In this document: piece by piece, positions 1 to 64,000 of the stretch | Numbering within the stretch: the stretch's first letter is position 1 | Layout of the letters: every line of letters begins with the position of its first letter | Assembly (NCBI GenBank): GCA_965248535.1 | Contig: CBDFJR010000002.1 | Span: forward strand, 2,112,001 to 2,176,000 | DNA: 64,000 bases | Source of the DNA: Phormidesmis sp. | GTDB lineage: Bacteria > Cyanobacteriota > Cyanobacteriia > Leptolyngbyales > Leptolyngbyaceae | Reading direction: 5' to 3' | Notes under the pieces: model-generated | What the model saw: only the letters and a program-made list of their open reading frames with translations | The model's database searches: none | Told to the model about the DNA's origin: nothing | Made by a program: the position numbers and the translations under genes

Positions 1-10834: not shown

Positions 10835-11119
10835 ATGTCAGTTGCTGCACCCGAAAAGATAAGTCAAACGGTGCAAAAGACCAGCCCCAACTATAAAGTG
10901 ATCGTGTTGAATGACGATTTCAACACCTTTGAACATGTGTCGGAGTGCTTGATTAAATACATTCCTAATATGACGGGCGATCGGGCCTGGAAGCTCACCA
11001 ACCAGGTGCATTTCGACGGGCAGGCAACGGTGTGGGTGGGTCAACTAGAGCAGGCAGAGCTTTATCACATGCAGCTTGGCATGGAGGGTCTTACTTTAGC
11101 TCCTCTAGAAACCGCTTGA
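10835..11119 (+). CDS. clpS: ATP-dependent Clp protease adaptor ClpS
   Basis: YKVIVLNDDFNTFEHV...QVHFDGQATVW...EQAELY; likely start MSVAAPEK at 10835. Confidence 0.92.
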   Translation: MSVAAPEKISQTVQKTSPNYKVIVLNDDFNTFEHVSECLIKYIPNMTGDRAWKLTNQVHFDGQATVWVGQLEQAELYHMQLGMEGLTLAPLETA

Positions 11120-11158
11120 ACGATAAACTCTAGGGAGGAACGCTAATAAGCACATAGT

Positions 11159-11449
11159 ATGGGAAATTCTAGCGGCAGGTTAGTGCTCAATCACTCCACT
11201 CATATTCCTGGCTTAATTTCCCGCCTAGAGAAGTTAGTCAAGCACGACGAAGTCAGCACCATTACGCCCGGTGTGATTGCCTCGGTGCGATCGCACTCTC
11301 CCCACTTCAAGCTCAAAGTCTCGGTGCCGATTAGAGGCGGCTATAAGCTGATTGCGCGTCAAGGCAAAACGGTGCAAGAGGTGTTTATCTTGACGACGCT
11401 GGCGCAAGACGTGTTAGAAGCGGCGATCGCTCAGGTGATCAAAAAATAG
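11159..11449 (+). CDS. DUF2103-family protein
   Basis: GRLVLNHSTHIPGL...TITPGVI...ARQGKTVQEVF; usual clpS neighbour in cyanobacteria. Confidence 0.8.
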   Translation: MGNSSGRLVLNHSTHIPGLISRLEKLVKHDEVSTITPGVIASVRSHSPHFKLKVSVPIRGGYKLIARQGKTVQEVFILTTLAQDVLEAAIAQVIKK

Positions 11450-11482
11450 CGATCGCACGGCTCTCCTACCCTTCTCTTAAAA

Positions 11483-11800
11483 TTACTCAGTCTGTTTGGC
11501 CCGACTCGAAAATCGGTGAAGCGGTAAACTGAGAGCGCAAGAAAACGTCAGCAAATAGGAAAACACCGCCGTAAACTTCAGGCTCAACGCGGCGATCTCC
11601 CAGTCAGGCGAGACCCACTTTTGGGCAGCGATCGCCATGCAGTGCACAATCCAATAAGCAAACGTCATCGAAAACAGCACCTGATTAGTGTTGTCAAGGT
11701 CATCGCCCTCGTCTGGACTATTCACTAAGATATAGAGACCTGCCACGCTTGCACAGTAGGAAAGAAGGTGTAAATGCTCGTGCCAAACCGGATGCGCCAT
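11483..11800 (-). CDS. Small hypothetical membrane protein
   Basis: 105 aa with three hydrophobic segments. Confidence 0.6.
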   Translation of the reverse strand: MAHPVWHEHLHLLSYCASVAGLYILVNSPDEGDDLDNTNQVLFSMTFAYWIVHCMAIAAQKWVSPDWEIAALSLKFTAVFSYLLTFSCALSLPLHRFSSRAKQTE

Positions 11801-11934
11801 GAGTGTTTTGTCGAAATTTATATTGAAAATCAGTCTAAAGGATGAGAGATTTACTTCTAAAAAATTCTTACAAACAGCAATATTTGACCCAGTTTGGTTA
11901 CAAAACTAAAGACATTTCCAAAACTAACGGTTGA

Positions 11935-12852
11935 ATGGATTTACCGCTCATCTATCACTCCGACTACGTTGCGCCATTGCCGATCGCCCATCGCTTCCCG
12001 ATGGCGAAATTTAGAAAACTTTACGAGATGCTGTTAGCCGATGGAGTGGTCGAGGCATCTCAGTTTCATTCTCCAGTGCGCGCTTCTCCAGAACAGATTG
12101 GCTTAGTTCACGAGGCTGACTATGTGCAAGCCTATTGCGACGGCACCCTGGATTTCAAAGCCCAGCGACGCATTGGGTTGCCCTGGAGTCCTGCTTTGGT
12201 CAACCGCACTTGTATCGCAGTGGGCGGCACCGTGCTCACCGCCGAACTGGCCCTTCAGCATGGACTCGCCTGCAACACGGCGGGCGGCACTCATCATGCC
12301 TTTCCTAGCTATGGGTCAGGGTTTTGCATTTTTAACGACTTGGCGATCGCGGCTCGTCATCTGCAAACTACCCAGCTAGTCGAGAAGATCTTAATCGTGG
12401 ATTTAGATGTGCATCAGGGCGACGGCACCGCCTTTATTTTTCGCGAAGATGCCAGTGTGTTTACGTTTTCAATGCACTGTGCGGTTAATTTTCCCGGCAG
12501 CAAGCAGCAAAGCGATCTGGATGTGCCCCTAGCTCAGGGCATGGAAGATGACGAATATTTGCAAACTCTAGCGGCCTATTTGCCAGATTTGCTGTCTCAA
12601 ATTAAGCCTGACCTGGTGTTTTATGACGCAGGCGTTGACCCACATCTGTGCGATCGCTTGGGTAAACTCTCGCTCACCGACACCGGATTGTTTCGCCGCG
12701 AGATGCAGGTTTTAACGACGTGTGTCTCGTTGGGTTACCCGATCGCCTGTGTGATTGGCGGGGGCTATGCCGATGATTTGGATGCTCTGGTCTATCGGCA
12801 TTCGCTTTTGCATCGGGCGGCGAGTGATGTCTATCGTCAATATCGGCTCTGA
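11935..12852 (+). CDS. Histone deacetylase family protein
   Basis: HRFPMAKF, GGTHHA, GFCIFND, DLDVHQGDGT, GGGY. Confidence 0.93.
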   Translation: MDLPLIYHSDYVAPLPIAHRFPMAKFRKLYEMLLADGVVEASQFHSPVRASPEQIGLVHEADYVQAYCDGTLDFKAQRRIGLPWSPALVNRTCIAVGGTVLTAELALQHGLACNTAGGTHHAFPSYGSGFCIFNDLAIAARHLQTTQLVEKILIVDLDVHQGDGTAFIFREDASVFTFSMHCAVNFPGSKQQSDLDVPLAQGMEDDEYLQTLAAYLPDLLSQIKPDLVFYDAGVDPHLCDRLGKLSLTDTGLFRREMQVLTTCVSLGYPIACVIGGGYADDLDALVYRHSLLHRAASDVYRQYRL

Positions 12853-12857
12853 TGGGA

Positions 12858-12883
12858 GAGGGCATGGCGTGCCATGCCCATAC
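12858..12883. repeat. Short palindromic dispersed repeat (same family as 40707-40820)
   Basis: AGGGCATGGC-gt-GCCATGCCCATAC between convergent genes. Confidence 0.55.
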
Positions 12884-12914
12884 GATGGCGGTCTGAATCG
12901 GTTGGGGATGGGTG

Positions 12915-14150
12915 CTATGCTTTGAATCTTTCTGTGATCCGCTTCATGGCTTCGTTCACGTTGTCGCGGCTGTTGAACGCCGAGATGCGAAAATAACCCT
13001 CCCCGGCGGCACCAAACCCAGAGCCAGGAGTGCCGACCACATGGGCAGTGTTCAGCAATTTATCAAAGAAATCCCAGCTTGACAGATTGTGGGGAGTTTT
13101 GAGCCACACATAGGGCGCGTTCGTTCCTCCATAAACTGCCATTCCGGCCTGGGTCAACTGGTTGCGAATGATGGCAGCATTCTCCATATAAAAGCTGACC
13201 AGCGCTTTGATTTGCGCTTGTCCGGCCTCAGAATAGACGGCTTCGGCTCCGCGCTGCACGATATAAGACACGCCGTTAAACTTGGTGGATTGACGGCGGT
13301 TCCACAGCTTCCAGAGTTCGACATCAGAGCCATCGGCAGCTTTTGCGGTTAGGGTTTTGGGCACCACAGTTAAGGCGCAGCGAGTGCCCGTAAAGCCCGC
13401 ATTTTTAGAAAACGATCGGAACTCGATCGCGCAATTTCTCGCCCCTTCAATCTCATAGATCGAGTGCGGCAACTCAGGGTCACTAATAAACGCTTCATAG
13501 GCCGCATCAAAGAAAATAATCGACCCATGAGCATTGGCATAGTCAACCCACGCCTTGAGATGCTCTTTTGTGGCGGTGGCTCCGGTGGGGTTGTTGGGAA
13601 AGCAGAGATAAATTAAATCGACTTTTTGCGACGGAATCTGGGCGGTGAAATTGTTTTCTGCGGTGATCGGCAGGTAGACAAACCCTTCATATTCGCCTTT
13701 CTCGTTGGCTGCGCCTGTGTGACCCGCCATCACATTGGTATCGACATAAACGGGATAGACAGGATCGGTGACGGCGATCGTGTTCTGGTGACCAAAAATA
13801 TCCAAGATATTGCCCGAATCGCACTTAGACCCATCGGACACAAAAATCTCAGACGCATCCACGTCGCACCCGCGAGCCTGAAAATCGTGGGCAGCAATCT
13901 TTTCGCGCAACCACTCATAGCCCTGCTCAGGCCCGTATCCCTTAAACAGCGCCCGATCGCCCATCTCTTCGACCGCTTTGATCATGGCATCGCGACAGGC
14001 TTGGGGTAGAGGCTCGGTCACGTCGCCAATGCCCAGACGAATCATCTTTGCAGCAGGATTTGCGTCAGCAAAGGCATTCACCCGTCGCGCAATTTCAGGA
14101 AACAAGTAGCCTGCTTTGAGCTTTAGGTAGTTGTCGTTAATGGTTGCCAT
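12915..14150 (-). CDS. dapL: LL-diaminopimelate aminotransferase
   Basis: [38 protein letters not shown] lysine in [10 protein letters not shown]; start trimmed to MATIND. Confidence 0.95.
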
Positions 14151-14322
14151 AGTCGGTGATAGAAAAAAGGGTTGAGTTCTCATTATTCCGCAGACGGGCG
14201 GCAGGGGCGAACCGGATCGGTTGTGAATCGCTAGTTTGGCAAATCTGGCGCTCTTCAGTCTTACCCTTTGGACTGAGACCCGGCGATCGGAGACCTCCTT
14301 AGAGCGCGAGTTAAATCACTTC

Positions 14323-14395
14323 GTAGGTTGGGTTGAAGGATGAAACCCAACACCTCAGCAATTGTTGGGTTTCGCAGAGCTTCTACCCAACCTAC
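14323..14395. repeat. Nested palindromic REP/SDR-like element
   Basis: Outer GTAGGTTGGGT...ACCCAACCTAC and inner GAAACCCAACA...TGTTGGGTTTC inverted repeats. Confidence 0.75.
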
Positions 14396-14404
14396 AAAAT
14401 TCCA

Positions 14405-14557
14405 GGCGATCAGGCGATGGTCTTGGGATGCCGACCCTTGGGGGCGTGCCCCCAAACCCCCATTGGGGGACGGTTGCCTCCCCCAAACCCCCTGCAAACG
14501 AAATTTTGGTTAAGTGGTTCGACATGACTCCTTAGAGTTAGTTTGGTGGACTACTGG
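14405..14557. mobile_element. MITE-like dispersed repeat, copy 1 (left end not recognisable)
   Basis: About 90% identical over 153 bp (15 mismatches, manual count) to 21896-22048. Confidence 0.7.
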
Positions 14558-14615
14558 ATGAAGTGGCTGATCTCGTCTTTCAAATCATTTACGATCGGCT
14601 GATGACAGGACGCAT

Positions 14616-16094
14616 TCAGGTTTTGAGGTGATCTCTGACCTCTGATGATGGTTCGACTTCTGAGCGCTCAAGGGGTGAACTGTCTACGATCGCGGCAGCT
14701 TTTAACAGTCGCGACCCAATTAACAGCGTCAGCAGTGGAATGCCGATCGACACCATCGCCTTTAAAGCGCTGTGCCCTTGCAGGAGATATTGGGCGCTGC
14801 TTGATAGACCAAAAGCCAGACTGGTCAACCCAAACAGCCGAGCCTGGGGAATCAGCGCCGCGATCGTTAGCCCGATCGAGGCATACCACGGCATCAACCA
14901 CGGAGTCGCAAACAGCAGCAGCACTAGAGTCACCCAGCCCATATCTTCAACCAGATCAGACGGCGAATAGTGCAACTGGCGATAGCTGCGCCAAAGAGTC
15001 ACGCCATAAAACCCAGCAAACCCCAGCAAGGTCAAACGGGTAAAGATTAGCAGAATGGTCTGCTGTTGGCTCATGCCGATCGAGCCAGGAATCAAGATTC
15101 GCACCAGATCGAGTCCAAATCGCCCGATCGTGGGCAGTGATGATTGAAACTGTCCCACTACGCCGGGGTTGAGCAAGCTGCCCCAAGCATTAAACCCCGG
15201 AAGCTCTGACGCACTCAGCACTAAAATCAGCCCCAGCGAGGCTAGCGTAGTGTCAAGCAGCAGTTTCCATTGGCGTTGTCTGATCAAAAAAAGCGTGACG
15301 AGCGGCACCCAAATCAATGGAATGGTTTTCGATAAAAACCCACCCCACAAGGCGATAAACGACCCCCAATAACGCCGTTTAGCTAGACTGGCCATGAGAA
15401 CGATCGCGCTGGTGGACACCAGAACGTCAATGTGCGCCGAGCCGACCTGCTCCATTAACAAAAGTGGGTTAACGAGATAGGCGATCGCAATCTGATCGCG
15501 ATTGAACCGGGCATCAGATTCATCACGGGGCAACAGTCGCCAGATGACATAGCCGTTAAAAAGATGCAGCACCAGGCAAAAAACTTTGAAACTGTAAATG
15601 GCTAAAATCGGGTGGATCGAGAGAATCGCAGCGGCGATCGTAAACAAAAACTGTGAAATCGGGCCATAAGTAGAAGTTTGTCCCCAGTCTACAAAGGGCG
15701 ACAACTCAGAGACAAACAAGGCCGCACGAGTGATAAACGGGTTGACACCGCTCAGATTCATCAACCCTGAGTGCAGATAAAGATAGACATCATTGCCCAA
15801 GGGGTAAGCAATGAGCGCAATCACCCAGAAGACAGCGGTCTTTTTAAGAATGCTGCTAAACCTTAAAGTCGGAGGGCGACGATCGCGGGTTAAGAACCAG
15901 ACCAAGTAGACGATCGCCAGCCCTAAATAGCTACCGCCAATGGCGATTTGGCTGACGGGATCTGGAAACGTAGCAAATTTTTTGCCACCCGCAAGAATAT
16001 AGTGAAATTTATCTAGACCTAAATCAACGAGTGCAATGCTTAGATAAGTAGCGCAAAGCAGTGCCGTCGCGATTAGTACTCTAGCCTTTTTCAC
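14616..16094 (-). CDS. Polytopic membrane protein, GT-C-fold glycosyltransferase-like (MptB/GT87-like)
   Basis: NDVYLY, TYGP, YLVNPLLLME..GSAHID, PWLMPWY; many TM helices. Confidence 0.65.
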   Translation of the reverse strand: MKKARVLIATALLCATYLSIALVDLGLDKFHYILAGGKKFATFPDPVSQIAIGGSYLGLAIVYLVWFLTRDRRPPTLRFSSILKKTAVFWVIALIAYPLGNDVYLYLHSGLMNLSGVNPFITRAALFVSELSPFVDWGQTSTYGPISQFLFTIAAAILSIHPILAIYSFKVFCLVLHLFNGYVIWRLLPRDESDARFNRDQIAIAYLVNPLLLMEQVGSAHIDVLVSTSAIVLMASLAKRRYWGSFIALWGGFLSKTIPLIWVPLVTLFLIRQRQWKLLLDTTLASLGLILVLSASELPGFNAWGSLLNPGVVGQFQSSLPTIGRFGLDLVRILIPGSIGMSQQQTILLIFTRLTLLGFAGFYGVTLWRSYRQLHYSPSDLVEDMGWVTLVLLLFATPWLMPWYASIGLTIAALIPQARLFGLTSLAFGLSSSAQYLLQGHSALKAMVSIGIPLLTLLIGSRLLKAAAIVDSSPLERSEVEPSSEVRDHLKT

Positions 16095-16214
16095 GAAACT
16101 GTATACTTTGTTGAATAAATTTGCCTGAGCATATCATTAAGATTTTAAAACTGCAACCACACTTGCGGCAGATTCTATGTTAGGCATGACACCATCAGCC
16201 TCCACAAACGGGCA

Positions 16215-17258
16215 GTGCAGACGATTAGAGAGAGGGCGATCGTGAGTCAAACAAAGCGCCTATTTTTAGGAGGGGTGGCCGTCGCGACGATCGTGGCCCT
16301 ACTAGTCGGCGCTCATTTTTGGCTAGACCGCAGCATCGCTGCCAAAGTCTCTAATCGCGTCTGCATTCCCTCCTATGCCGAAGGGTTAGTGTGCTATGGC
16401 CAGCCTCAAGCGTTAACGACTGAGCAGACTACCAAGATTGCGGTCACTCTGGATGGCAAGATTTTGGCGAGCAGCACTCATGACATGATTCATCTATGGA
16501 ACCTAGAAACCGGAAAAGAACAGCACACCCTAACAGGACATCGCCATTGGGTGAGCGCCTTAGCCATCAGCCCTGATGGGCGAACCCTCGCGAGTGCCAG
16601 CCTCGATCGCACCCTCAAACTTTGGAGTTTAGAAACGGGCAAGCTCCTAAAAACCCTCTATTCAGGACGGGTGACCACCCTGGCTTTTAGCCCCGATGGA
16701 AAGATTTTGGCTAGCGGCAGTCGCTTGATGCGGTGGGCAGATGGCACCCTAAGCCGACCAGGAGTGCAGTTGTGGAACTTGACCACCCAAACCTGGCAAG
16801 ACACCATCGGCGATCAGCCCGTGGTCGCGATCGCCTTCAGCCCCAACGGGAAGCTTTTGGCTGCTGGCAAACAAAAAACTGATCTCTGGCGTGTCAGCAC
16901 AAAAAGGCTCTTATATAGCGTTAACTCTGGCGACCTGACGGCTCTAGCCTTTAGCCCCGATGGAGAAACTCTATTGACGGGCAGCAGCCGCATGAAGCTG
17001 TGGTCGATCGCTTCGGGGATGCTGCTCCACACGTTTGGCATCGGCGCTTCTGACTTGGCGCTCTCCCCCGATGGGCAAACGCTAGCGGCGGCTGTTGGCG
17101 GCACTGTGCAATTTTGGCAACCCGACACCGAAGATTATTTGGGAATGCTGCGCGGCTCATCCTATAGCGGGCTATCGGTCGCCTTTGGCTCAGGCGGAAA
17201 AACCGTGATCAGCAGCAGCAGTGATGGAATTCGCATCTGGCACCCGATCGTGGAGTGA
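16215..17258 (+). CDS. WD40-repeat protein with N-terminal membrane anchor
   Basis: Repeated LAFSPDG/LAISPDG...LW units; TLTGHRHWVSAL. Confidence 0.9.
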   Translation: MQTIRERAIVSQTKRLFLGGVAVATIVALLVGAHFWLDRSIAAKVSNRVCIPSYAEGLVCYGQPQALTTEQTTKIAVTLDGKILASSTHDMIHLWNLETGKEQHTLTGHRHWVSALAISPDGRTLASASLDRTLKLWSLETGKLLKTLYSGRVTTLAFSPDGKILASGSRLMRWADGTLSRPGVQLWNLTTQTWQDTIGDQPVVAIAFSPNGKLLAAGKQKTDLWRVSTKRLLYSVNSGDLTALAFSPDGETLLTGSSRMKLWSIASGMLLHTFGIGASDLALSPDGQTLAAAVGGTVQFWQPDTEDYLGMLRGSSYSGLSVAFGSGGKTVISSSSDGIRIWHPIVE

Positions 17259-17292
17259 AGAGGTCTGAACTTGGCTTCTAACTCCCTCTAAA

Positions 17293-18072
17293 ATGCCTGT
17301 GCGAAACCTCTGCAAACAGGTACAATTCGGGGTGATTGGCGTTGAGGGCAGGCAGATGCGGGGAAAAAATCGCCAGAAGCACGCAAACAAAGGGTTTGTG
17401 GTTTTCAAAAATATAGGATTGATGTTGACGGGCAGTGCCCTGATGCTGACCGGGGTGGCCGTGGTCGGAGCGGCTCGATCGGGCGATCACTTTTTTACCC
17501 GCCTCCAAAGTTTTTTCAATCCGCCGCCGCCTCAGCCTAAAGTTGAAGTCCGATCGGTGGTCATTCAGCAAATTCGCAACGCGAGCGAACTCACAACTGC
17601 CGTCTTCACGATGGAGGCTGTGATCCCCACTCAGCAGGATGCTGCCGTCGGCGGATTTGTGGTGGGCACCACTCGACTGCTCTATATCGCCTACGGTGAG
17701 GTGAGAGCCGGGGTTGACCTGAGCGCTCTCACCCCTGATAGCGTCGAAGTGGTGGGTGAAACGCTGCGGCTGCGGCTGCCTCCGCCCAAGATATTAGATA
17801 GCAAAATTGATGTCAACCGCTCTAACGTCTATGACTATAATCGCGGGCTGTTAGGGCTGGGGCCCGATGTTGCCCCCAATCTTCAGTCTCTAGCCCAAAA
17901 AGAAGCGCTCAAAAAAGTCAAAGATGCCGCCTGCACTAATGGCATTTTGCTGCGCGCCAACGATCGGGCCAAACTCACCGTCACTCAACTGATCAAAATG
18001 CCCAATATTAAAGAGGTTGTGGTTGAAACCCAAGCTCCGGCGACCGCTGCCTGTCAAAATTCTCAACCGTAG
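17293..18072 (+). CDS. DUF4230-family protein
   Basis: N-terminal TM helix, SELTTA, LLYIAYGEVRAGVDL, LRLPPPKILD; exact start uncertain. Confidence 0.8.
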   Translation: MPVRNLCKQVQFGVIGVEGRQMRGKNRQKHANKGFVVFKNIGLMLTGSALMLTGVAVVGAARSGDHFFTRLQSFFNPPPPQPKVEVRSVVIQQIRNASELTTAVFTMEAVIPTQQDAAVGGFVVGTTRLLYIAYGEVRAGVDLSALTPDSVEVVGETLRLRLPPPKILDSKIDVNRSNVYDYNRGLLGLGPDVAPNLQSLAQKEALKKVKDAACTNGILLRANDRAKLTVTQLIKMPNIKEVVVETQAPATAACQNSQP

Positions 18073-18475
18073 CTGACGTTCTCTAAAGCCCTGTTTGGCC
18101 CTGAGATAACGTTTCGCCAGACGAATATTTTTCTCCGTATCTTCACGCCGAATTGCATCAACTGACCGTTTCCTCTTTAGTAGGATGGCAGGTTATGGAT
18201 TGAGTTTTTTGCTTAAGTATATAAGTCCCTAACGTGGGGATCACTCTCTAGACAGGTGATCCCCGCTTTACCCAACCTTAGAATTAGAATAGATAAATAG
18301 CCCGATCGATACTAAAAGCCAATCACCGTAAAGAGACCATTAAAGCTGATGACATCCGTTAAGCCGTTCGGTTAAGTAGTTTTAGATACCCTTCATTTTC
18401 ACCGCACCGATTCGTCAGCTCCTGATAGAGACTGGGATCTGCGGTCAAGGTTTAATAAATTGAGGACTTTTTAAA

Positions 18476-18655
18476 GTGCAAACAGTTCAAAACGTGCGGT
18501 GTCCCAATTGCGGCAGTCACGCCGAGCGACACCAGCTAGAAAGCGATCGGCTCACTCGAACTCAGTGCCCTACCTGCGATTATTTGATGATCACTTGCTC
18601 TAAAACTGGCAGAGTCATTGAGGCTTATGCGCCTGGCATCTACGCCCACCGCTAG
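18476..18655 (+). CDS. Small zinc-ribbon protein (59 aa)
   Basis: GTG start after GAGGA; MQTVQNVRCPNCGSHAERHQLESDRLTRTQCPTCDYLMITCSKTGRVIEAYAPGIYAHR; two CxxC motifs; absent from the ORF track. Confidence 0.85.
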   Translation: MQTVQNVRCPNCGSHAERHQLESDRLTRTQCPTCDYLMITCSKTGRVIEAYAPGIYAHR

Positions 18656-18732
18656 ACATCGCCTTAGGCTTGGGATGAAAGCCCTTCTTGAGTGTCTGAG
18701 GGTGACTGGCTAATTGATGCAGAAGAAGAAAC

Positions 18733-19788
18733 TTAAACGATCGCCGCCTGAGATGCTCGCAACTGACCACAGGCCGCATCTGCCTCTAGCCCCCGTGGGC
18801 GACGCACACTCACCGCGATATGCCGCTCCTTTAGCGCGTTGACAAACGCTTGAATGCGACGCGGGTCTGGCTTTTGATAATCGACCTCACTGATCGGATT
18901 GTAAGGAATCAAATTCACATGACATTGAAACCCGCGCAGAAGCTCAGAAAGCTCGATCGCGTGCTCGACACAATCATTTAACTCGGCTAGCAAAACATAT
19001 TCAAAAGACACTCGTCGCCCCGTGATCTTGACATATTCGCGACATTCACTGAGCAGCGCTTCTAGAGGATATTGACGAGCACTCGGAATCAACCGAGTCC
19101 GTAGGGCTTGGTTTGAAGCGTGAAGGCTGACAGCCAGGGTTGCTTGAAGCTGCTCTTCGGCCAAACGGAGAATTTTCCCCGGAATCCCGACGGTAGAAAT
19201 CGTGATCAACCGCTGCCCAATGCCCACATCTTCATTCAGCGATCGCACCGCCCCTAAAACGTGATCAGCATTCAAGAGCGGTTCGCCCATGCCCATAAAC
19301 ACGACATTGCTCACGCGCTGCTGAAAGACTTCTTGCACCGTCAGCACCTGATCAACGATCTCGTGGCGCTCTAGATTGCGCTTAAACCCACCCTTGCCCG
19401 TCGCGCAAAAATCGCACCCCATCGGGCAGCCCACCTGAGACGATACGCAGACCGTCAACCGCTTCTCAGTAGGAATGCCCACGGTTTCGACAATCTGACC
19501 ATCTGAGAGCTTTAAGAGAAACTTGATCGTGCCGTCGATTGAAGGCGCTTGAACGTGAATCTGCGATCGCCCGATCGCATAATCAGCCAGATTTTCACGC
19601 CAAGCTTTAGGAAACACGGACACATCACTCAGCGATCGGGCCCCCTTCTCATAGATCCACTGGTGCAGTTGCTTGCCCCGATAAGCGGGCTGCTGCTGCT
19701 GCTTAACCCACTCAGTCAAGTCAGTCAGGGATGCCCCCACAAGCGGCGGGTGCTGGACACGATCGACGGGTTCTAACTGCTGAATCAC
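18733..19788 (-). CDS. rlmN: Dual-specificity 23S rRNA/tRNA m2A methyltransferase RlmN
   Basis: [18 protein letters not shown] radical-SAM motif, FMGMGEP, AACGQL. Confidence 0.96.
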
Positions 19789-20216
19789 GGTAAGAAGGGG
19801 GTAAATAATCTCTGATAGCTCTCTCAGATTTCTATCTTAAAGGGTCTTGGGCTAACCAGAGTTTTGCCCCAGCAAACTTAACTCTTTAAAGAATTAGCCC
19901 TCTGTTCTCCTAGTGTGTGGCATAATCAGCACCCTCATTAGAAATGCTGACTCACTAAGGTTGATTACGTAGGTAAACACTGAGTATAAACTGCCAGATT
20001 TGTTGAATCCACTGAGCAAGAATCCGTAGAATCCCGGCTTCTTTCACAGCGAACCTAGTAGAAACTTTATAGCAAGTCAAACTTAAGACCATGAGCAAAC
20101 TTGATAGGTCTAAGTCAGGGTGCCTCTTGATGTAGTACGGCTCCATTGCTTTCCTCAATCTCTCAAAACAGATTTTGCTTTGATTCCGTCAGTTAGTCCT
20201 TGATTAACCCGTCATA

Positions 20217-21794
20217 ATGCTGAAACAAGATAGTCTGCTTCACGATCAATTTCTCCGGATTGGCACTGTCGAAATCAGTCTCAGTCAGTCAGAAGAGCTT
20301 TTTCGCGCCTATGTAGAAACCGCTAATGACATGGTGTATACCGTGGATCTAGCAGGAGTCATGACCTACATCAACTCCTATGGGCAAAAGCTCTTAGGCT
20401 GCAAGGAAGAAGAGATTTTAGGACGGTCTTGCCTAGATTTTGTAGCCCCTGCCTACCGAGAAAGAACGGCTCAAGCGTTTAACAACCTGATCAAAACGGG
20501 AGAGCTGAGAGACTTTGACTTTGTGATGCAGCCGCGCACAGGTGCAGAAATTCACCTAGAAGTGAACGGTAAATTGCTCTATCGCAAAGGTGAACTCGTC
20601 GGCGGCATGGGCATCGGGCGCGATATCAGTGAGCGCAAACGCATCGAAAAGCAGTTGCAAATGTTTTCGAGAGCGGTGGAATCGGCCTATGACGCTGCGG
20701 TGATCACTGACTTAAGGGGCGAAGTTCTCTATGCTAATCCCGCCGCTGGCCGAATTTTTAGCTGGCAGTCAGGGGTTTTGCAGGGTAAAAATGCCGATAT
20801 CTTCTACCCAGAGCGGCGACAAACTCAGTGGCTGGTGCAGCAAGCGATCGCAGGGGGCTGGAGCGGAGAAGTAGTTTGCAGCCGTCGCAATGGAGAGCGG
20901 TTTCCGGCCCTTGTCTCAGTTGGGCCGATCTATGACGAAAAGACCAATCCTATTGCGGTGTCACTGATCACGCGAGACATCACCCAGCAAAAGCAAATTG
21001 AGGCAGAGTTAGCTTCTAAAAATATTGAGCTAGAGCGGGCTAGTCGCTTGAAGTCAGAGTTTTTAGCCAATATGTCTCACGAGTTGAGAACGCCGCTCAC
21101 CGCGATTTTAGGATTCTCATCGATTTTAAAACAGCAGATCTTTGGGGCGCTAAATTCTAAGCAACAACTCTATGTGCATCAAATTAATCAGAGCGGGCAG
21201 CATTTGCTGGGGTTGATCAACGATGTGTTAGACCTGTCAAAAGTTGAAGCGGGACAGATGCGGCTAGAGATCAGCCCGATCGCGGTCAACGAGCTATGTG
21301 AAGATGCCTTGGCCTTGGTGAGTGAGCAAGCTGAAGCCCGCAAAATCAAAATTCATCACACGGTGCAGCCCCACTTGCCCTATTTGATGGCAGACGAGCT
21401 AAGAGTGCGTCAAATGCTGCTCAACCTGCTGGCAAACGCCATTAAGTTTTCAGAAGAAGAGGGCGAGATTGGGCTAGATGTCACTATGCAGGCTGAAGAA
21501 GTGCACATAACCATTTGGGATCAGGGCATCGGCATTCCTGAAGATAAGCAGCATCTTTTATTCAAGCCGTTTCAGCAGATTGATGGGTCGCTCTCTCGCC
21601 GTCACGAAGGCACGGGCTTGGGGCTAGCCTTGACTCGCCGCCTGGCCGAGCTTCACTCTGGCACCGTCGAGGTAAAATCTTGCGAAGGGGAGGGCAGCCA
21701 GTTTGTGATTCGCCTACCTTTTAACGCCAGCCTAGCTAGCGACGCGGGAGGATATGATATGCCCCAAGGCTCGATCGCGCCTCACATTAAGTAA
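20217..21794 (+). CDS. PAS-PAS sensor histidine kinase
   Basis: Two PAS/PAC units, H-box FLANMSHELRTPL, N-box NLLANAIKF, G-boxes DQGIGI and GTGLGL. Confidence 0.93.
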   Translation: MLKQDSLLHDQFLRIGTVEISLSQSEELFRAYVETANDMVYTVDLAGVMTYINSYGQKLLGCKEEEILGRSCLDFVAPAYRERTAQAFNNLIKTGELRDFDFVMQPRTGAEIHLEVNGKLLYRKGELVGGMGIGRDISERKRIEKQLQMFSRAVESAYDAAVITDLRGEVLYANPAAGRIFSWQSGVLQGKNADIFYPERRQTQWLVQQAIAGGWSGEVVCSRRNGERFPALVSVGPIYDEKTNPIAVSLITRDITQQKQIEAELASKNIELERASRLKSEFLANMSHELRTPLTAILGFSSILKQQIFGALNSKQQLYVHQINQSGQHLLGLINDVLDLSKVEAGQMRLEISPIAVNELCEDALALVSEQAEARKIKIHHTVQPHLPYLMADELRVRQMLLNLLANAIKFSEEEGEIGLDVTMQAEEVHITIWDQGIGIPEDKQHLLFKPFQQIDGSLSRRHEGTGLGLALTRRLAELHSGTVEVKSCEGEGSQFVIRLPFNASLASDAGGYDMPQGSIAPHIK

Positions 21795-21854
21795 GGGATC
21801 AGCGCGATCGCCAGCATCAGTCCTCTAGGGTGACCCAAAACTGGCCCATTAACC

Positions 21855-22048
21855 CTAGTAGTTCACCCATTCAACGTTGACTAGTACTGATCTTTGGCGA
21901 TGAGGCGATAGTCTTGGGCTTCCGACCCTTGGGGGCGTGCCCCCAAACCCCCATTGGGGGACGGTTGCCTCCCCCAAACCCCCTGCAAACAAACTCTTGG
22001 CTAGGTCGTTCGACATGACTCCTCAGAGTTAGTTTGGCAGACTGCTAG
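21855..22048. mobile_element. MITE-like element, copy 2, with imperfect terminal inverted repeats
   Basis: Starts CTAGTAGTTCACC and ends GGCAGACTGCTAG; internal G/C-run hairpins; homologous to 14405-14557; no ORF. Confidence 0.7.
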
Positions 22049-22140
22049 GGGAATGGCCCCATCAGGGGTGATCGTTATTTATGAGGATGGCGCAAAGTGG
22101 TATCGTTTGGATGCTCGATATGAACATCTTTTGAGTCTTC

Positions 22141-23037
22141 ATGCTCTTTGATCCTGCTATTTTGGCGTTTCAATTTACGTCTCCTGGGCCGATCTTGGTC
22201 GAGTGGGGCCCGATCGTAATCCGGTGGTATGGGCTGCTCATCGCCTCTGCGGTTTTAATGGGGGCAACCCTCTCTCAGTCTCTGGCGGCGCGGCGACACG
22301 TTGACCCTGATCTGTTGAGTGATTTGGCTGTCTGGCTGGTGATTGCCGCCATTCCTAGCGCTCGGCTTTATTATGTGTTGTTTCAGTGGCAAGACTATGC
22401 CCAGCAGCCTCAAAAGATTATTGCCATCTGGGAAGGGGGGATCGCGATTCATGGAGCCATTTTAGGCGGTGTAATTGCGGCGCTAGTTTTTGCCAGATTG
22501 AAGCGAATTTCATTTTGGCAGTTGGCTGATCTGGTGGCCCCGTCACTGATTTTGGGTCAAGCGATCGGGCGATGGGGCAATTTCTTTAATTCTGAAGCGT
22601 TTGGCGCACCGACTGATCTGCCCTGGAAGCTGTTTATTCCTCGCTATGTGGTCGAGGGCGGACGACAGATTGCCCGTCGCCCGGCAGGATTTGAGAACGT
22701 TGAGTATTATCACCCTACGTTTCTCTACGAGTCGCTGTGGAATTTAATGGTGTTTGGGTTGTTGATGACGCTGTTTTTTAAAGATCTGCGAGGCAACCCG
22801 CGTCTCAAGGTCGGCACGGTGTTTTTGGTTTATCTAGTGAGCTACAGTTTAGGCCGCGTCTGGATTGAGGGTCTTCGCACCGATAGCTTGATGTTGGGGC
22901 CGCTGCGGGCGGCGCAACTAGTGAGTTTAGCGGGCATCACTATTGGCACGATCGGGCTAATTTGGCTCTATGGCTTGCGGCGATCGCTCCCTGATGTCGT
23001 GTCTCCTAACGCTGCCCCTTCAGAGCCGTTGGGCTAA
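22141..23037 (+). CDS. lgt: Prolipoprotein diacylglyceryl transferase
   Basis: [40 protein letters not shown]. Confidence 0.96.
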
Positions 23038-23041
23038 AAAT

Positions 23042-23091
23042 AAAAAACCCCCAGAGGGTTACTCCGGGGGTAGTCAGGGTGCATCTACCAT
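23042..23091 (-). ncRNA. nsiR1: NsiR1-like small RNA
   Basis: Minus strand reads ATGGTAGATGCACCCTGACTA-CCCCCGGAG-taacc-CTCTGGGGG-TTTTTT. The 5' part matches the NsiR1 motif TGGTAGATGCACC as I recall it, followed by an intrinsic terminator. Confidence 0.75.
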
Positions 23092-23095
23092 ACCC

Positions 23096-23125
23096 CTTTA
23101 CTCAGATTCTCTGCATAAATCCGGA
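23096..23125 (-). promoter_or_regulatory. DIF1-type promoter (TCCGGA-N18-GTAAAG)
   Basis: TCCGGA at 23120-23125 lies at about -35 relative to the predicted sRNA 5' end; GTA at about -11. Confidence 0.6.
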
Positions 23126-23187
23126 AGAACTGATGTTATAAAAAACTAGTTTATTGTGAGCCAGTTCAGTATTTGTGACGAGAAGCC

Positions 23188-24051
23188 ATGCTAAATGCGT
23201 CAGACCCGCCCTGCCTAAAGTCGGCGCTGCCTCTGGCAGCCGGAGTCTATATTGTGGGCGCGGGGCCTGGAGATCCCGATCTGCTAACGGTTAGGGCGCA
23301 GAAGCTCATTGCCCAAGCCGATGTGATTTTGTTTGCTGACTCCCTGATTCCGCCGCAGATTTTAGACGTAGCCCGATCGCAGGCCGAGATCGTTCAAACT
23401 GCCAGCAAAACCCTAGAGGAAATTCTGCCCTTGATGATTGCCCGCGTGCGATCGGGCTGCTCGGTAGTGCGGCTCCACTCTGGCGACCCCAGCCTATATA
23501 GTGCGGTGCAGGAGCAAATGCAAGCTCTCATGAAGGCTGAGATCCCGTTTGAGGTGGTGCCCGGCATCAGTGCTTATCAGCTAGCGGCGGCTCGGCTGCG
23601 GGTCGAACTCACCCTACCCGGCGTGGTGCAGTCGATTATTTTGACTCGGATTAGTGGACGCACCGACGTGCCGATCGCAGAAGAACTCTCAACGCTGGCG
23701 GCTCATCGAGCTAGCTTGTGCCTTTATCTGAGCGCCCGTCACGTCGAAACGGCTCAGGCAAAATTAATGCAGCACTATCCGGCTGAGACTCCGGTGGCGA
23801 TCTGCTTTCGGCTGGGCTGGGCCGATGAAACGATTCGGCTGGTGCGGCTGGATCGGATGGCGATCGTCACCCACGAGCAAGATCTGATCAGAACGACGCT
23901 ATATGTGATCAGCCCGGCGCTGGCGGCAGAAACCGTTCCCCCGGAGTTTGGGGTTGTTGAGCAACGCGAGAAATGGGGAGATCAGCGATCGCGCCTTTAC
24001 CATCCCGACCATAGCCGCCTATTTCGAGAAAACGGGGAGGCACGATCGTAG
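23188..24051 (+). CDS. cobM: Precorrin-4 C11-methyltransferase
   Basis: VGAGPGDPDLLT, RLHSGDPSLYSA, VELTLPGVVQSIILTR, RSRLYHP. Confidence 0.92.
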   Translation: MLNASDPPCLKSALPLAAGVYIVGAGPGDPDLLTVRAQKLIAQADVILFADSLIPPQILDVARSQAEIVQTASKTLEEILPLMIARVRSGCSVVRLHSGDPSLYSAVQEQMQALMKAEIPFEVVPGISAYQLAAARLRVELTLPGVVQSIILTRISGRTDVPIAEELSTLAAHRASLCLYLSARHVETAQAKLMQHYPAETPVAICFRLGWADETIRLVRLDRMAIVTHEQDLIRTTLYVISPALAAETVPPEFGVVEQREKWGDQRSRLYHPDHSRLFRENGEARS

Positions 24052-24060
24052 CTACCCACC

Positions 24061-24092
24061 AGATCTCCGATTTCTTAAGAAATCGGAGATCT
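24061..24092. repeat. Perfect 32-bp palindrome between convergent cobM and argC
   Basis: AGATCTCCGATTTCTT|AAGAAATCGGAGATCT; resembles a common cyanobacterial dispersed repeat and may act as a terminator. Confidence 0.8.
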
Positions 24093-24095
24093 TCG

Positions 24096-25154
24096 CTAGG
24101 GATAAAAACTCAGCTTTGGCAAGCCCAAGGTTTCTTCCCAGCCCATCATCAGATTGAGACATTGAATGGCTTGCCCTGCCTGACCCTTCATCAGGTTATC
24201 GATCGCAGACATCACGATCACTCGATTAGTGCGCGGATCGACTTCGACCCCGATATAGCAAAGATTGGTTCCCCAAGCCCACTTGGTCTGCGGATACACT
24301 CCTCCCGGCAGCAGCTTCACCCACGGAGAGTTGCGATAAAAAGCATTGTAAATGGTCAGCAGATCTTCTCTGACGAGTCCGGGATCGCGCAGCGTTGCGT
24401 AAACGGTCGCCAAGATGCCCCGCACCATTGGGATCAGGTGAGGCGTAAACTGCACTAAGACTTCGTGCCCTGCTAAGTCGGTGCAAATCTGCTCAATTTC
24501 AGGCGTGTGACGATGCCCCGCGACGCTATAAGCCCCCAGCGAGTTGTCTGCCTCAGCCAGCAATAGACCTGTTTTGGGCTGCCGTCCGCCGCCAGAGGTG
24601 CCAGATTTTGCGTCTACGATCGCCGTTTCGGGCAGCACCAAGCCTTGCTTAAATAGCGGCGACAGCGCCATCAAACTCGCCGTCGGATAGCACCCCGGAC
24701 ACCCCACCAACTGCGCGTTGGCAATGCGATCGCGATATAGCTCCGGCAGACCATAAACGGCAGTCTCCGCCACGTCACGATCGTCTCGCTCCAGCCCATA
24801 CCAATGGGTGTAGGTGTCAAGGTCAGAAAATCGGTAGTCTGCTGACAGATCCAAGACTTTGCAGCCTTTTTCTAACAGCGTCGGAGCCATCTTGCAGGCC
24901 AACCCATTGGGCAGCGAGAGAAACACAGCCTGACAGCGATCGGCAATCTTTTCAAGATCGATTGGCTCGATCATTTGATGCACCTGATGCCCCAAATGCG
25001 GATAAAGGCTCGAAAAGTCTTGCCCTGCGCTGCTGTCGCCGCCCAAATAGGCAAGCTTTAACTTGGGATGGTCAGTCAAAAGTCGGACTAACTGCACCCC
25101 TCCATAGCCCGATGCGCCGACGATACCAACGGGTACACGCTCTAAGTCACCCAT
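24096..25154 (-). CDS. argC: N-acetyl-gamma-glutamyl-phosphate reductase
   Basis: [34 protein letters not shown]. Confidence 0.96.
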
Positions 25155-25622
25155 GTTTCTTGACCTTTACGACAGATGGACTGCTAATCTTCTGCTGCAT
25201 TGTAATCTTCAAATTGTCAAAGTAGAAAACGACTTGAGGATTCTCTAATTCAGCGATCGTCTCTCACTCTAGCGTTAGTCTGAGCTTAACTTTGGCTTCA
25301 TAGGATACGGAGAAACGATTGTTATCCTGAAACCAGATCACAGACAGCGTAATTATTACTTAATTCCTGGAATTTTGGAGCAGAGGAATTTAGAATGCTT
25401 AATTATGAAGAGTAACTTCATAAGACTGTACTCTCACCCTCTAACTCTGCATCTACCTAGTTGATTCTCTCAGCGCCAGAAATCAGTGATTTCTCGGTTG
25501 CTCTCTTCGGTTCAAGCTTTCTGCGTCTATAGAAACCGTTCTCAGGCTCAGTACGCTTCTGAAGTCAGAAGAATTACAATTAAAGATAAAACCGCTTCAA
25601 AAAACTTTACGGTGTTACCGCT

Positions 25623-27311
25623 TTGAACCTCTCTGTCAACGCTCAACCCCTTTCTAACCAACCGTTTCCTTTTGATTTGATTGAGGATGCTCTCGCGGAT
25701 CTGAAGGCAGGGAAAGCGATCGTCGTCGTCGATGATGAAAACCGAGAAAACGAGGGAGACGTGATCTGTGCAGCCCAATTTGCGACTCCAGACATGATCA
25801 ACTTCATGGCAGTCTATGCGCGGGGTCTAATCTGTCTAGCCATGACGGGCACTCGTCTAGATGAACTAGATGTGCCACTCATGGTGCGAGAAAATACTGA
25901 CAGTAATCAAACAGCCTTTACGGTTAGTATTGATGCTTCTCCCAGAGTCGGAGTCACGACAGGGATCTCTGCCGAAGATCGCGCCCGCACGATTCAGGTA
26001 GCTCTCGATCCAGACACTCAACCTGCGGATCTTCGCCGTCCGGGTCATATATTTCCGATTCGAGCCAGAGAAGGCGGCGTTTTAAAACGTGCGGGTCACA
26101 CCGAAGCTGCCGTCGATCTGTCTCGCCTTGCGGGGCTTTATCCGGCTGGGGTGATCTGTGAAATTCAAAACGCCGATGGCTCAATGGCACGACTGCCTGA
26201 GCTTTTAAAGTACGCTAAGATGCACGATCTAAAGATCATCAGCATTGCAGATCTGATTAGCTATCGGCTGCGACACGAGCGCTTTGTGTGCCGCGAAACC
26301 ATCGCTGACCTGCCCTCCCAGTTTGGGCAATTCAAAATTTACGCTTATCGCAATCTGCTCGATAACTCTGAGCATGTGGCGATCGTCAAAGGTGAGCCGA
26401 CAGAGTTTGGCGATCGCCCGGTGATGGTGCGGGTGCATTCAGAATGTCTGACGGGCGATGCTCTCGGTTCGCTGCGCTGTGATTGCCGGATGCAGCTACA
26501 AGCTGCCCTAAAAATGATCGAAAATGCGGGAATGGGCATTGTGGTCTATCTGCGGCAAGAAGGGCGAGGCATTGGGTTAGTCAACAAGCTCAAAGCCTAT
26601 TCGCTGCAAGATTTAGGACTGGATACCGTCGAGGCCAATGAGCGGTTGGGCTTTCCGGCTGATCTGCGAGATTATGGCGTTGGAGCGCAGATTCTCAATG
26701 ATTTAGGCGTTAAGCAAATTCGTCTGATCACCAACAATCCCCGTAAGATTGCGGGACTGAAGGGCTATGGACTAGAGATGGTGGATCGGGTGCCGCTGTT
26801 GATCGAAGCCACGTCCTACAACTCGTCTTATCTGGCGACCAAAGCCGAGAAGATGGGTCACTTGTTTTTGCAAACCTATCTGGTGACGATCGCGCTGCAC
26901 TTTGAGCACGATGAGTCAGTGACCGAACGCTATGAGCGCCTCGAAAAGCTGCGGCATCTGGCGAAGGTTTATGATTTGACGCTGCAAGAAGAAGCGCGAC
27001 CCGTGGCATCGGCGCTGTTTGGTGAGCGATCGCTGATCGTGCACCTGGGGTTTGAGCAAGCTTTGGTCAGCGATGCCGATTGGTATCGATCGCCTGATCA
27101 CCCCTATATTGCGGCGATCGGGCAAATTCTCGACAATGTGACCTGTTGGTCGTCGGTGCAAACGCTGGAGTTTATTATTTCTCCGGGGTCTGACCCGTTA
27201 GTTGGGTTGCAGGTGCAGCTTGATCGACAGACCTTTGAGAGCGAGCAATTGCCCTCCTCGATCTTTGACGCGCTAGAGACTCAAACGATTTATAGTTTTT
27301 CTAGAGATTAA
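25623..27311 (+). CDS. ribBA: Bifunctional DHBP synthase / GTP cyclohydrolase II with C-terminal extension
   Basis: [45 protein letters not shown]. Confidence 0.96.
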
Positions 27312-27403
27312 AGCCAGTTCACTCTAGGGATCTCTGCCTGCTAACCGATGTGACGACCCAGTCCGATGGGTGACTCTAGTCGGGTAGGTTTTGTGCAGCC
27401 ATC

Positions 27404-28132
27404 ATGCGGGCCAAAAAGTCGCTCACGGTCACCCCAGAGATTCAGCAAAAATTGATTCAGATCCACGATCGGCTTTGTCAGGCTTACGGGTGTCCGATTC
27501 CCTACTTTCACGAGCTAGACCCTCTGAGTGAACTGGTTTCAGCGTTGCTGTCTCACCGCACTCGCAATGCCGATTCTGCCAACGCATTTCATGAACTGCG
27601 GCGACAGTTTCCCACTTGGGAGCTAGTGCGCGATGCTCCTGTTGCCGAAGTTGAACAGGCGATCGCTCGCTGCACTTGGGCAGAGCAAAAAGCTCCGCGC
27701 ATTCAACAGATTTTGAAACTGATCGGCGATCGTCGGGATGGAGATCTCTCGCTAGACTTTCTCAAAGACCTTTCTGTTGCAGATGCCAGAGCGTGGCTCG
27801 AATCGCTGTCGGGAGTCGGGCCTAAAACCAGTGCTGCGGTGCTGTCGTTTAGTGTGCTGCGTCGTCGCGCTTTGCCCGTTGACAGTCATCATCACCGAGT
27901 TGCAATTCGATTGGGGTTGATTGGTAGCACGATCGCGGTTGCCCCTGCCCACGCCATTTTAGAAGCTCAGTTGCCTCTAGACTGGACAGCCCAGCAAGTC
28001 TATGACAATCACGAAGTCTTAATGCTGCACGGTCAGCGCTGCTGCTATTACCAAAACCCTGCTTGTCAGCGCTGCCCGGTGCTTGACCTCTGCCCCTTTG
28101 GACAAGCTCGACACCCTCAGGGAGTTGCATGA
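27404..28132 (+). CDS. Endonuclease III-like HhH-GPD DNA glycosylase with FeS cluster
   Basis: LSGVGPKT HhH motif, LPVDSH, C-terminal CC...C..C.....C. Confidence 0.88.
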   Translation: MRAKKSLTVTPEIQQKLIQIHDRLCQAYGCPIPYFHELDPLSELVSALLSHRTRNADSANAFHELRRQFPTWELVRDAPVAEVEQAIARCTWAEQKAPRIQQILKLIGDRRDGDLSLDFLKDLSVADARAWLESLSGVGPKTSAAVLSFSVLRRRALPVDSHHHRVAIRLGLIGSTIAVAPAHAILEAQLPLDWTAQQVYDNHEVLMLHGQRCCYYQNPACQRCPVLDLCPFGQARHPQGVA

Positions 28133-28699
28133 AAATGAAATCCCAATTTACAAGTTTTCGTCAGCTTTTGGAATTGAAGCGGGTACTTGATCGATCCGTA
28201 ACTCCCTGAGCGCACAGAGCCTGAATTTCAAGCAGGATAATTTCCGAAATAGGGGAGTTATTCTGTGAAGATTCGGTGTAGAACCTAAAAAAAACAGGAG
28301 TTATCCGGTTTCCACACAGCATAATTTCCTTGTGGAGGGCATTTATCCTGTTTGTGAGGAGTTCAAACGGCAGAAATAGTAGTTATGCCGCCAGCCCGAC
28401 AAGCAATCAGCCCGGTCTTTTAGAGTTGTCGTTCAACCGAATATCAACGGTATTGAGAACGGGTTGGTGAATGCGAAAGTCAACGGTTGAGACAGTGATC
28501 GCGCGGACTTATCGGTGTTGGCTTTAGCACAGATGTTTCGTTGAGATGGGGAAGTGACAGACCGCATAGGATTTCAATCCGTCCGCGAAGGCACAGTTCT
28601 TCGATTCTTGGCTATCCTAGCTTCGTCTTTTCACGTGACATTGGATAGGGCGAGAGTTGGGCTGGCGAAGTTGCGAGATCATTAGTTGAGTCAAGCAAC

Positions 28700-28787
28700 G
28701 CATAACAACCCGATTGGAGCGGACTGTTGCTCGATCTCAGTGAATTTGCAAAGATTACTCGCAGCCGCTCAATCGGGAACGTTATGC
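28700..28787 (+). other. Integron attC recombination site 1
   Basis: R'' GCATAAC, 5-bp spacer, L'' GATTGGAG ... L' CTCAATC, 6-bp spacer, R' GTTATGC. R boxes are perfectly complementary and L'' has one extra G. Confidence 0.88.
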
Positions 28788-28995
28788 CGACCAAGTTGTC
28801 TGGGTGGGTGCAAGCGGAAGATTAATGGTAGGGTGCGATCGCTACGTATGAAGTTTTAGTGAAAGCCACGAATTCAGCTTCCTAGCTTTCTCCAAGCGAT
28901 AAGGCGGGTGTGCAGGGATCAAGCCAAATTCAGTTCTAAATTTCCTCGTCAAAAATGATGCTGACTATTGTTCGTAAAACTGCCCAGGTACTTGA

Positions 28996-29829
28996 ATGAA
29001 ACCAAATTCTGTATCTCAATCACAAAACTCAATCAAGCCTTTATGGTTCAATCGCAAGCGTGTTTTTCAAATAGGATTAATCCTCGGCTTATTTGCTGGA
29101 ACAGGTGTATCTGCGCTAGGAGGTTTTAGCTATTTGCAGCTAACTAAAGATTCTGTATCCATTAGGGATGGTCAGCTATATTTCAGCAAGTCTACCAGTA
29201 CTAATAACACTGTTGCCAGTAATGGTGGTGTTGCCAATAGTGGCAGCAACTCTCAAGTTAGTAGAGATAATTCGTCTAATAATACTAGTAATAGCCCAGA
29301 GATCCGAGGTAATTACAACACAATTACAATTGTGTCTAATCGAGATTTGCCAGGATTTAGCGAGAAAGGATATAGCACACCTCCTCCTGATTTAAGCAAG
29401 TATTCTCAAGCCAGTAATTTTCAACTTGATAAACTGGTATCTGGGTCTTCAGATACAGGTAGGATAGATTTTGGCAAGAAGGAAATTGTTATTTTAGGAA
29501 AACAGTATACTTCCTCCTTTGATGTTAGATATGACGCTAATTCAAGTCGCTTTGTCTTTCAACTGGATGGCACTCAAAAAGCGGCACTCATACAGTTTGG
29601 ACTTCCAGATTTAAAATCTGGAAACGGTAGTACTGGTGCCTACACAGTCAAGATTTACGGTGATGGCAAATTGTTATGGACAGGGGAATGCCAACGAAGC
29701 CGAGATAGTCAGATTATCTCAACCAGCTTATCAATCCCAGCTGTGAAATTATTGACGGTTGAGGTAACTAGCAATGGACAGAATGACAGTAATCTTTTCT
29801 TCACATCTGCACAACTTCTGAAGGAGTAA
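28996..29829 (+). CDS. Membrane-anchored protein with Ser/Asn-rich linker and NPCBM-like C-terminal domain (cassette gene)
   Basis: TM helix near the N-terminus; C-terminus ILGKQY...FGLPD...VKIYGDGKLLW...LTVEV resembles NPCBM/NEW2; AT-rich. Confidence 0.65.
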   Translation: MKPNSVSQSQNSIKPLWFNRKRVFQIGLILGLFAGTGVSALGGFSYLQLTKDSVSIRDGQLYFSKSTSTNNTVASNGGVANSGSNSQVSRDNSSNNTSNSPEIRGNYNTITIVSNRDLPGFSEKGYSTPPPDLSKYSQASNFQLDKLVSGSSDTGRIDFGKKEIVILGKQYTSSFDVRYDANSSRFVFQLDGTQKAALIQFGLPDLKSGNGSTGAYTVKIYGDGKLLWTGECQRSRDSQIISTSLSIPAVKLLTVEVTSNGQNDSNLFFTSAQLLKE

Positions 29830-29997
29830 AGAGCGTTCTCTACAAGACTGACTACTTTGCTTCTACATATCTCTAGTAGCAAGACTCTAGTTTTGCAACT
29901 AAAAAACACATTTAGAGAGCAAAAATCAACAAATCTAAGCATCACTACAAAATCTTTCTTCCCAATCAGGCAACGACAATTTACCCGGATTAAACTC

Positions 29998-30333
29998 ATG
30001 ACTCAATTACCTGCGCCTAAAACGACAAAGTTCTGCCAAGAATGTGGAGAATCCATCAATGCCAAAGCCGAAATCTGCCCTAGTTGTGGTGTTAGACAGC
30101 CAGGGATGGAAGTAGAAAGAAAAGGCAAAAAAGATCGAATTACTGCCGCTTTGTTATCGTTTTTCGGAGGTACGTTTGGAATCCAGTATTTTTATCTAGG
30201 AAAAACTCTGGCAGGAATTTTGTGCCTGGTTTTTTGTTGGTTCTTCTTCTTCCCAACTTTCCTCGGTTTTCTTGAAGGAATCATTTTATTGCTCATGAGT
30301 GATGCAGCGTTCGATCGCAAGTACAACAAATAG
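29998..30333 (+). CDS. TM2-domain protein with N-terminal zinc ribbon (cassette gene)
   Basis: KFCQECG...EICPSCG, then KDRITAALLSFFGGTFGIQYFYLG...EGIILL; start trimmed to ATG 29998. Confidence 0.85.
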   Translation: MTQLPAPKTTKFCQECGESINAKAEICPSCGVRQPGMEVERKGKKDRITAALLSFFGGTFGIQYFYLGKTLAGILCLVFCWFFFFPTFLGFLEGIILLLMSDAAFDRKYNK

Positions 30334-30387
30334 TGCGATCGCTGACGAGATTGTAGGGAATGATCGTGGTTGCTGCCTCTATGTGCG

Positions 30388-30476
30388 GTCTAACAACGCT
30401 CATGCACGCCGACCGCCGAGAGTTGATCGGTTATGATGCAAAGGTTGTCTACGGCGGGTGATGGGCAACGTTAGCA
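30388..30476 (+). other. Integron attC recombination site 2
   Basis: R'' GTCTAAC...GCTCATGCAC paired with GTGATGGGC...R' GTTAGCA; 89 bp; 54 bp after the TM2 stop. Confidence 0.78.
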
Positions 30477-30584
30477 TTCCGTTTGCGAGTCGCCTTTAAA
30501 CAGAAAGAAAAAAGTAAAGAGAGATAATGGAGTCCGGTCAACAGTTAAAAGGGCATGAATAGTCAACTATTCAGACAGTTATGC
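30471..30584 (+). repeat. ORF-less 108-bp unit ending in GTTATGC, copy 1
   Basis: About 86% identical (15/108 mismatches, no gaps) to 31992-32099. Confidence 0.85.
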
Positions 30585-30780
30585 CGTCACAGACTAGGTG
30601 ACAATTATAGCGGTTCTTCTTAACATGCAGTACACGTTGGACAGACAGAGCAAGGGTTTCAGCTTGTTATCTGTACCGAACCAGATTAGTAACCGCTATA
30701 AGCTTTCTAGAAGCTTGAAAAATCAGAAGATGATTGTAAACCAGAGCTTTGTCCAATCAAGTAGATTAGGAGACAGTTCA

Positions 30781-31146
30781 GTGGCAGAAAATATCAACAA
30801 TGACCTCAGAAACTCAAATATTGCTAACTTCGCAAATGAGGTTTCAGACAATGCGCGACTGCAAGCGAACCAATATATTAGTCAATCTGAGCGCCAGAGG
30901 ACTCTTATAGAAACAGCTAATGAGATTCAACAACTTCTTCGACAATTGGAGCAAACTAATCCCTTAGCGACAGAGCTTGAACAACGAGCTTATGTTAATA
31001 TTGCCACCAGTCCGGATCTTAAAGAACGCGCAATTGCTGCCTTAAAAGAAGGTGGAGAGACCGCTATTGAGGAGTTCTTTTTAGAGAATAAATACCTCAA
31101 AGTTGGTAAATCGGTTGTCAAAGGTTGGCTTCAAGCTAGCAATTAG
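30781..31146 (+). CDS. Hypothetical protein: N/Q-rich N-terminal motif plus helical domain (cassette gene)
   Basis: AGGAG 8 nt before GTG 30781, in frame with track ORF 30598. Resembles the C-terminal module of cyanobacterial pentapeptide-repeat proteins (TLIETANEIQQLLRQLEQTNP). Confidence 0.7.
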   Translation: MAENINNDLRNSNIANFANEVSDNARLQANQYISQSERQRTLIETANEIQQLLRQLEQTNPLATELEQRAYVNIATSPDLKERAIAALKEGGETAIEEFFLENKYLKVGKSVVKGWLQASN

Positions 31147-31243
31147 AGACTTCGGTGAGTTGCCAGCAGTTTGACAATCTGCTCTGAGGTAGACGAGTTC
31201 CTGGATTAAAATGCAGGGATACAGTTGCAACGAGGTTAAGGCA

Positions 31244-31519
31244 ATGACGGTTCGACAACCCCGCTATCCCAAAGAAGAATACGCTCGCCGTGGCAATGAG
31301 ATTTACGAGTCCCAAGTGCGATCCAAAGTCGAAGAGGGCAACCACGGCAGAATTGTGGCGATCGACATCGAAACCGGAGCCTTTGAAGTCGCTGACGACA
31401 TTGTGACCGCATCAGCACAACTCCTCGCCAAGTATGCGGATGCCCAAACTTGGTTTATCCGCATTGGGCATCGGGCGGTCTACCATTTTGGCGCACGGAG
31501 CCTGAAAGAAACGGTATGA
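31244..31519 (+). CDS. Small conserved partner of the aspartyl protease (DUF5678-like)
   Basis: MTVRQPRYPKEEYARRGNEIYE...GRIVAIDIETG...RIG; GAGG RBS; ATGA overlap with the next gene. Confidence 0.8.
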   Translation: MTVRQPRYPKEEYARRGNEIYESQVRSKVEEGNHGRIVAIDIETGAFEVADDIVTASAQLLAKYADAQTWFIRIGHRAVYHFGARSLKETV

Positions 31520-31893
31520 TGCATGGCTCTGTGAATCAGAACTGTGAGGCAATACTTCCAGTTGTAGTGAAGAACGATACTAAAACGCAACTCGTTGATG
31601 CAGTCATTGATACAGGTTTTTCGGGCTTCTTGACCTTGACTTCTAGCGCGATCGCCGCTCTAGACTTAACCTGGAAAGGGCGTGATGTTGCAACGCTGGG
31701 AGATGGCACGTCTTGTATTTTTGAGGTTTATATCGCGGTCGTCATTTGGGACGGACACTATCGCACGATTGATATCAATGAATCAGAAACAGTCCCTTTA
31801 GTCGGGATGCGCCTATTGCGAGGATACGATCTGCACATTCAGACCATTGAGGGCGGTTCGGTTACGATCAACGCATTGCCGATCGTGGTTTAG
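31516..31893 (+). CDS. Clan AA (retropepsin-like) aspartic protease
   Basis: AVIDTGFSGFLTL catalytic motif and PLVGM; start ATG 31516. Confidence 0.88.
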   Translation: MMHGSVNQNCEAILPVVVKNDTKTQLVDAVIDTGFSGFLTLTSSAIAALDLTWKGRDVATLGDGTSCIFEVYIAVVIWDGHYRTIDINESETVPLVGMRLLRGYDLHIQTIEGGSVTINALPIVV

Positions 31894-31912
31894 AAGCTAC
31901 TGGTGAGGCACG

Positions 31913-31997
31913 GTCTAACAACGCAGTGGAGTGGACAGTACAGAGTCTTCGCGCTTCGTTTAAGTTTGCTCGCCGCCGCTCACTTTAGCCATTAGCA
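31913..31997 (+). other. Integron attC recombination site 3 (core GTT mutated to ATT)
   Basis: R'' GTCTAAC, 5 bp, L'' AGTGGAGT ... L' GCTCACT, 6 bp, ATTAGCA; 19 bp after the protease stop. Confidence 0.75.
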
Positions 31998-32105
31998 TTC
32001 CGTTTATGGAGCGCTTCTAAACAGAAAGAGAAAAGTAAAGAGAGATAGTGGAGTCCGGTCAACAGTCAAGAGGGCATGAATAGAAAACTGTTCAGTCAGT
32101 TATGC
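31992..32105 (+). repeat. ORF-less 108-bp unit ending in GTTATGC, copy 2
   Basis: Second copy of 30471-30584, again directly after an attC. Confidence 0.85.
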
Positions 32106-32202
32106 TGTCAAATGCTGGGTGCCGTATTAGCTCGATCGTCAGCTTGTCTCTGCTGATCAATAGTTTAGCCACTGGTGTGTAATCTCATTTTCATGCGACT
32201 CC

Positions 32203-33978
32203 CTAAGGAGACGGCGACGCAGAAGGAAGCGGTAACGGACTAGGGCTAGGCAACACACCGGGCTGATTGCCTTTTTGCAGCGCGACAAAAATATCGTAAC
32301 GAGTCGTGCGATCGCTCGTCACCGCCGCCGTCACCCCGATCGAGTGAGTGGCTTCTAGCACCGTGCGATTCATCGGGGGCAATTGCAGCAGCGGAAAGAA
32401 ATTGTTGAGACTTAGGGCCCGATCGACATCCATAAAGAAGCGACCGCTGTTTGGCTCTGGCGTGGTTTTAGTGGTTTTTCTAAACGCCTCACTCTCAGCG
32501 AGGGAATTTGCAGGCTTGGGTAAGAAGCTCGGAGCCGCAGAAGCCCCCAGATTGAGGCTGAGAAAGGCAACATCGCCCTCTAGCCAGCCGTGGGTGACAC
32601 TGACATCCCCGCTGGGCAGTGACCAGTTAACCACCGACTGACCCTCAACTTTTGCGTCTTCGACCTTGAAGGTATATTTGCTAGCCATAACCTCATCTAG
32701 CTGTTTGAGCGTTTTTTCGGCGCTGCGGCGATCGCTGCTTTGCACCATAAACACCAAACTGGTGGGTGAAGTCGTAGACGGGGGCGACGATCGCTGAGGA
32801 GACGGAATCAGCGCTAGCGCAAATTCTCCCTGCATCCAGTTGAGCAAGTCTTGGTCAAGATCTAACCCGACAGACGACTTGACTCCTTGACGCAGTTTGT
32901 CAGGGTTGCTCAACAGCCCTTGGGGAAAAAGATAGCGCACCAAACTTGAAGAAGCCCCTTGAGTAAACTCTTGCCAAAACTGCTTTAAGTTTGAACCTGA
33001 AGCCATTCTCAACGTCTCTGCTGGGAGGCGATCGGGCATGATCTTGGCGTTGTTTTTGCCCTCAAACCGCTGCTTGCTGTCAGGCGTTAGCCACCAAACG
33101 GTTTTAAACTGAATGCCGTCGGGTTCTAAAGTGGCCGTGGTTGCCAGCCCTTGATTTTGCTGAAGCTGGTTCATCAACCCCTGAGACGGAACTGGGCGAT
33201 TAGAGTTAGCGGACGATGAGTTGACAAGAGCAGGCACATTGATATAGACACTGGCTAGAGACTGCGCGGCTTTGATCTGTTCTAAAGCGTCGCCATAGCC
33301 CGGTGTGCTAGAGAGCGCCTTTCCGCCTTTGTAGGTGTCGATCGCCCGATCGATGGCCTTTGGAGTCGTGGCGACTACGATTAATTGGGCATCAAGGGCA
33401 GCGATCGACACACTTTGAGCCGAGGTGCCCAACGTCTCGCGAATGTCTACGCCCTTATAATTGCGAACCGACCATTGCCCTTTTTGGGTGGCTGGAGACT
33501 GTTCTAAAACCTGTTTTGCCTTAGTGGGGTCAGCGATCGGCAGCACCATCACCGTCGGTTCGGGGTTGGCAGGCAGGGCAGGCTGCGACGGAGCGGGCAC
33601 CGCCACCCCTAGCTGAGGCGACAAAAAAGCTAGGGTGACCTCTTTGCCGACCCAGGGCTGCACATCGCGCTGAAAATCTAGCCCTTTGCTCGTGAGAAAG
33701 CGATCGCGAAACTGGGCTAAATTTTGGTCAAAGGCGACTTGACTGCGGGGGGTGCCAAACGATCGCAGCCGCTCCCACTGACTGGGTTCAGTTGAGACCG
33801 ACACCACCATCAGGGCATCTTGAGGCACGACATTTGCGCCGACGGGCATGACGCTCAAGCGCCCTTGCCGAGAGACTAGCCAATACATCACCGCTCCGCC
33901 GCCAATCAGCAGGGCAGAGGCCCCGACTGTGAGCAACAGAGGCAGCTTTTGCGTTCGAGGTTTCGGTTTGGCTTTCAT
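32203..33978 (-). CDS. DUF3352-family protein
   Basis: N-terminal TM, GANVVPQDAL, DVQPWVGKEVTLA, LLNWMQGEFALALIP. Confidence 0.8.
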   Translation of the reverse strand: MKAKPKPRTQKLPLLLTVGASALLIGGGAVMYWLVSRQGRLSVMPVGANVVPQDALMVVSVSTEPSQWERLRSFGTPRSQVAFDQNLAQFRDRFLTSKGLDFQRDVQPWVGKEVTLAFLSPQLGVAVPAPSQPALPANPEPTVMVLPIADPTKAKQVLEQSPATQKGQWSVRNYKGVDIRETLGTSAQSVSIAALDAQLIVVATTPKAIDRAIDTYKGGKALSSTPGYGDALEQIKAAQSLASVYINVPALVNSSSANSNRPVPSQGLMNQLQQNQGLATTATLEPDGIQFKTVWWLTPDSKQRFEGKNNAKIMPDRLPAETLRMASGSNLKQFWQEFTQGASSSLVRYLFPQGLLSNPDKLRQGVKSSVGLDLDQDLLNWMQGEFALALIPSPQRSSPPSTTSPTSLVFMVQSSDRRSAEKTLKQLDEVMASKYTFKVEDAKVEGQSVVNWSLPSGDVSVTHGWLEGDVAFLSLNLGASAAPSFLPKPANSLAESEAFRKTTKTTPEPNSGRFFMDVDRALSLNNFFPLLQLPPMNRTVLEATHSIGVTAAVTSDRTTRYDIFVALQKGNQPGVLPSPSPLPLPSASPSP

Positions 33979-34117
33979 TAACAGCAGAAAATGTTGGCAA
34001 TGCCATAATCACTCTAGAAAGTATGCACGTTCTTCGCAGATCATGCTAGAGGCGGCAACGGATTATTAACTGAATGCAGCCCTGAGGAGGGTTGCAGTAG
34101 TGACAGCTTGGGAGCCG

Positions 34118-35266
34118 CTACACGAGCGACCCCGATGGAACCACTTTTCTGTAGAGCGTATCTCGCTGCTGGTGGGGGCGACCGATCGCCGCGATCGCCG
34201 CTTGCAGGGTTTCTACTTCCATACAGGTTCCGCCGAGAGCACCCGCCATTGTGGTGATGTGTTCTTCCATCAGGGTGCCGCCGATGTCATTGCAGCCCCA
34301 TTGCAGCGCTTCTATGGCTCCGGCTAGACCCAGCTTGACCCAGCTAGGCTGATGATTAGGAATCCAGTTGCCGAGAAAGATGCGGGCGACGGCCATCAGC
34401 CGCAGGGCATCTGAGAGCACGGGCTGATCGCGTCCCACCCGACGACGGAGAGGTTTGGGCGCTTCTTGCCCAACAAAGGGCAGCAAAATGAATTCAGTGA
34501 TGCCTACATAGCCGTGAGACTTGGCCGATTGTTGCAGCGATCGGATCTGGTCTAGGTGCTGCATCTGCTGTTCGGGGGTTTCAATATGCCCTGAGAGCAT
34601 GGTGCTGGTGGTCGGCACTCCATGCTGGTGCGTGGTTCTCACGATTTCTAGCCAAGTTGCCGAATTAATTTTCTCAGGGCAGAGAATTCTTCGCACCTCG
34701 TCGTCTAGCACTTCGGCGGCTGTGCCGGGCATGGAATCGACTCCGCCTGCTTGCAGGGCAGCCACCACATCTGCAAAGGTCAAGTCGTCTTGTCTGGCGA
34801 TAAACTCGACTTCTTGAGGTGAAAAGGCGTGGAGATGCAGATGGGGAAACTCAGACTTGATCGCCTCAATCACTTTGAGATAGTAGGGCAGAGAAGCTCC
34901 ATCGATTTGGGCTTCTGGGTTTAGACCCCCCTGCATACAAATCTCGGTAGCGCCGCGCTTTACGGCATCGGTGGCTTTTTCTAAAATCTGGGCCCGATCG
35001 AGCCAATAAGCCCCGTCGTCGCCGCTGTCTCGTCGAAAGGCGCAAAAGCTACAGTGCTGCTCACAGATATTGGTGAAGTTAATGTTGCGATTGATCACAT
35101 ACGTGACCGTTTCACCCGCTTGGCGTTGGCGGAGGCGATCGGCTGTAGCGCGAATCTGCTCGATCTCCGCTGGCTCAGTCTGCTTAAGCAGCACGACTCC
35201 TTCTTGAGGCGACAGGTCAGCGCCTGCGATCGCTCGGTCTAAAATCTCTGAAACGTTCATCTTCAT
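34118..35266 (-). CDS. cofH: FO synthase subunit CofH (radical SAM)
   Basis: [44 protein letters not shown]. Confidence 0.9.
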
Positions 35267-35271
35267 TCCCT

Positions 35272-36036
35272 TTACCGTTCCCCTGGTGCTCCCAACATTC
35301 TCAACACTCGATTGACATCGTTGAGGTCGCCGACAATGCGCCGCACCGGGCGCGGATAGACCTTCACTAGGGTCGGAGTCGCCGAAACCTGATCGATTTC
35401 TGCCTGTTCTGGATGCTTAAAAATGTCGATTACCTTCAGTGTATAGGGGTGACCGAGCGACTCTTCTAAGAGTTGGTGCAAGTTTTCTAAAATGCGCTGG
35501 GTCGCGGCACTGTAGCCCGACACAAACAGCCGCAGCACATAGCCTTGGGTATAGGTTTGAGCCACTCCTATCGCCCGACGATCGCCCGACTCAGACCGCT
35601 CGATCGGGCTGCTCTCAACGCGAATCACCAGATCGTGGCTCTCCCAAAGCTGAGGAAACTGCTGGCGATAGGTGGCTAATAGCGCTGGATCGCAGACCCC
35701 TTCGGGCAAGGGGGCCATCTGCCAGTTGAGGTGCTGAGTCTCAAACACAGCATCTAACAGCGCCCGATAGCGAAAGACGAGAGGATAAGCTTCAGCAAAG
35801 GTTCTCACTTGGCGTGTGGCAGAGTCGAGCCAGCGATCGAGGGTGGCCGTGTAGCAAGGCACTAAAAAATGGGGCGGTTCGGGTAGCTCTAAAATTTCCT
35901 GAAGGGTCGCACACAGATTCAAATGCCATCGCCCTTGTTTGCCGGGGTCAATGCAGTAGACCAAATCTCCACCGGGCGTAAACAGAGCGATGCCTTTAAA
36001 AACTGACGGAACGGAACGCCGGAAATAGGGATTCAA
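35272..36036 (-). CDS. Protein with C-terminal KaiB-like domain
   Basis: YVLRLFVSG...[32 protein letters not shown], preceded by a separate N-terminal domain ([11 protein letters not shown]). Confidence 0.85.
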
Positions 36037-36159
36037 GATCTACCAACAAAAAATGAAGAGGGGACTTGAAGCGATCAGTAGATCACCTCAAGAGACTATT
36101 CTCTTACATTCGCTGGACAATCTACGATCGAGAACCTAGTCAAAAAAATTTGGACTGGC

Positions 36160-36924
36160 TCACCAGAGAAGCAACTGGGCTGCCGAGTTAAAAAACTGCC
36201 GCAATAGCCCCTGCGTCACCAAAATCGTGGTCAACAGCGTCGAAAACGCCAGCATAAACAAAATCAACAGTTGAAACGCCGCCGCCTGAATCGGATTGGC
36301 TCCGCCTAAAAGTTGACCCGTGATCGTGCCTGGAAGCGTCACCAACCCCACCACCATCATCGAGTTGAGGGTCGGAATCAATCCTGCTTTGATGGCATCG
36401 CGGCGATGGTGAGCCACCGCTTGTTGAGGCGTTGCCCCCAAACTGAGATGGGTTTCAATTTCGAGTTGACTCGCGTTGAGGGTGCTGACTAAGCGATCGC
36501 CCGCGATCGCCGCCGCATTCATCGCGTTGCCCAACACAATGCCTGTGAGGGGAATCACTGCCTGCGGGTCATACCACGGCTGGGGCTGCACAATCAGCAG
36601 ATTAGTGTAGGTCAACGTCAGGGCAGTGCTGACTAGAATGGAGCCAGCAATTAGGGGCAGCAAGCGCGGAATTTTTTGACTGATGCGATTGCGGGCCACG
36701 ATCGAGGCAATCACGAGCATTCCCGCTAAAACTGCCAGCACTGCCCAGGGATTTTTGAAGGCAAACACGACCCCCAAAAAATAGCCCACCACGGTTAATT
36801 GGGCGATCGTCCGGCCTGCTGCGAGAGTCAAACTGCCCTCTAAGCCCACTTTTTGCCAGGCTGAAAGCGCGATCGCTGCAACGATTAGCCCCAAAGCCCA
36901 CGGAAGTCGAATGAGTAGATCCAT
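36160..36924 (-). CDS. fetB: UPF0014/FetB-family ABC permease
   Basis: RTIAQL..VGY, IPLTGIVLGNAMN, LSLGAT, VGLVTLPG..TGQLL. Confidence 0.82.
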   Translation of the reverse strand: MDLLIRLPWALGLIVAAIALSAWQKVGLEGSLTLAAGRTIAQLTVVGYFLGVVFAFKNPWAVLAVLAGMLVIASIVARNRISQKIPRLLPLIAGSILVSTALTLTYTNLLIVQPQPWYDPQAVIPLTGIVLGNAMNAAAIAGDRLVSTLNASQLEIETHLSLGATPQQAVAHHRRDAIKAGLIPTLNSMMVVGLVTLPGTITGQLLGGANPIQAAAFQLLILFMLAFSTLLTTILVTQGLLRQFFNSAAQLLLW

Positions 36925-37065
36925 GCTGCGCCGCTTTTCCTCTTAACTCCCCGATCTTGCCAGATAGAGGATTTGTTGAAACAATTGAAAGGTTTAATAG
37001 TCTAGCTGCTTAAGAAACCCGATTCTAAAAGCGGCCTTAGCAATTACAGCGCGTGGTGCAGTTGA

Positions 37066-38205
37066 GTGAATATCATCCCTCCGTTTGACCTGTCAGAACA
37101 ATATAAAGTTATCGGCGAAGAGATTAATCAAGCCGTTTTAGACGTGCTGGCTTCTGGTCGATATATTGGCGGCGCGATCGTTGAAAAATTTGAGCAAACG
37201 CTGGCGGCTTACCTAGGGGTTTCTGAGTGCGTGTCCTGCAACTCTGGCACCGATGCGCTTTATCTAGCCCTTCGCGCTTTTAAAATCGGGGCCGGAGACG
37301 AGGTGATCACCACGCCGTTTACCTTTGTGGCCACGGGCGAAACGGTGAGTGCAGTTGGGGCTACGCCAGTTTTTGTCGATATCGATCCACAGACGTTTAA
37401 TCTAGATCTGAGTCAAATCGAGGCGGCGATTACGCCCCGCACAAAGGCGATCGTTCCCGTTCATCTATTTGGGCAGCCTGTTGATATGACGCGACTGATG
37501 GCGATCGCTGACGCTCATCACCTAACCGTGATCGAAGACTGTGCCCAGGCAACGGGGGCAGACTGGGCGGGTCAAAAAGTCGGCAGCATTGGACAGATTG
37601 GCTGTTTTAGCTTTTATCCGACTAAAAATCTGGGAGCCTGTGGCGATGGGGGCGCAATCACGACCAATGACCCAGAGATTGCAGCAACCCTGAGAATGCT
37701 GCGGGATCACGGGCGGCGCAGTGGCTATTATCACGAAGAATTTGGAGTCAACAGCCGACTCGACGCAGTGCAGGCGGCAATTTTGCAGATCAAACTGCGC
37801 TATCTCGACGGCTGGAATGATCAGCGTCGTCTCGTTGCCGATCGCTATCATCAACTGCTGCACCCCATTTCTAGAGTGGTGACACCGCAGGAAATTCCTA
37901 ACGGGCACAGCGTCTGGAATCAATATACCGTCAGGGTTGTAGACGATCTCAATCAGCCTCAAGATGGGGAACGGCTGCGCGATCGCGTTCGCACCCAACT
38001 CCGAGCAATGGGGGTCAACTCCATGATTTATTACCCATTGCCGCTGCATCTGCAACCGATTTATCAGTCGTTGGGCTATCAGCCTGGGCAGTTGCCGATG
38101 TCCGATCGGGTCGCTGGTGAAGTCTTATCGCTGCCGATGTTTCCCGAACTCTCGATCGAGCAGCAAGATCAGGTGATTTACAGTTTAAAAGACTGTTTGG
38201 GGTGA
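37066..38205 (+). CDS. DegT/DnrJ/EryC1/StrS aminotransferase
   Basis: NSGTDAL, IEDCAQA, SFYPTKNLG, NSRLD, LSLPMFP. Confidence 0.93.
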   Translation: MNIIPPFDLSEQYKVIGEEINQAVLDVLASGRYIGGAIVEKFEQTLAAYLGVSECVSCNSGTDALYLALRAFKIGAGDEVITTPFTFVATGETVSAVGATPVFVDIDPQTFNLDLSQIEAAITPRTKAIVPVHLFGQPVDMTRLMAIADAHHLTVIEDCAQATGADWAGQKVGSIGQIGCFSFYPTKNLGACGDGGAITTNDPEIAATLRMLRDHGRRSGYYHEEFGVNSRLDAVQAAILQIKLRYLDGWNDQRRLVADRYHQLLHPISRVVTPQEIPNGHSVWNQYTVRVVDDLNQPQDGERLRDRVRTQLRAMGVNSMIYYPLPLHLQPIYQSLGYQPGQLPMSDRVAGEVLSLPMFPELSIEQQDQVIYSLKDCLG

Positions 38206-38474
38206 GCGATTCTGCCAGAAAATCGGTAGAAACTTTACGGTTGACGGGTTTAGATGAAATATGCTCTTGATGAGCCTAAAGCAATAAATTTGTAGTTTTC
38301 CATACTAGAATTAAACAAAAGGTAACAATTAGTAATCATTAATAGCAGTTATCTATCCGGGATATTTCCGAAGTTTTTGGCAATCAGTTAGGGTTGTAGG
38401 CGCAAGCCGCTCTACATCCGATCTGAGCGACTGCTATTGGTGCTTAACCCTAGTCTTGAGAGGCACTGTAGAAC

Positions 38475-40229
38475 GTGGGTCTAAGTCCCCTGAGTCAGCT
38501 TAAAAAATATGATGCGGGTGCGATCGCCCGATATTATCGCTATCGTCCGTGGAGGGCTATCTGGCGCGCTCTCAAAATCACTGGCTTCTTTTTAGGATTT
38601 ATTCTCGGCTTAAAGTGGGATGACTGGCAGGGTCAAGCAGAGCGCAACCAATATCGTCGTGCATCTCAGCTACGGCAGATCTTGACCGATTTGGGCCCGA
38701 CGTTTATCAAGGTGGGTCAGGCGCTCTCTACACGACCTGATTTAGTCCGGCAAGATTTTCTAGCTGAACTGGTGAAACTGCAAGACCAGTTGCCGCCTTT
38801 TTCTAATGAGCTTGCGTTTCGGACGATCGAGACCCAGTTGGATGACCCGATCGCCGATATTTTTAGCGAAATCTCGCCCAACCCTGTAGCGGCCGCTAGC
38901 TTGGGGCAAGTCTATCGCGCTCGTCTCTACAGTGGCGAAGAGGTGGCGGTCAAGGTGCAGCGTCCCAATCTTCACCCGATCTTGACCCTTGATCTCTATT
39001 TGATGCGCTGGGCGGCGAGTTGGCTGTCACCCTGGCTGCCGCTTAATTTGGGGCACGACCTAACGCTGATTGTCGATGAGTTTGGCACCAAGCTATTTGA
39101 AGAAATCGACTACATTAACGAAGGCCGCAACGCTGAGAAATTTGCTGACAACTTTCGCGGCGACCCCACGGTGAAAGTGCCCTCGATCGTCTGGCGCTAC
39201 ACCACTTACAACGTGCTTGTTTTGGAGTGGATTAATGGGTTTAAGCTCACGGATCTCGATCGCATCAAACAAACTGGCCTCGACACCGACGCTCTGATTC
39301 GGATCGGGGTCACGTCGGGTCTACGGCAACTGCTCGAACACGGCTTTTTTCACGCTGACCCCCACCCTGGAAATTTGTTTGCGGTGGCGGCACCCTCCAC
39401 TAATGGCGACGGGGCGGCAACGGCGCAAATGGCTTACATCGACTTTGGCATGATGGATCAGTTGGATGAGAGCGGCAAAGAAAGCCTCGTGGATGCTGTC
39501 GTGCATCTGATCAACAAAGATTATGTTGAGCTGGCCAAAGATTTCGTCAAATTAGGGTTCTTAACGCCCGATGTAGATATTCTGCCGATCGTCCCCGCTT
39601 TAGAATCGGTGCTGGGTGACATCATGGGCGAGAGCGTCCGAGATTTTAACTTCAAGACGATCACCGATCAGTTTTCAAAGCTGATGTATGATTACCCATT
39701 CCGAATTCCGGCTAAGTTTGCGCTGATCATCCGATCGCTGGTCACCCAAGAAGGCTTGGCGCTTACTCTCAATCCCAATTTTAGAATTGTCGAAGTGGCT
39801 TATCCCTATATTGCTCGACGGTTGCTGACGGGCGAATCGGCTCAACTGCGGCGCAGGCTGATTGAGGTGCTGTTTAAAGGAGGCAAGTTTCAGTGGCAGC
39901 GCCTAGAAAATTTGATCGCGATCGCGCAATCCGACGATGGATTTGATCTGCTGCCCACGGCGCAACTAGGGCTGCAATACATTCTCTCTGGTGAAGGTCA
40001 ATTTTTGCGCCAGCAGCTACTTTTGGCGCTGACCGAAGACGATCGCCTGCACACTGAAGAAGTGCGGCGCTTGTGGGATCTGATCAAAGGTGAACTGAAG
40101 CCCGATCGCTTGCTCAGTGCTGCGGTTGGCGCTATTGCAGAGTTTTCGGCAGCCCGAACGGCGGCTCTAATGCCATCGGTGGCGGCTTTGACTGATCTCG
40201 CCGCTAACGGTACTATGAAGAAGTTTTAA
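38475..40229 (+). CDS. ABC1/UbiB family atypical kinase
   Basis: LGPTFIKVGQ, AAASLGQVY, VAVKVQRP, HADPHPGN, IDFGMM. Confidence 0.93.
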   Translation: MGLSPLSQLKKYDAGAIARYYRYRPWRAIWRALKITGFFLGFILGLKWDDWQGQAERNQYRRASQLRQILTDLGPTFIKVGQALSTRPDLVRQDFLAELVKLQDQLPPFSNELAFRTIETQLDDPIADIFSEISPNPVAAASLGQVYRARLYSGEEVAVKVQRPNLHPILTLDLYLMRWAASWLSPWLPLNLGHDLTLIVDEFGTKLFEEIDYINEGRNAEKFADNFRGDPTVKVPSIVWRYTTYNVLVLEWINGFKLTDLDRIKQTGLDTDALIRIGVTSGLRQLLEHGFFHADPHPGNLFAVAAPSTNGDGAATAQMAYIDFGMMDQLDESGKESLVDAVVHLINKDYVELAKDFVKLGFLTPDVDILPIVPALESVLGDIMGESVRDFNFKTITDQFSKLMYDYPFRIPAKFALIIRSLVTQEGLALTLNPNFRIVEVAYPYIARRLLTGESAQLRRRLIEVLFKGGKFQWQRLENLIAIAQSDDGFDLLPTAQLGLQYILSGEGQFLRQQLLLALTEDDRLHTEEVRRLWDLIKGELKPDRLLSAAVGAIAEFSAARTAALMPSVAALTDLAANGTMKKF

Positions 40230-40268
40230 GCAACAACTGTTCACTTTCCCCTACCTTCTTAACCAAAC

Positions 40269-40640
40269 GTGTATAGCTTCCCCGAACCTCCCTATCTCCT
40301 GCTTGTGATCGGCCTGTTGGCGAGTCTGGCTTCTGGCACCGCTTTTGATGCTGTGCTCAAACAATCGGTGCGCGAGTGGTCAAAAAATCGATCGACCTAC
40401 ACCCTAGCCAACGTGCAGGGAATGCAGCTTTTTGTGCCATTTTTGGGCATTGCGGGCGGCTGCTGTTTTTTCTTGTCGGCTGGCATGGAGATTTTTGGTC
40501 TGCCGACGTTTCTAGCCTATGGCATTGCGGTGCCGTTGACGATCGCTATTACTTGGCTGGTCTGGTGGCAGTTGGGCAAAATTTTGGCAGAGCTTGAGCA
40601 GGGTGGTTCTCAAGCCTTAGACTTAGATTCTTTCGGCTGA
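40269..40640 (+). CDS. Conserved cyanobacterial small membrane protein
   Basis: PEPPYLLL...GSQALDLD; three TM segments. Confidence 0.75.
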   Translation: MYSFPEPPYLLLVIGLLASLASGTAFDAVLKQSVREWSKNRSTYTLANVQGMQLFVPFLGIAGGCCFFLSAGMEIFGLPTFLAYGIAVPLTIAITWLVWWQLGKILAELEQGGSQALDLDSFG

Positions 40641-40706
40641 TTTAGACTCTTCGCTGACTCGCTTGGGGTCGTGAATTAAATCTAGTGGGTCATCTGCATA
40701 GGCACT

Positions 40707-40820
40707 GGGCACGGCAGTGCCATGCCCTTACTGCGGTGGGTTATCCGGGCACGGCAGTGCCATGCCTCTACTGCGGTGGGTTATCTGCGTGGGCCTTGTA
40801 CGACAGTGCCATGCCCTTAC
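40707..40820. repeat. Tandem palindromic dispersed repeats (two 40-bp units plus a degenerate third)
   Basis: GGGCACGGCAGTGCCATGCC(CT/TC)TACTGCGGTGGGTTATC at 40707 and 40747; third CAGTGCCATGCCCTTAC near 40804. Confidence 0.8.
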
Positions 40821-40842
40821 TGAGACTTCTTAGGGTGTGGCT

Positions 40843-41769
40843 CTAGCGGGTTCTCAGTTTTTCAAGCTGCTGCGCTGATTTTTCGGCCCAAGCTGAATTT
40901 TTTTGGGCTGTAAACAAGTTTTTGGCATAGTTAAAAACCTGCTGGGCATCTGCGATCTTGTTCTGACGAATGAAGACTAATCCTGCTCCATAGTAGGCGT
41001 TGGCATAATTGGGGTTGACTTGGCTAGACTGGCGAAACGCAGTCAGAGCGCCGCCGAAATCTCCCTGGTTAAATAGAATTGAACCCAGGCTGTAATGAGC
41101 CTCTGCATAGTTGGGGTTGCGCTGCACAGCAAGCCGAAAGGCGGCGATCGCTTCTCTATTCTTCTGCTGTTTTTGATAGACCAAGCCCAGATGATAAAGT
41201 GGCTCTGGCGCGCTGGGCGTGAATTGAGCCGCTTCTTGAAAGGCAGCGATCGCGCCTGATAAATCATTTTGAAGCTCTAAGACGAGACCAAGATTGTAGT
41301 AAGCAAGTCCGAGTTTGGGGTCGAGTTGGAGCGATCGCTGCAAATAGTCTCGCGCTTGATTGAAATTATTTCCTTCGATCAGGGCGGCTCCTAGATTTGC
41401 ATAGGCTAATGCAAAATTGGGATCAGCCTGAGTTGCTTGATGAAAGGCTGTGGCCGAGGCTTGCAGTTGCCCTTGCTGCCGCAGCGCCAGCCCCAGATTA
41501 TAGTGAGCCGCCGCCAGATTGGGATTGATTTGGGTCGCCTGTCGAAAAGCGGCGATCGCGTCATTGAGTCGCCCTTGCTGAATGAGTTGCAACCCCTGGT
41601 TAACTCTGGCTTCGGCGGTTTGCCCGTTGGTTTGCGCCATCACCACCGTCGTGATTCGCTCCGGCAAGATCACTAAGCTTGAAATCAGCAATCCGCTAGC
41701 GAGAACACTGAGAGATTTAACGAAGAACGACATACCAAATTTGAGGCTGAGAGGGCCGATCGCAGCCAA
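40843..41769 (-). CDS. TPR-repeat protein
   Basis: Repeated A(H/Y)YNLG..L...G....A 34-aa units; N-terminal hydrophobic segment; start uncertain. Confidence 0.9.
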   Translation of the reverse strand: MAAIGPLSLKFGMSFFVKSLSVLASGLLISSLVILPERITTVVMAQTNGQTAEARVNQGLQLIQQGRLNDAIAAFRQATQINPNLAAAHYNLGLALRQQGQLQASATAFHQATQADPNFALAYANLGAALIEGNNFNQARDYLQRSLQLDPKLGLAYYNLGLVLELQNDLSGAIAAFQEAAQFTPSAPEPLYHLGLVYQKQQKNREAIAAFRLAVQRNPNYAEAHYSLGSILFNQGDFGGALTAFRQSSQVNPNYANAYYGAGLVFIRQNKIADAQQVFNYAKNLFTAQKNSAWAEKSAQQLEKLRTR

Positions 41770-42047
41770 TCATAGCAGCAATCGATTGAGGTGAAGCGGA
41801 TTGTTCGGCTGCTCCTCCGCACTATGGTAGAGGTAGTGCTTGGAGCACACCTATGAGCCATTAGAATGAGGTCATCGCTGGCTTACGCTATTGAGATGTA
41901 ACAAGTTTCAAGTACTAGTGCTCGAAATGAGCAGTACAGATATACCGTATCTATTTTTTGTGATACAAGATTAATATGCTCATTTCTCTGTATTCTGTCT
42001 GCTTTCTAGGAGATGAATCCGTATTTGCCTGAAATCTAATCACAACT

Positions 42048-42875
42048 ATGACGTACACCCGAAAATCACCAATTCTGGCTAATTTTCAGAAGAAAGACAG
42101 CATTTGTAATATTTGTCAGAAGGAAAAAGAGTTGTCACTCGATCATGTACCGCCTCAAGCTTGTCCACCAGCTAAAAGTAGGGTAACTTCTAAACTTCTG
42201 TATCAGATGATTGGTGACACTTCATTCCGTCCTCGACTGGATCAAAATGGCGTAACATTTAAGACAATATGCTCCGATTGCAACAACTTGATAGGGTCGA
42301 GATATGACCAAGCTTTGGGAGATCTTTCCCGAAGAATTGAGAGCTTTGTCGAAAGTACTCTAAGTTTGCCAGATTCCTTTGAGGTCGAGTGCCAACCCAA
42401 TGCAGTGATGCGTTCTGTCTTAGGACATCTTCTTGCAGCTAAAACTGAGACGGATGAAGTAGTTATAGATGAGCTGATTAGACCTTGTGTAATAGATCCG
42501 TCAATGCCAATTCATGATGATATTCATGTTTTCTACTGGGTCTATCCTTACGAAGAGACGGTAATTTTCAGAGATTTCCTCATGCAGGCGGTAAGAGGTA
42601 GCTTTCAAGGTATTGGAGCCTTTAATCTGCTCAAGTTTTATCCGCTCGCCTTTTTAGTTACACATCAACTTCCCAAATACGAGGGTTTGTCTAGCCTGCA
42701 CCAATTTAATCAGATTGCACCAGGTGAAAAGAGCAATGTTCAAATCAACTTGCGTGCTACAAAACAGTCCAGGTTTCCCGAAGAATGTTCTCACAATAAC
42801 TTCCTTGCATTTGGAAGAGCTGAAAGAGATTCCGTCCATTCAGTTCCGAAGTCGAAAAAGGGCAAGGCTCGGTGA
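42048..42875 (+). CDS. HNH-like endonuclease domain protein
   Basis: CNIC...LSLDHVPP...TICSDCNN zinc/HNH motif; AT-rich; no HIP1 seen. Confidence 0.7.
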   Translation: MTYTRKSPILANFQKKDSICNICQKEKELSLDHVPPQACPPAKSRVTSKLLYQMIGDTSFRPRLDQNGVTFKTICSDCNNLIGSRYDQALGDLSRRIESFVESTLSLPDSFEVECQPNAVMRSVLGHLLAAKTETDEVVIDELIRPCVIDPSMPIHDDIHVFYWVYPYEETVIFRDFLMQAVRGSFQGIGAFNLLKFYPLAFLVTHQLPKYEGLSSLHQFNQIAPGEKSNVQINLRATKQSRFPEECSHNNFLAFGRAERDSVHSVPKSKKGKAR

Positions 42876-42966
42876 ACCTGTGAAACTGCCCAGAACCCAC
42901 CATAATTAATCGGCTCTTTATCCTAATATTTGAGATCTATTTGAGAATCCGATTTGCCTGAACTCT

Positions 42967-43467
42967 ATGCAATATCTTCCGTGTGCCATTGCGCTTGGCA
43001 GCAATCTGGGAGACTCCCAGACTATTTTAAAGCTTGCCCTCGAAACCCTCGATCGCACACCGGGGATCAGCGTCGTGCAGCGATCGTCAGTCTACTCTAC
43101 CAAAGCGTTGATCTTGCCTGACAGTCTGCCTCAGCCTGACTATCTTAACCAGTGTGCACTACTGAAAACTACGCTCACTCCGCACGAATTATTACAGGCT
43201 CTTTTAGGGGTCGAGCTTCAGTTTGGCCGAGTCAGACAGCAGCGATGGAGTGCCCGCACTCTTGACTTAGACTTGCTCCTGTTTGATGATGTAATCCTAA
43301 ATACGTCTGATTTGCAAATTCCCCATCCGCGAATGCTCGATCGGGCTTTTGTTCTGGTTCCTCTAGCAGAAATTGCTTCTGACTGGGTAGAGCCTCAAAC
43401 GGGTGCCACGATCACTCAACTCACTCGACTCGTCGATCGCTCAGGGGTCAAACAGGCTATATCGTAG
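42967..43467 (+). CDS. folK: 6-hydroxymethyl-7,8-dihydropterin pyrophosphokinase
   Basis: IALGSNLGD, RTLDLDLL, PHPRMLDRAFVLVPLAEI. Confidence 0.95.
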   Translation: MQYLPCAIALGSNLGDSQTILKLALETLDRTPGISVVQRSSVYSTKALILPDSLPQPDYLNQCALLKTTLTPHELLQALLGVELQFGRVRQQRWSARTLDLDLLLFDDVILNTSDLQIPHPRMLDRAFVLVPLAEIASDWVEPQTGATITQLTRLVDRSGVKQAIS

Positions 43468-43497
43468 AAACTTTTTATCCTTTACCCTTATTTGCTC

Positions 43498-44046
43498 ATG
43501 GCTTTGGGTTCAGAACCGCCTCAGTTGCTCAAACAGCGCCTTTCCTATAAAGGGCGCAAGTTTAATTTTGAAGTCAATCGTCTGCGCTTGCCCAACAAGT
43601 CTGAAGGCGAATGGGAATGTATACGTCATCCCGGTGGGGCGCTAGCTGTGCCGATTACGCCCGATGGCAAGCTGGTGTTGACTCGACAATATCGCTTCAC
43701 CGTGCAGGGGCGACTGCTAGAGTTTCCGGCAGGGACGCTGGAGATTGGAGAAGATCCGGCAGGGACGATCGAGCGCGAGATTCAAGAAGAAGTGGGCTAT
43801 CGAGCGGGTGCCTTGAAAAAACTCGGTGAGTTCTTTTTGGCTCCGGGATATTCAGATGAGATTATTTATGCGTTTCTAGCTACGGATTTAGAGTTGCTAG
43901 AAAACCCTCCTCAGCAAGATGACGACGAGGATCTTGAAACCGTTTTGATGACTCCTGAAGAAGTAGAACAGGCGATCCATACAGGTGATCTCACCGATGC
44001 CAAGTCGATCTGTAGCTTTATGCTGGCGAAACCATTCTTAACTTGA
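43498..44046 (+). CDS. NUDIX hydrolase (ADP-ribose pyrophosphatase-like)
   Basis: EFPAGTLE..E......EREIQEEVG Nudix box; RQYRF; DAKS. Confidence 0.92.
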   Translation: MALGSEPPQLLKQRLSYKGRKFNFEVNRLRLPNKSEGEWECIRHPGGALAVPITPDGKLVLTRQYRFTVQGRLLEFPAGTLEIGEDPAGTIEREIQEEVGYRAGALKKLGEFFLAPGYSDEIIYAFLATDLELLENPPQQDDDEDLETVLMTPEEVEQAIHTGDLTDAKSICSFMLAKPFLT

Positions 44047-44102
44047 GAGATAGTAGAGAGGTGGCAACCTGTTCGCTGCCTGTTCTCTATTGATCTAGTT
44101 TT

Positions 44103-45542
44103 ATGTCTGATCTAATTTTATTTGTGCACCGTCGAGATCTGCGAACGGCAGATAATGTGGGGCTAGCGATCGCGCGTCAACGATCGCCCAAAGTGGTTGG
44201 GGTTTTTTGTCTCGATCCCAGCATTCTGAGACGGGATGACATTGCCCCGGCGCGGGTGACCTATATGATCGGGAGTCTACGATCGCTTCAGCAGCGCTAT
44301 GCCCAAGCAGGAAGTCAACTGCTGATTCTCAACGCCGATCCCCGCGAGGCCGTTCCCAAGTTAGCAAGAGCACTGAATGCCAAAGCCGTTTTCTGGAATT
44401 GGGACGTTGAGCCATATTCTCAAGAGCGCGATCGGGCGATGATCTCTGCCCTCAACCAAGCCGGAATCGAGGTCAAAACGTCTTGGGATCAGTTAATGCA
44501 CTCTCCCGAAGAAATCAAATCGGGTTCGGGTTCGCCCTACACGGTTTATTCTCCGTTTTGGCGCAACTGGGTCAGCAAACCTAAAGCAGAGCCAATGCCG
44601 GACTTTGCCGGGGCAGAAGGATTGACCGACGCAGAAGCAGAAACTGCAAAATCTGCGGGTACGATCGCGCTTCCGACCGCCAAAGATTTGGGCTTTGTTT
44701 GGGACAATTCTTTAATGCTAGAACCGGGCGAACAAGCTGCCCAACAGCGATTAGACGAGTTTTGTCAATCGGCTATCAATGCTTATCAAGACCAGCGCAA
44801 CTTTCCGGCAAATCCGGGCACGTCGCGGCTGAGTGCGGCGCTTAAATTTGGGGTGATTGGCGTGCGATCGGTGTGGGCAGCCACTGTGACCGCCTTAGAG
44901 CAAAGCCGCAGTGATGAGACTCAAGCCAGCATCCAGACTTGGCGACAAGAGTTGGCGTGGCGAGAATTTTATCAACACGTCATGTATTTTTTCCCAGAGT
45001 TGGCAGAAGGGGCTTATCGCAAAGTTCTCAAGACTTTTCCGTGGGAGAACAATGAGGATTATTTTCAGGCGTGGTGTGAAGGGAAAACGGGCTACCCGAT
45101 CGTCGATGCTGCCATGCGCCAAATGAACGAAGCCGCTTGGATGCACAATCGTTGTCGGATGATTGTCGCCAGTTTTTTAACCAAAGACCTGATCGTGGAT
45201 TTTCGGTTAGGCGAGAAATATTTTATGCAGAAACTCTACGATGGCGATCTGTCTGCTAATAACGGCGGCTGGCAGTGGAGCGCATCCAGCGGCATGGATC
45301 CTAAACCATTACGGATTTTCAACCCTGCGAGTCAGGCTAAAAAATTCGACGCGGACGCAGACTACATTCGCCAATGGTTGCCAGAGTTACGCGGCGTTGA
45401 GACCAAAGATTTGATTACGGGAGAGATTTCTCAATACGATCGCGATCGCTGTGGTTATCCGGCTGCGATCGTTGATCACAATCAACAACAGCGCAAATTT
45501 AAAGAACACTATCAACAGCAAAAGGCAGATCTGGTTGAGTAA
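44103..45542 (+). CDS. phrA: Class I CPD DNA photolyase
   Basis: HRRDLR, TSRLS, ELAWREFY, TGYPIVDAAMRQ, MHNRCRM, NNGGWQW, RIFNP. Confidence 0.93.
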   Translation: MSDLILFVHRRDLRTADNVGLAIARQRSPKVVGVFCLDPSILRRDDIAPARVTYMIGSLRSLQQRYAQAGSQLLILNADPREAVPKLARALNAKAVFWNWDVEPYSQERDRAMISALNQAGIEVKTSWDQLMHSPEEIKSGSGSPYTVYSPFWRNWVSKPKAEPMPDFAGAEGLTDAEAETAKSAGTIALPTAKDLGFVWDNSLMLEPGEQAAQQRLDEFCQSAINAYQDQRNFPANPGTSRLSAALKFGVIGVRSVWAATVTALEQSRSDETQASIQTWRQELAWREFYQHVMYFFPELAEGAYRKVLKTFPWENNEDYFQAWCEGKTGYPIVDAAMRQMNEAAWMHNRCRMIVASFLTKDLIVDFRLGEKYFMQKLYDGDLSANNGGWQWSASSGMDPKPLRIFNPASQAKKFDADADYIRQWLPELRGVETKDLITGEISQYDRDRCGYPAAIVDHNQQQRKFKEHYQQQKADLVE

Positions 45543-45550
45543 AAAATTGG

Positions 45551-47464
45551 TTAACCAAGCTGCTCGATCGCTTGCTGAAACGCTTTTGAAATCACACCTT
45601 CTGGCATGGCTTTGATGACTTCTTGCCCTTGCTGGATTAAAAACTGCCTAAAAAACCAATCCTTTTCAGCCTCTGCTAACAGCACTTGCTGAACCAATTC
45701 AGTTTGAGTATCAGGGGTGGTGGCAATCTGCTGGCTAGCGAAGTGATTTAAGAGATTTTCGGCGGCGGTTGCAGGTTGGTCATTGCCTGGATGCGTTACC
45801 AACTGGCGTACTTGACTTGCCGCTTCATCGTAGTTAATCTTCCCTGATCCTGCGAGGTTGGCGATCGTGCTTCCAGAAATCACAAAGCTATTACCAAACG
45901 GTTTTTTACTATAGTTTTCGCTGGCGGCGGCAAGGCTGCGGGTGATTCCCATCAGTTGTGAGATCTGCTGATCTTTGGCGGCAAGCTGTTCTTCTAAAAC
46001 GCCGTAGCTTCTCATTAAGTGTTGCTCAACTTCTTGCCTAGAAGCGCCTTCGCGATGGGTCACTTTCACAATCCACAAGTCGCCGCGCCGCTCAATGCCC
46101 TTTAGCTGCAAGTCGAGACCATCATCCTCTAATTCCACATTCTGAAAGGCAAAGCTGAGGGCACGCAGATTTACGCCATCTTTGAACACTAACTCAACGG
46201 CATTTTTGACTTTTTGAAACAGGTTCTCAAATTCACCGGGTTCAAAGTTGCGGTCGACGGGGTAGCGATCGCTGGGTTTGTCATGCTCATATTCTCGATA
46301 AACGTAGTCACACTGAACGTTTGTAAAACACGTCTCGCCGTTGGTGCTCCAGTCTTTGATGCAAACTCCGGTGAGATTGGCTTCGCTAAAATTTACACCC
46401 GTAACCTGCGATCGTAGTAAAATAGCGTCACGCAAGTCTGTTCCTCTTAAGTCCGCTCCATCTAGATTGGCTTCTGCCAGATTCAGTCTTTGCATCTGAG
46501 CAGATTTTAGATTTGCTCCTCGCAAGTTTGTGCGGCTAAAATCCTGTTCGTCGCTATATCCATGCGTCAATAGTTCCTGAACTTTAGGATGGTTGAGATC
46601 CAGGTATCGGTTATCGACTCTGGCACGTTCCAGTCCGGTGACACCGTTTAAGCAGGTTCGATAGAGCCGCCGTGCCCGAAAATCACAGTTAGCTAAGTGA
46701 GAATTTGAAAAGTCAATTTCGCTTAAATCTAAGTTGTAAAAGGAGGTGCCACCCCAAGAGGCAAGGGCGATCGACCAAGATTTTAAGAATTGAAGATCTC
46801 GCGCTAATTTTTGATTTGCCTTTGTAATTACGTTGCTGGCTCTAAGCAGGCAATAGCTTGTTAGAAATCCAGCTAGAATTTTCAGAACTGGAAAGTAGGG
46901 GGTGTCTCTAGGCGTACTGCCCATATAAGAGTAGGCAACCGCAGTTGATATTGAGATTGTTAAGATTAGATAAATCGTCCCGAAATGTCTTCTATTTGAC
47001 AGCGTAGAAATGAGTGACAGAGATAACCCATTAGCAACTAGGCTGAGAGAGACGACTGCTAAAGCGACGATCGCAAGCAGCAAAATTGCCCCAATCAGTT
47101 CTGTCGTTCTAAATGTTAAAACTGATGAAACTAACATCAATAAGATAAAGGAACTTGTCTTCCACAGACTGCTGCCTAAACCACGAAAAATTATTTCTGC
47201 AACCCAAATGCTGATGATGGAAACAACTACTAAAACGAGAAAGACTGATTGGTTAAAGCCTAAGATAGTACGACTGATCGTGACCGCAAAGGTACTGCCT
47301 AAAAAACCCAGAAGGCAGCCAGTTGAAATAGCAATCAGTACCACTAAGGTCACTAGCAATAATCTAAAGATTGCAGGCTGACCAAACTTAACAGATTGAA
47401 AGTTAGACTTTAGGGCGATTTGTGTGAAGCGTCTGCCAAGAATTGCCTCTGAGTTATTGTTCAC
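45551..47464 (-). CDS. Multi-pass membrane pentapeptide-repeat protein with C-terminal coiled coil, G/S/N motif and helical domain
   Basis: About six TM segments, GGTSF..LDLSEIDF, A(N/D)L repeats, CDYVY...F.PGEFE, then NSFVISGSTIANLAGSGKINYDE and a helical tail. Confidence 0.85.
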   Translation of the reverse strand: MNNNSEAILGRRFTQIALKSNFQSVKFGQPAIFRLLLVTLVVLIAISTGCLLGFLGSTFAVTISRTILGFNQSVFLVLVVVSIISIWVAEIIFRGLGSSLWKTSSFILLMLVSSVLTFRTTELIGAILLLAIVALAVVSLSLVANGLSLSLISTLSNRRHFGTIYLILTISISTAVAYSYMGSTPRDTPYFPVLKILAGFLTSYCLLRASNVITKANQKLARDLQFLKSWSIALASWGGTSFYNLDLSEIDFSNSHLANCDFRARRLYRTCLNGVTGLERARVDNRYLDLNHPKVQELLTHGYSDEQDFSRTNLRGANLKSAQMQRLNLAEANLDGADLRGTDLRDAILLRSQVTGVNFSEANLTGVCIKDWSTNGETCFTNVQCDYVYREYEHDKPSDRYPVDRNFEPGEFENLFQKVKNAVELVFKDGVNLRALSFAFQNVELEDDGLDLQLKGIERRGDLWIVKVTHREGASRQEVEQHLMRSYGVLEEQLAAKDQQISQLMGITRSLAAASENYSKKPFGNSFVISGSTIANLAGSGKINYDEAASQVRQLVTHPGNDQPATAAENLLNHFASQQIATTPDTQTELVQQVLLAEAEKDWFFRQFLIQQGQEVIKAMPEGVISKAFQQAIEQLG

Positions 47465-47493
47465 CGTAGGTTGAAAGTTATGGGGATTAACTA

Positions 47494-49401
47494 ATGGTTT
47501 CTTACAGAATACTAAAAAATAGCATACTGGGTGGAGCTGACTTTTGCAGCGTAGCGGAGGGTGGAGTCAGAGTAGTTTGCGAAAGTAACTATCCGACTGG
47601 TGAGATTAGAGACATTGAGTTGAGCGATCCGATCGGAGGTCAAGAGTTAGCAGATATTCTGAATGCTCGATCGCTGGAATCGATCAAACAAGCATCAAAA
47701 TTAGTTTACGGTGAATCTGACTTTCTGCCCTTTGCTTTTTTAGGTCATGGACTGAGAGCGGGTGCGGCAGTTTGTCGATTGGTTCGTCACTACTCGGATG
47801 ATGGAATAGACAAACTTATTGAGATGATTCAAGAGGTAAACTATAGCAAACTTGAAATTCGTGAGCTGCTGAAAACTTCAAAGATAGAGATTTTAGATGA
47901 TTTTTGGGGAACTTATGAGCAAGTATCCGATGCGTTAAAAGCAGATCAAACGATTAGAGAACAACTCAAAGAACGGTTTAAGAAAGCAATGCCGATCGCG
48001 TATGGAACAGGTTTTTTAGTCGGTCGAAATCACCTATTAACTAATCATCATGTTTTAAGCGATCCAAGTGCGGTAGGAGAGTTTACAGCACAGTTTTGCT
48101 ATGAACAAAACTCTTCGGATGAAGAGACTTTACCCTTTGAATATAAGCTCGACGCAAGTGTTTTTAAGACTGACTCAGACTTAGACTACACCTTAGTTGG
48201 CGTTCGACCCCTCAATTCTGAGACCGTCTCTAAAGACGGCATGAAATACTATCGTGATGAATCAGGTAAAAACTATTTAACCTTTCGTGAAGCAGGCAAT
48301 AATTTTGGGTGGCTACAGATGTCTGATGATTACAAAATTATCGCGCCCCCTGTATGCAAAGACGAGGTGATGTCTGAGGCTATTGGCGATTTTGCCTTAT
48401 TTAAGGAGACAATCAACCCAGAAATTCTTCAGAAGAAACTTGAAATTTCTGATTTGCTAGGAGAACCCCTCAACATCATTCAGCACCCCAAAGGACGAGA
48501 GAAAGAAATTGTTATCTACAACAATAGGGTGCAAAAAATATACCCACAATTCATTCAATATGAAACCGATGCGGAGCCTGGTTCATCAGGCAGTCCACTT
48601 TTTAATTCACAATGGCAATTAGTTGGGCTACATCACTCGGCTTTAGTTGAAGAGTTAGGAAAAGTAGCGGGTTATTTGGGCACTCGAATTCATCACATTG
48701 TTAAAGATTTGCAAAAGAGCAACGATGCAAAAACGAAAGAATTTATAGATCGGTTTGTGACAAATCCTCGAAAAGGAACTATCTATCTTCTGGCGGGCTT
48801 GAAGAGAGACGGAGTGGTCGAAAGTCCAGTTCTTGAAGCTGACCAAATGACAATTTTAGGTAATCGCATTAATAAGCTATTCAGTGGAGAATTCTCTAAA
48901 CATGGATTTGAACTTCAGCTAGTTCCTGAAGAATTTCGGCAGAATGAAGATCGAGCGATCGAGTGGATCAATCAGCAAGATTACAATGTTGGCGATGTTG
49001 CCCTCGAAATCGTGACCGACTCTATCCCTGAAAATCAAACCGTGCGAGGATCGGCGGCTTATTATTTCAAAGACAGTTTAGAACGTAAATCTCATGCTGA
49101 ACTGCTGCTGCAATCGTTGCTAAAAAGAGTTCCAGATCTGCCCGATCGCGGCACAAAATCTGATAGGGCCACCAAAGGTAGAAGATTGCCCTTCTGTCGT
49201 GATATTTTTATGCCATCACTGGTGCTGTATGTCGGATTTTTGACTAATTCGGAAGATGTGAATGTGATTAAAACTCAATCAGAAAACATTGCCCAAGGCA
49301 TTTCTGAAGGGCTGGTTCTTTGGGCTAAAAGCGTTAGTCCTCTTAATTCTGAGATTGCCCTATTTCGACCCACTTATCTACCTAGAATTGTCGAAGCATA
49401 A
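47494..49401 (+). CDS. Trypsin-like serine protease fused to a degenerate Amidase_3-like domain
   Basis: Catalytic triad LTNHHV / LDYTLV / PGSSGSP; IIQHPKG; C-terminal GDVALEI...RGSAAYY...PSLVLYVGFLTN. Start uncertain. Confidence 0.82.
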   Translation: MVSYRILKNSILGGADFCSVAEGGVRVVCESNYPTGEIRDIELSDPIGGQELADILNARSLESIKQASKLVYGESDFLPFAFLGHGLRAGAAVCRLVRHYSDDGIDKLIEMIQEVNYSKLEIRELLKTSKIEILDDFWGTYEQVSDALKADQTIREQLKERFKKAMPIAYGTGFLVGRNHLLTNHHVLSDPSAVGEFTAQFCYEQNSSDEETLPFEYKLDASVFKTDSDLDYTLVGVRPLNSETVSKDGMKYYRDESGKNYLTFREAGNNFGWLQMSDDYKIIAPPVCKDEVMSEAIGDFALFKETINPEILQKKLEISDLLGEPLNIIQHPKGREKEIVIYNNRVQKIYPQFIQYETDAEPGSSGSPLFNSQWQLVGLHHSALVEELGKVAGYLGTRIHHIVKDLQKSNDAKTKEFIDRFVTNPRKGTIYLLAGLKRDGVVESPVLEADQMTILGNRINKLFSGEFSKHGFELQLVPEEFRQNEDRAIEWINQQDYNVGDVALEIVTDSIPENQTVRGSAAYYFKDSLERKSHAELLLQSLLKRVPDLPDRGTKSDRATKGRRLPFCRDIFMPSLVLYVGFLTNSEDVNVIKTQSENIAQGISEGLVLWAKSVSPLNSEIALFRPTYLPRIVEA

Positions 49402-49416
49402 GCTTTAGAAAGGAGA

Positions 49417-50109
49417 TTACTTGGTGAGTAGAACGGGCGTTAAAAACTCTTCAATTCCTGCCATACGAATTGCAGCACACCCAAATTTGTAAGCTCTCTC
49501 AACCGATTCACCCGCCACGATCGCATCATAAAACCCCACCGAAAACTCGATCGCGGCTTTGTCTCCGATCGCTTGATTCATCCCAATCACATAAGGGATA
49601 TGTTGAGCGATCGCCGTTGCCTGAGTTTCTGAATAACAAGCATTAAGCAAAACGCAGGTGATCTGATCAGCAAACAATTCAAATAAATCTGCTAGTGCTT
49701 CGGCACTGACCAACGTCACTTCACCGATCTCATTTTCTAGAGCCAGTCCCTCAGCTCCGACTCCATGTCCACAAAAATGGACAAACTGAGGCTTGCAGTC
49801 TGATAAAGCGCGACGCACATCTCTAGGACGAACTGCCCATTTTTGTTCCAAGAGCAAGCGATCGTTCTGACCATTTCGCTGCAACCCAGCCTCAATTTCT
49901 CGCACCTCTTCACCCAGTCGTAGCTGTGAGGTGCCTTTAGGGTTTGCTGCCAAAATCAAAATCGTCGATCGTTGCGTCTGACTCTCTGCTGATTGATCGG
50001 GTGATGGAGAGTCGGTGAGATTGGGGTTAGAAACTTCTTGGTAATGAATATCGCCAGATCCAGCTAGATTCGTAATGTTGCTTCCCGATATGTTGAATGA
50101 ATTATTCAT
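49417..50109 (-). CDS. CHAT-domain (caspase-like) protein with a short N-terminal motif
   Basis: ILILAANP..T..LRL.EEVREI; His in VHFCGHG; Cys in VLLNACYS; IGM...IGD.AA..F..GFY. Confidence 0.9.
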   Translation of the reverse strand: MNNSFNISGSNITNLAGSGDIHYQEVSNPNLTDSPSPDQSAESQTQRSTILILAANPKGTSQLRLGEEVREIEAGLQRNGQNDRLLLEQKWAVRPRDVRRALSDCKPQFVHFCGHGVGAEGLALENEIGEVTLVSAEALADLFELFADQITCVLLNACYSETQATAIAQHIPYVIGMNQAIGDKAAIEFSVGFYDAIVAGESVERAYKFGCAAIRMAGIEEFLTPVLLTK

Positions 50110-50136
50110 GAGTTGCGGTTGTAGTAAGAGTTATTT

Positions 50137-50787
50137 CTAGACAAGATTGGGATCGATGCCGAGCGATCGTAGTCTTTCAGCTAACTGCTCTGCCCGTTCT
50201 TGGGGAGTAGGAACAAGCCGTCCATCAGCCGTAAAATAGCGAAGTTGCTCATTCTCAACGCCCAAATAAAGCTCTAGTTCCTCACTCCAACGCCAACCGT
50301 TAGAATTTGTTTCGATCGGTTGATATTGAGTTCCGGTGAAGCGAAACCCCTCAAACTCTAGTGTGTCTGGGGAAAACCAGAAATATTCTGGAGTCCGAAA
50401 GCGGTCTTGATAAAGCGTTTTCTTAAGGGTGCGGTCTATCTCGGCGGTCGAAGTTGAGAGTAGTTCAATAATCAGATTTGGATATTTGCCATCTTCTTCC
50501 CATGTCACCCAGGCGTTGCGAGGTCGCCGATCGGTTTGCTTGATTAAAAAGAAATCAGGCCCGCGAAAGTCCCGGTTTCGCAGTTGTTGACGACTGAAAT
50601 AAACAGTCAGATTTGCCCCAATAAAGAAATCGTCGCGGGTGCTCCACAAAAATTCGAGACAGGCGACCAAGAGTGCCAGTTGGGTGTAGTGTAATGAACT
50701 TTCCATTTCTGGCTCATCGCTCAAAAGTTTAGTGGCATCGGGCATTATGGCTTCTAGCTGTTGCGCGGTTATGCCTGTCATGTTCAT
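50137..50787 (-). CDS. Uma2-family (DUF820) endonuclease-like protein
   Basis: SDEPEMESSLH, FRGPDFF, PNLIIELLS.ST, TPEYFWF; start trimmed to MNMTG. Confidence 0.9.
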   Translation of the reverse strand: MNMTGITAQQLEAIMPDATKLLSDEPEMESSLHYTQLALLVACLEFLWSTRDDFFIGANLTVYFSRQQLRNRDFRGPDFFLIKQTDRRPRNAWVTWEEDGKYPNLIIELLSTSTAEIDRTLKKTLYQDRFRTPEYFWFSPDTLEFEGFRFTGTQYQPIETNSNGWRWSEELELYLGVENEQLRYFTADGRLVPTPQERAEQLAERLRSLGIDPNLV

Positions 50788-51000
50788 GGAGTTGCCTGGC
50801 GCGTTTAGTCTTATTATCCGCGATCGGTCGTAGATTACTTCAAAACTGCCGTGTGTGGTCAACAGGTAGAGACGGTTCCAAAAGCTACCATCTCCTGATT
50901 AAGAATTAATAAAAAATCCTGCTCTTGCTTTTAGGAGAGCGACTAAAGTAATAGCGAACTATCTCACGCACTGTTATTAATTGAAAAAAGGTGAATATAT

Positions 51001-51573
51001 ATGGTAGGTCAACTAGTCCCAATCGATCTAGACAAACCTTTTGCAGAACAGCAGTCAGTTAAGGAACTATTGAAGCTGCCCGAAGATAAAACTAAAAAGC
51101 TTGGATTTGATCAACTGCTAGAAATTGCAAAAGTGGCAGTCAGGAGCGAATTGGTCTCTTGTGGTTGTTCTGAAAATGCGCTAACTGGGCTGAGATTAGA
51201 ATATTTATCTCAAGCAGGAGCTGATCAACCAGAAGAAAAATACGTGCTTGAGTGGACAAAGCTCAATCAAAGCAACTCATCGATAGAGGCAGCTTCTACT
51301 GAAGAACCTCCACAACTGTCTGATAGCTTTCACACAAGACTTTTTAACAGGTTAGATGCTGAATTACCTAAAGGAGGAAACCTAACAGCAAATCGTATCA
51401 AATTCAGAGGAGCTGAAGATAGTAGTGGTATGACTTGCTGTGGCCCAGAGCCTGATACAAAGAGCTATTATAAAATAATAGATAATAATGGAGATGAAAA
51501 GTATGTTCTGAAAGATGGACAGAAATGGGAGTGCGGAAATGTAGAGTCAGGCAATCGCGATGTTATTATTTGA
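51001..51573 (+). CDS. Hypothetical protein
   Basis: 190-aa ATG ORF with AAGGTG RBS; AT-rich; 8-bp 3' overlap with the convergent gene; no family recognised. Confidence 0.6.
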   Translation: MVGQLVPIDLDKPFAEQQSVKELLKLPEDKTKKLGFDQLLEIAKVAVRSELVSCGCSENALTGLRLEYLSQAGADQPEEKYVLEWTKLNQSNSSIEAASTEEPPQLSDSFHTRLFNRLDAELPKGGNLTANRIKFRGAEDSSGMTCCGPEPDTKSYYKIIDNNGDEKYVLKDGQKWECGNVESGNRDVII

Positions 51574-53425
51574 ACATGGAAGCTAATTTTTGAGTAGTTG
51601 AAAGCAAAGCAGGCTTTTTCTGTGCAAGTGCTTCTAGGTCATCAATGACTCTGCTTTGCTCAGTTTTTTGATTGCCTAAGTATTGCTTAATCCTAATATA
51701 TGTTTGCTTCGCATCCTCTGTTTTTGCTGCTTGTAGTTGAGTCAAGCCAAGTAACCGCAGTGCGTTAATTTCTCTTGGGTTTTGCCTCAGAAACTGTTGG
51801 AGATCTAGGATCGCTTTCTGCATCTTCCCTTGCTTTAGATACATCCTTGCTCGATTGAATATGGCAATTTGTGCCGTACCAGTTTGTGTGGTTAACCGTT
51901 TTTCTATTGAATTATTGGTCACTTTATTAAAGGCTTGTTCTGCCTCGTTTAGTTGACCCAAAGCTGTGTAAAGTAAACCTTGGTCGTTCAGCGCTTCATA
52001 ATTAGTTTCGTTCTTCTCAATTGCTTTCTGATAAGCGCTGATAGCAATTTCACACTTCTCAGGATTTGGGCAGTTTGCTTGGTCGCGGACTGGAACATAC
52101 AACTTTCCTAACTCGTAGTAGGCAGTGGAAACCTTTTCTTTCGTAATCGAGTTATGCAAGTCTAGCTTCCTCAGCTCTATTTGACCCAAGACACTTTGTA
52201 AGATATTGATAGCATCCTGTGGGCGTTTCTCTGCTTTGTAAATGCTACTCAACTTGAAAGCAGCCATGACAGGAACAAGATCTGCCCAATCTTTTGTTTG
52301 AACCTCGAAGTCTACAGATTTATCGGTTGGGCTAGGGAGCTTACTAAGTGGAAGGGTTTTGACTTTGACAGAGGTGACATAGACATTTAAACTTGTTCCT
52401 GCTCTACGTCCCCAGATGATAACAGATGCATTCAACCGTGCGCTCTCTTCTTCGGCTTTGTCGAGTTGAGCAATCGGATCACTGATGTAACAAACTTTAA
52501 CATTAGGTAAAGATAGCGCCTTGAAACGTTCGCTAATATTCTCTTTTAATTGAGGATTGGTTGGATTACTGCTTGATTCGTTACTAAATTGAGCGAGGCC
52601 GATCGCTTTCTCCTGATTTTTCTCAGCCTCTCTAAAACACGCCGATTCACCCAACCCCAGTTGATCGCGAACTTGGGGAATTGATAGAGCGATCGCACCC
52701 AGTCCAAACACTCCTAATAGACTTGCCAGCACCCAAGCACGGAAACGATTAGACTTTTGACCAGATAACGCTAGAGGCGGAATTGTCCACTCAGCCAGAG
52801 CCGTCCAGGTGGTCGCAATCACCCGTGTAGGAATAATGAAGGCAATTTTGGCATCTGCACGGTTGAGATCAGCCGCCACCGCCATACCTACCACACCGCC
52901 AAGTTGCTCATCCCACACAGGCGCACCGCTATAGCCTGACTCTAATCGCCCCCCTGTTGATTTGACATCCTCAACTTGCACCCACCCTGTTCCTTGCCGT
53001 CCGCGCAAGATGCCTGTAGACCACAGCCCATCATCATGACCTACCGGAAACCCAAATGTCTGAAAAGGATGATTCCATAGATCTTCTTCTAGCAGAAGAC
53101 GCACAGGTTTTGCAGAAGCAGGTAAAGGGTCGTTAAGTTCCAGAACAGCAATATCTTCGTGACCTTGAGTAGAATTACCCCTGTCGGGAATGGGTCGCCA
53201 AAAAACGACCAGTGCTGTTAGTCGCACATCAGGAGCAACGAGGGGGAAGTCGAGAAAAATAGGTGCAGAAGGTCTTTGAGGCGCAGATTCTGAGATGCCC
53301 AAGGCTTGAGCGATGACGTGGGCACAGGTCAACACATACTTCTCATGAATGAGAAACCCTGCTCCAACAATTGCGCCAGTTGGTTTACGAATTCGGACGA
53401 TCGCGGCTTCAACAGATGCACTCAT
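51566..53425 (-). CDS. Trypsin-like protease - TM helix - TPR protein
   Basis: GAGF..VLTCAHV, EDIAVLEL, GYSGAPVWD; TM WVLASLLGVFGLGAIALSI; C-terminal TPR repeats. Confidence 0.85.
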   Translation of the reverse strand: MSASVEAAIVRIRKPTGAIVGAGFLIHEKYVLTCAHVIAQALGISESAPQRPSAPIFLDFPLVAPDVRLTALVVFWRPIPDRGNSTQGHEDIAVLELNDPLPASAKPVRLLLEEDLWNHPFQTFGFPVGHDDGLWSTGILRGRQGTGWVQVEDVKSTGGRLESGYSGAPVWDEQLGGVVGMAVAADLNRADAKIAFIIPTRVIATTWTALAEWTIPPLALSGQKSNRFRAWVLASLLGVFGLGAIALSIPQVRDQLGLGESACFREAEKNQEKAIGLAQFSNESSSNPTNPQLKENISERFKALSLPNVKVCYISDPIAQLDKAEEESARLNASVIIWGRRAGTSLNVYVTSVKVKTLPLSKLPSPTDKSVDFEVQTKDWADLVPVMAAFKLSSIYKAEKRPQDAINILQSVLGQIELRKLDLHNSITKEKVSTAYYELGKLYVPVRDQANCPNPEKCEIAISAYQKAIEKNETNYEALNDQGLLYTALGQLNEAEQAFNKVTNNSIEKRLTTQTGTAQIAIFNRARMYLKQGKMQKAILDLQQFLRQNPREINALRLLGLTQLQAAKTEDAKQTYIRIKQYLGNQKTEQSRVIDDLEALAQKKPALLSTTQKLASMFK

Positions 53426-53428
53426 TGA

Positions 53429-53758
53429 TTATGGGTGACGATTCCATTTCAAAGTGATTTCATAGTTTCCTTCAACACTGGCTGAGGCAATAATCGCGCC
53501 TGCTGCTGCGCTCATTTTCAGTCCAAACTTGACTTGAACTTCATCAGCAGGTTGGTTTAAGTTGCGAAGCTTGTTGATCAGGGTACTCGCGATCGGTCTG
53601 ATCCCGTCTAGTGCCATTTCAAAGGTCTGCTGTGACTTTTGCAAAAGCTCATCTTCTCGACCAATGCGGCGCATATTATCGGTTGCTTCTGACTCAGAAA
53701 CTTCCACTAAAACAGAGCCACCCCCTTCTAAAGGAAATTCTACTAAGTGCTTTGCCAT
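53429..53758 (-). CDS. Trypco1 (CU044_2847-family) trypsin-co-occurring protein
   Basis: MAKHLVEFPLEGGGSVLVEV...PADEVQVKFGLKMSAAAGAIIASASVEGNYEITLKW; 3 bp upstream of the trypsin gene; start trimmed to 53758. Confidence 0.85.
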   Translation of the reverse strand: MAKHLVEFPLEGGGSVLVEVSESEATDNMRRIGREDELLQKSQQTFEMALDGIRPIASTLINKLRNLNQPADEVQVKFGLKMSAAAGAIIASASVEGNYEITLKWNRHP

Positions 53759-54018
53759 GAAATGCCTTGCTGCTAGGGGACAAAAGTATGGAACGGTAAA
53801 AACGCAAAATGCGCTGATTACCTTAACGGGGTCGTTCTTCAATGAAGCGTGTGAATTTTGACTATGAGTATTTTGCCTTACGCAAAATGGCAGGCCGCTT
53901 TTTCCACTGAATATTTAATCTTTCTATCAAGGTCTCATAGGCTCTGCGAGAGGTGAAACTTTAACACTGTGAAGTAGCCTGTAAGCCAATGATAGAGGGT
54001 AAATGGCAGATTTTCCAT

Positions 54019-54867
54019 CTAAGCAATGTTAGCGTTCGGGGATTCTGAAAATCCGCCTAGGTCGTTATCTCGGTTTAACCAACCCACCAAAAAAACCTCC
54101 TGACTGGGGTTAGTGTCTACTCGTTGATTGCGATAATCGATGCGACCCTGGACAATTTTTTGAGCCGTTTGAGCCGTGTTATTCGCCAAAAGCGCGGTTT
54201 GAGTGCCGGGGCCAAAAATGCCATCGGCGCTGATGCCCAATGCTTCTTGAAGAAACTCGATCGCGCCTCCCACCCCAAAGTTAACCGCCGTATCGAAATG
54301 CACGATCGCTAACGGCAACACCATCAGCGCCGCTTGTGAGGGCTGCCAATACATTGAGAAATAGATATCGTGGACTTCGACATCGGTAATCAACTCTACC
54401 CCTTGAGTGGGTAATTGATTGTTGATGCGATAAGTGTTGTAGGTATCTTGGGTCACGCCCTTGTTAGTTGCCCCACCGGGATCATCGGGATTGTTCACAT
54501 AGCCGCCTTCCCACAGCAAGGTAAATTTAAGGGCAGTCGTGAGGGCATCAGGAGTGGGCTGTTTTTTGGCTTCTAGGGTCGGGGTTGTCAGCATCACAGG
54601 CGGACGCATCTCGATCAGCTTGCGGGCAAAGGTGGCTCCAAACACGCCCGTGCTGGAGTTGTTGAGGTGAACGGCTTTGCAGAAACGATCGAGGGCATCC
54701 TTGGTGGCTGCGCCAAATACGCCATCGATGGCGGTGCTGATGTCGGTTCCTTGCATAAACCCGATCGCGCTCAGACGAGTTTGCAGATCGGTGATGAGTT
54801 CTTTATCGCTGGTCAGTTTAGCGAGATTGACAACGGCATTGTGTTCGACTAAATCTTTTAGATGCAT
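54019..54867 (-). CDS. Peptidoglycan-binding domain plus GH108 lysozyme
   Basis: LQTRL...IDGVFG..T PG-binding motif; WEGGYVNNPDDPGGATNKGVT; FDTAVNFG; GWLNR. Confidence 0.88.
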   Translation of the reverse strand: MHLKDLVEHNAVVNLAKLTSDKELITDLQTRLSAIGFMQGTDISTAIDGVFGAATKDALDRFCKAVHLNNSSTGVFGATFARKLIEMRPPVMLTTPTLEAKKQPTPDALTTALKFTLLWEGGYVNNPDDPGGATNKGVTQDTYNTYRINNQLPTQGVELITDVEVHDIYFSMYWQPSQAALMVLPLAIVHFDTAVNFGVGGAIEFLQEALGISADGIFGPGTQTALLANNTAQTAQKIVQGRIDYRNQRVDTNPSQEVFLVGWLNRDNDLGGFSESPNANIA

Positions 54868-55037
54868 GGCTTAACCCTCAAACTTATGCGTATCTTGCCC
54901 CATAGCAGAAAGAGGGATTGATTTTTTGTCTAAAATTTAATATTTAATCACTAAAACCCAGTTTTTCTATCAGAGGTGAGACTGTAGAACGGGCTAAGTG
55001 ACGGTAATCTATCGTTGGAGCGACTAGAGATTTACTT

Positions 55038-56486
55038 ATGCAAATTCAAACACCAGACTGGGTTAAGCACGCGGTTTTTTATCAGATCTTCCCCGATCGC
55101 TTTGCCAAAAGTCAGACCTCACGCAAGCGGCTGCACCACCACGATCGCTGGGAAGATTGGCACACGATGCCAACGCTGCAAGGCTATAAGGGAGGGGATC
55201 TGTGGGGCGTAACCGAAAAGCTCGACTACATTCAAGATCTAGGCATCAATGCCATTTATTTCACGCCCATTTTTCAATCAGCTAGCAATCATCGCTACCA
55301 TACTCACGATTATTATCAAGTCGATCCCATGCTGGGCGGCAATGCGGCCTTTCATGAGTTTTTAGACGAGTCTCATCGTCGTGATATCAAAGTCGTTTTA
55401 GATGGTGTGTTTAATCATTCCAGTCGCGGTTTTTTCTTTTTTCATGATGTGTTAGAAAACGGCCCGCATTCGCCTTGGGTAGACTGGTTTAAAGTGTATA
55501 ACTGGCCCGTTAACGCTTATAACGGCGACTATCCTGCAAACTATGAGGGGTGGGACAATAACCGCGCACTGCCTGTGTTTAATCACGACAATCCTGAAGT
55601 GCGCGAATACATCATGGAGATTGCTGAACACTGGATTAAACTTGGCGTAGATGGCTGGCGGTTAGATGTGCCTTTTGAGATTAAAACCCCTGGCTTTTGG
55701 CAAGAATTTCGCGATCGTGTCAAAGCCGTCAATCCCGAAGCCTACATCGTGGGTGAAGTGTGGGGCGATTCTCGCCAATGGTTGGATGGCACACAGTTTG
55801 ATGGCGTGATGAATTATTTGTTTACTGGCCCTACGATCGCGTTTGTGGCGGGCGATCGGGTCGATTTAGCTCAAGTCCAAGGTCGCGACTATCAGCCCTA
55901 TCCCCCTCTATTTGCGGCGGAGTATGCTGAAAAAATTCAGGCTCTTTTAGGGCTGTATGATTGGCAGATTCAACTCACTCAACTGAATCTGTTAGCCAGT
56001 CACGATACGGCTCGTTTGTTGTCGATTGCGGGTAGCGATCGCCCCAGTGTTGAGCTTGCGACACTACTATTGTTAACTTTTCCGGGTGCGCCCAGCATTT
56101 ATTATGGTGATGAAGTTGGGTTGCCTGGTGCTCTCGATCCTGATTCTCGGCGCGGCTTCCCGCTTGAGGTCGATTGGGACTACAAAATCTTTGAGTGTCA
56201 CCGTCAACTGATTGCGCTGCGTCATGCTCATCCTGCTTTGCGATCGGGCGATTATAACGTTATCCACGCAGAGGGAACGGTGTATGTGTTTGCGCGCAGT
56301 CTAGGGGACGAGAAGCTAACGATCGCCATCAATGCAGGCACAACTCCGGCAAAAATCACGCTCAATCTATCAGATGGTCTAACCCATCAAAGCAAGCTGC
56401 TGTATGGCTCGGCTAACATTCAAGAGGTGGACAATGCTTATCTAGAACTCTATCTGCCGGAGCGATCGGGCTGTGTTTTAGGCTAA
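55038..56486 (+). CDS. GH13 neopullulanase/cyclomaltodextrinase-like alpha-amylase
   Basis: FYQIFPDRF, SNHRY, LDGVFNH, GWRLDV, GEVW, SHD, YYGDE. Confidence 0.92.
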   Translation: MQIQTPDWVKHAVFYQIFPDRFAKSQTSRKRLHHHDRWEDWHTMPTLQGYKGGDLWGVTEKLDYIQDLGINAIYFTPIFQSASNHRYHTHDYYQVDPMLGGNAAFHEFLDESHRRDIKVVLDGVFNHSSRGFFFFHDVLENGPHSPWVDWFKVYNWPVNAYNGDYPANYEGWDNNRALPVFNHDNPEVREYIMEIAEHWIKLGVDGWRLDVPFEIKTPGFWQEFRDRVKAVNPEAYIVGEVWGDSRQWLDGTQFDGVMNYLFTGPTIAFVAGDRVDLAQVQGRDYQPYPPLFAAEYAEKIQALLGLYDWQIQLTQLNLLASHDTARLLSIAGSDRPSVELATLLLLTFPGAPSIYYGDEVGLPGALDPDSRRGFPLEVDWDYKIFECHRQLIALRHAHPALRSGDYNVIHAEGTVYVFARSLGDEKLTIAINAGTTPAKITLNLSDGLTHQSKLLYGSANIQEVDNAYLELYLPERSGCVLG

Positions 56487-56591
56487 TCCGAAGACAGAGG
56501 CGGTTGTGTAGTGTAACCTACAATTTGGGAGAGGATTTTAAGGGTGATGTTGCCTATTGTTATTCCTAAGTTTTAGTTTGGGAGTAATAAT

Positions 56592-56936
56592 ATGACAGAT
56601 ATACAAGCTGGAAGCGGCCCGATCGGAGAGCCTTCTGAGAAGGCAAAGCCTAACCAAGAAGCCGATCGGGAAGCTGCGAAACGAGATGATGTAGACGAGA
56701 AAAACGAGAAGTTGCCCGCTGGGGTGACTGACCAGTTATTAGATGGTTCTGATCAGGTCTTTTTAGCGGCGTTCAAAAACTCTCAAAGCGATGGCTTGAG
56801 CGAGGAAGCGGCGATAAATGTCGCTTGGAACAGCGTTAAGCAGGGTTTTGAGCGCGGTCAAGATGGAAGCTGGCATCGCAAGCAAAAGCCCGGTGACCAA
56901 ACCATTAGTTCGGGCGTTGAGTCTAGCGCTAATTAG
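56592..56936 (+). CDS. ChaB-family protein
   Basis: LP..V...L....QVFLAAF.......EEAA..VAWNSVK..F.....G.W. Confidence 0.7.
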   Translation: MTDIQAGSGPIGEPSEKAKPNQEADREAAKRDDVDEKNEKLPAGVTDQLLDGSDQVFLAAFKNSQSDGLSEEAAINVAWNSVKQGFERGQDGSWHRKQKPGDQTISSGVESSAN

Positions 56937-57241
56937 TACAACAAGGCGGAATCTCGGCAACCGTAGGGTAGGCATCTTGCCTGCTCGTAGTCGAGAAGAC
57001 AGTGCATGTGAGGATAACTAGATTTACGCCACAGGCTCCTAGATTGATGGTTCATAAGTTACTTTCTAGCTCGTCTAACAAAAACATAAGCGTCATCGAA
57101 TAATTAGGTGTGTTGTGTATTCGTTACGGCATACCTATTTTTTTGTGAGTTGACAGGCAAGGTTAGAATAAAGCATTCCCTCACCAAGCAACGCCTAGTT
57201 GCTCTGATGGATATCACTATCAGTTTCAGAAGGAGGATAGC

Positions 57242-57502
57242 GTGACAACCTCTGCACTCAATTGGACTCCCGAACCGCAGCTTTTGCAACAGCTAACGGA
57301 TTTAGCGCAAAAGAGGGGACTCTCCCTTAACGTGTTGATGACAGAAGCGATCGTGGAATATCTAAATGCTCAAAAGTCCCCCGAATCAGTTCCTGAGAGT
57401 GATCCGCTAATCGGTTTATTTTCCGGCTCACCTGAGCTTGCAACGCAATCAGAAGCAATTTTGCAGCAGCAGATTACGCAGTCAGGTTGGACATGGAAGT
57501 AG
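57242..57502 (+). CDS. Putative antitoxin with ribbon-helix-helix-like N-terminus
   Basis: LTDLAQKRGLSLNVLMTEAIVEYL, DPLIGLF; AGGAGG RBS; overlaps the PIN gene. Confidence 0.75.
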   Translation: MTTSALNWTPEPQLLQQLTDLAQKRGLSLNVLMTEAIVEYLNAQKSPESVPESDPLIGLFSGSPELATQSEAILQQQITQSGWTWK

Positions 57503-57906
57503 CGATCGCTGACACAGGCTTTGTGGTTGCCCTGCTGAGTCAGACTGATGATAGACATACTGATGTGGTTCCCATCTACACTCAGCAATCTTCGATTCTG
57601 CTGCCCCAAACCGTTTTGGCTGAAGTTGCCTATTTAGTTGGAAGGGACTCTGGTATTAAGACAGTAGCTGCCTTTCTGCGAGGGCTGAATGTGAGCCGAT
57701 TTTGTTTGACAGCGTTGGTTGAGACAGATGTTGATCGAGTTGCTGATATTTTGCAAACCTACGCTGATAGCCGAATTGACTTTGTAGATGCTAGCGTAAT
57801 GGCGATCGCCGAGCGTTATGGAAGTACCAAAGTTCTCACCCTCGACCAGCGAGATTTTCGCTTGTTTCAACCCAATCACTGTGATAGTTTTGAGATTCTG
57901 CCATAG
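57487..57906 (+). CDS. vapC: VapC-family PIN-domain toxin
   Basis: IADTGF, VLAEV, DFVDAS, TLD.RDF; ATG at 57493 is the probable start. Confidence 0.88.
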   Translation: MDMEVAIADTGFVVALLSQTDDRHTDVVPIYTQQSSILLPQTVLAEVAYLVGRDSGIKTVAAFLRGLNVSRFCLTALVETDVDRVADILQTYADSRIDFVDASVMAIAERYGSTKVLTLDQRDFRLFQPNHCDSFEILP

Positions 57907-58128
57907 TAGAGCCATATTCAAGCACCTTCTGCGCACTCCTCTTGACTGAATTCGCTGATGGCGGTTCTGAAGGTACCGTTGTCGTTACGGACTGCGAAGT
58001 AGGAGTTAAAATAGAGCGGTGTAGACTTTGATTGCGTGAACCACCCACTACTTTTTCTTTGTTAGAAGACGAATAAATTAAATAACTTATACAACCGAGA
58101 AGACTTGCAAAATTAATTAGGTTTCAAG

Positions 58129-58800
58129 ATGGTTCGTCTTTCTGAAATAGCTGGGGTCATATTAAAACGCTGTCAACAAGTGGATGCAGAATCAAAGGCG
58201 GTTTTGGAAACTCTTATGGTTAGATGCAATACTCTTGTTGAATTACTATCTGAGTTAGTGGAAATAGAGGCTCCCGAATTAAGGGATTTACTGGAACCTG
58301 TCATAGATGAGATATTTGTTGATCTTAATCTGACTCTCACTTTAGCAATGGGAGAACAGTTTAAAGCAAGCCTAGTTCTTGCAAGAACATGTTTCGAGAG
58401 TTCCCTCTATATTTTATTTTTTATTGATCATCCTGTCGAGGCGAGGATGTGGGCCAATTCACAGAAAGACATGTCGTTTTCTTCTACCTTGGAAGAATTA
58501 ACAAGACCATCTTATATTAAAGCTGCTTGCAGATCAGAAAAAATAGATGTCGAGAGACTAAAATCAATATATGTAGATCTTGCGAGGGCATACCGAGAAT
58601 TTAGTGAAAGAGTTCATGGAAAATATAGTTTTTTGCAGACAGTAAAGACAACCCAAGAAAGCGGAAAAGATATACTTAAATCTTTCTCTAATCTATTGAA
58701 TGATGCAATTAAAAGTATTATAAATTTGGCAATCATTCGTCTAAATCGTATTGATTTTATTGAAGAAAAACTACCCAGTCTTGGCAACTACTATGACTAA
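58129..58800 (+). CDS. Hypothetical all-alpha protein, HEPN-like
   Basis: LARTCFES and YREFSERVHG (Rx6H / Y..xS..VH) motifs; AT-rich. Confidence 0.65.
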   Translation: MVRLSEIAGVILKRCQQVDAESKAVLETLMVRCNTLVELLSELVEIEAPELRDLLEPVIDEIFVDLNLTLTLAMGEQFKASLVLARTCFESSLYILFFIDHPVEARMWANSQKDMSFSSTLEELTRPSYIKAACRSEKIDVERLKSIYVDLARAYREFSERVHGKYSFLQTVKTTQESGKDILKSFSNLLNDAIKSIINLAIIRLNRIDFIEEKLPSLGNYYD

Positions 58801-60544
58801 TCAAGAGTCTCAATTAGACATTATTCGTGCAGAAGAGTTCACGAAGGAAGAATTTCTTGAATGTTTTTCGGAAACTTCTCGTGAAAGGGATATCATTGAA
58901 AAAATAAAGGGGCCAGGTGCACACCTTTTAGAAGGGCCTAGAGGTGTAGGTAAATCCAGCCTGATGAGAAAAGCGGAACTCGAATTAGATGAGGCATTTC
59001 AAAGAACTCGTTCTATTGGAGTCTATGTAAACTTTAAAGCCTCTCTCAGAGTCCAGACTGATCACTCAGGACTTGACTTTGATCCATTCTTATGTTGGGT
59101 TGCAGCGAAAGTCTTAGACGCTTTGTATAAGAAATGCAGGCAACTTGGCTCAATACAATCAAACCTAATAACAGAAAAATATCGTCGTTTATTAGCAGTA
59201 GATCAGTCTTGGAACCCAGCCTATTTAGAACGGACAATTCAGGATTTGCAGAGTTTAGCAATAGCATCTACAGATGAAGCAAAACGTAAAATTGAAAACC
59301 GTCTTCTAAGCACTGATTTAGAGCGATTTGCTAATGTAGAATCCGTAGCAGAATTCATTCTTGAGATAGCAAGAGACACATCTCTATCACGTATCATATT
59401 TCTTTTTGACGAAGCTGCTCACACATTTGATGAGCAGCAGCAAAAAATATTCTTTGGCTTCTTCAAACTACTACATGGAAGTATCATTTCAGTTAAGGCA
59501 GCTACTTACCCTGGTATTACTTCCTACGGCGGCAATTTTGAGATCGGTCAAGATGCTGTCCGTCTTAGTATAAATTCGGTTGATGAGCATTTACAATCCA
59601 GCCGTGATGAGCTTCGGAAGCACTTTAGAGATTTGTTAAGAAAGCGCATCCCAAGCTCAGACTTCAAAAAAATGACTCAAAGTGGAGAAGCTTTAGATTT
59701 ATTAATCTGGTTAAGCTATGGCAATCCTAGAGCTTTTCTGCAAGTAATTTCTAAGTGGCTCTCCAATGATAGGCTCTCAAAACAAAATGCACTCATAGCT
59801 TCAAACAACTATGTTGCAAACGAGCTAACTGCTTACCATCTAGGTTTGAAAGAAAGACTGCCCCGATTTTCTTCTCATATCGATCTGGGGATGACACTTA
59901 TAAAAGGGCATCTCGTTCCAGAGATACAAAGAAAAAATGAAGGTAAGGGAGACGATCCGAGAGTTCAAACCATTTACTTCACAATGGAATCGTTAATTCC
60001 TTATAAAGTGCAGCGTGCACTCTCTCTTTTGGAATACTCTGGATTTTTATCTCAGAAAGGTGTGGTCAAAATTAGAGGGCGAAGACAGGCCCCAAGGTAT
60101 GCTTTGAATCTAGGAGTTGCAGCAAGTGAAAAAGTTTTTCATAGTGCCTTTAGTGTAAATCCAGATGAGGCTATAAAAAGGCTAAACATTACTGACTATA
60201 GAGAGTTTTATACTAGCGATCCTCGCTTCCAGTCTCTTGCTGATAGTTATCAGGAGCTAGAAACTTGTCCTAATAAACATCCTCGACAAACTGAGGGTCT
60301 TTTCTGTCCTATTTGTGGGGCAAAATTTGAAGTTAATAGAGTGATTGAAAGGCTTTTAGAAGATTCTATAGATAGAGTAAGCATTACGTCGTTTCTAAAA
60401 CGTAAACTCAAGGATGATTTGAAGATCCAGACTGTTCGTGATGTGCTCGCATTCACCGAATCTGAATTACAGCAGGCACCTCTAATCGGTCCAAAAAGAT
60501 CTCGTACAATAGTGAATGCCGCAGAAGAATATATATCTGGATAA
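58793..60544 (+). CDS. P-loop ATPase (ORC/CDC6- or STAND-like) with Zn ribbon and C-terminal alpha-CTD/HhH-like domain
   Basis: Walker A GPRGVGKS, Walker B IIFLFDEA, YGNPRAF, CPNKH...CPICG, IQTVRDVL...EL...PLIGPKRS; ATGACTAA overlap with the upstream gene. Confidence 0.8.
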   Translation: MTNQESQLDIIRAEEFTKEEFLECFSETSRERDIIEKIKGPGAHLLEGPRGVGKSSLMRKAELELDEAFQRTRSIGVYVNFKASLRVQTDHSGLDFDPFLCWVAAKVLDALYKKCRQLGSIQSNLITEKYRRLLAVDQSWNPAYLERTIQDLQSLAIASTDEAKRKIENRLLSTDLERFANVESVAEFILEIARDTSLSRIIFLFDEAAHTFDEQQQKIFFGFFKLLHGSIISVKAATYPGITSYGGNFEIGQDAVRLSINSVDEHLQSSRDELRKHFRDLLRKRIPSSDFKKMTQSGEALDLLIWLSYGNPRAFLQVISKWLSNDRLSKQNALIASNNYVANELTAYHLGLKERLPRFSSHIDLGMTLIKGHLVPEIQRKNEGKGDDPRVQTIYFTMESLIPYKVQRALSLLEYSGFLSQKGVVKIRGRRQAPRYALNLGVAASEKVFHSAFSVNPDEAIKRLNITDYREFYTSDPRFQSLADSYQELETCPNKHPRQTEGLFCPICGAKFEVNRVIERLLEDSIDRVSITSFLKRKLKDDLKIQTVRDVLAFTESELQQAPLIGPKRSRTIVNAAEEYISG

Positions 60545-60622
60545 CTCACAAATCTTTGATGTAGGTGAATCGGCGCAATTGCGATCCACCCACTTTCAAC
60601 AATTCTGGCATCACGCCCGCAA

Positions 60623-61795
60623 TTACAGCTTGATCACGACTTTGATGCAGTCTTCTTTCTTATGCTTAAAGGTCTCGTAGGCCTTGGGCGCATCGTCGAT
60701 CGCGATCCGGTGCGTGATAATAAACGAGGGATCAATGTCTCCATTTTGAATGTGCTTCATCAAAGGGTCAAGATACCGATGGACGTGAGTTTGACCCATC
60801 TTCAGCGTTAGCCCTTTGCTAAAAGCAGCCCCAAACGGAATCTTATCTAAGATGCCTCCATATACTCCTGGGATTGAAACCGTGCCACCTTTGCCGCAGG
60901 CAACCAGGGCTTGTCTGAGGGCAGTCGGACGATCGGTTTCTAAACGAACGGCTTGCATGGCTTTGTCATAGAGAAAATCGGGGCCAGTGCCGTGAGCCTC
61001 CATTCCAACAGCATCAATGCAAGAATCAGGGCCACGGCCGCCAGTCATTTCTTTGAGAGCTTCTCCGGCATCCACTTCTTCGTAGTTGATCACCTCGGTT
61101 GCGCCCGCTTGCTCTTTGGCCATTTTTAGGCGCTCAGGAAAGCGATCGATCGCGATCACCCGTTCGGCTCCCAGCAAGAAGGCACTGCGAATAGCAAACT
61201 GTCCTACGGGGCCGCATCCCCAGATTGCAACCGTGTCTCCGGGTTTGATATTGCAGTTTTCTGCTGCCATGTAGCCCGTGGGAAAAATATCCGACAGAAA
61301 CAATACCTGATCGTCAGTCAACCCTTGCGGAACTTTGTATAAACCCACATCGGCAAAAGGAACGCGGGCATATTCTGCCTGACCGCCCGCATAACCGCCA
61401 AAAATGTGAGAATAGCCAAACAATCCAGCGGCTGAGTGACCATATAACGCTTCTGCCATAAATGCATTGGGGTTAGAGTTATCGCAGAGTGACCACTGAG
61501 CCGTTTTGCAGCTATAACAGTTTCCACATGAGATCGTGAATGGCACGACCACACGATCGCCAATGCTGAGATTTTTGACACCCGCACCGAGTTCGACAAT
61601 TTCGCCCATAAACTCGTGTCCTAAAATGTCGCCTGACTCCATGCTGGGAATGAATCCGTCATAAAGGTGCAGATCAGAGCCACAGATCGCGGTCGAGGTG
61701 ATTTTAACGATCGCATCACGAGGGTTGAGAATTTTGGGATCAGGAACGGTTTCTACTCGAACATCTTTTGCGCCGCGCCAGCAAACTGCCTTCAT
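60623..61795 (-). CDS. Zinc-dependent alcohol/formaldehyde dehydrogenase-like
   Basis: ICGSDLH, GHEFMG, structural Zn C..C..C.......C, GCGPVG. Confidence 0.93.
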
Positions 61796-61882
61796 CTGAG
61801 GGTGCTCCTAAATAAATAAAATGAGTTGGGTTATGGTCGATCGAGAGCGACTAGTGGAATATGATTGCTTCAGCGATTGAAG

Positions 61883-62590
61883 CTATTGACCTCGCGATTG
61901 CCCTTCGGTGGTGGCGATTTCGCCTGTCTCCATCAGTTGCTTAAAGCGCCGCAGTTCATCCCCGATTTGCTGTTCGGGTTCTTTGCCAAAGAGCTTGGCG
62001 ATCGCGGCCGTCAACATTCCCCCTGGCACGTTATATTCCATCACGACTTTGACTTCGGTGCCCCGATCGCCAGGAGCAGGTTGAAATCGAACAAAGCCGG
62101 AGTTATCGACTTCTGCGCCTTCCTCAGATGCCCAAGCAATTAGCTGATTAGGCTGATCGTTGATAATGTCGGCATCCCACTCGATCGTTTGACCTAGCGG
62201 AGCGTTGGCGACCCAGTGCGATCGCCGCAGATCGATCACTTGCACCGATTTGACGTGTTTCATAAACGTCGGCAGATTTTCAAAGTTATGCCAATAGTTG
62301 TAGAGATCTTCAGCCGATCGATTGATGGTTACAGTCTTCTCAACCTTGATCGCTTTGTTGATACCTGTTGCGTCAGTGACTTTTTCTTGAAGGCTTTTGT
62401 CTGCGGTTGCGCCATGATAGGCAAGACTTCCGCCTGCTATTGCCGTCAGGATTCCTCTCAGCGATCGCTGTTGCAATCCCATTAGCACCATCGCGCTACC
62501 ACCGACGATCGAGGCCCAGCGTTCTTGATCAGAAATGGTGGCATCGCTTTGAGCCTGACTTTGACTCAGCTTGTCTGATTCGACTTCCAT
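61883..62590 (-). CDS. SRPBCC (cyclase/dehydrase) family protein with N-terminal DUF2892-like segment
   Basis: ERWAS..GG, W.NFENLP.FM, RSHW, IAWAS, LRRFKQLMETGEI. Confidence 0.88.
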   Translation of the reverse strand: MEVESDKLSQSQAQSDATISDQERWASIVGGSAMVLMGLQQRSLRGILTAIAGGSLAYHGATADKSLQEKVTDATGINKAIKVEKTVTINRSAEDLYNYWHNFENLPTFMKHVKSVQVIDLRRSHWVANAPLGQTIEWDADIINDQPNQLIAWASEEGAEVDNSGFVRFQPAPGDRGTEVKVVMEYNVPGGMLTAAIAKLFGKEPEQQIGDELRRFKQLMETGEIATTEGQSRGQ

Positions 62591-62788
62591 GATAGTTTGG
62601 CTGTAAATGTGGGTTAAGCCTAGGTCTGGACTGCGATCGCTCTCCTCGTTCTGGGGAGATAAGCCTGTCTCTTCCTAGAGAAGGATCTCTGGCTCAAAAC
62701 TTAGGCGATCTACCTATTTGAAGATTTTTGTGAATTTTGAAATTCGTTAACGTGCAGGGGTGAACGGATAGTTTTGGAGCGATGAGTG

Positions 62789-63302
62789 ATGTCTGATGCA
62801 GAATATGCCGAAGCTAGCCAAACCGATCGTGATGATCTAGAGTCAGCAGTTCACGATCTGGGCGGAGACATTGAGGCGTTAGAAGAGCCAGAAGGAGCCT
62901 GAAGAAATTGCTGATGACGACGTGCCGCAGGAGATAACGGAATCTTATGGGACAGGTGTTCATGAGGTTCCGGGCTTCAGCCTCGGGGGGCGGACAATGG
63001 GCGATCGTAGGCACGAGTTCAACGAGGCGACCCCTGAATTAACGGGCGGCGACATCGATGCCAACTATGAGCAAGCCGAAGCGGATGGCGACGAATCGGT
63101 CGGCGGCACCGTCAACACTCCTGATATGGATATTGTGGATGACTTAGGAAAAGCAGTCGGTTTAGAGATGAACGACTTTAACTATCTGCACACGAATGAG
63201 ATTTTAGAACAACGCGATGACAAACGCTGGGAGCTAGAACCAAAGTCATCCGACGATTACGATGAACGAAAAGACTTAGAAGCGGAAGAAGAAATCTATT
63301 AA
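62789..63302 (+). pseudogene. DUF6335-like acidic protein, apparently frameshifted near 62893
   Basis: ATG 62789 (GGAG RBS) opens an acidic frame that stops at 62900-62902. The conserved part (LTGGDIDA, GDESVGG, TPD.D.VD.LG, RD..RWEL) is in the +1 frame, which is open only from 62883. Confidence 0.6.
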
Positions 63303-63348
63303 GATTGCTTTTTGCAACTAGTAATCACGCTAAAACGAAGAACTGAAA

Positions 63349-64000
63349 ATGAATTTGAAACCTATTGATCAACAAGTCGTTGTAGTGGTTGGAGCATCCA
63401 GCGGAATCGGGAGAGACACGGCGCTAAAGTTTGCCCAAAAGGGCGCAAAGGTAGCGGTGTCTGCCCGCAGTCAAGAAGGATTAGCCACGCTAGTCGAAGA
63501 GATTTCTGCTAGGGGGGGAGACGCGATCGCCATTCCGGCTGACGTGGCTGACTTTAATCAAGTGCAGGCGATCGCCGATAAAACCGTCGAGCACTTCGGA
63601 CGACTAGATACTTGGGTTCATCTTGCAGCCACTAGCGTGTTTGCCACCTTCGACACCGTGACTCCCGAAGAATTTAAGCGGGTCGTAGATGTGACTCTAA
63701 TGGGTCAGGTTTATGGTGCAATGGTAGCGTTGCCTTATCTCAAGCGCGAAGGACGGGGCGCATTGATCCACATCACCTCAATGGAGGGACGGCGATCGCT
63801 GCCTTATCAAAGCGCTTATTCTGCGTCTAAACATGGTGCGATCGGGTTCATTGACGCGATGCGACTCGAACTCAAGAAAGAGGGCTATCCAATTAGCGTC
63901 ACCAACATTATGCCTGGTGTGATCAACACTCCTTTCTACAACAAGGGCAAGACAAAACTGGGCGTAAAACCAACCGGAGTGCCGCCCTACTACAGCGCAA
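63349..64000 (+). CDS. SDR-family oxidoreductase, partial (runs off the window end)
   Basis: Manual translation MNLKPIDQQVVVVVGASSGIG...AYSASKHG (YxxxK); not in the ORF track. Confidence 0.92.
   Translation, partial: MNLKPIDQQVVVVVGASSGIGRDTALKFAQKGAKVAVSARSQEGLATLVEEISARGGDAIAIPADVADFNQVQAIADKTVEHFGRLDTWVHLAATSVFATFDTVTPEEFKRVVDVTLMGQVYGAMVALPYLKREGRGALIHITSMEGRRSLPYQSAYSASKHGAIGFIDAMRLELKKEGYPISVTNIMPGVINTPFYNKGKTKLGVKPTGVPPYYSA

What the first reader, a model, noticed from the sequence alone, without database searches (positions are those of the whole stretch)
45551..50109. Shared 23-aa motif links a membrane pentapeptide-repeat protein to a caspase-like CHAT protease: candidate homotypic/amyloid signalling system
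Seen: the pentapeptide protein carries NSFVISGSTIANLAGSGKINYDE near its C-terminus (45824-45892). The CHAT protein begins M-N-NSFNISGSNITNLAGSGDIHYQE (50035-50103). 17 of 23 residues are identical, the proteins are otherwise unrelated, and the motifs lie about 4 kb apart on the same strand. Ten of the 17 identical residues use different codons (including Ser AGC vs TCA), so the match is kept at the protein level rather than being a fresh DNA duplication. In CHAT the motif is joined by a S/P/Q linker to a protease with an intact His (HFCGHG) / Cys (LNAC) dyad. Known: short G/N/S-rich motifs shared by neighbouring receptor and effector genes are the hallmark of RHIM, HET-s and bacterial amyloid signalling sequences (BASS), which are usually described with NLR-type receptors. 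Inference: a TM-pentapeptide receptor templates polymerisation of the motif and activates the CHAT protease, in a cell-death or defence pathway with a non-NLR receptor.
Basis: partly seen in the sequence, partly recalled or inferred. Interest (0 to 1): 0.88.

Follow-up and report, generated by a model that had tools for sequence, protein, structure and literature searches.

The report
Shared peptide couples membrane protein to proteases
A rare 23-residue peptide is shared by a conserved cyanobacterial membrane protein and by whichever caspase-like, TIR or adaptor protein is encoded beside it, so it probably acts as a plug-and-socket linking a membrane sensor to cell-death enzymes in a gene module that I could not find described.

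Summary
The two motifs share 17 of 23 residues, and 10 of the 17 use different codons. They are the only two copies in the 5.0-Mb genome.

The motif, N-x-F-x-I-S/T-G-S-x-I-T-N-L-x-G-S-G-x-I-x-Y-x-E, is conserved in both protein families. It is present in 116 of 120 membrane pentapeptide homologues and 95 of 120 CHAT homologues. It is very rare overall: 68 of 1.84 billion representative proteins, none with a STAND/NLR domain.

In 61 of 80 loci centred on the pentapeptide gene, a second motif-bearing ORF lies within 10 kb. Of 62 partner ORFs tested, the motif sits before CHAT in 35, after CHAT in 12 and on Peptidase_C14 in 10. It sits on TIR in 1 and on EAD10 in 2. It is therefore a portable coupling module.

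A catalytically intact trypsin-like protease with variable cell-wall-type C-termini is transcribed divergently from the pentapeptide gene in 62 of 80 loci.

Receptor-effector coupling without an NLR is well supported. The amyloid mechanism is untested. Within-locus co-variation is weak.

The scan has noted analogous NLR-less motif pairs on other DNA, but not this family.

The parts
45551..47464 (-). P: 637-aa membrane pentapeptide-repeat protein, the constant component
   Evidence: ORF. Pfam Pentapeptide E 2.5e-16. 124 homologues with the same architecture. AlphaFold2 mean pLDDT 87.3.
46757..47374 (-). P residues 31-236: helical multi-pass membrane region, poorly conserved in sequence
   Evidence: Seven helices (H31-64 to H222-236) in the model. 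Kyte-Doolittle hydrophobic stretches at residues 25-155. Few conserved columns in this region of alignment A1.
46307..46747 (-). P residues 240-386: pentapeptide-repeat beta-helix
   Evidence: Pfam hits. VIA-align Z 13.8 to alr5209 (6omx_A), model range 288-417. Regular single-residue strand pattern.
46058..46303 (-). P residues 388-469: conserved alpha/beta domain of unknown family
   Evidence: Strongly conserved columns in A1. Strands and helices 388-469. No PDB sequence match.
45941..46039 (-). P residues 476-508: long helix (possible coiled coil), followed by a low-confidence linker at 501-519
   Evidence: H476-508; residues 501-519 have pLDDT below 50.
45824..45892 (-). P motif NSFVISGSTIANLAGSGKINYDE (residues 525-547)
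   Evidence: Present in 116 of 120 homologues. Modelled as short strands 527-530, 533-536 and 542-544 with block pLDDT 77-87.
45554..45823 (-). P residues 548-637: conserved helical tail
   Evidence: Helices 545-557, 564-577, 584-601, 603-619 and 624-636, pLDDT 76-91. Conserved in A1.
47494..49401 (+). X: 635-aa trypsin-like serine protease with a C-terminal Amidase_3 domain. It is divergent from P (29 bp between the start codons) and convergent with E.
   Evidence: Trypsin_2 E 7.2e-21 (residues 171-379) and Amidase_3 E 1.2e-8 (residues 490-607). A homologue lies on the strand opposite to P in 62 of 80 loci. 37 of 38 intervening ORFs carry Trypsin_2. Triad H186 62/63, D231 62/63, S365 60/63.
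49417..50109 (-). E: 230-aa stand-alone CHAT (caspase-fold) protease with the motif at its N-terminus
   Evidence: CHAT E 6.5e-11. Cys158 invariant and His115 at least 90% conserved in 60 homologues. AlphaFold2 mean pLDDT 80.9.
50035..50103 (-). E motif NSFNISGSNITNLAGSGDIHYQE (residues 3-25)
   Evidence: Present in 95 of the 120 best CHAT homologues. Disordered in the monomer model, pLDDT 42-45.
49969..50034 (-). E residues 26-47: S/P/Q-rich flexible linker
   Evidence: Sequence. Mean pLDDT of the 10-residue blocks covering residues 21-40 is 45-49; low-confidence segments (pLDDT below 50) at 27-32 and 38-43.

Best explanation
The locus is a cyanobacterial cell-death or defence-type module that I could not find described. 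Its core is a gene pair, usually accompanied by a third gene.

P is the constant component. It has a variable multi-pass membrane region, a pentapeptide beta-helix, a conserved alpha/beta domain and a long helix. These are followed by the 23-residue motif and a helical tail.

E is the interchangeable effector. It can be CHAT or C14 caspase-fold proteases, TIR, or an EAD10 adaptor. It carries the same motif at its N-terminus, at its C-terminus or between two domains, always next to flexible S/P/Q linkers.

Most likely the motif is a portable coupling adaptor. E's copy is disordered when free. It pairs by beta-sheet formation with the copy displayed by P, or with the motif-plus-tail unit of P. 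This would recruit and concentrate the effector at the membrane and switch it on by proximity.

The divergently transcribed trypsin-like protease X carries cell-wall-type C-terminal domains (amidase, PG-binding, SLH, lectin). It has no signal peptide. It is a frequent accessory, possibly a lytic executioner or a processing step.

Shown: motif identity, conservation, rarity, linkage, portability, intact catalytic residues, and the conserved gene order. Inferred: direct motif-motif binding, a cytoplasmic location for P's C-terminus, activation by proximity, a death or defence role, and any role for X.
For: The two window motifs share 17 of 23 residues, 10 of them through different codons. They are the only two copies in the genome.

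The motif is conserved in 116 of 120 P homologues and 95 of 120 CHAT homologues. The two family consensus sequences agree at 15 of the 23 positions.

Of 80 P-centred loci, 61 have a second motif ORF, 18 have one and 1 has none. The median gap is 2.2 kb.

Of 62 partner ORFs, 35 have the motif before CHAT and 12 after CHAT. Nine are C14, 1 is C14+motif+CHAT, 1 is TIR_2, 2 are EAD10 and 2 have no family.

In an unbiased sample, 9 of 401 cyanobacterial genomes carry the motif. Six of those 9 have pairs 3-7 kb apart on one contig, and all matched open frames are 729 aa or shorter.

In the global library, 68 of 1.84 billion representatives match. They comprise 30 P-type, 4 CHAT, 2 C14, 4 TIR_2, 1 EAD10, 1 Trypsin_2, 1 spurious and 25 short proteins with no family. 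None has a STAND/NLR domain.

Matched rare variants occur. The same one-residue deletion in G-S-G is present in both P and E of two Microcoleus loci. S8G plus L13I is present in both P and E of the Lyngbya/Limnoraphis loci.

In the two genomes with no E motif anywhere, P is full length and X is present, but P's motif has decayed to 14 bits from the usual 40-50.

P+E pairs with intact motifs occur in genomes where no full X homologue was found (0 of 5 with full coverage). So the motif does not depend on X.

E's motif is disordered in the monomer model (pLDDT 42-45). P's motif is modelled as short strands with pLDDT 77-87.

The EAD coupling principle of Kaur et al. 2020 (PMC7159879, passages read) and the BASS gene pairs (bioRxiv 10.1101/2020.01.06.895854, sections 7 and 9 read) are precedents.
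Against: Co-variation beyond shared ancestry is not significant. The matched variants amount to only two or three independent events. One probable counter-example exists: the CHAT protein P0026 has the deletion while P0203 does not. I infer they share a contig only from their equal 'longest contig' length.

Three of the 9 motif-bearing genomes in the sample have P alone. Some E copies are unlinked.

The topology of P is inferred, not shown. No phenotype, expression data or phage link is available. PADLOC has no model for P.
Confidence: 0.7

Rival explanations
1. This is the amyloid or prion-like templating version, the first reader's mechanism and a sub-case of the coupling model. Oligomerised P displays stacked motif copies, which template E's motif into a beta-arch or beta-solenoid fibril. 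The fibril clusters and activates the effector, as in HET-S/NWD2, RHIM and BASS.
For: The motif is 23-25 residues long. Its composition is S 15%, N 14%, I 13%, G 13%, T 10%, K 0.4% and P 0.2%. That is close to the bias the BASS paper reports: enriched in N, G, I, V and Q, and depleted in K, P and L. Hydrophobic residues alternate (F3, I5, I10, L13, I19, Y21), with Gly at the predicted turns. The gene-pair logic matches. CHAT and TIR are known BASS-linked effectors. E's copy is disordered when alone. A long helix that could drive oligomerisation lies just upstream of P's motif.
Against: No NLR carries the motif. The motif can be internal, and in P it is followed by a 90-residue folded tail. AlphaFold2 models P's copy as folded in the monomer (pLDDT 77-87). 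Q and V are not enriched (2.9% and 2.1%). No fibril, ThT or prion assay exists, and no match to the BASS1-11 profiles could be tested.
Confidence: 0.3
2. This is a cis/trans competition model and is non-homotypic. P's helical tail domain is the receptor for the motif. At rest it holds P's own motif in cis. On activation, E's motif binds in trans, or the reverse happens, so that E is held inactive until it is released.
For: In the P model the motif strands and the five-helix tail are both confidently folded and contiguous. The tail is conserved together with the motif in P and is absent from E. One set of positions is family-specific: position 4 is F in 72 of 116 P but N in 93 of 95 E, and position 20 is E/D in P but H/Y/N in E. 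The hydrophobic positions 3, 5, 10, 13, 19 and 21 are shared.
Against: I could not read model coordinates, so contacts between the motif and the tail are not shown. Other motif carriers, with the motif at the extreme N- or C-terminus, have nothing resembling the tail.
Confidence: 0.2
3. This is a common third-party signal model. P and E do not touch. Both carry the same docking, cleavage or targeting peptide, which is read by another protein such as the trypsin-like protease X.
For: Both copies are strongly conserved with little pairwise co-variation, as expected for a shared reader. X is encoded next to P in 62 of 80 loci and has a conserved N-terminal region of unknown function.
Against: In 5 genomes whose P+E loci lack X, no full-length X homologue was found: 3 had no hit and 2 had only partial hits to residues 323-392. 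Where E is absent but X is present, P's motif has decayed. The motif has almost no K or R (0.4% and 0.5%), which fits poorly with a classical trypsin site. Twenty-three conserved residues is long for a cleavage site.
Confidence: 0.1

Closest known systems
Bacterial amyloid signalling sequences (BASS1-10, BASS11): Bell/TIR/CHAT effector plus NLR gene pairs (Dyrka et al., bioRxiv 10.1101/2020.01.06.895854; bioRxiv 10.1101/2024.11.07.622273)
   Same: Both involve a motif of about 25 residues, rich in G and N and prone to beta structure, shared by the products of neighbouring genes. One product is a death-type effector (CHAT and TIR are named for BASS). Both are found mainly in filamentous, multicellular bacteria including cyanobacteria.
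   Different: The partner here is a membrane pentapeptide-repeat protein, not an NB-ARC/NACHT NLR. The motif lies near P's C-terminus and is followed by a folded tail. On effectors it can be N-terminal, C-terminal or internal. A trypsin-like protease is a third conserved gene. A match to the BASS profiles and amyloid formation were both untestable here.
Effector-associated domains (EAD1-11) and the EAD-coupling principle (Kaur, Burroughs, Iyer, Aravind 2020, PMC7159879)
   Same: One copy sits on a constant core component. A second copy sits on varied effectors at their N- or C-terminus, often in the adjacent gene. It has no enzymatic features and is predicted to couple homotypically. One partner type here is an EAD10+motif protein, which ties the system into that network.
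   Different: EADs are globular domains of roughly 70-100 residues, mostly alpha-helical, attached to NTPase-centred cores (MoxR-vWA, GTPase, STAND). This is a 23-residue strand motif. None of the seven ORFs scanned at 45.5-53.8 kb has an NTPase domain, and no Pfam EAD model matches P or E.
EACC1-caspase membrane-associated two-gene system (Kaur et al. 2020, 'System 4')
   Same: A membrane protein is paired with a caspase-superfamily protease in a conflict-type system of multicellular bacteria.
   Different: EACC1 has a single transmembrane helix and is mostly actinobacterial. In that system the caspase is the constant part and is fused to variable domains. No shared peptide motif is described in the passages I read.
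Fungal HET-S/NWD2 and animal RHIM signalling (recalled; mentioned in the BASS papers read)
   Same: A short motif on both receptor and effector, with activation by templated assembly.
   Different: The receptors are NLRs or kinases. The RHIM core tetrad (I/V)-Q-(I/V/L)-G, as I recall it, is absent from this consensus.

Membership tests
BASS (bacterial amyloid signalling sequence) gene pairs | Motif of about 25 residues shared by the products of adjacent or closely linked genes | tested here: met
   61 of 80 loci have two motif ORFs, with a median gap of 2.2 kb. 6 of 9 motif-bearing genomes have pairs 3-7 kb apart.
BASS (bacterial amyloid signalling sequence) gene pairs | One carrier is an NLR-type protein (NB-ARC/NACHT plus repeats) with the motif at its N-terminus | tested here: not met
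   No STAND domain was found in 62 partner ORFs or in the 57 new motif-bearing representatives scanned. The longest true carrier in the library search is 731 aa; one partner ORF at a P locus is 1005 aa (C14+motif+CHAT, L005).
BASS (bacterial amyloid signalling sequence) gene pairs | Composition bias: enriched in N, G, Q, V and I; depleted in K, P and L | tested here: inconclusive
   N 14.4%, G 12.7%, I 13.0%, K 0.4% and P 0.2% fit. Q 2.9% and V 2.1% are not enriched, and S and T are high.
BASS (bacterial amyloid signalling sequence) gene pairs | Match to one of the BASS1-11 profiles or grammars | not testable with these tools
   The consensus logos are figures and the profiles and grammars are supplements not held here. 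No paper holds the motif strings.
BASS (bacterial amyloid signalling sequence) gene pairs | Forms amyloid fibrils or behaves as a prion-forming domain | not testable with these tools
Effector-associated domains (EADs, Kaur et al. 2020) | Copies on both a core component and N- or C-terminally on diverse effectors, often in adjacent genes | tested here: met
   Further architectures (TIR+motif, CHAT-like+motif+TIR, Trypsin_2+motif) appear.
Effector-associated domains (EADs, Kaur et al. 2020) | Small globular domain recognised by an EAD model | tested here: not met
   No EAD Pfam hit on P or E. The motif is 23 residues and is disordered in E.
Effector-associated domains (EADs, Kaur et al. 2020) | [quoted passage not shown] | tested here: inconclusive
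   The permutation test is positive. The sister-pair test gives p=0.17. There are two or three matched rare variants.
RHIM | Core tetrad (I/V)-Q-(I/V/L)-G (definition recalled, not from a call) | tested here: not met
   Neither family consensus contains such a tetrad.
Pentapeptide repeat (for the motif itself) | Profile similarity of the motif to the A(D/N)LXX repeats of P | tested here: not met
   hhalign of the motif alignment against P's repeat region gives probability 0.63% and E 0.09.
CHAT (PF12770) caspase-fold protease (for E) | Domain match with the catalytic His and Cys | tested here: met
   E 6.5e-11, 42.6 bits against a cut-off of 24. C158 invariant and H115 at least 90% conserved.
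Pentapeptide repeat protein (for P) | Pfam Pentapeptide match and beta-helix fold | tested here: met
   59.3 bits against a cut-off of 20.2. Z 13.8, rmsd 3.0, 109 residues aligned to 6omx_A.

The most novel reading that the evidence does not exclude
The motif is a new family of prokaryotic amyloid or beta-solenoid signalling sequence that works without any NLR. A membrane pentapeptide-repeat protein senses envelope damage or infection. It nucleates polymerisation of the motif and so activates interchangeable caspase-like or TIR effectors. A signal-less trypsin-amidase acts as the lytic executioner. In effect this would be a membrane-triggered, necroptosis-like pathway of filamentous cyanobacteria.
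Probability: 0.25. Interest if true: 0.85.

Novelty: new variant of a known kind. Interest (0 to 1): 0.72.

Why it matters
Signalling through a short motif shared between a receptor and its effector is so far tied to NLR receptors (fungal HET-S/NWD2, bacterial BASS) or to kinases (RHIM).

This locus has the same genomic logic with a membrane pentapeptide-repeat protein in the receptor position. It also shows natural swapping of caspase-fold, TIR and adaptor effectors on one 23-residue tag. That would extend motif-coupled death signalling to a non-NTPase membrane receptor.

It would also give a testable function to one family of cyanobacterial pentapeptide-repeat proteins, and to many small stand-alone CHAT proteases.

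Finally, it offers a compact, experimentally tractable tag of 23 residues for asking how bacterial caspase homologues are switched on. Homologues occur in cultured strains such as Leptolyngbya boryana, Nostoc and Calothrix (record names).

Tried and rejected

2. I tested whether the motif is one coil of a pentapeptide beta-helix. hhalign gives probability 0.63%, so I rejected this.

3. I tested whether the similarity between P and its partner extends beyond the motif. BLAST of five P/E pairs shows similarity confined to the motif plus about 7 residues.

4. PADLOC has no model for P; there are only generic CHAT and protease hits.

5. Neither the PDB sequence search of a natural C-terminal P fragment (best E 0.25) nor the ESM Atlas search of P residues 376-637 (only pentapeptide clusters, score 0.85) identified a family for the conserved alpha/beta domain or the tail.

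6. The VIA-align wide search of the whole P model returned only pentapeptide proteins and generic helical matches. The C-terminal part was barely tested.

7. A full-text search for five fragments of the motif found no relevant paper; there was one unrelated hit. The BASS consensus sequences are figures, so identity with BASS7-10 cannot be excluded.

8. No RNA holder is listed for the locus.

9. Earlier-findings look-ups by sequence and by place gave nothing for this family.

10. Chance or low complexity as an explanation is rejected.
Full report
OBSERVATION

Window 45824-45892(-) gives NSFVISGSTIANLAGSGKINYDE. This is residues 525-547 of a 637-aa ORF at 45551-47464(-). Window 50035-50103(-) gives NSFNISGSNITNLAGSGDIHYQE. 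This is residues 3-25 of a 230-aa ORF at 49417-50109(-).

Seventeen of 23 residues are identical. Seven of those use the same codon and ten a different one. Nucleotide identity is 44 of 69.

Pfam calls the long ORF a pentapeptide-repeat protein (E 2.5e-16) and the short one a CHAT protease (E 6.5e-11). Nothing in Pfam or NCBIfam covers the motif.

A fuzzy search allowing ten substitutions, run over 57,564 six-frame open segments of the whole 5.03-Mb genome, finds only these two copies. The match is therefore real and not a low-complexity accident.

THE MOTIF IS A CONSERVED FEATURE OF BOTH FAMILIES

The CHAT protein has 3,706 homologues at E<=0.001. Of the best 120, 95 carry the motif. It usually sits 10-20 residues from the N-terminus. 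In some it lies behind a longer N-terminal extension.

The C-terminal 238 residues of the pentapeptide protein find 124 proteins with the same architecture. Of the 120 listed, 116 carry the motif, or 117 with a looser pattern.

The shared consensus is N-x-F-x-I-[ST]-G-S-x-I-T-N-L-x-G-S-G-x-I-x-Y-x-E, usually followed by Ala. Two positions are family-specific:
- Position 4 is Phe in 72 of 116 pentapeptide proteins but Asn in 93 of 95 CHAT proteins.
- Position 20 is Glu/Asp in the pentapeptide proteins but His/Tyr/Asn in the CHAT proteins.

LINKAGE AND PORTABILITY

A scan of one genome per species returned 80 loci that encode a relative of the pentapeptide protein, called P below. A motif HMM finds two motif-bearing ORFs in 61 of these loci, one in 18 and none in 1. 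The median gap between the two ORFs is 2.2 kb.

I scanned 62 partner ORFs, called E below, against Pfam:

| Partner architecture | Count |
|---|---|
| Motif before CHAT | 35 |
| Motif after CHAT | 12 |
| Peptidase_C14 with the motif after the caspase domain | 9 |
| C14 + motif + CHAT in one protein | 1 |
| Motif + TIR_2 | 1 |
| EAD10 + motif (128 aa) | 2 |
| No family | 2 |

An unbiased profile search of 1.84 billion representative proteins found only 68 at E<=0.001:

| Type | Count |
|---|---|
| P-type pentapeptide | 30 |
| CHAT | 4 |
| C14 | 2 |
| TIR_2 | 4 |
| EAD10 | 1 |
| Trypsin_2 + motif + coiled coil | 1 |
| Spurious repeat protein | 1 |
| Short sequences with no family (several are P fragments) | 25 |

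None has a STAND/NLR domain, and no true hit exceeds 731 aa. The sequences seen show the motif at either terminus or between two domains.

In an even sample of 401 cyanobacterial genomes, 9 carry the motif. Six of these have a P-type and an E-type copy 3-7 kb apart on one contig. Three have P alone.

Record titles of the 80 loci are almost all filamentous genera, including Nostoc, Calothrix, Scytonema, Fischerella, Microcoleus, Lyngbya, Phormidesmis and Leptolyngbya.

So the motif behaves as a rare, portable tag. It joins one constant protein to interchangeable death-type effectors.

Between P and E in the window lies a 635-aa ORF on the other strand (47494-49401). It has Trypsin_2 and Amidase_3 domains. 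Its start codon is 29 bp from P's.

The same arrangement recurs. Thirty-seven of 38 intervening ORFs tested carry Trypsin_2. A homologue of the window protease, always on the strand opposite to P and abutting its 5' end, is found in 62 of 80 loci.

Key properties of this protease, called X below:
- Its catalytic triad is conserved: His186 in 62 of 63, Asp231 in 62 of 63 and Ser365 in 60 of 63.
- An N-terminal region holds conserved columns, including D-F-L-P at 76-79, F-L at 82-83 and A-V-C-R at 92-95.
- Only 1 of 63 has a hydrophobic N-terminal segment.
- The C-terminus varies: Amidase_3, PG_binding_1, Laminin_G_3, WD40, SLH, GHL10 or nothing.

X is an accessory rather than essential to the motif. 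In five genomes whose P+E loci lack X, no full-length X homologue was found. Three had no hit and two had only partial hits to the Ser region.

DOES THE MOTIF CO-VARY WITHIN LOCI?

Only weakly. Over 57 unique P/E pairs, in-locus identity averages 13.07 of 23. Shuffled partners give 12.61 +/- 0.09, and 0 of 10,000 shuffles reach the observed value. That control ignores relatedness.

I therefore ran a sister-pair test on 28 nearest-neighbour locus pairs. It gives 7 positive, 3 negative and 18 ties (p=0.17).

What remains are matched rare variants:
- In the two Microcoleus loci, both P and E have lost one residue of G-S-G and both begin with Q/K instead of N.
- In the two Lyngbya/Limnoraphis loci, both P and E have Gly8 and Ile13.
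- A further matched deletion (P0087 with P0221) and one mismatch (P0026 with P0203) rest only on equal 'longest contig' lengths.

A more telling natural experiment concerns two related genomes with no E motif anywhere. P there is full length and X is present, yet P's motif has decayed to 14 bits from the usual 40-50. This counts as one lineage.

STRUCTURE

AlphaFold2 with 60 homologues folds the CHAT domain well (mean pLDDT 80.9). Residues 1-45 are left disordered, with pLDDT 42-49.

With 68 homologues, P is modelled with mean pLDDT 87.3. The model contains, in order:
- seven helices at residues 31-236;
- the beta-helix at 240-386;
- an alpha/beta domain at 388-469;
- a long helix at 476-508;
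- a low-confidence linker at 501-519;
- the motif as short strands at 527-530, 533-536 and 542-544 (block pLDDT 77-87);
- a five-helix tail.

The beta-helix matches solved pentapeptide proteins: Z 13.8, rmsd 3.0 and 109 residues aligned to 6omx_A.

I could not read coordinates, so I do not know what the motif strands pack against.

The strand-turn-strand-turn-strand layout, with Gly at the turns and hydrophobic residues at positions 3, 5, 10, 13, 19 and 21, is compatible with two readings. One is a beta-arch rung. The other is an ordinary small sheet.

The motif is not detectably a pentapeptide coil (hhalign probability 0.63%).

INTERPRETATION

The best-supported reading (confidence about 0.7) is that the motif is a coupling adaptor. 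Through it P recruits whichever effector carries the tag. This follows the logic proposed for EADs and for amyloid signalling motifs (PMC7159879, passages read; bioRxiv 10.1101/2020.01.06.895854, sections 7 and 9 and passages read; bioRxiv 10.1101/2024.11.07.622273, passages read).

The presence of EAD10+motif adaptor proteins links this module to that wider network.

Three questions stay open:
- whether assembly is amyloid-like (about 0.3);
- whether it is a 1:1 sheet pairing or a cis/trans exchange on P's tail (about 0.2);
- whether a third-party reader is involved (about 0.1, weakened).

P's cytoplasmic C-terminus is inferred. Four basic residues precede the first helix, and E lacks a signal peptide. 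The death or defence role and any role for X are also inferences.

X has cell-wall-type domains without a signal peptide. This recalls a lysin that needs membrane damage to reach its substrate. That resemblance is a lead only.

NOVELTY

The design principle is known. This motif, the P family as its carrier, the absence of an NTPase and the three-gene arrangement are not described in anything I could search:
- no Pfam, NCBIfam or PADLOC model covers the motif, and PADLOC has no model for P;
- no relevant paper holds the motif fragments;
- the relevant passages of the two eLife papers and the BASS papers do not mention such a system.

Identity with one of the cyanobacterial BASS families cannot be excluded, because their consensus sequences are only in figures and their supplements are closed.

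Earlier notes of this scan report analogous NLR-less, motif-coupled membrane/CHAT pairs in other genomes. One of those was later partly overturned. None concerns this family.

Noticed in passing
window 51566-53842 (-): A 619-aa Trypsin_2 protein with a hydrophobic segment and TPR repeats is followed by a 137-aa Trypsin-co-occurring domain 1 (Trypco1, E 4e-27) protein. This is the trypsin-Trypco pairing described by Kaur et al. 2020. It lies 1.5 kb from the CHAT gene, so the region looks like a small conflict-system island.
   Followed up: partly
window 50137-50862 (-) and 51001-51573 (+): A Uma2-family (putative restriction endonuclease-like) gene lies 27 bp upstream of the CHAT gene on the same strand. 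Beyond it is a 190-aa ORF with no Pfam, NCBIfam or PADLOC match.
   Followed up: no
window 47465-47493: Only 29 bp separate the divergent start codons of P (GTG at 47464) and the trypsin-amidase gene (ATG at 47494). The two promoters must therefore overlap coding sequence, or one start is mis-called. The same head-to-head arrangement recurs in 62 of 80 loci.
   Followed up: partly
proteins P0024, P0047, P0087 and relatives: Some motif-bearing CHAT homologues carry a G/N/Q-rich stretch (…QAIGQMSGGTAMGNVQG…) directly upstream of the motif. Some also have a roughly 100-residue N-terminal helical domain that starts with a hydrophobic helix. These could be a second signalling motif and a membrane-targeting module.
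   Followed up: no
loci L014, L016, L017, L021, L076 and protein P0294: C14-type and one Trypsin_2-type motif carriers share a second module after the motif. It is an acidic coiled-coil tail (…LELLEEYEQQE…) that is absent from P and from the CHAT carriers.
   Followed up: no
window 47494-47988 (X residues 1-165) and 62 related loci: The trypsin-like proteases next to P share an N-terminal region with conserved columns (D-F-L-P at residues 76-79, F-L at 82-83, A-V-C-R at 92-95) that matches no Pfam family. Its partner or function is unknown.
   Followed up: partly
window 48805-49350 (X residues 438-619): The amidase part of X matches the NCBIfam model for the hormogonium tapered-terminus morphoprotein TftA at E 3e-42. 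That is 145 bits, well below the 500-bit cut-off, so it is a related amidase domain and not TftA itself.
   Followed up: no
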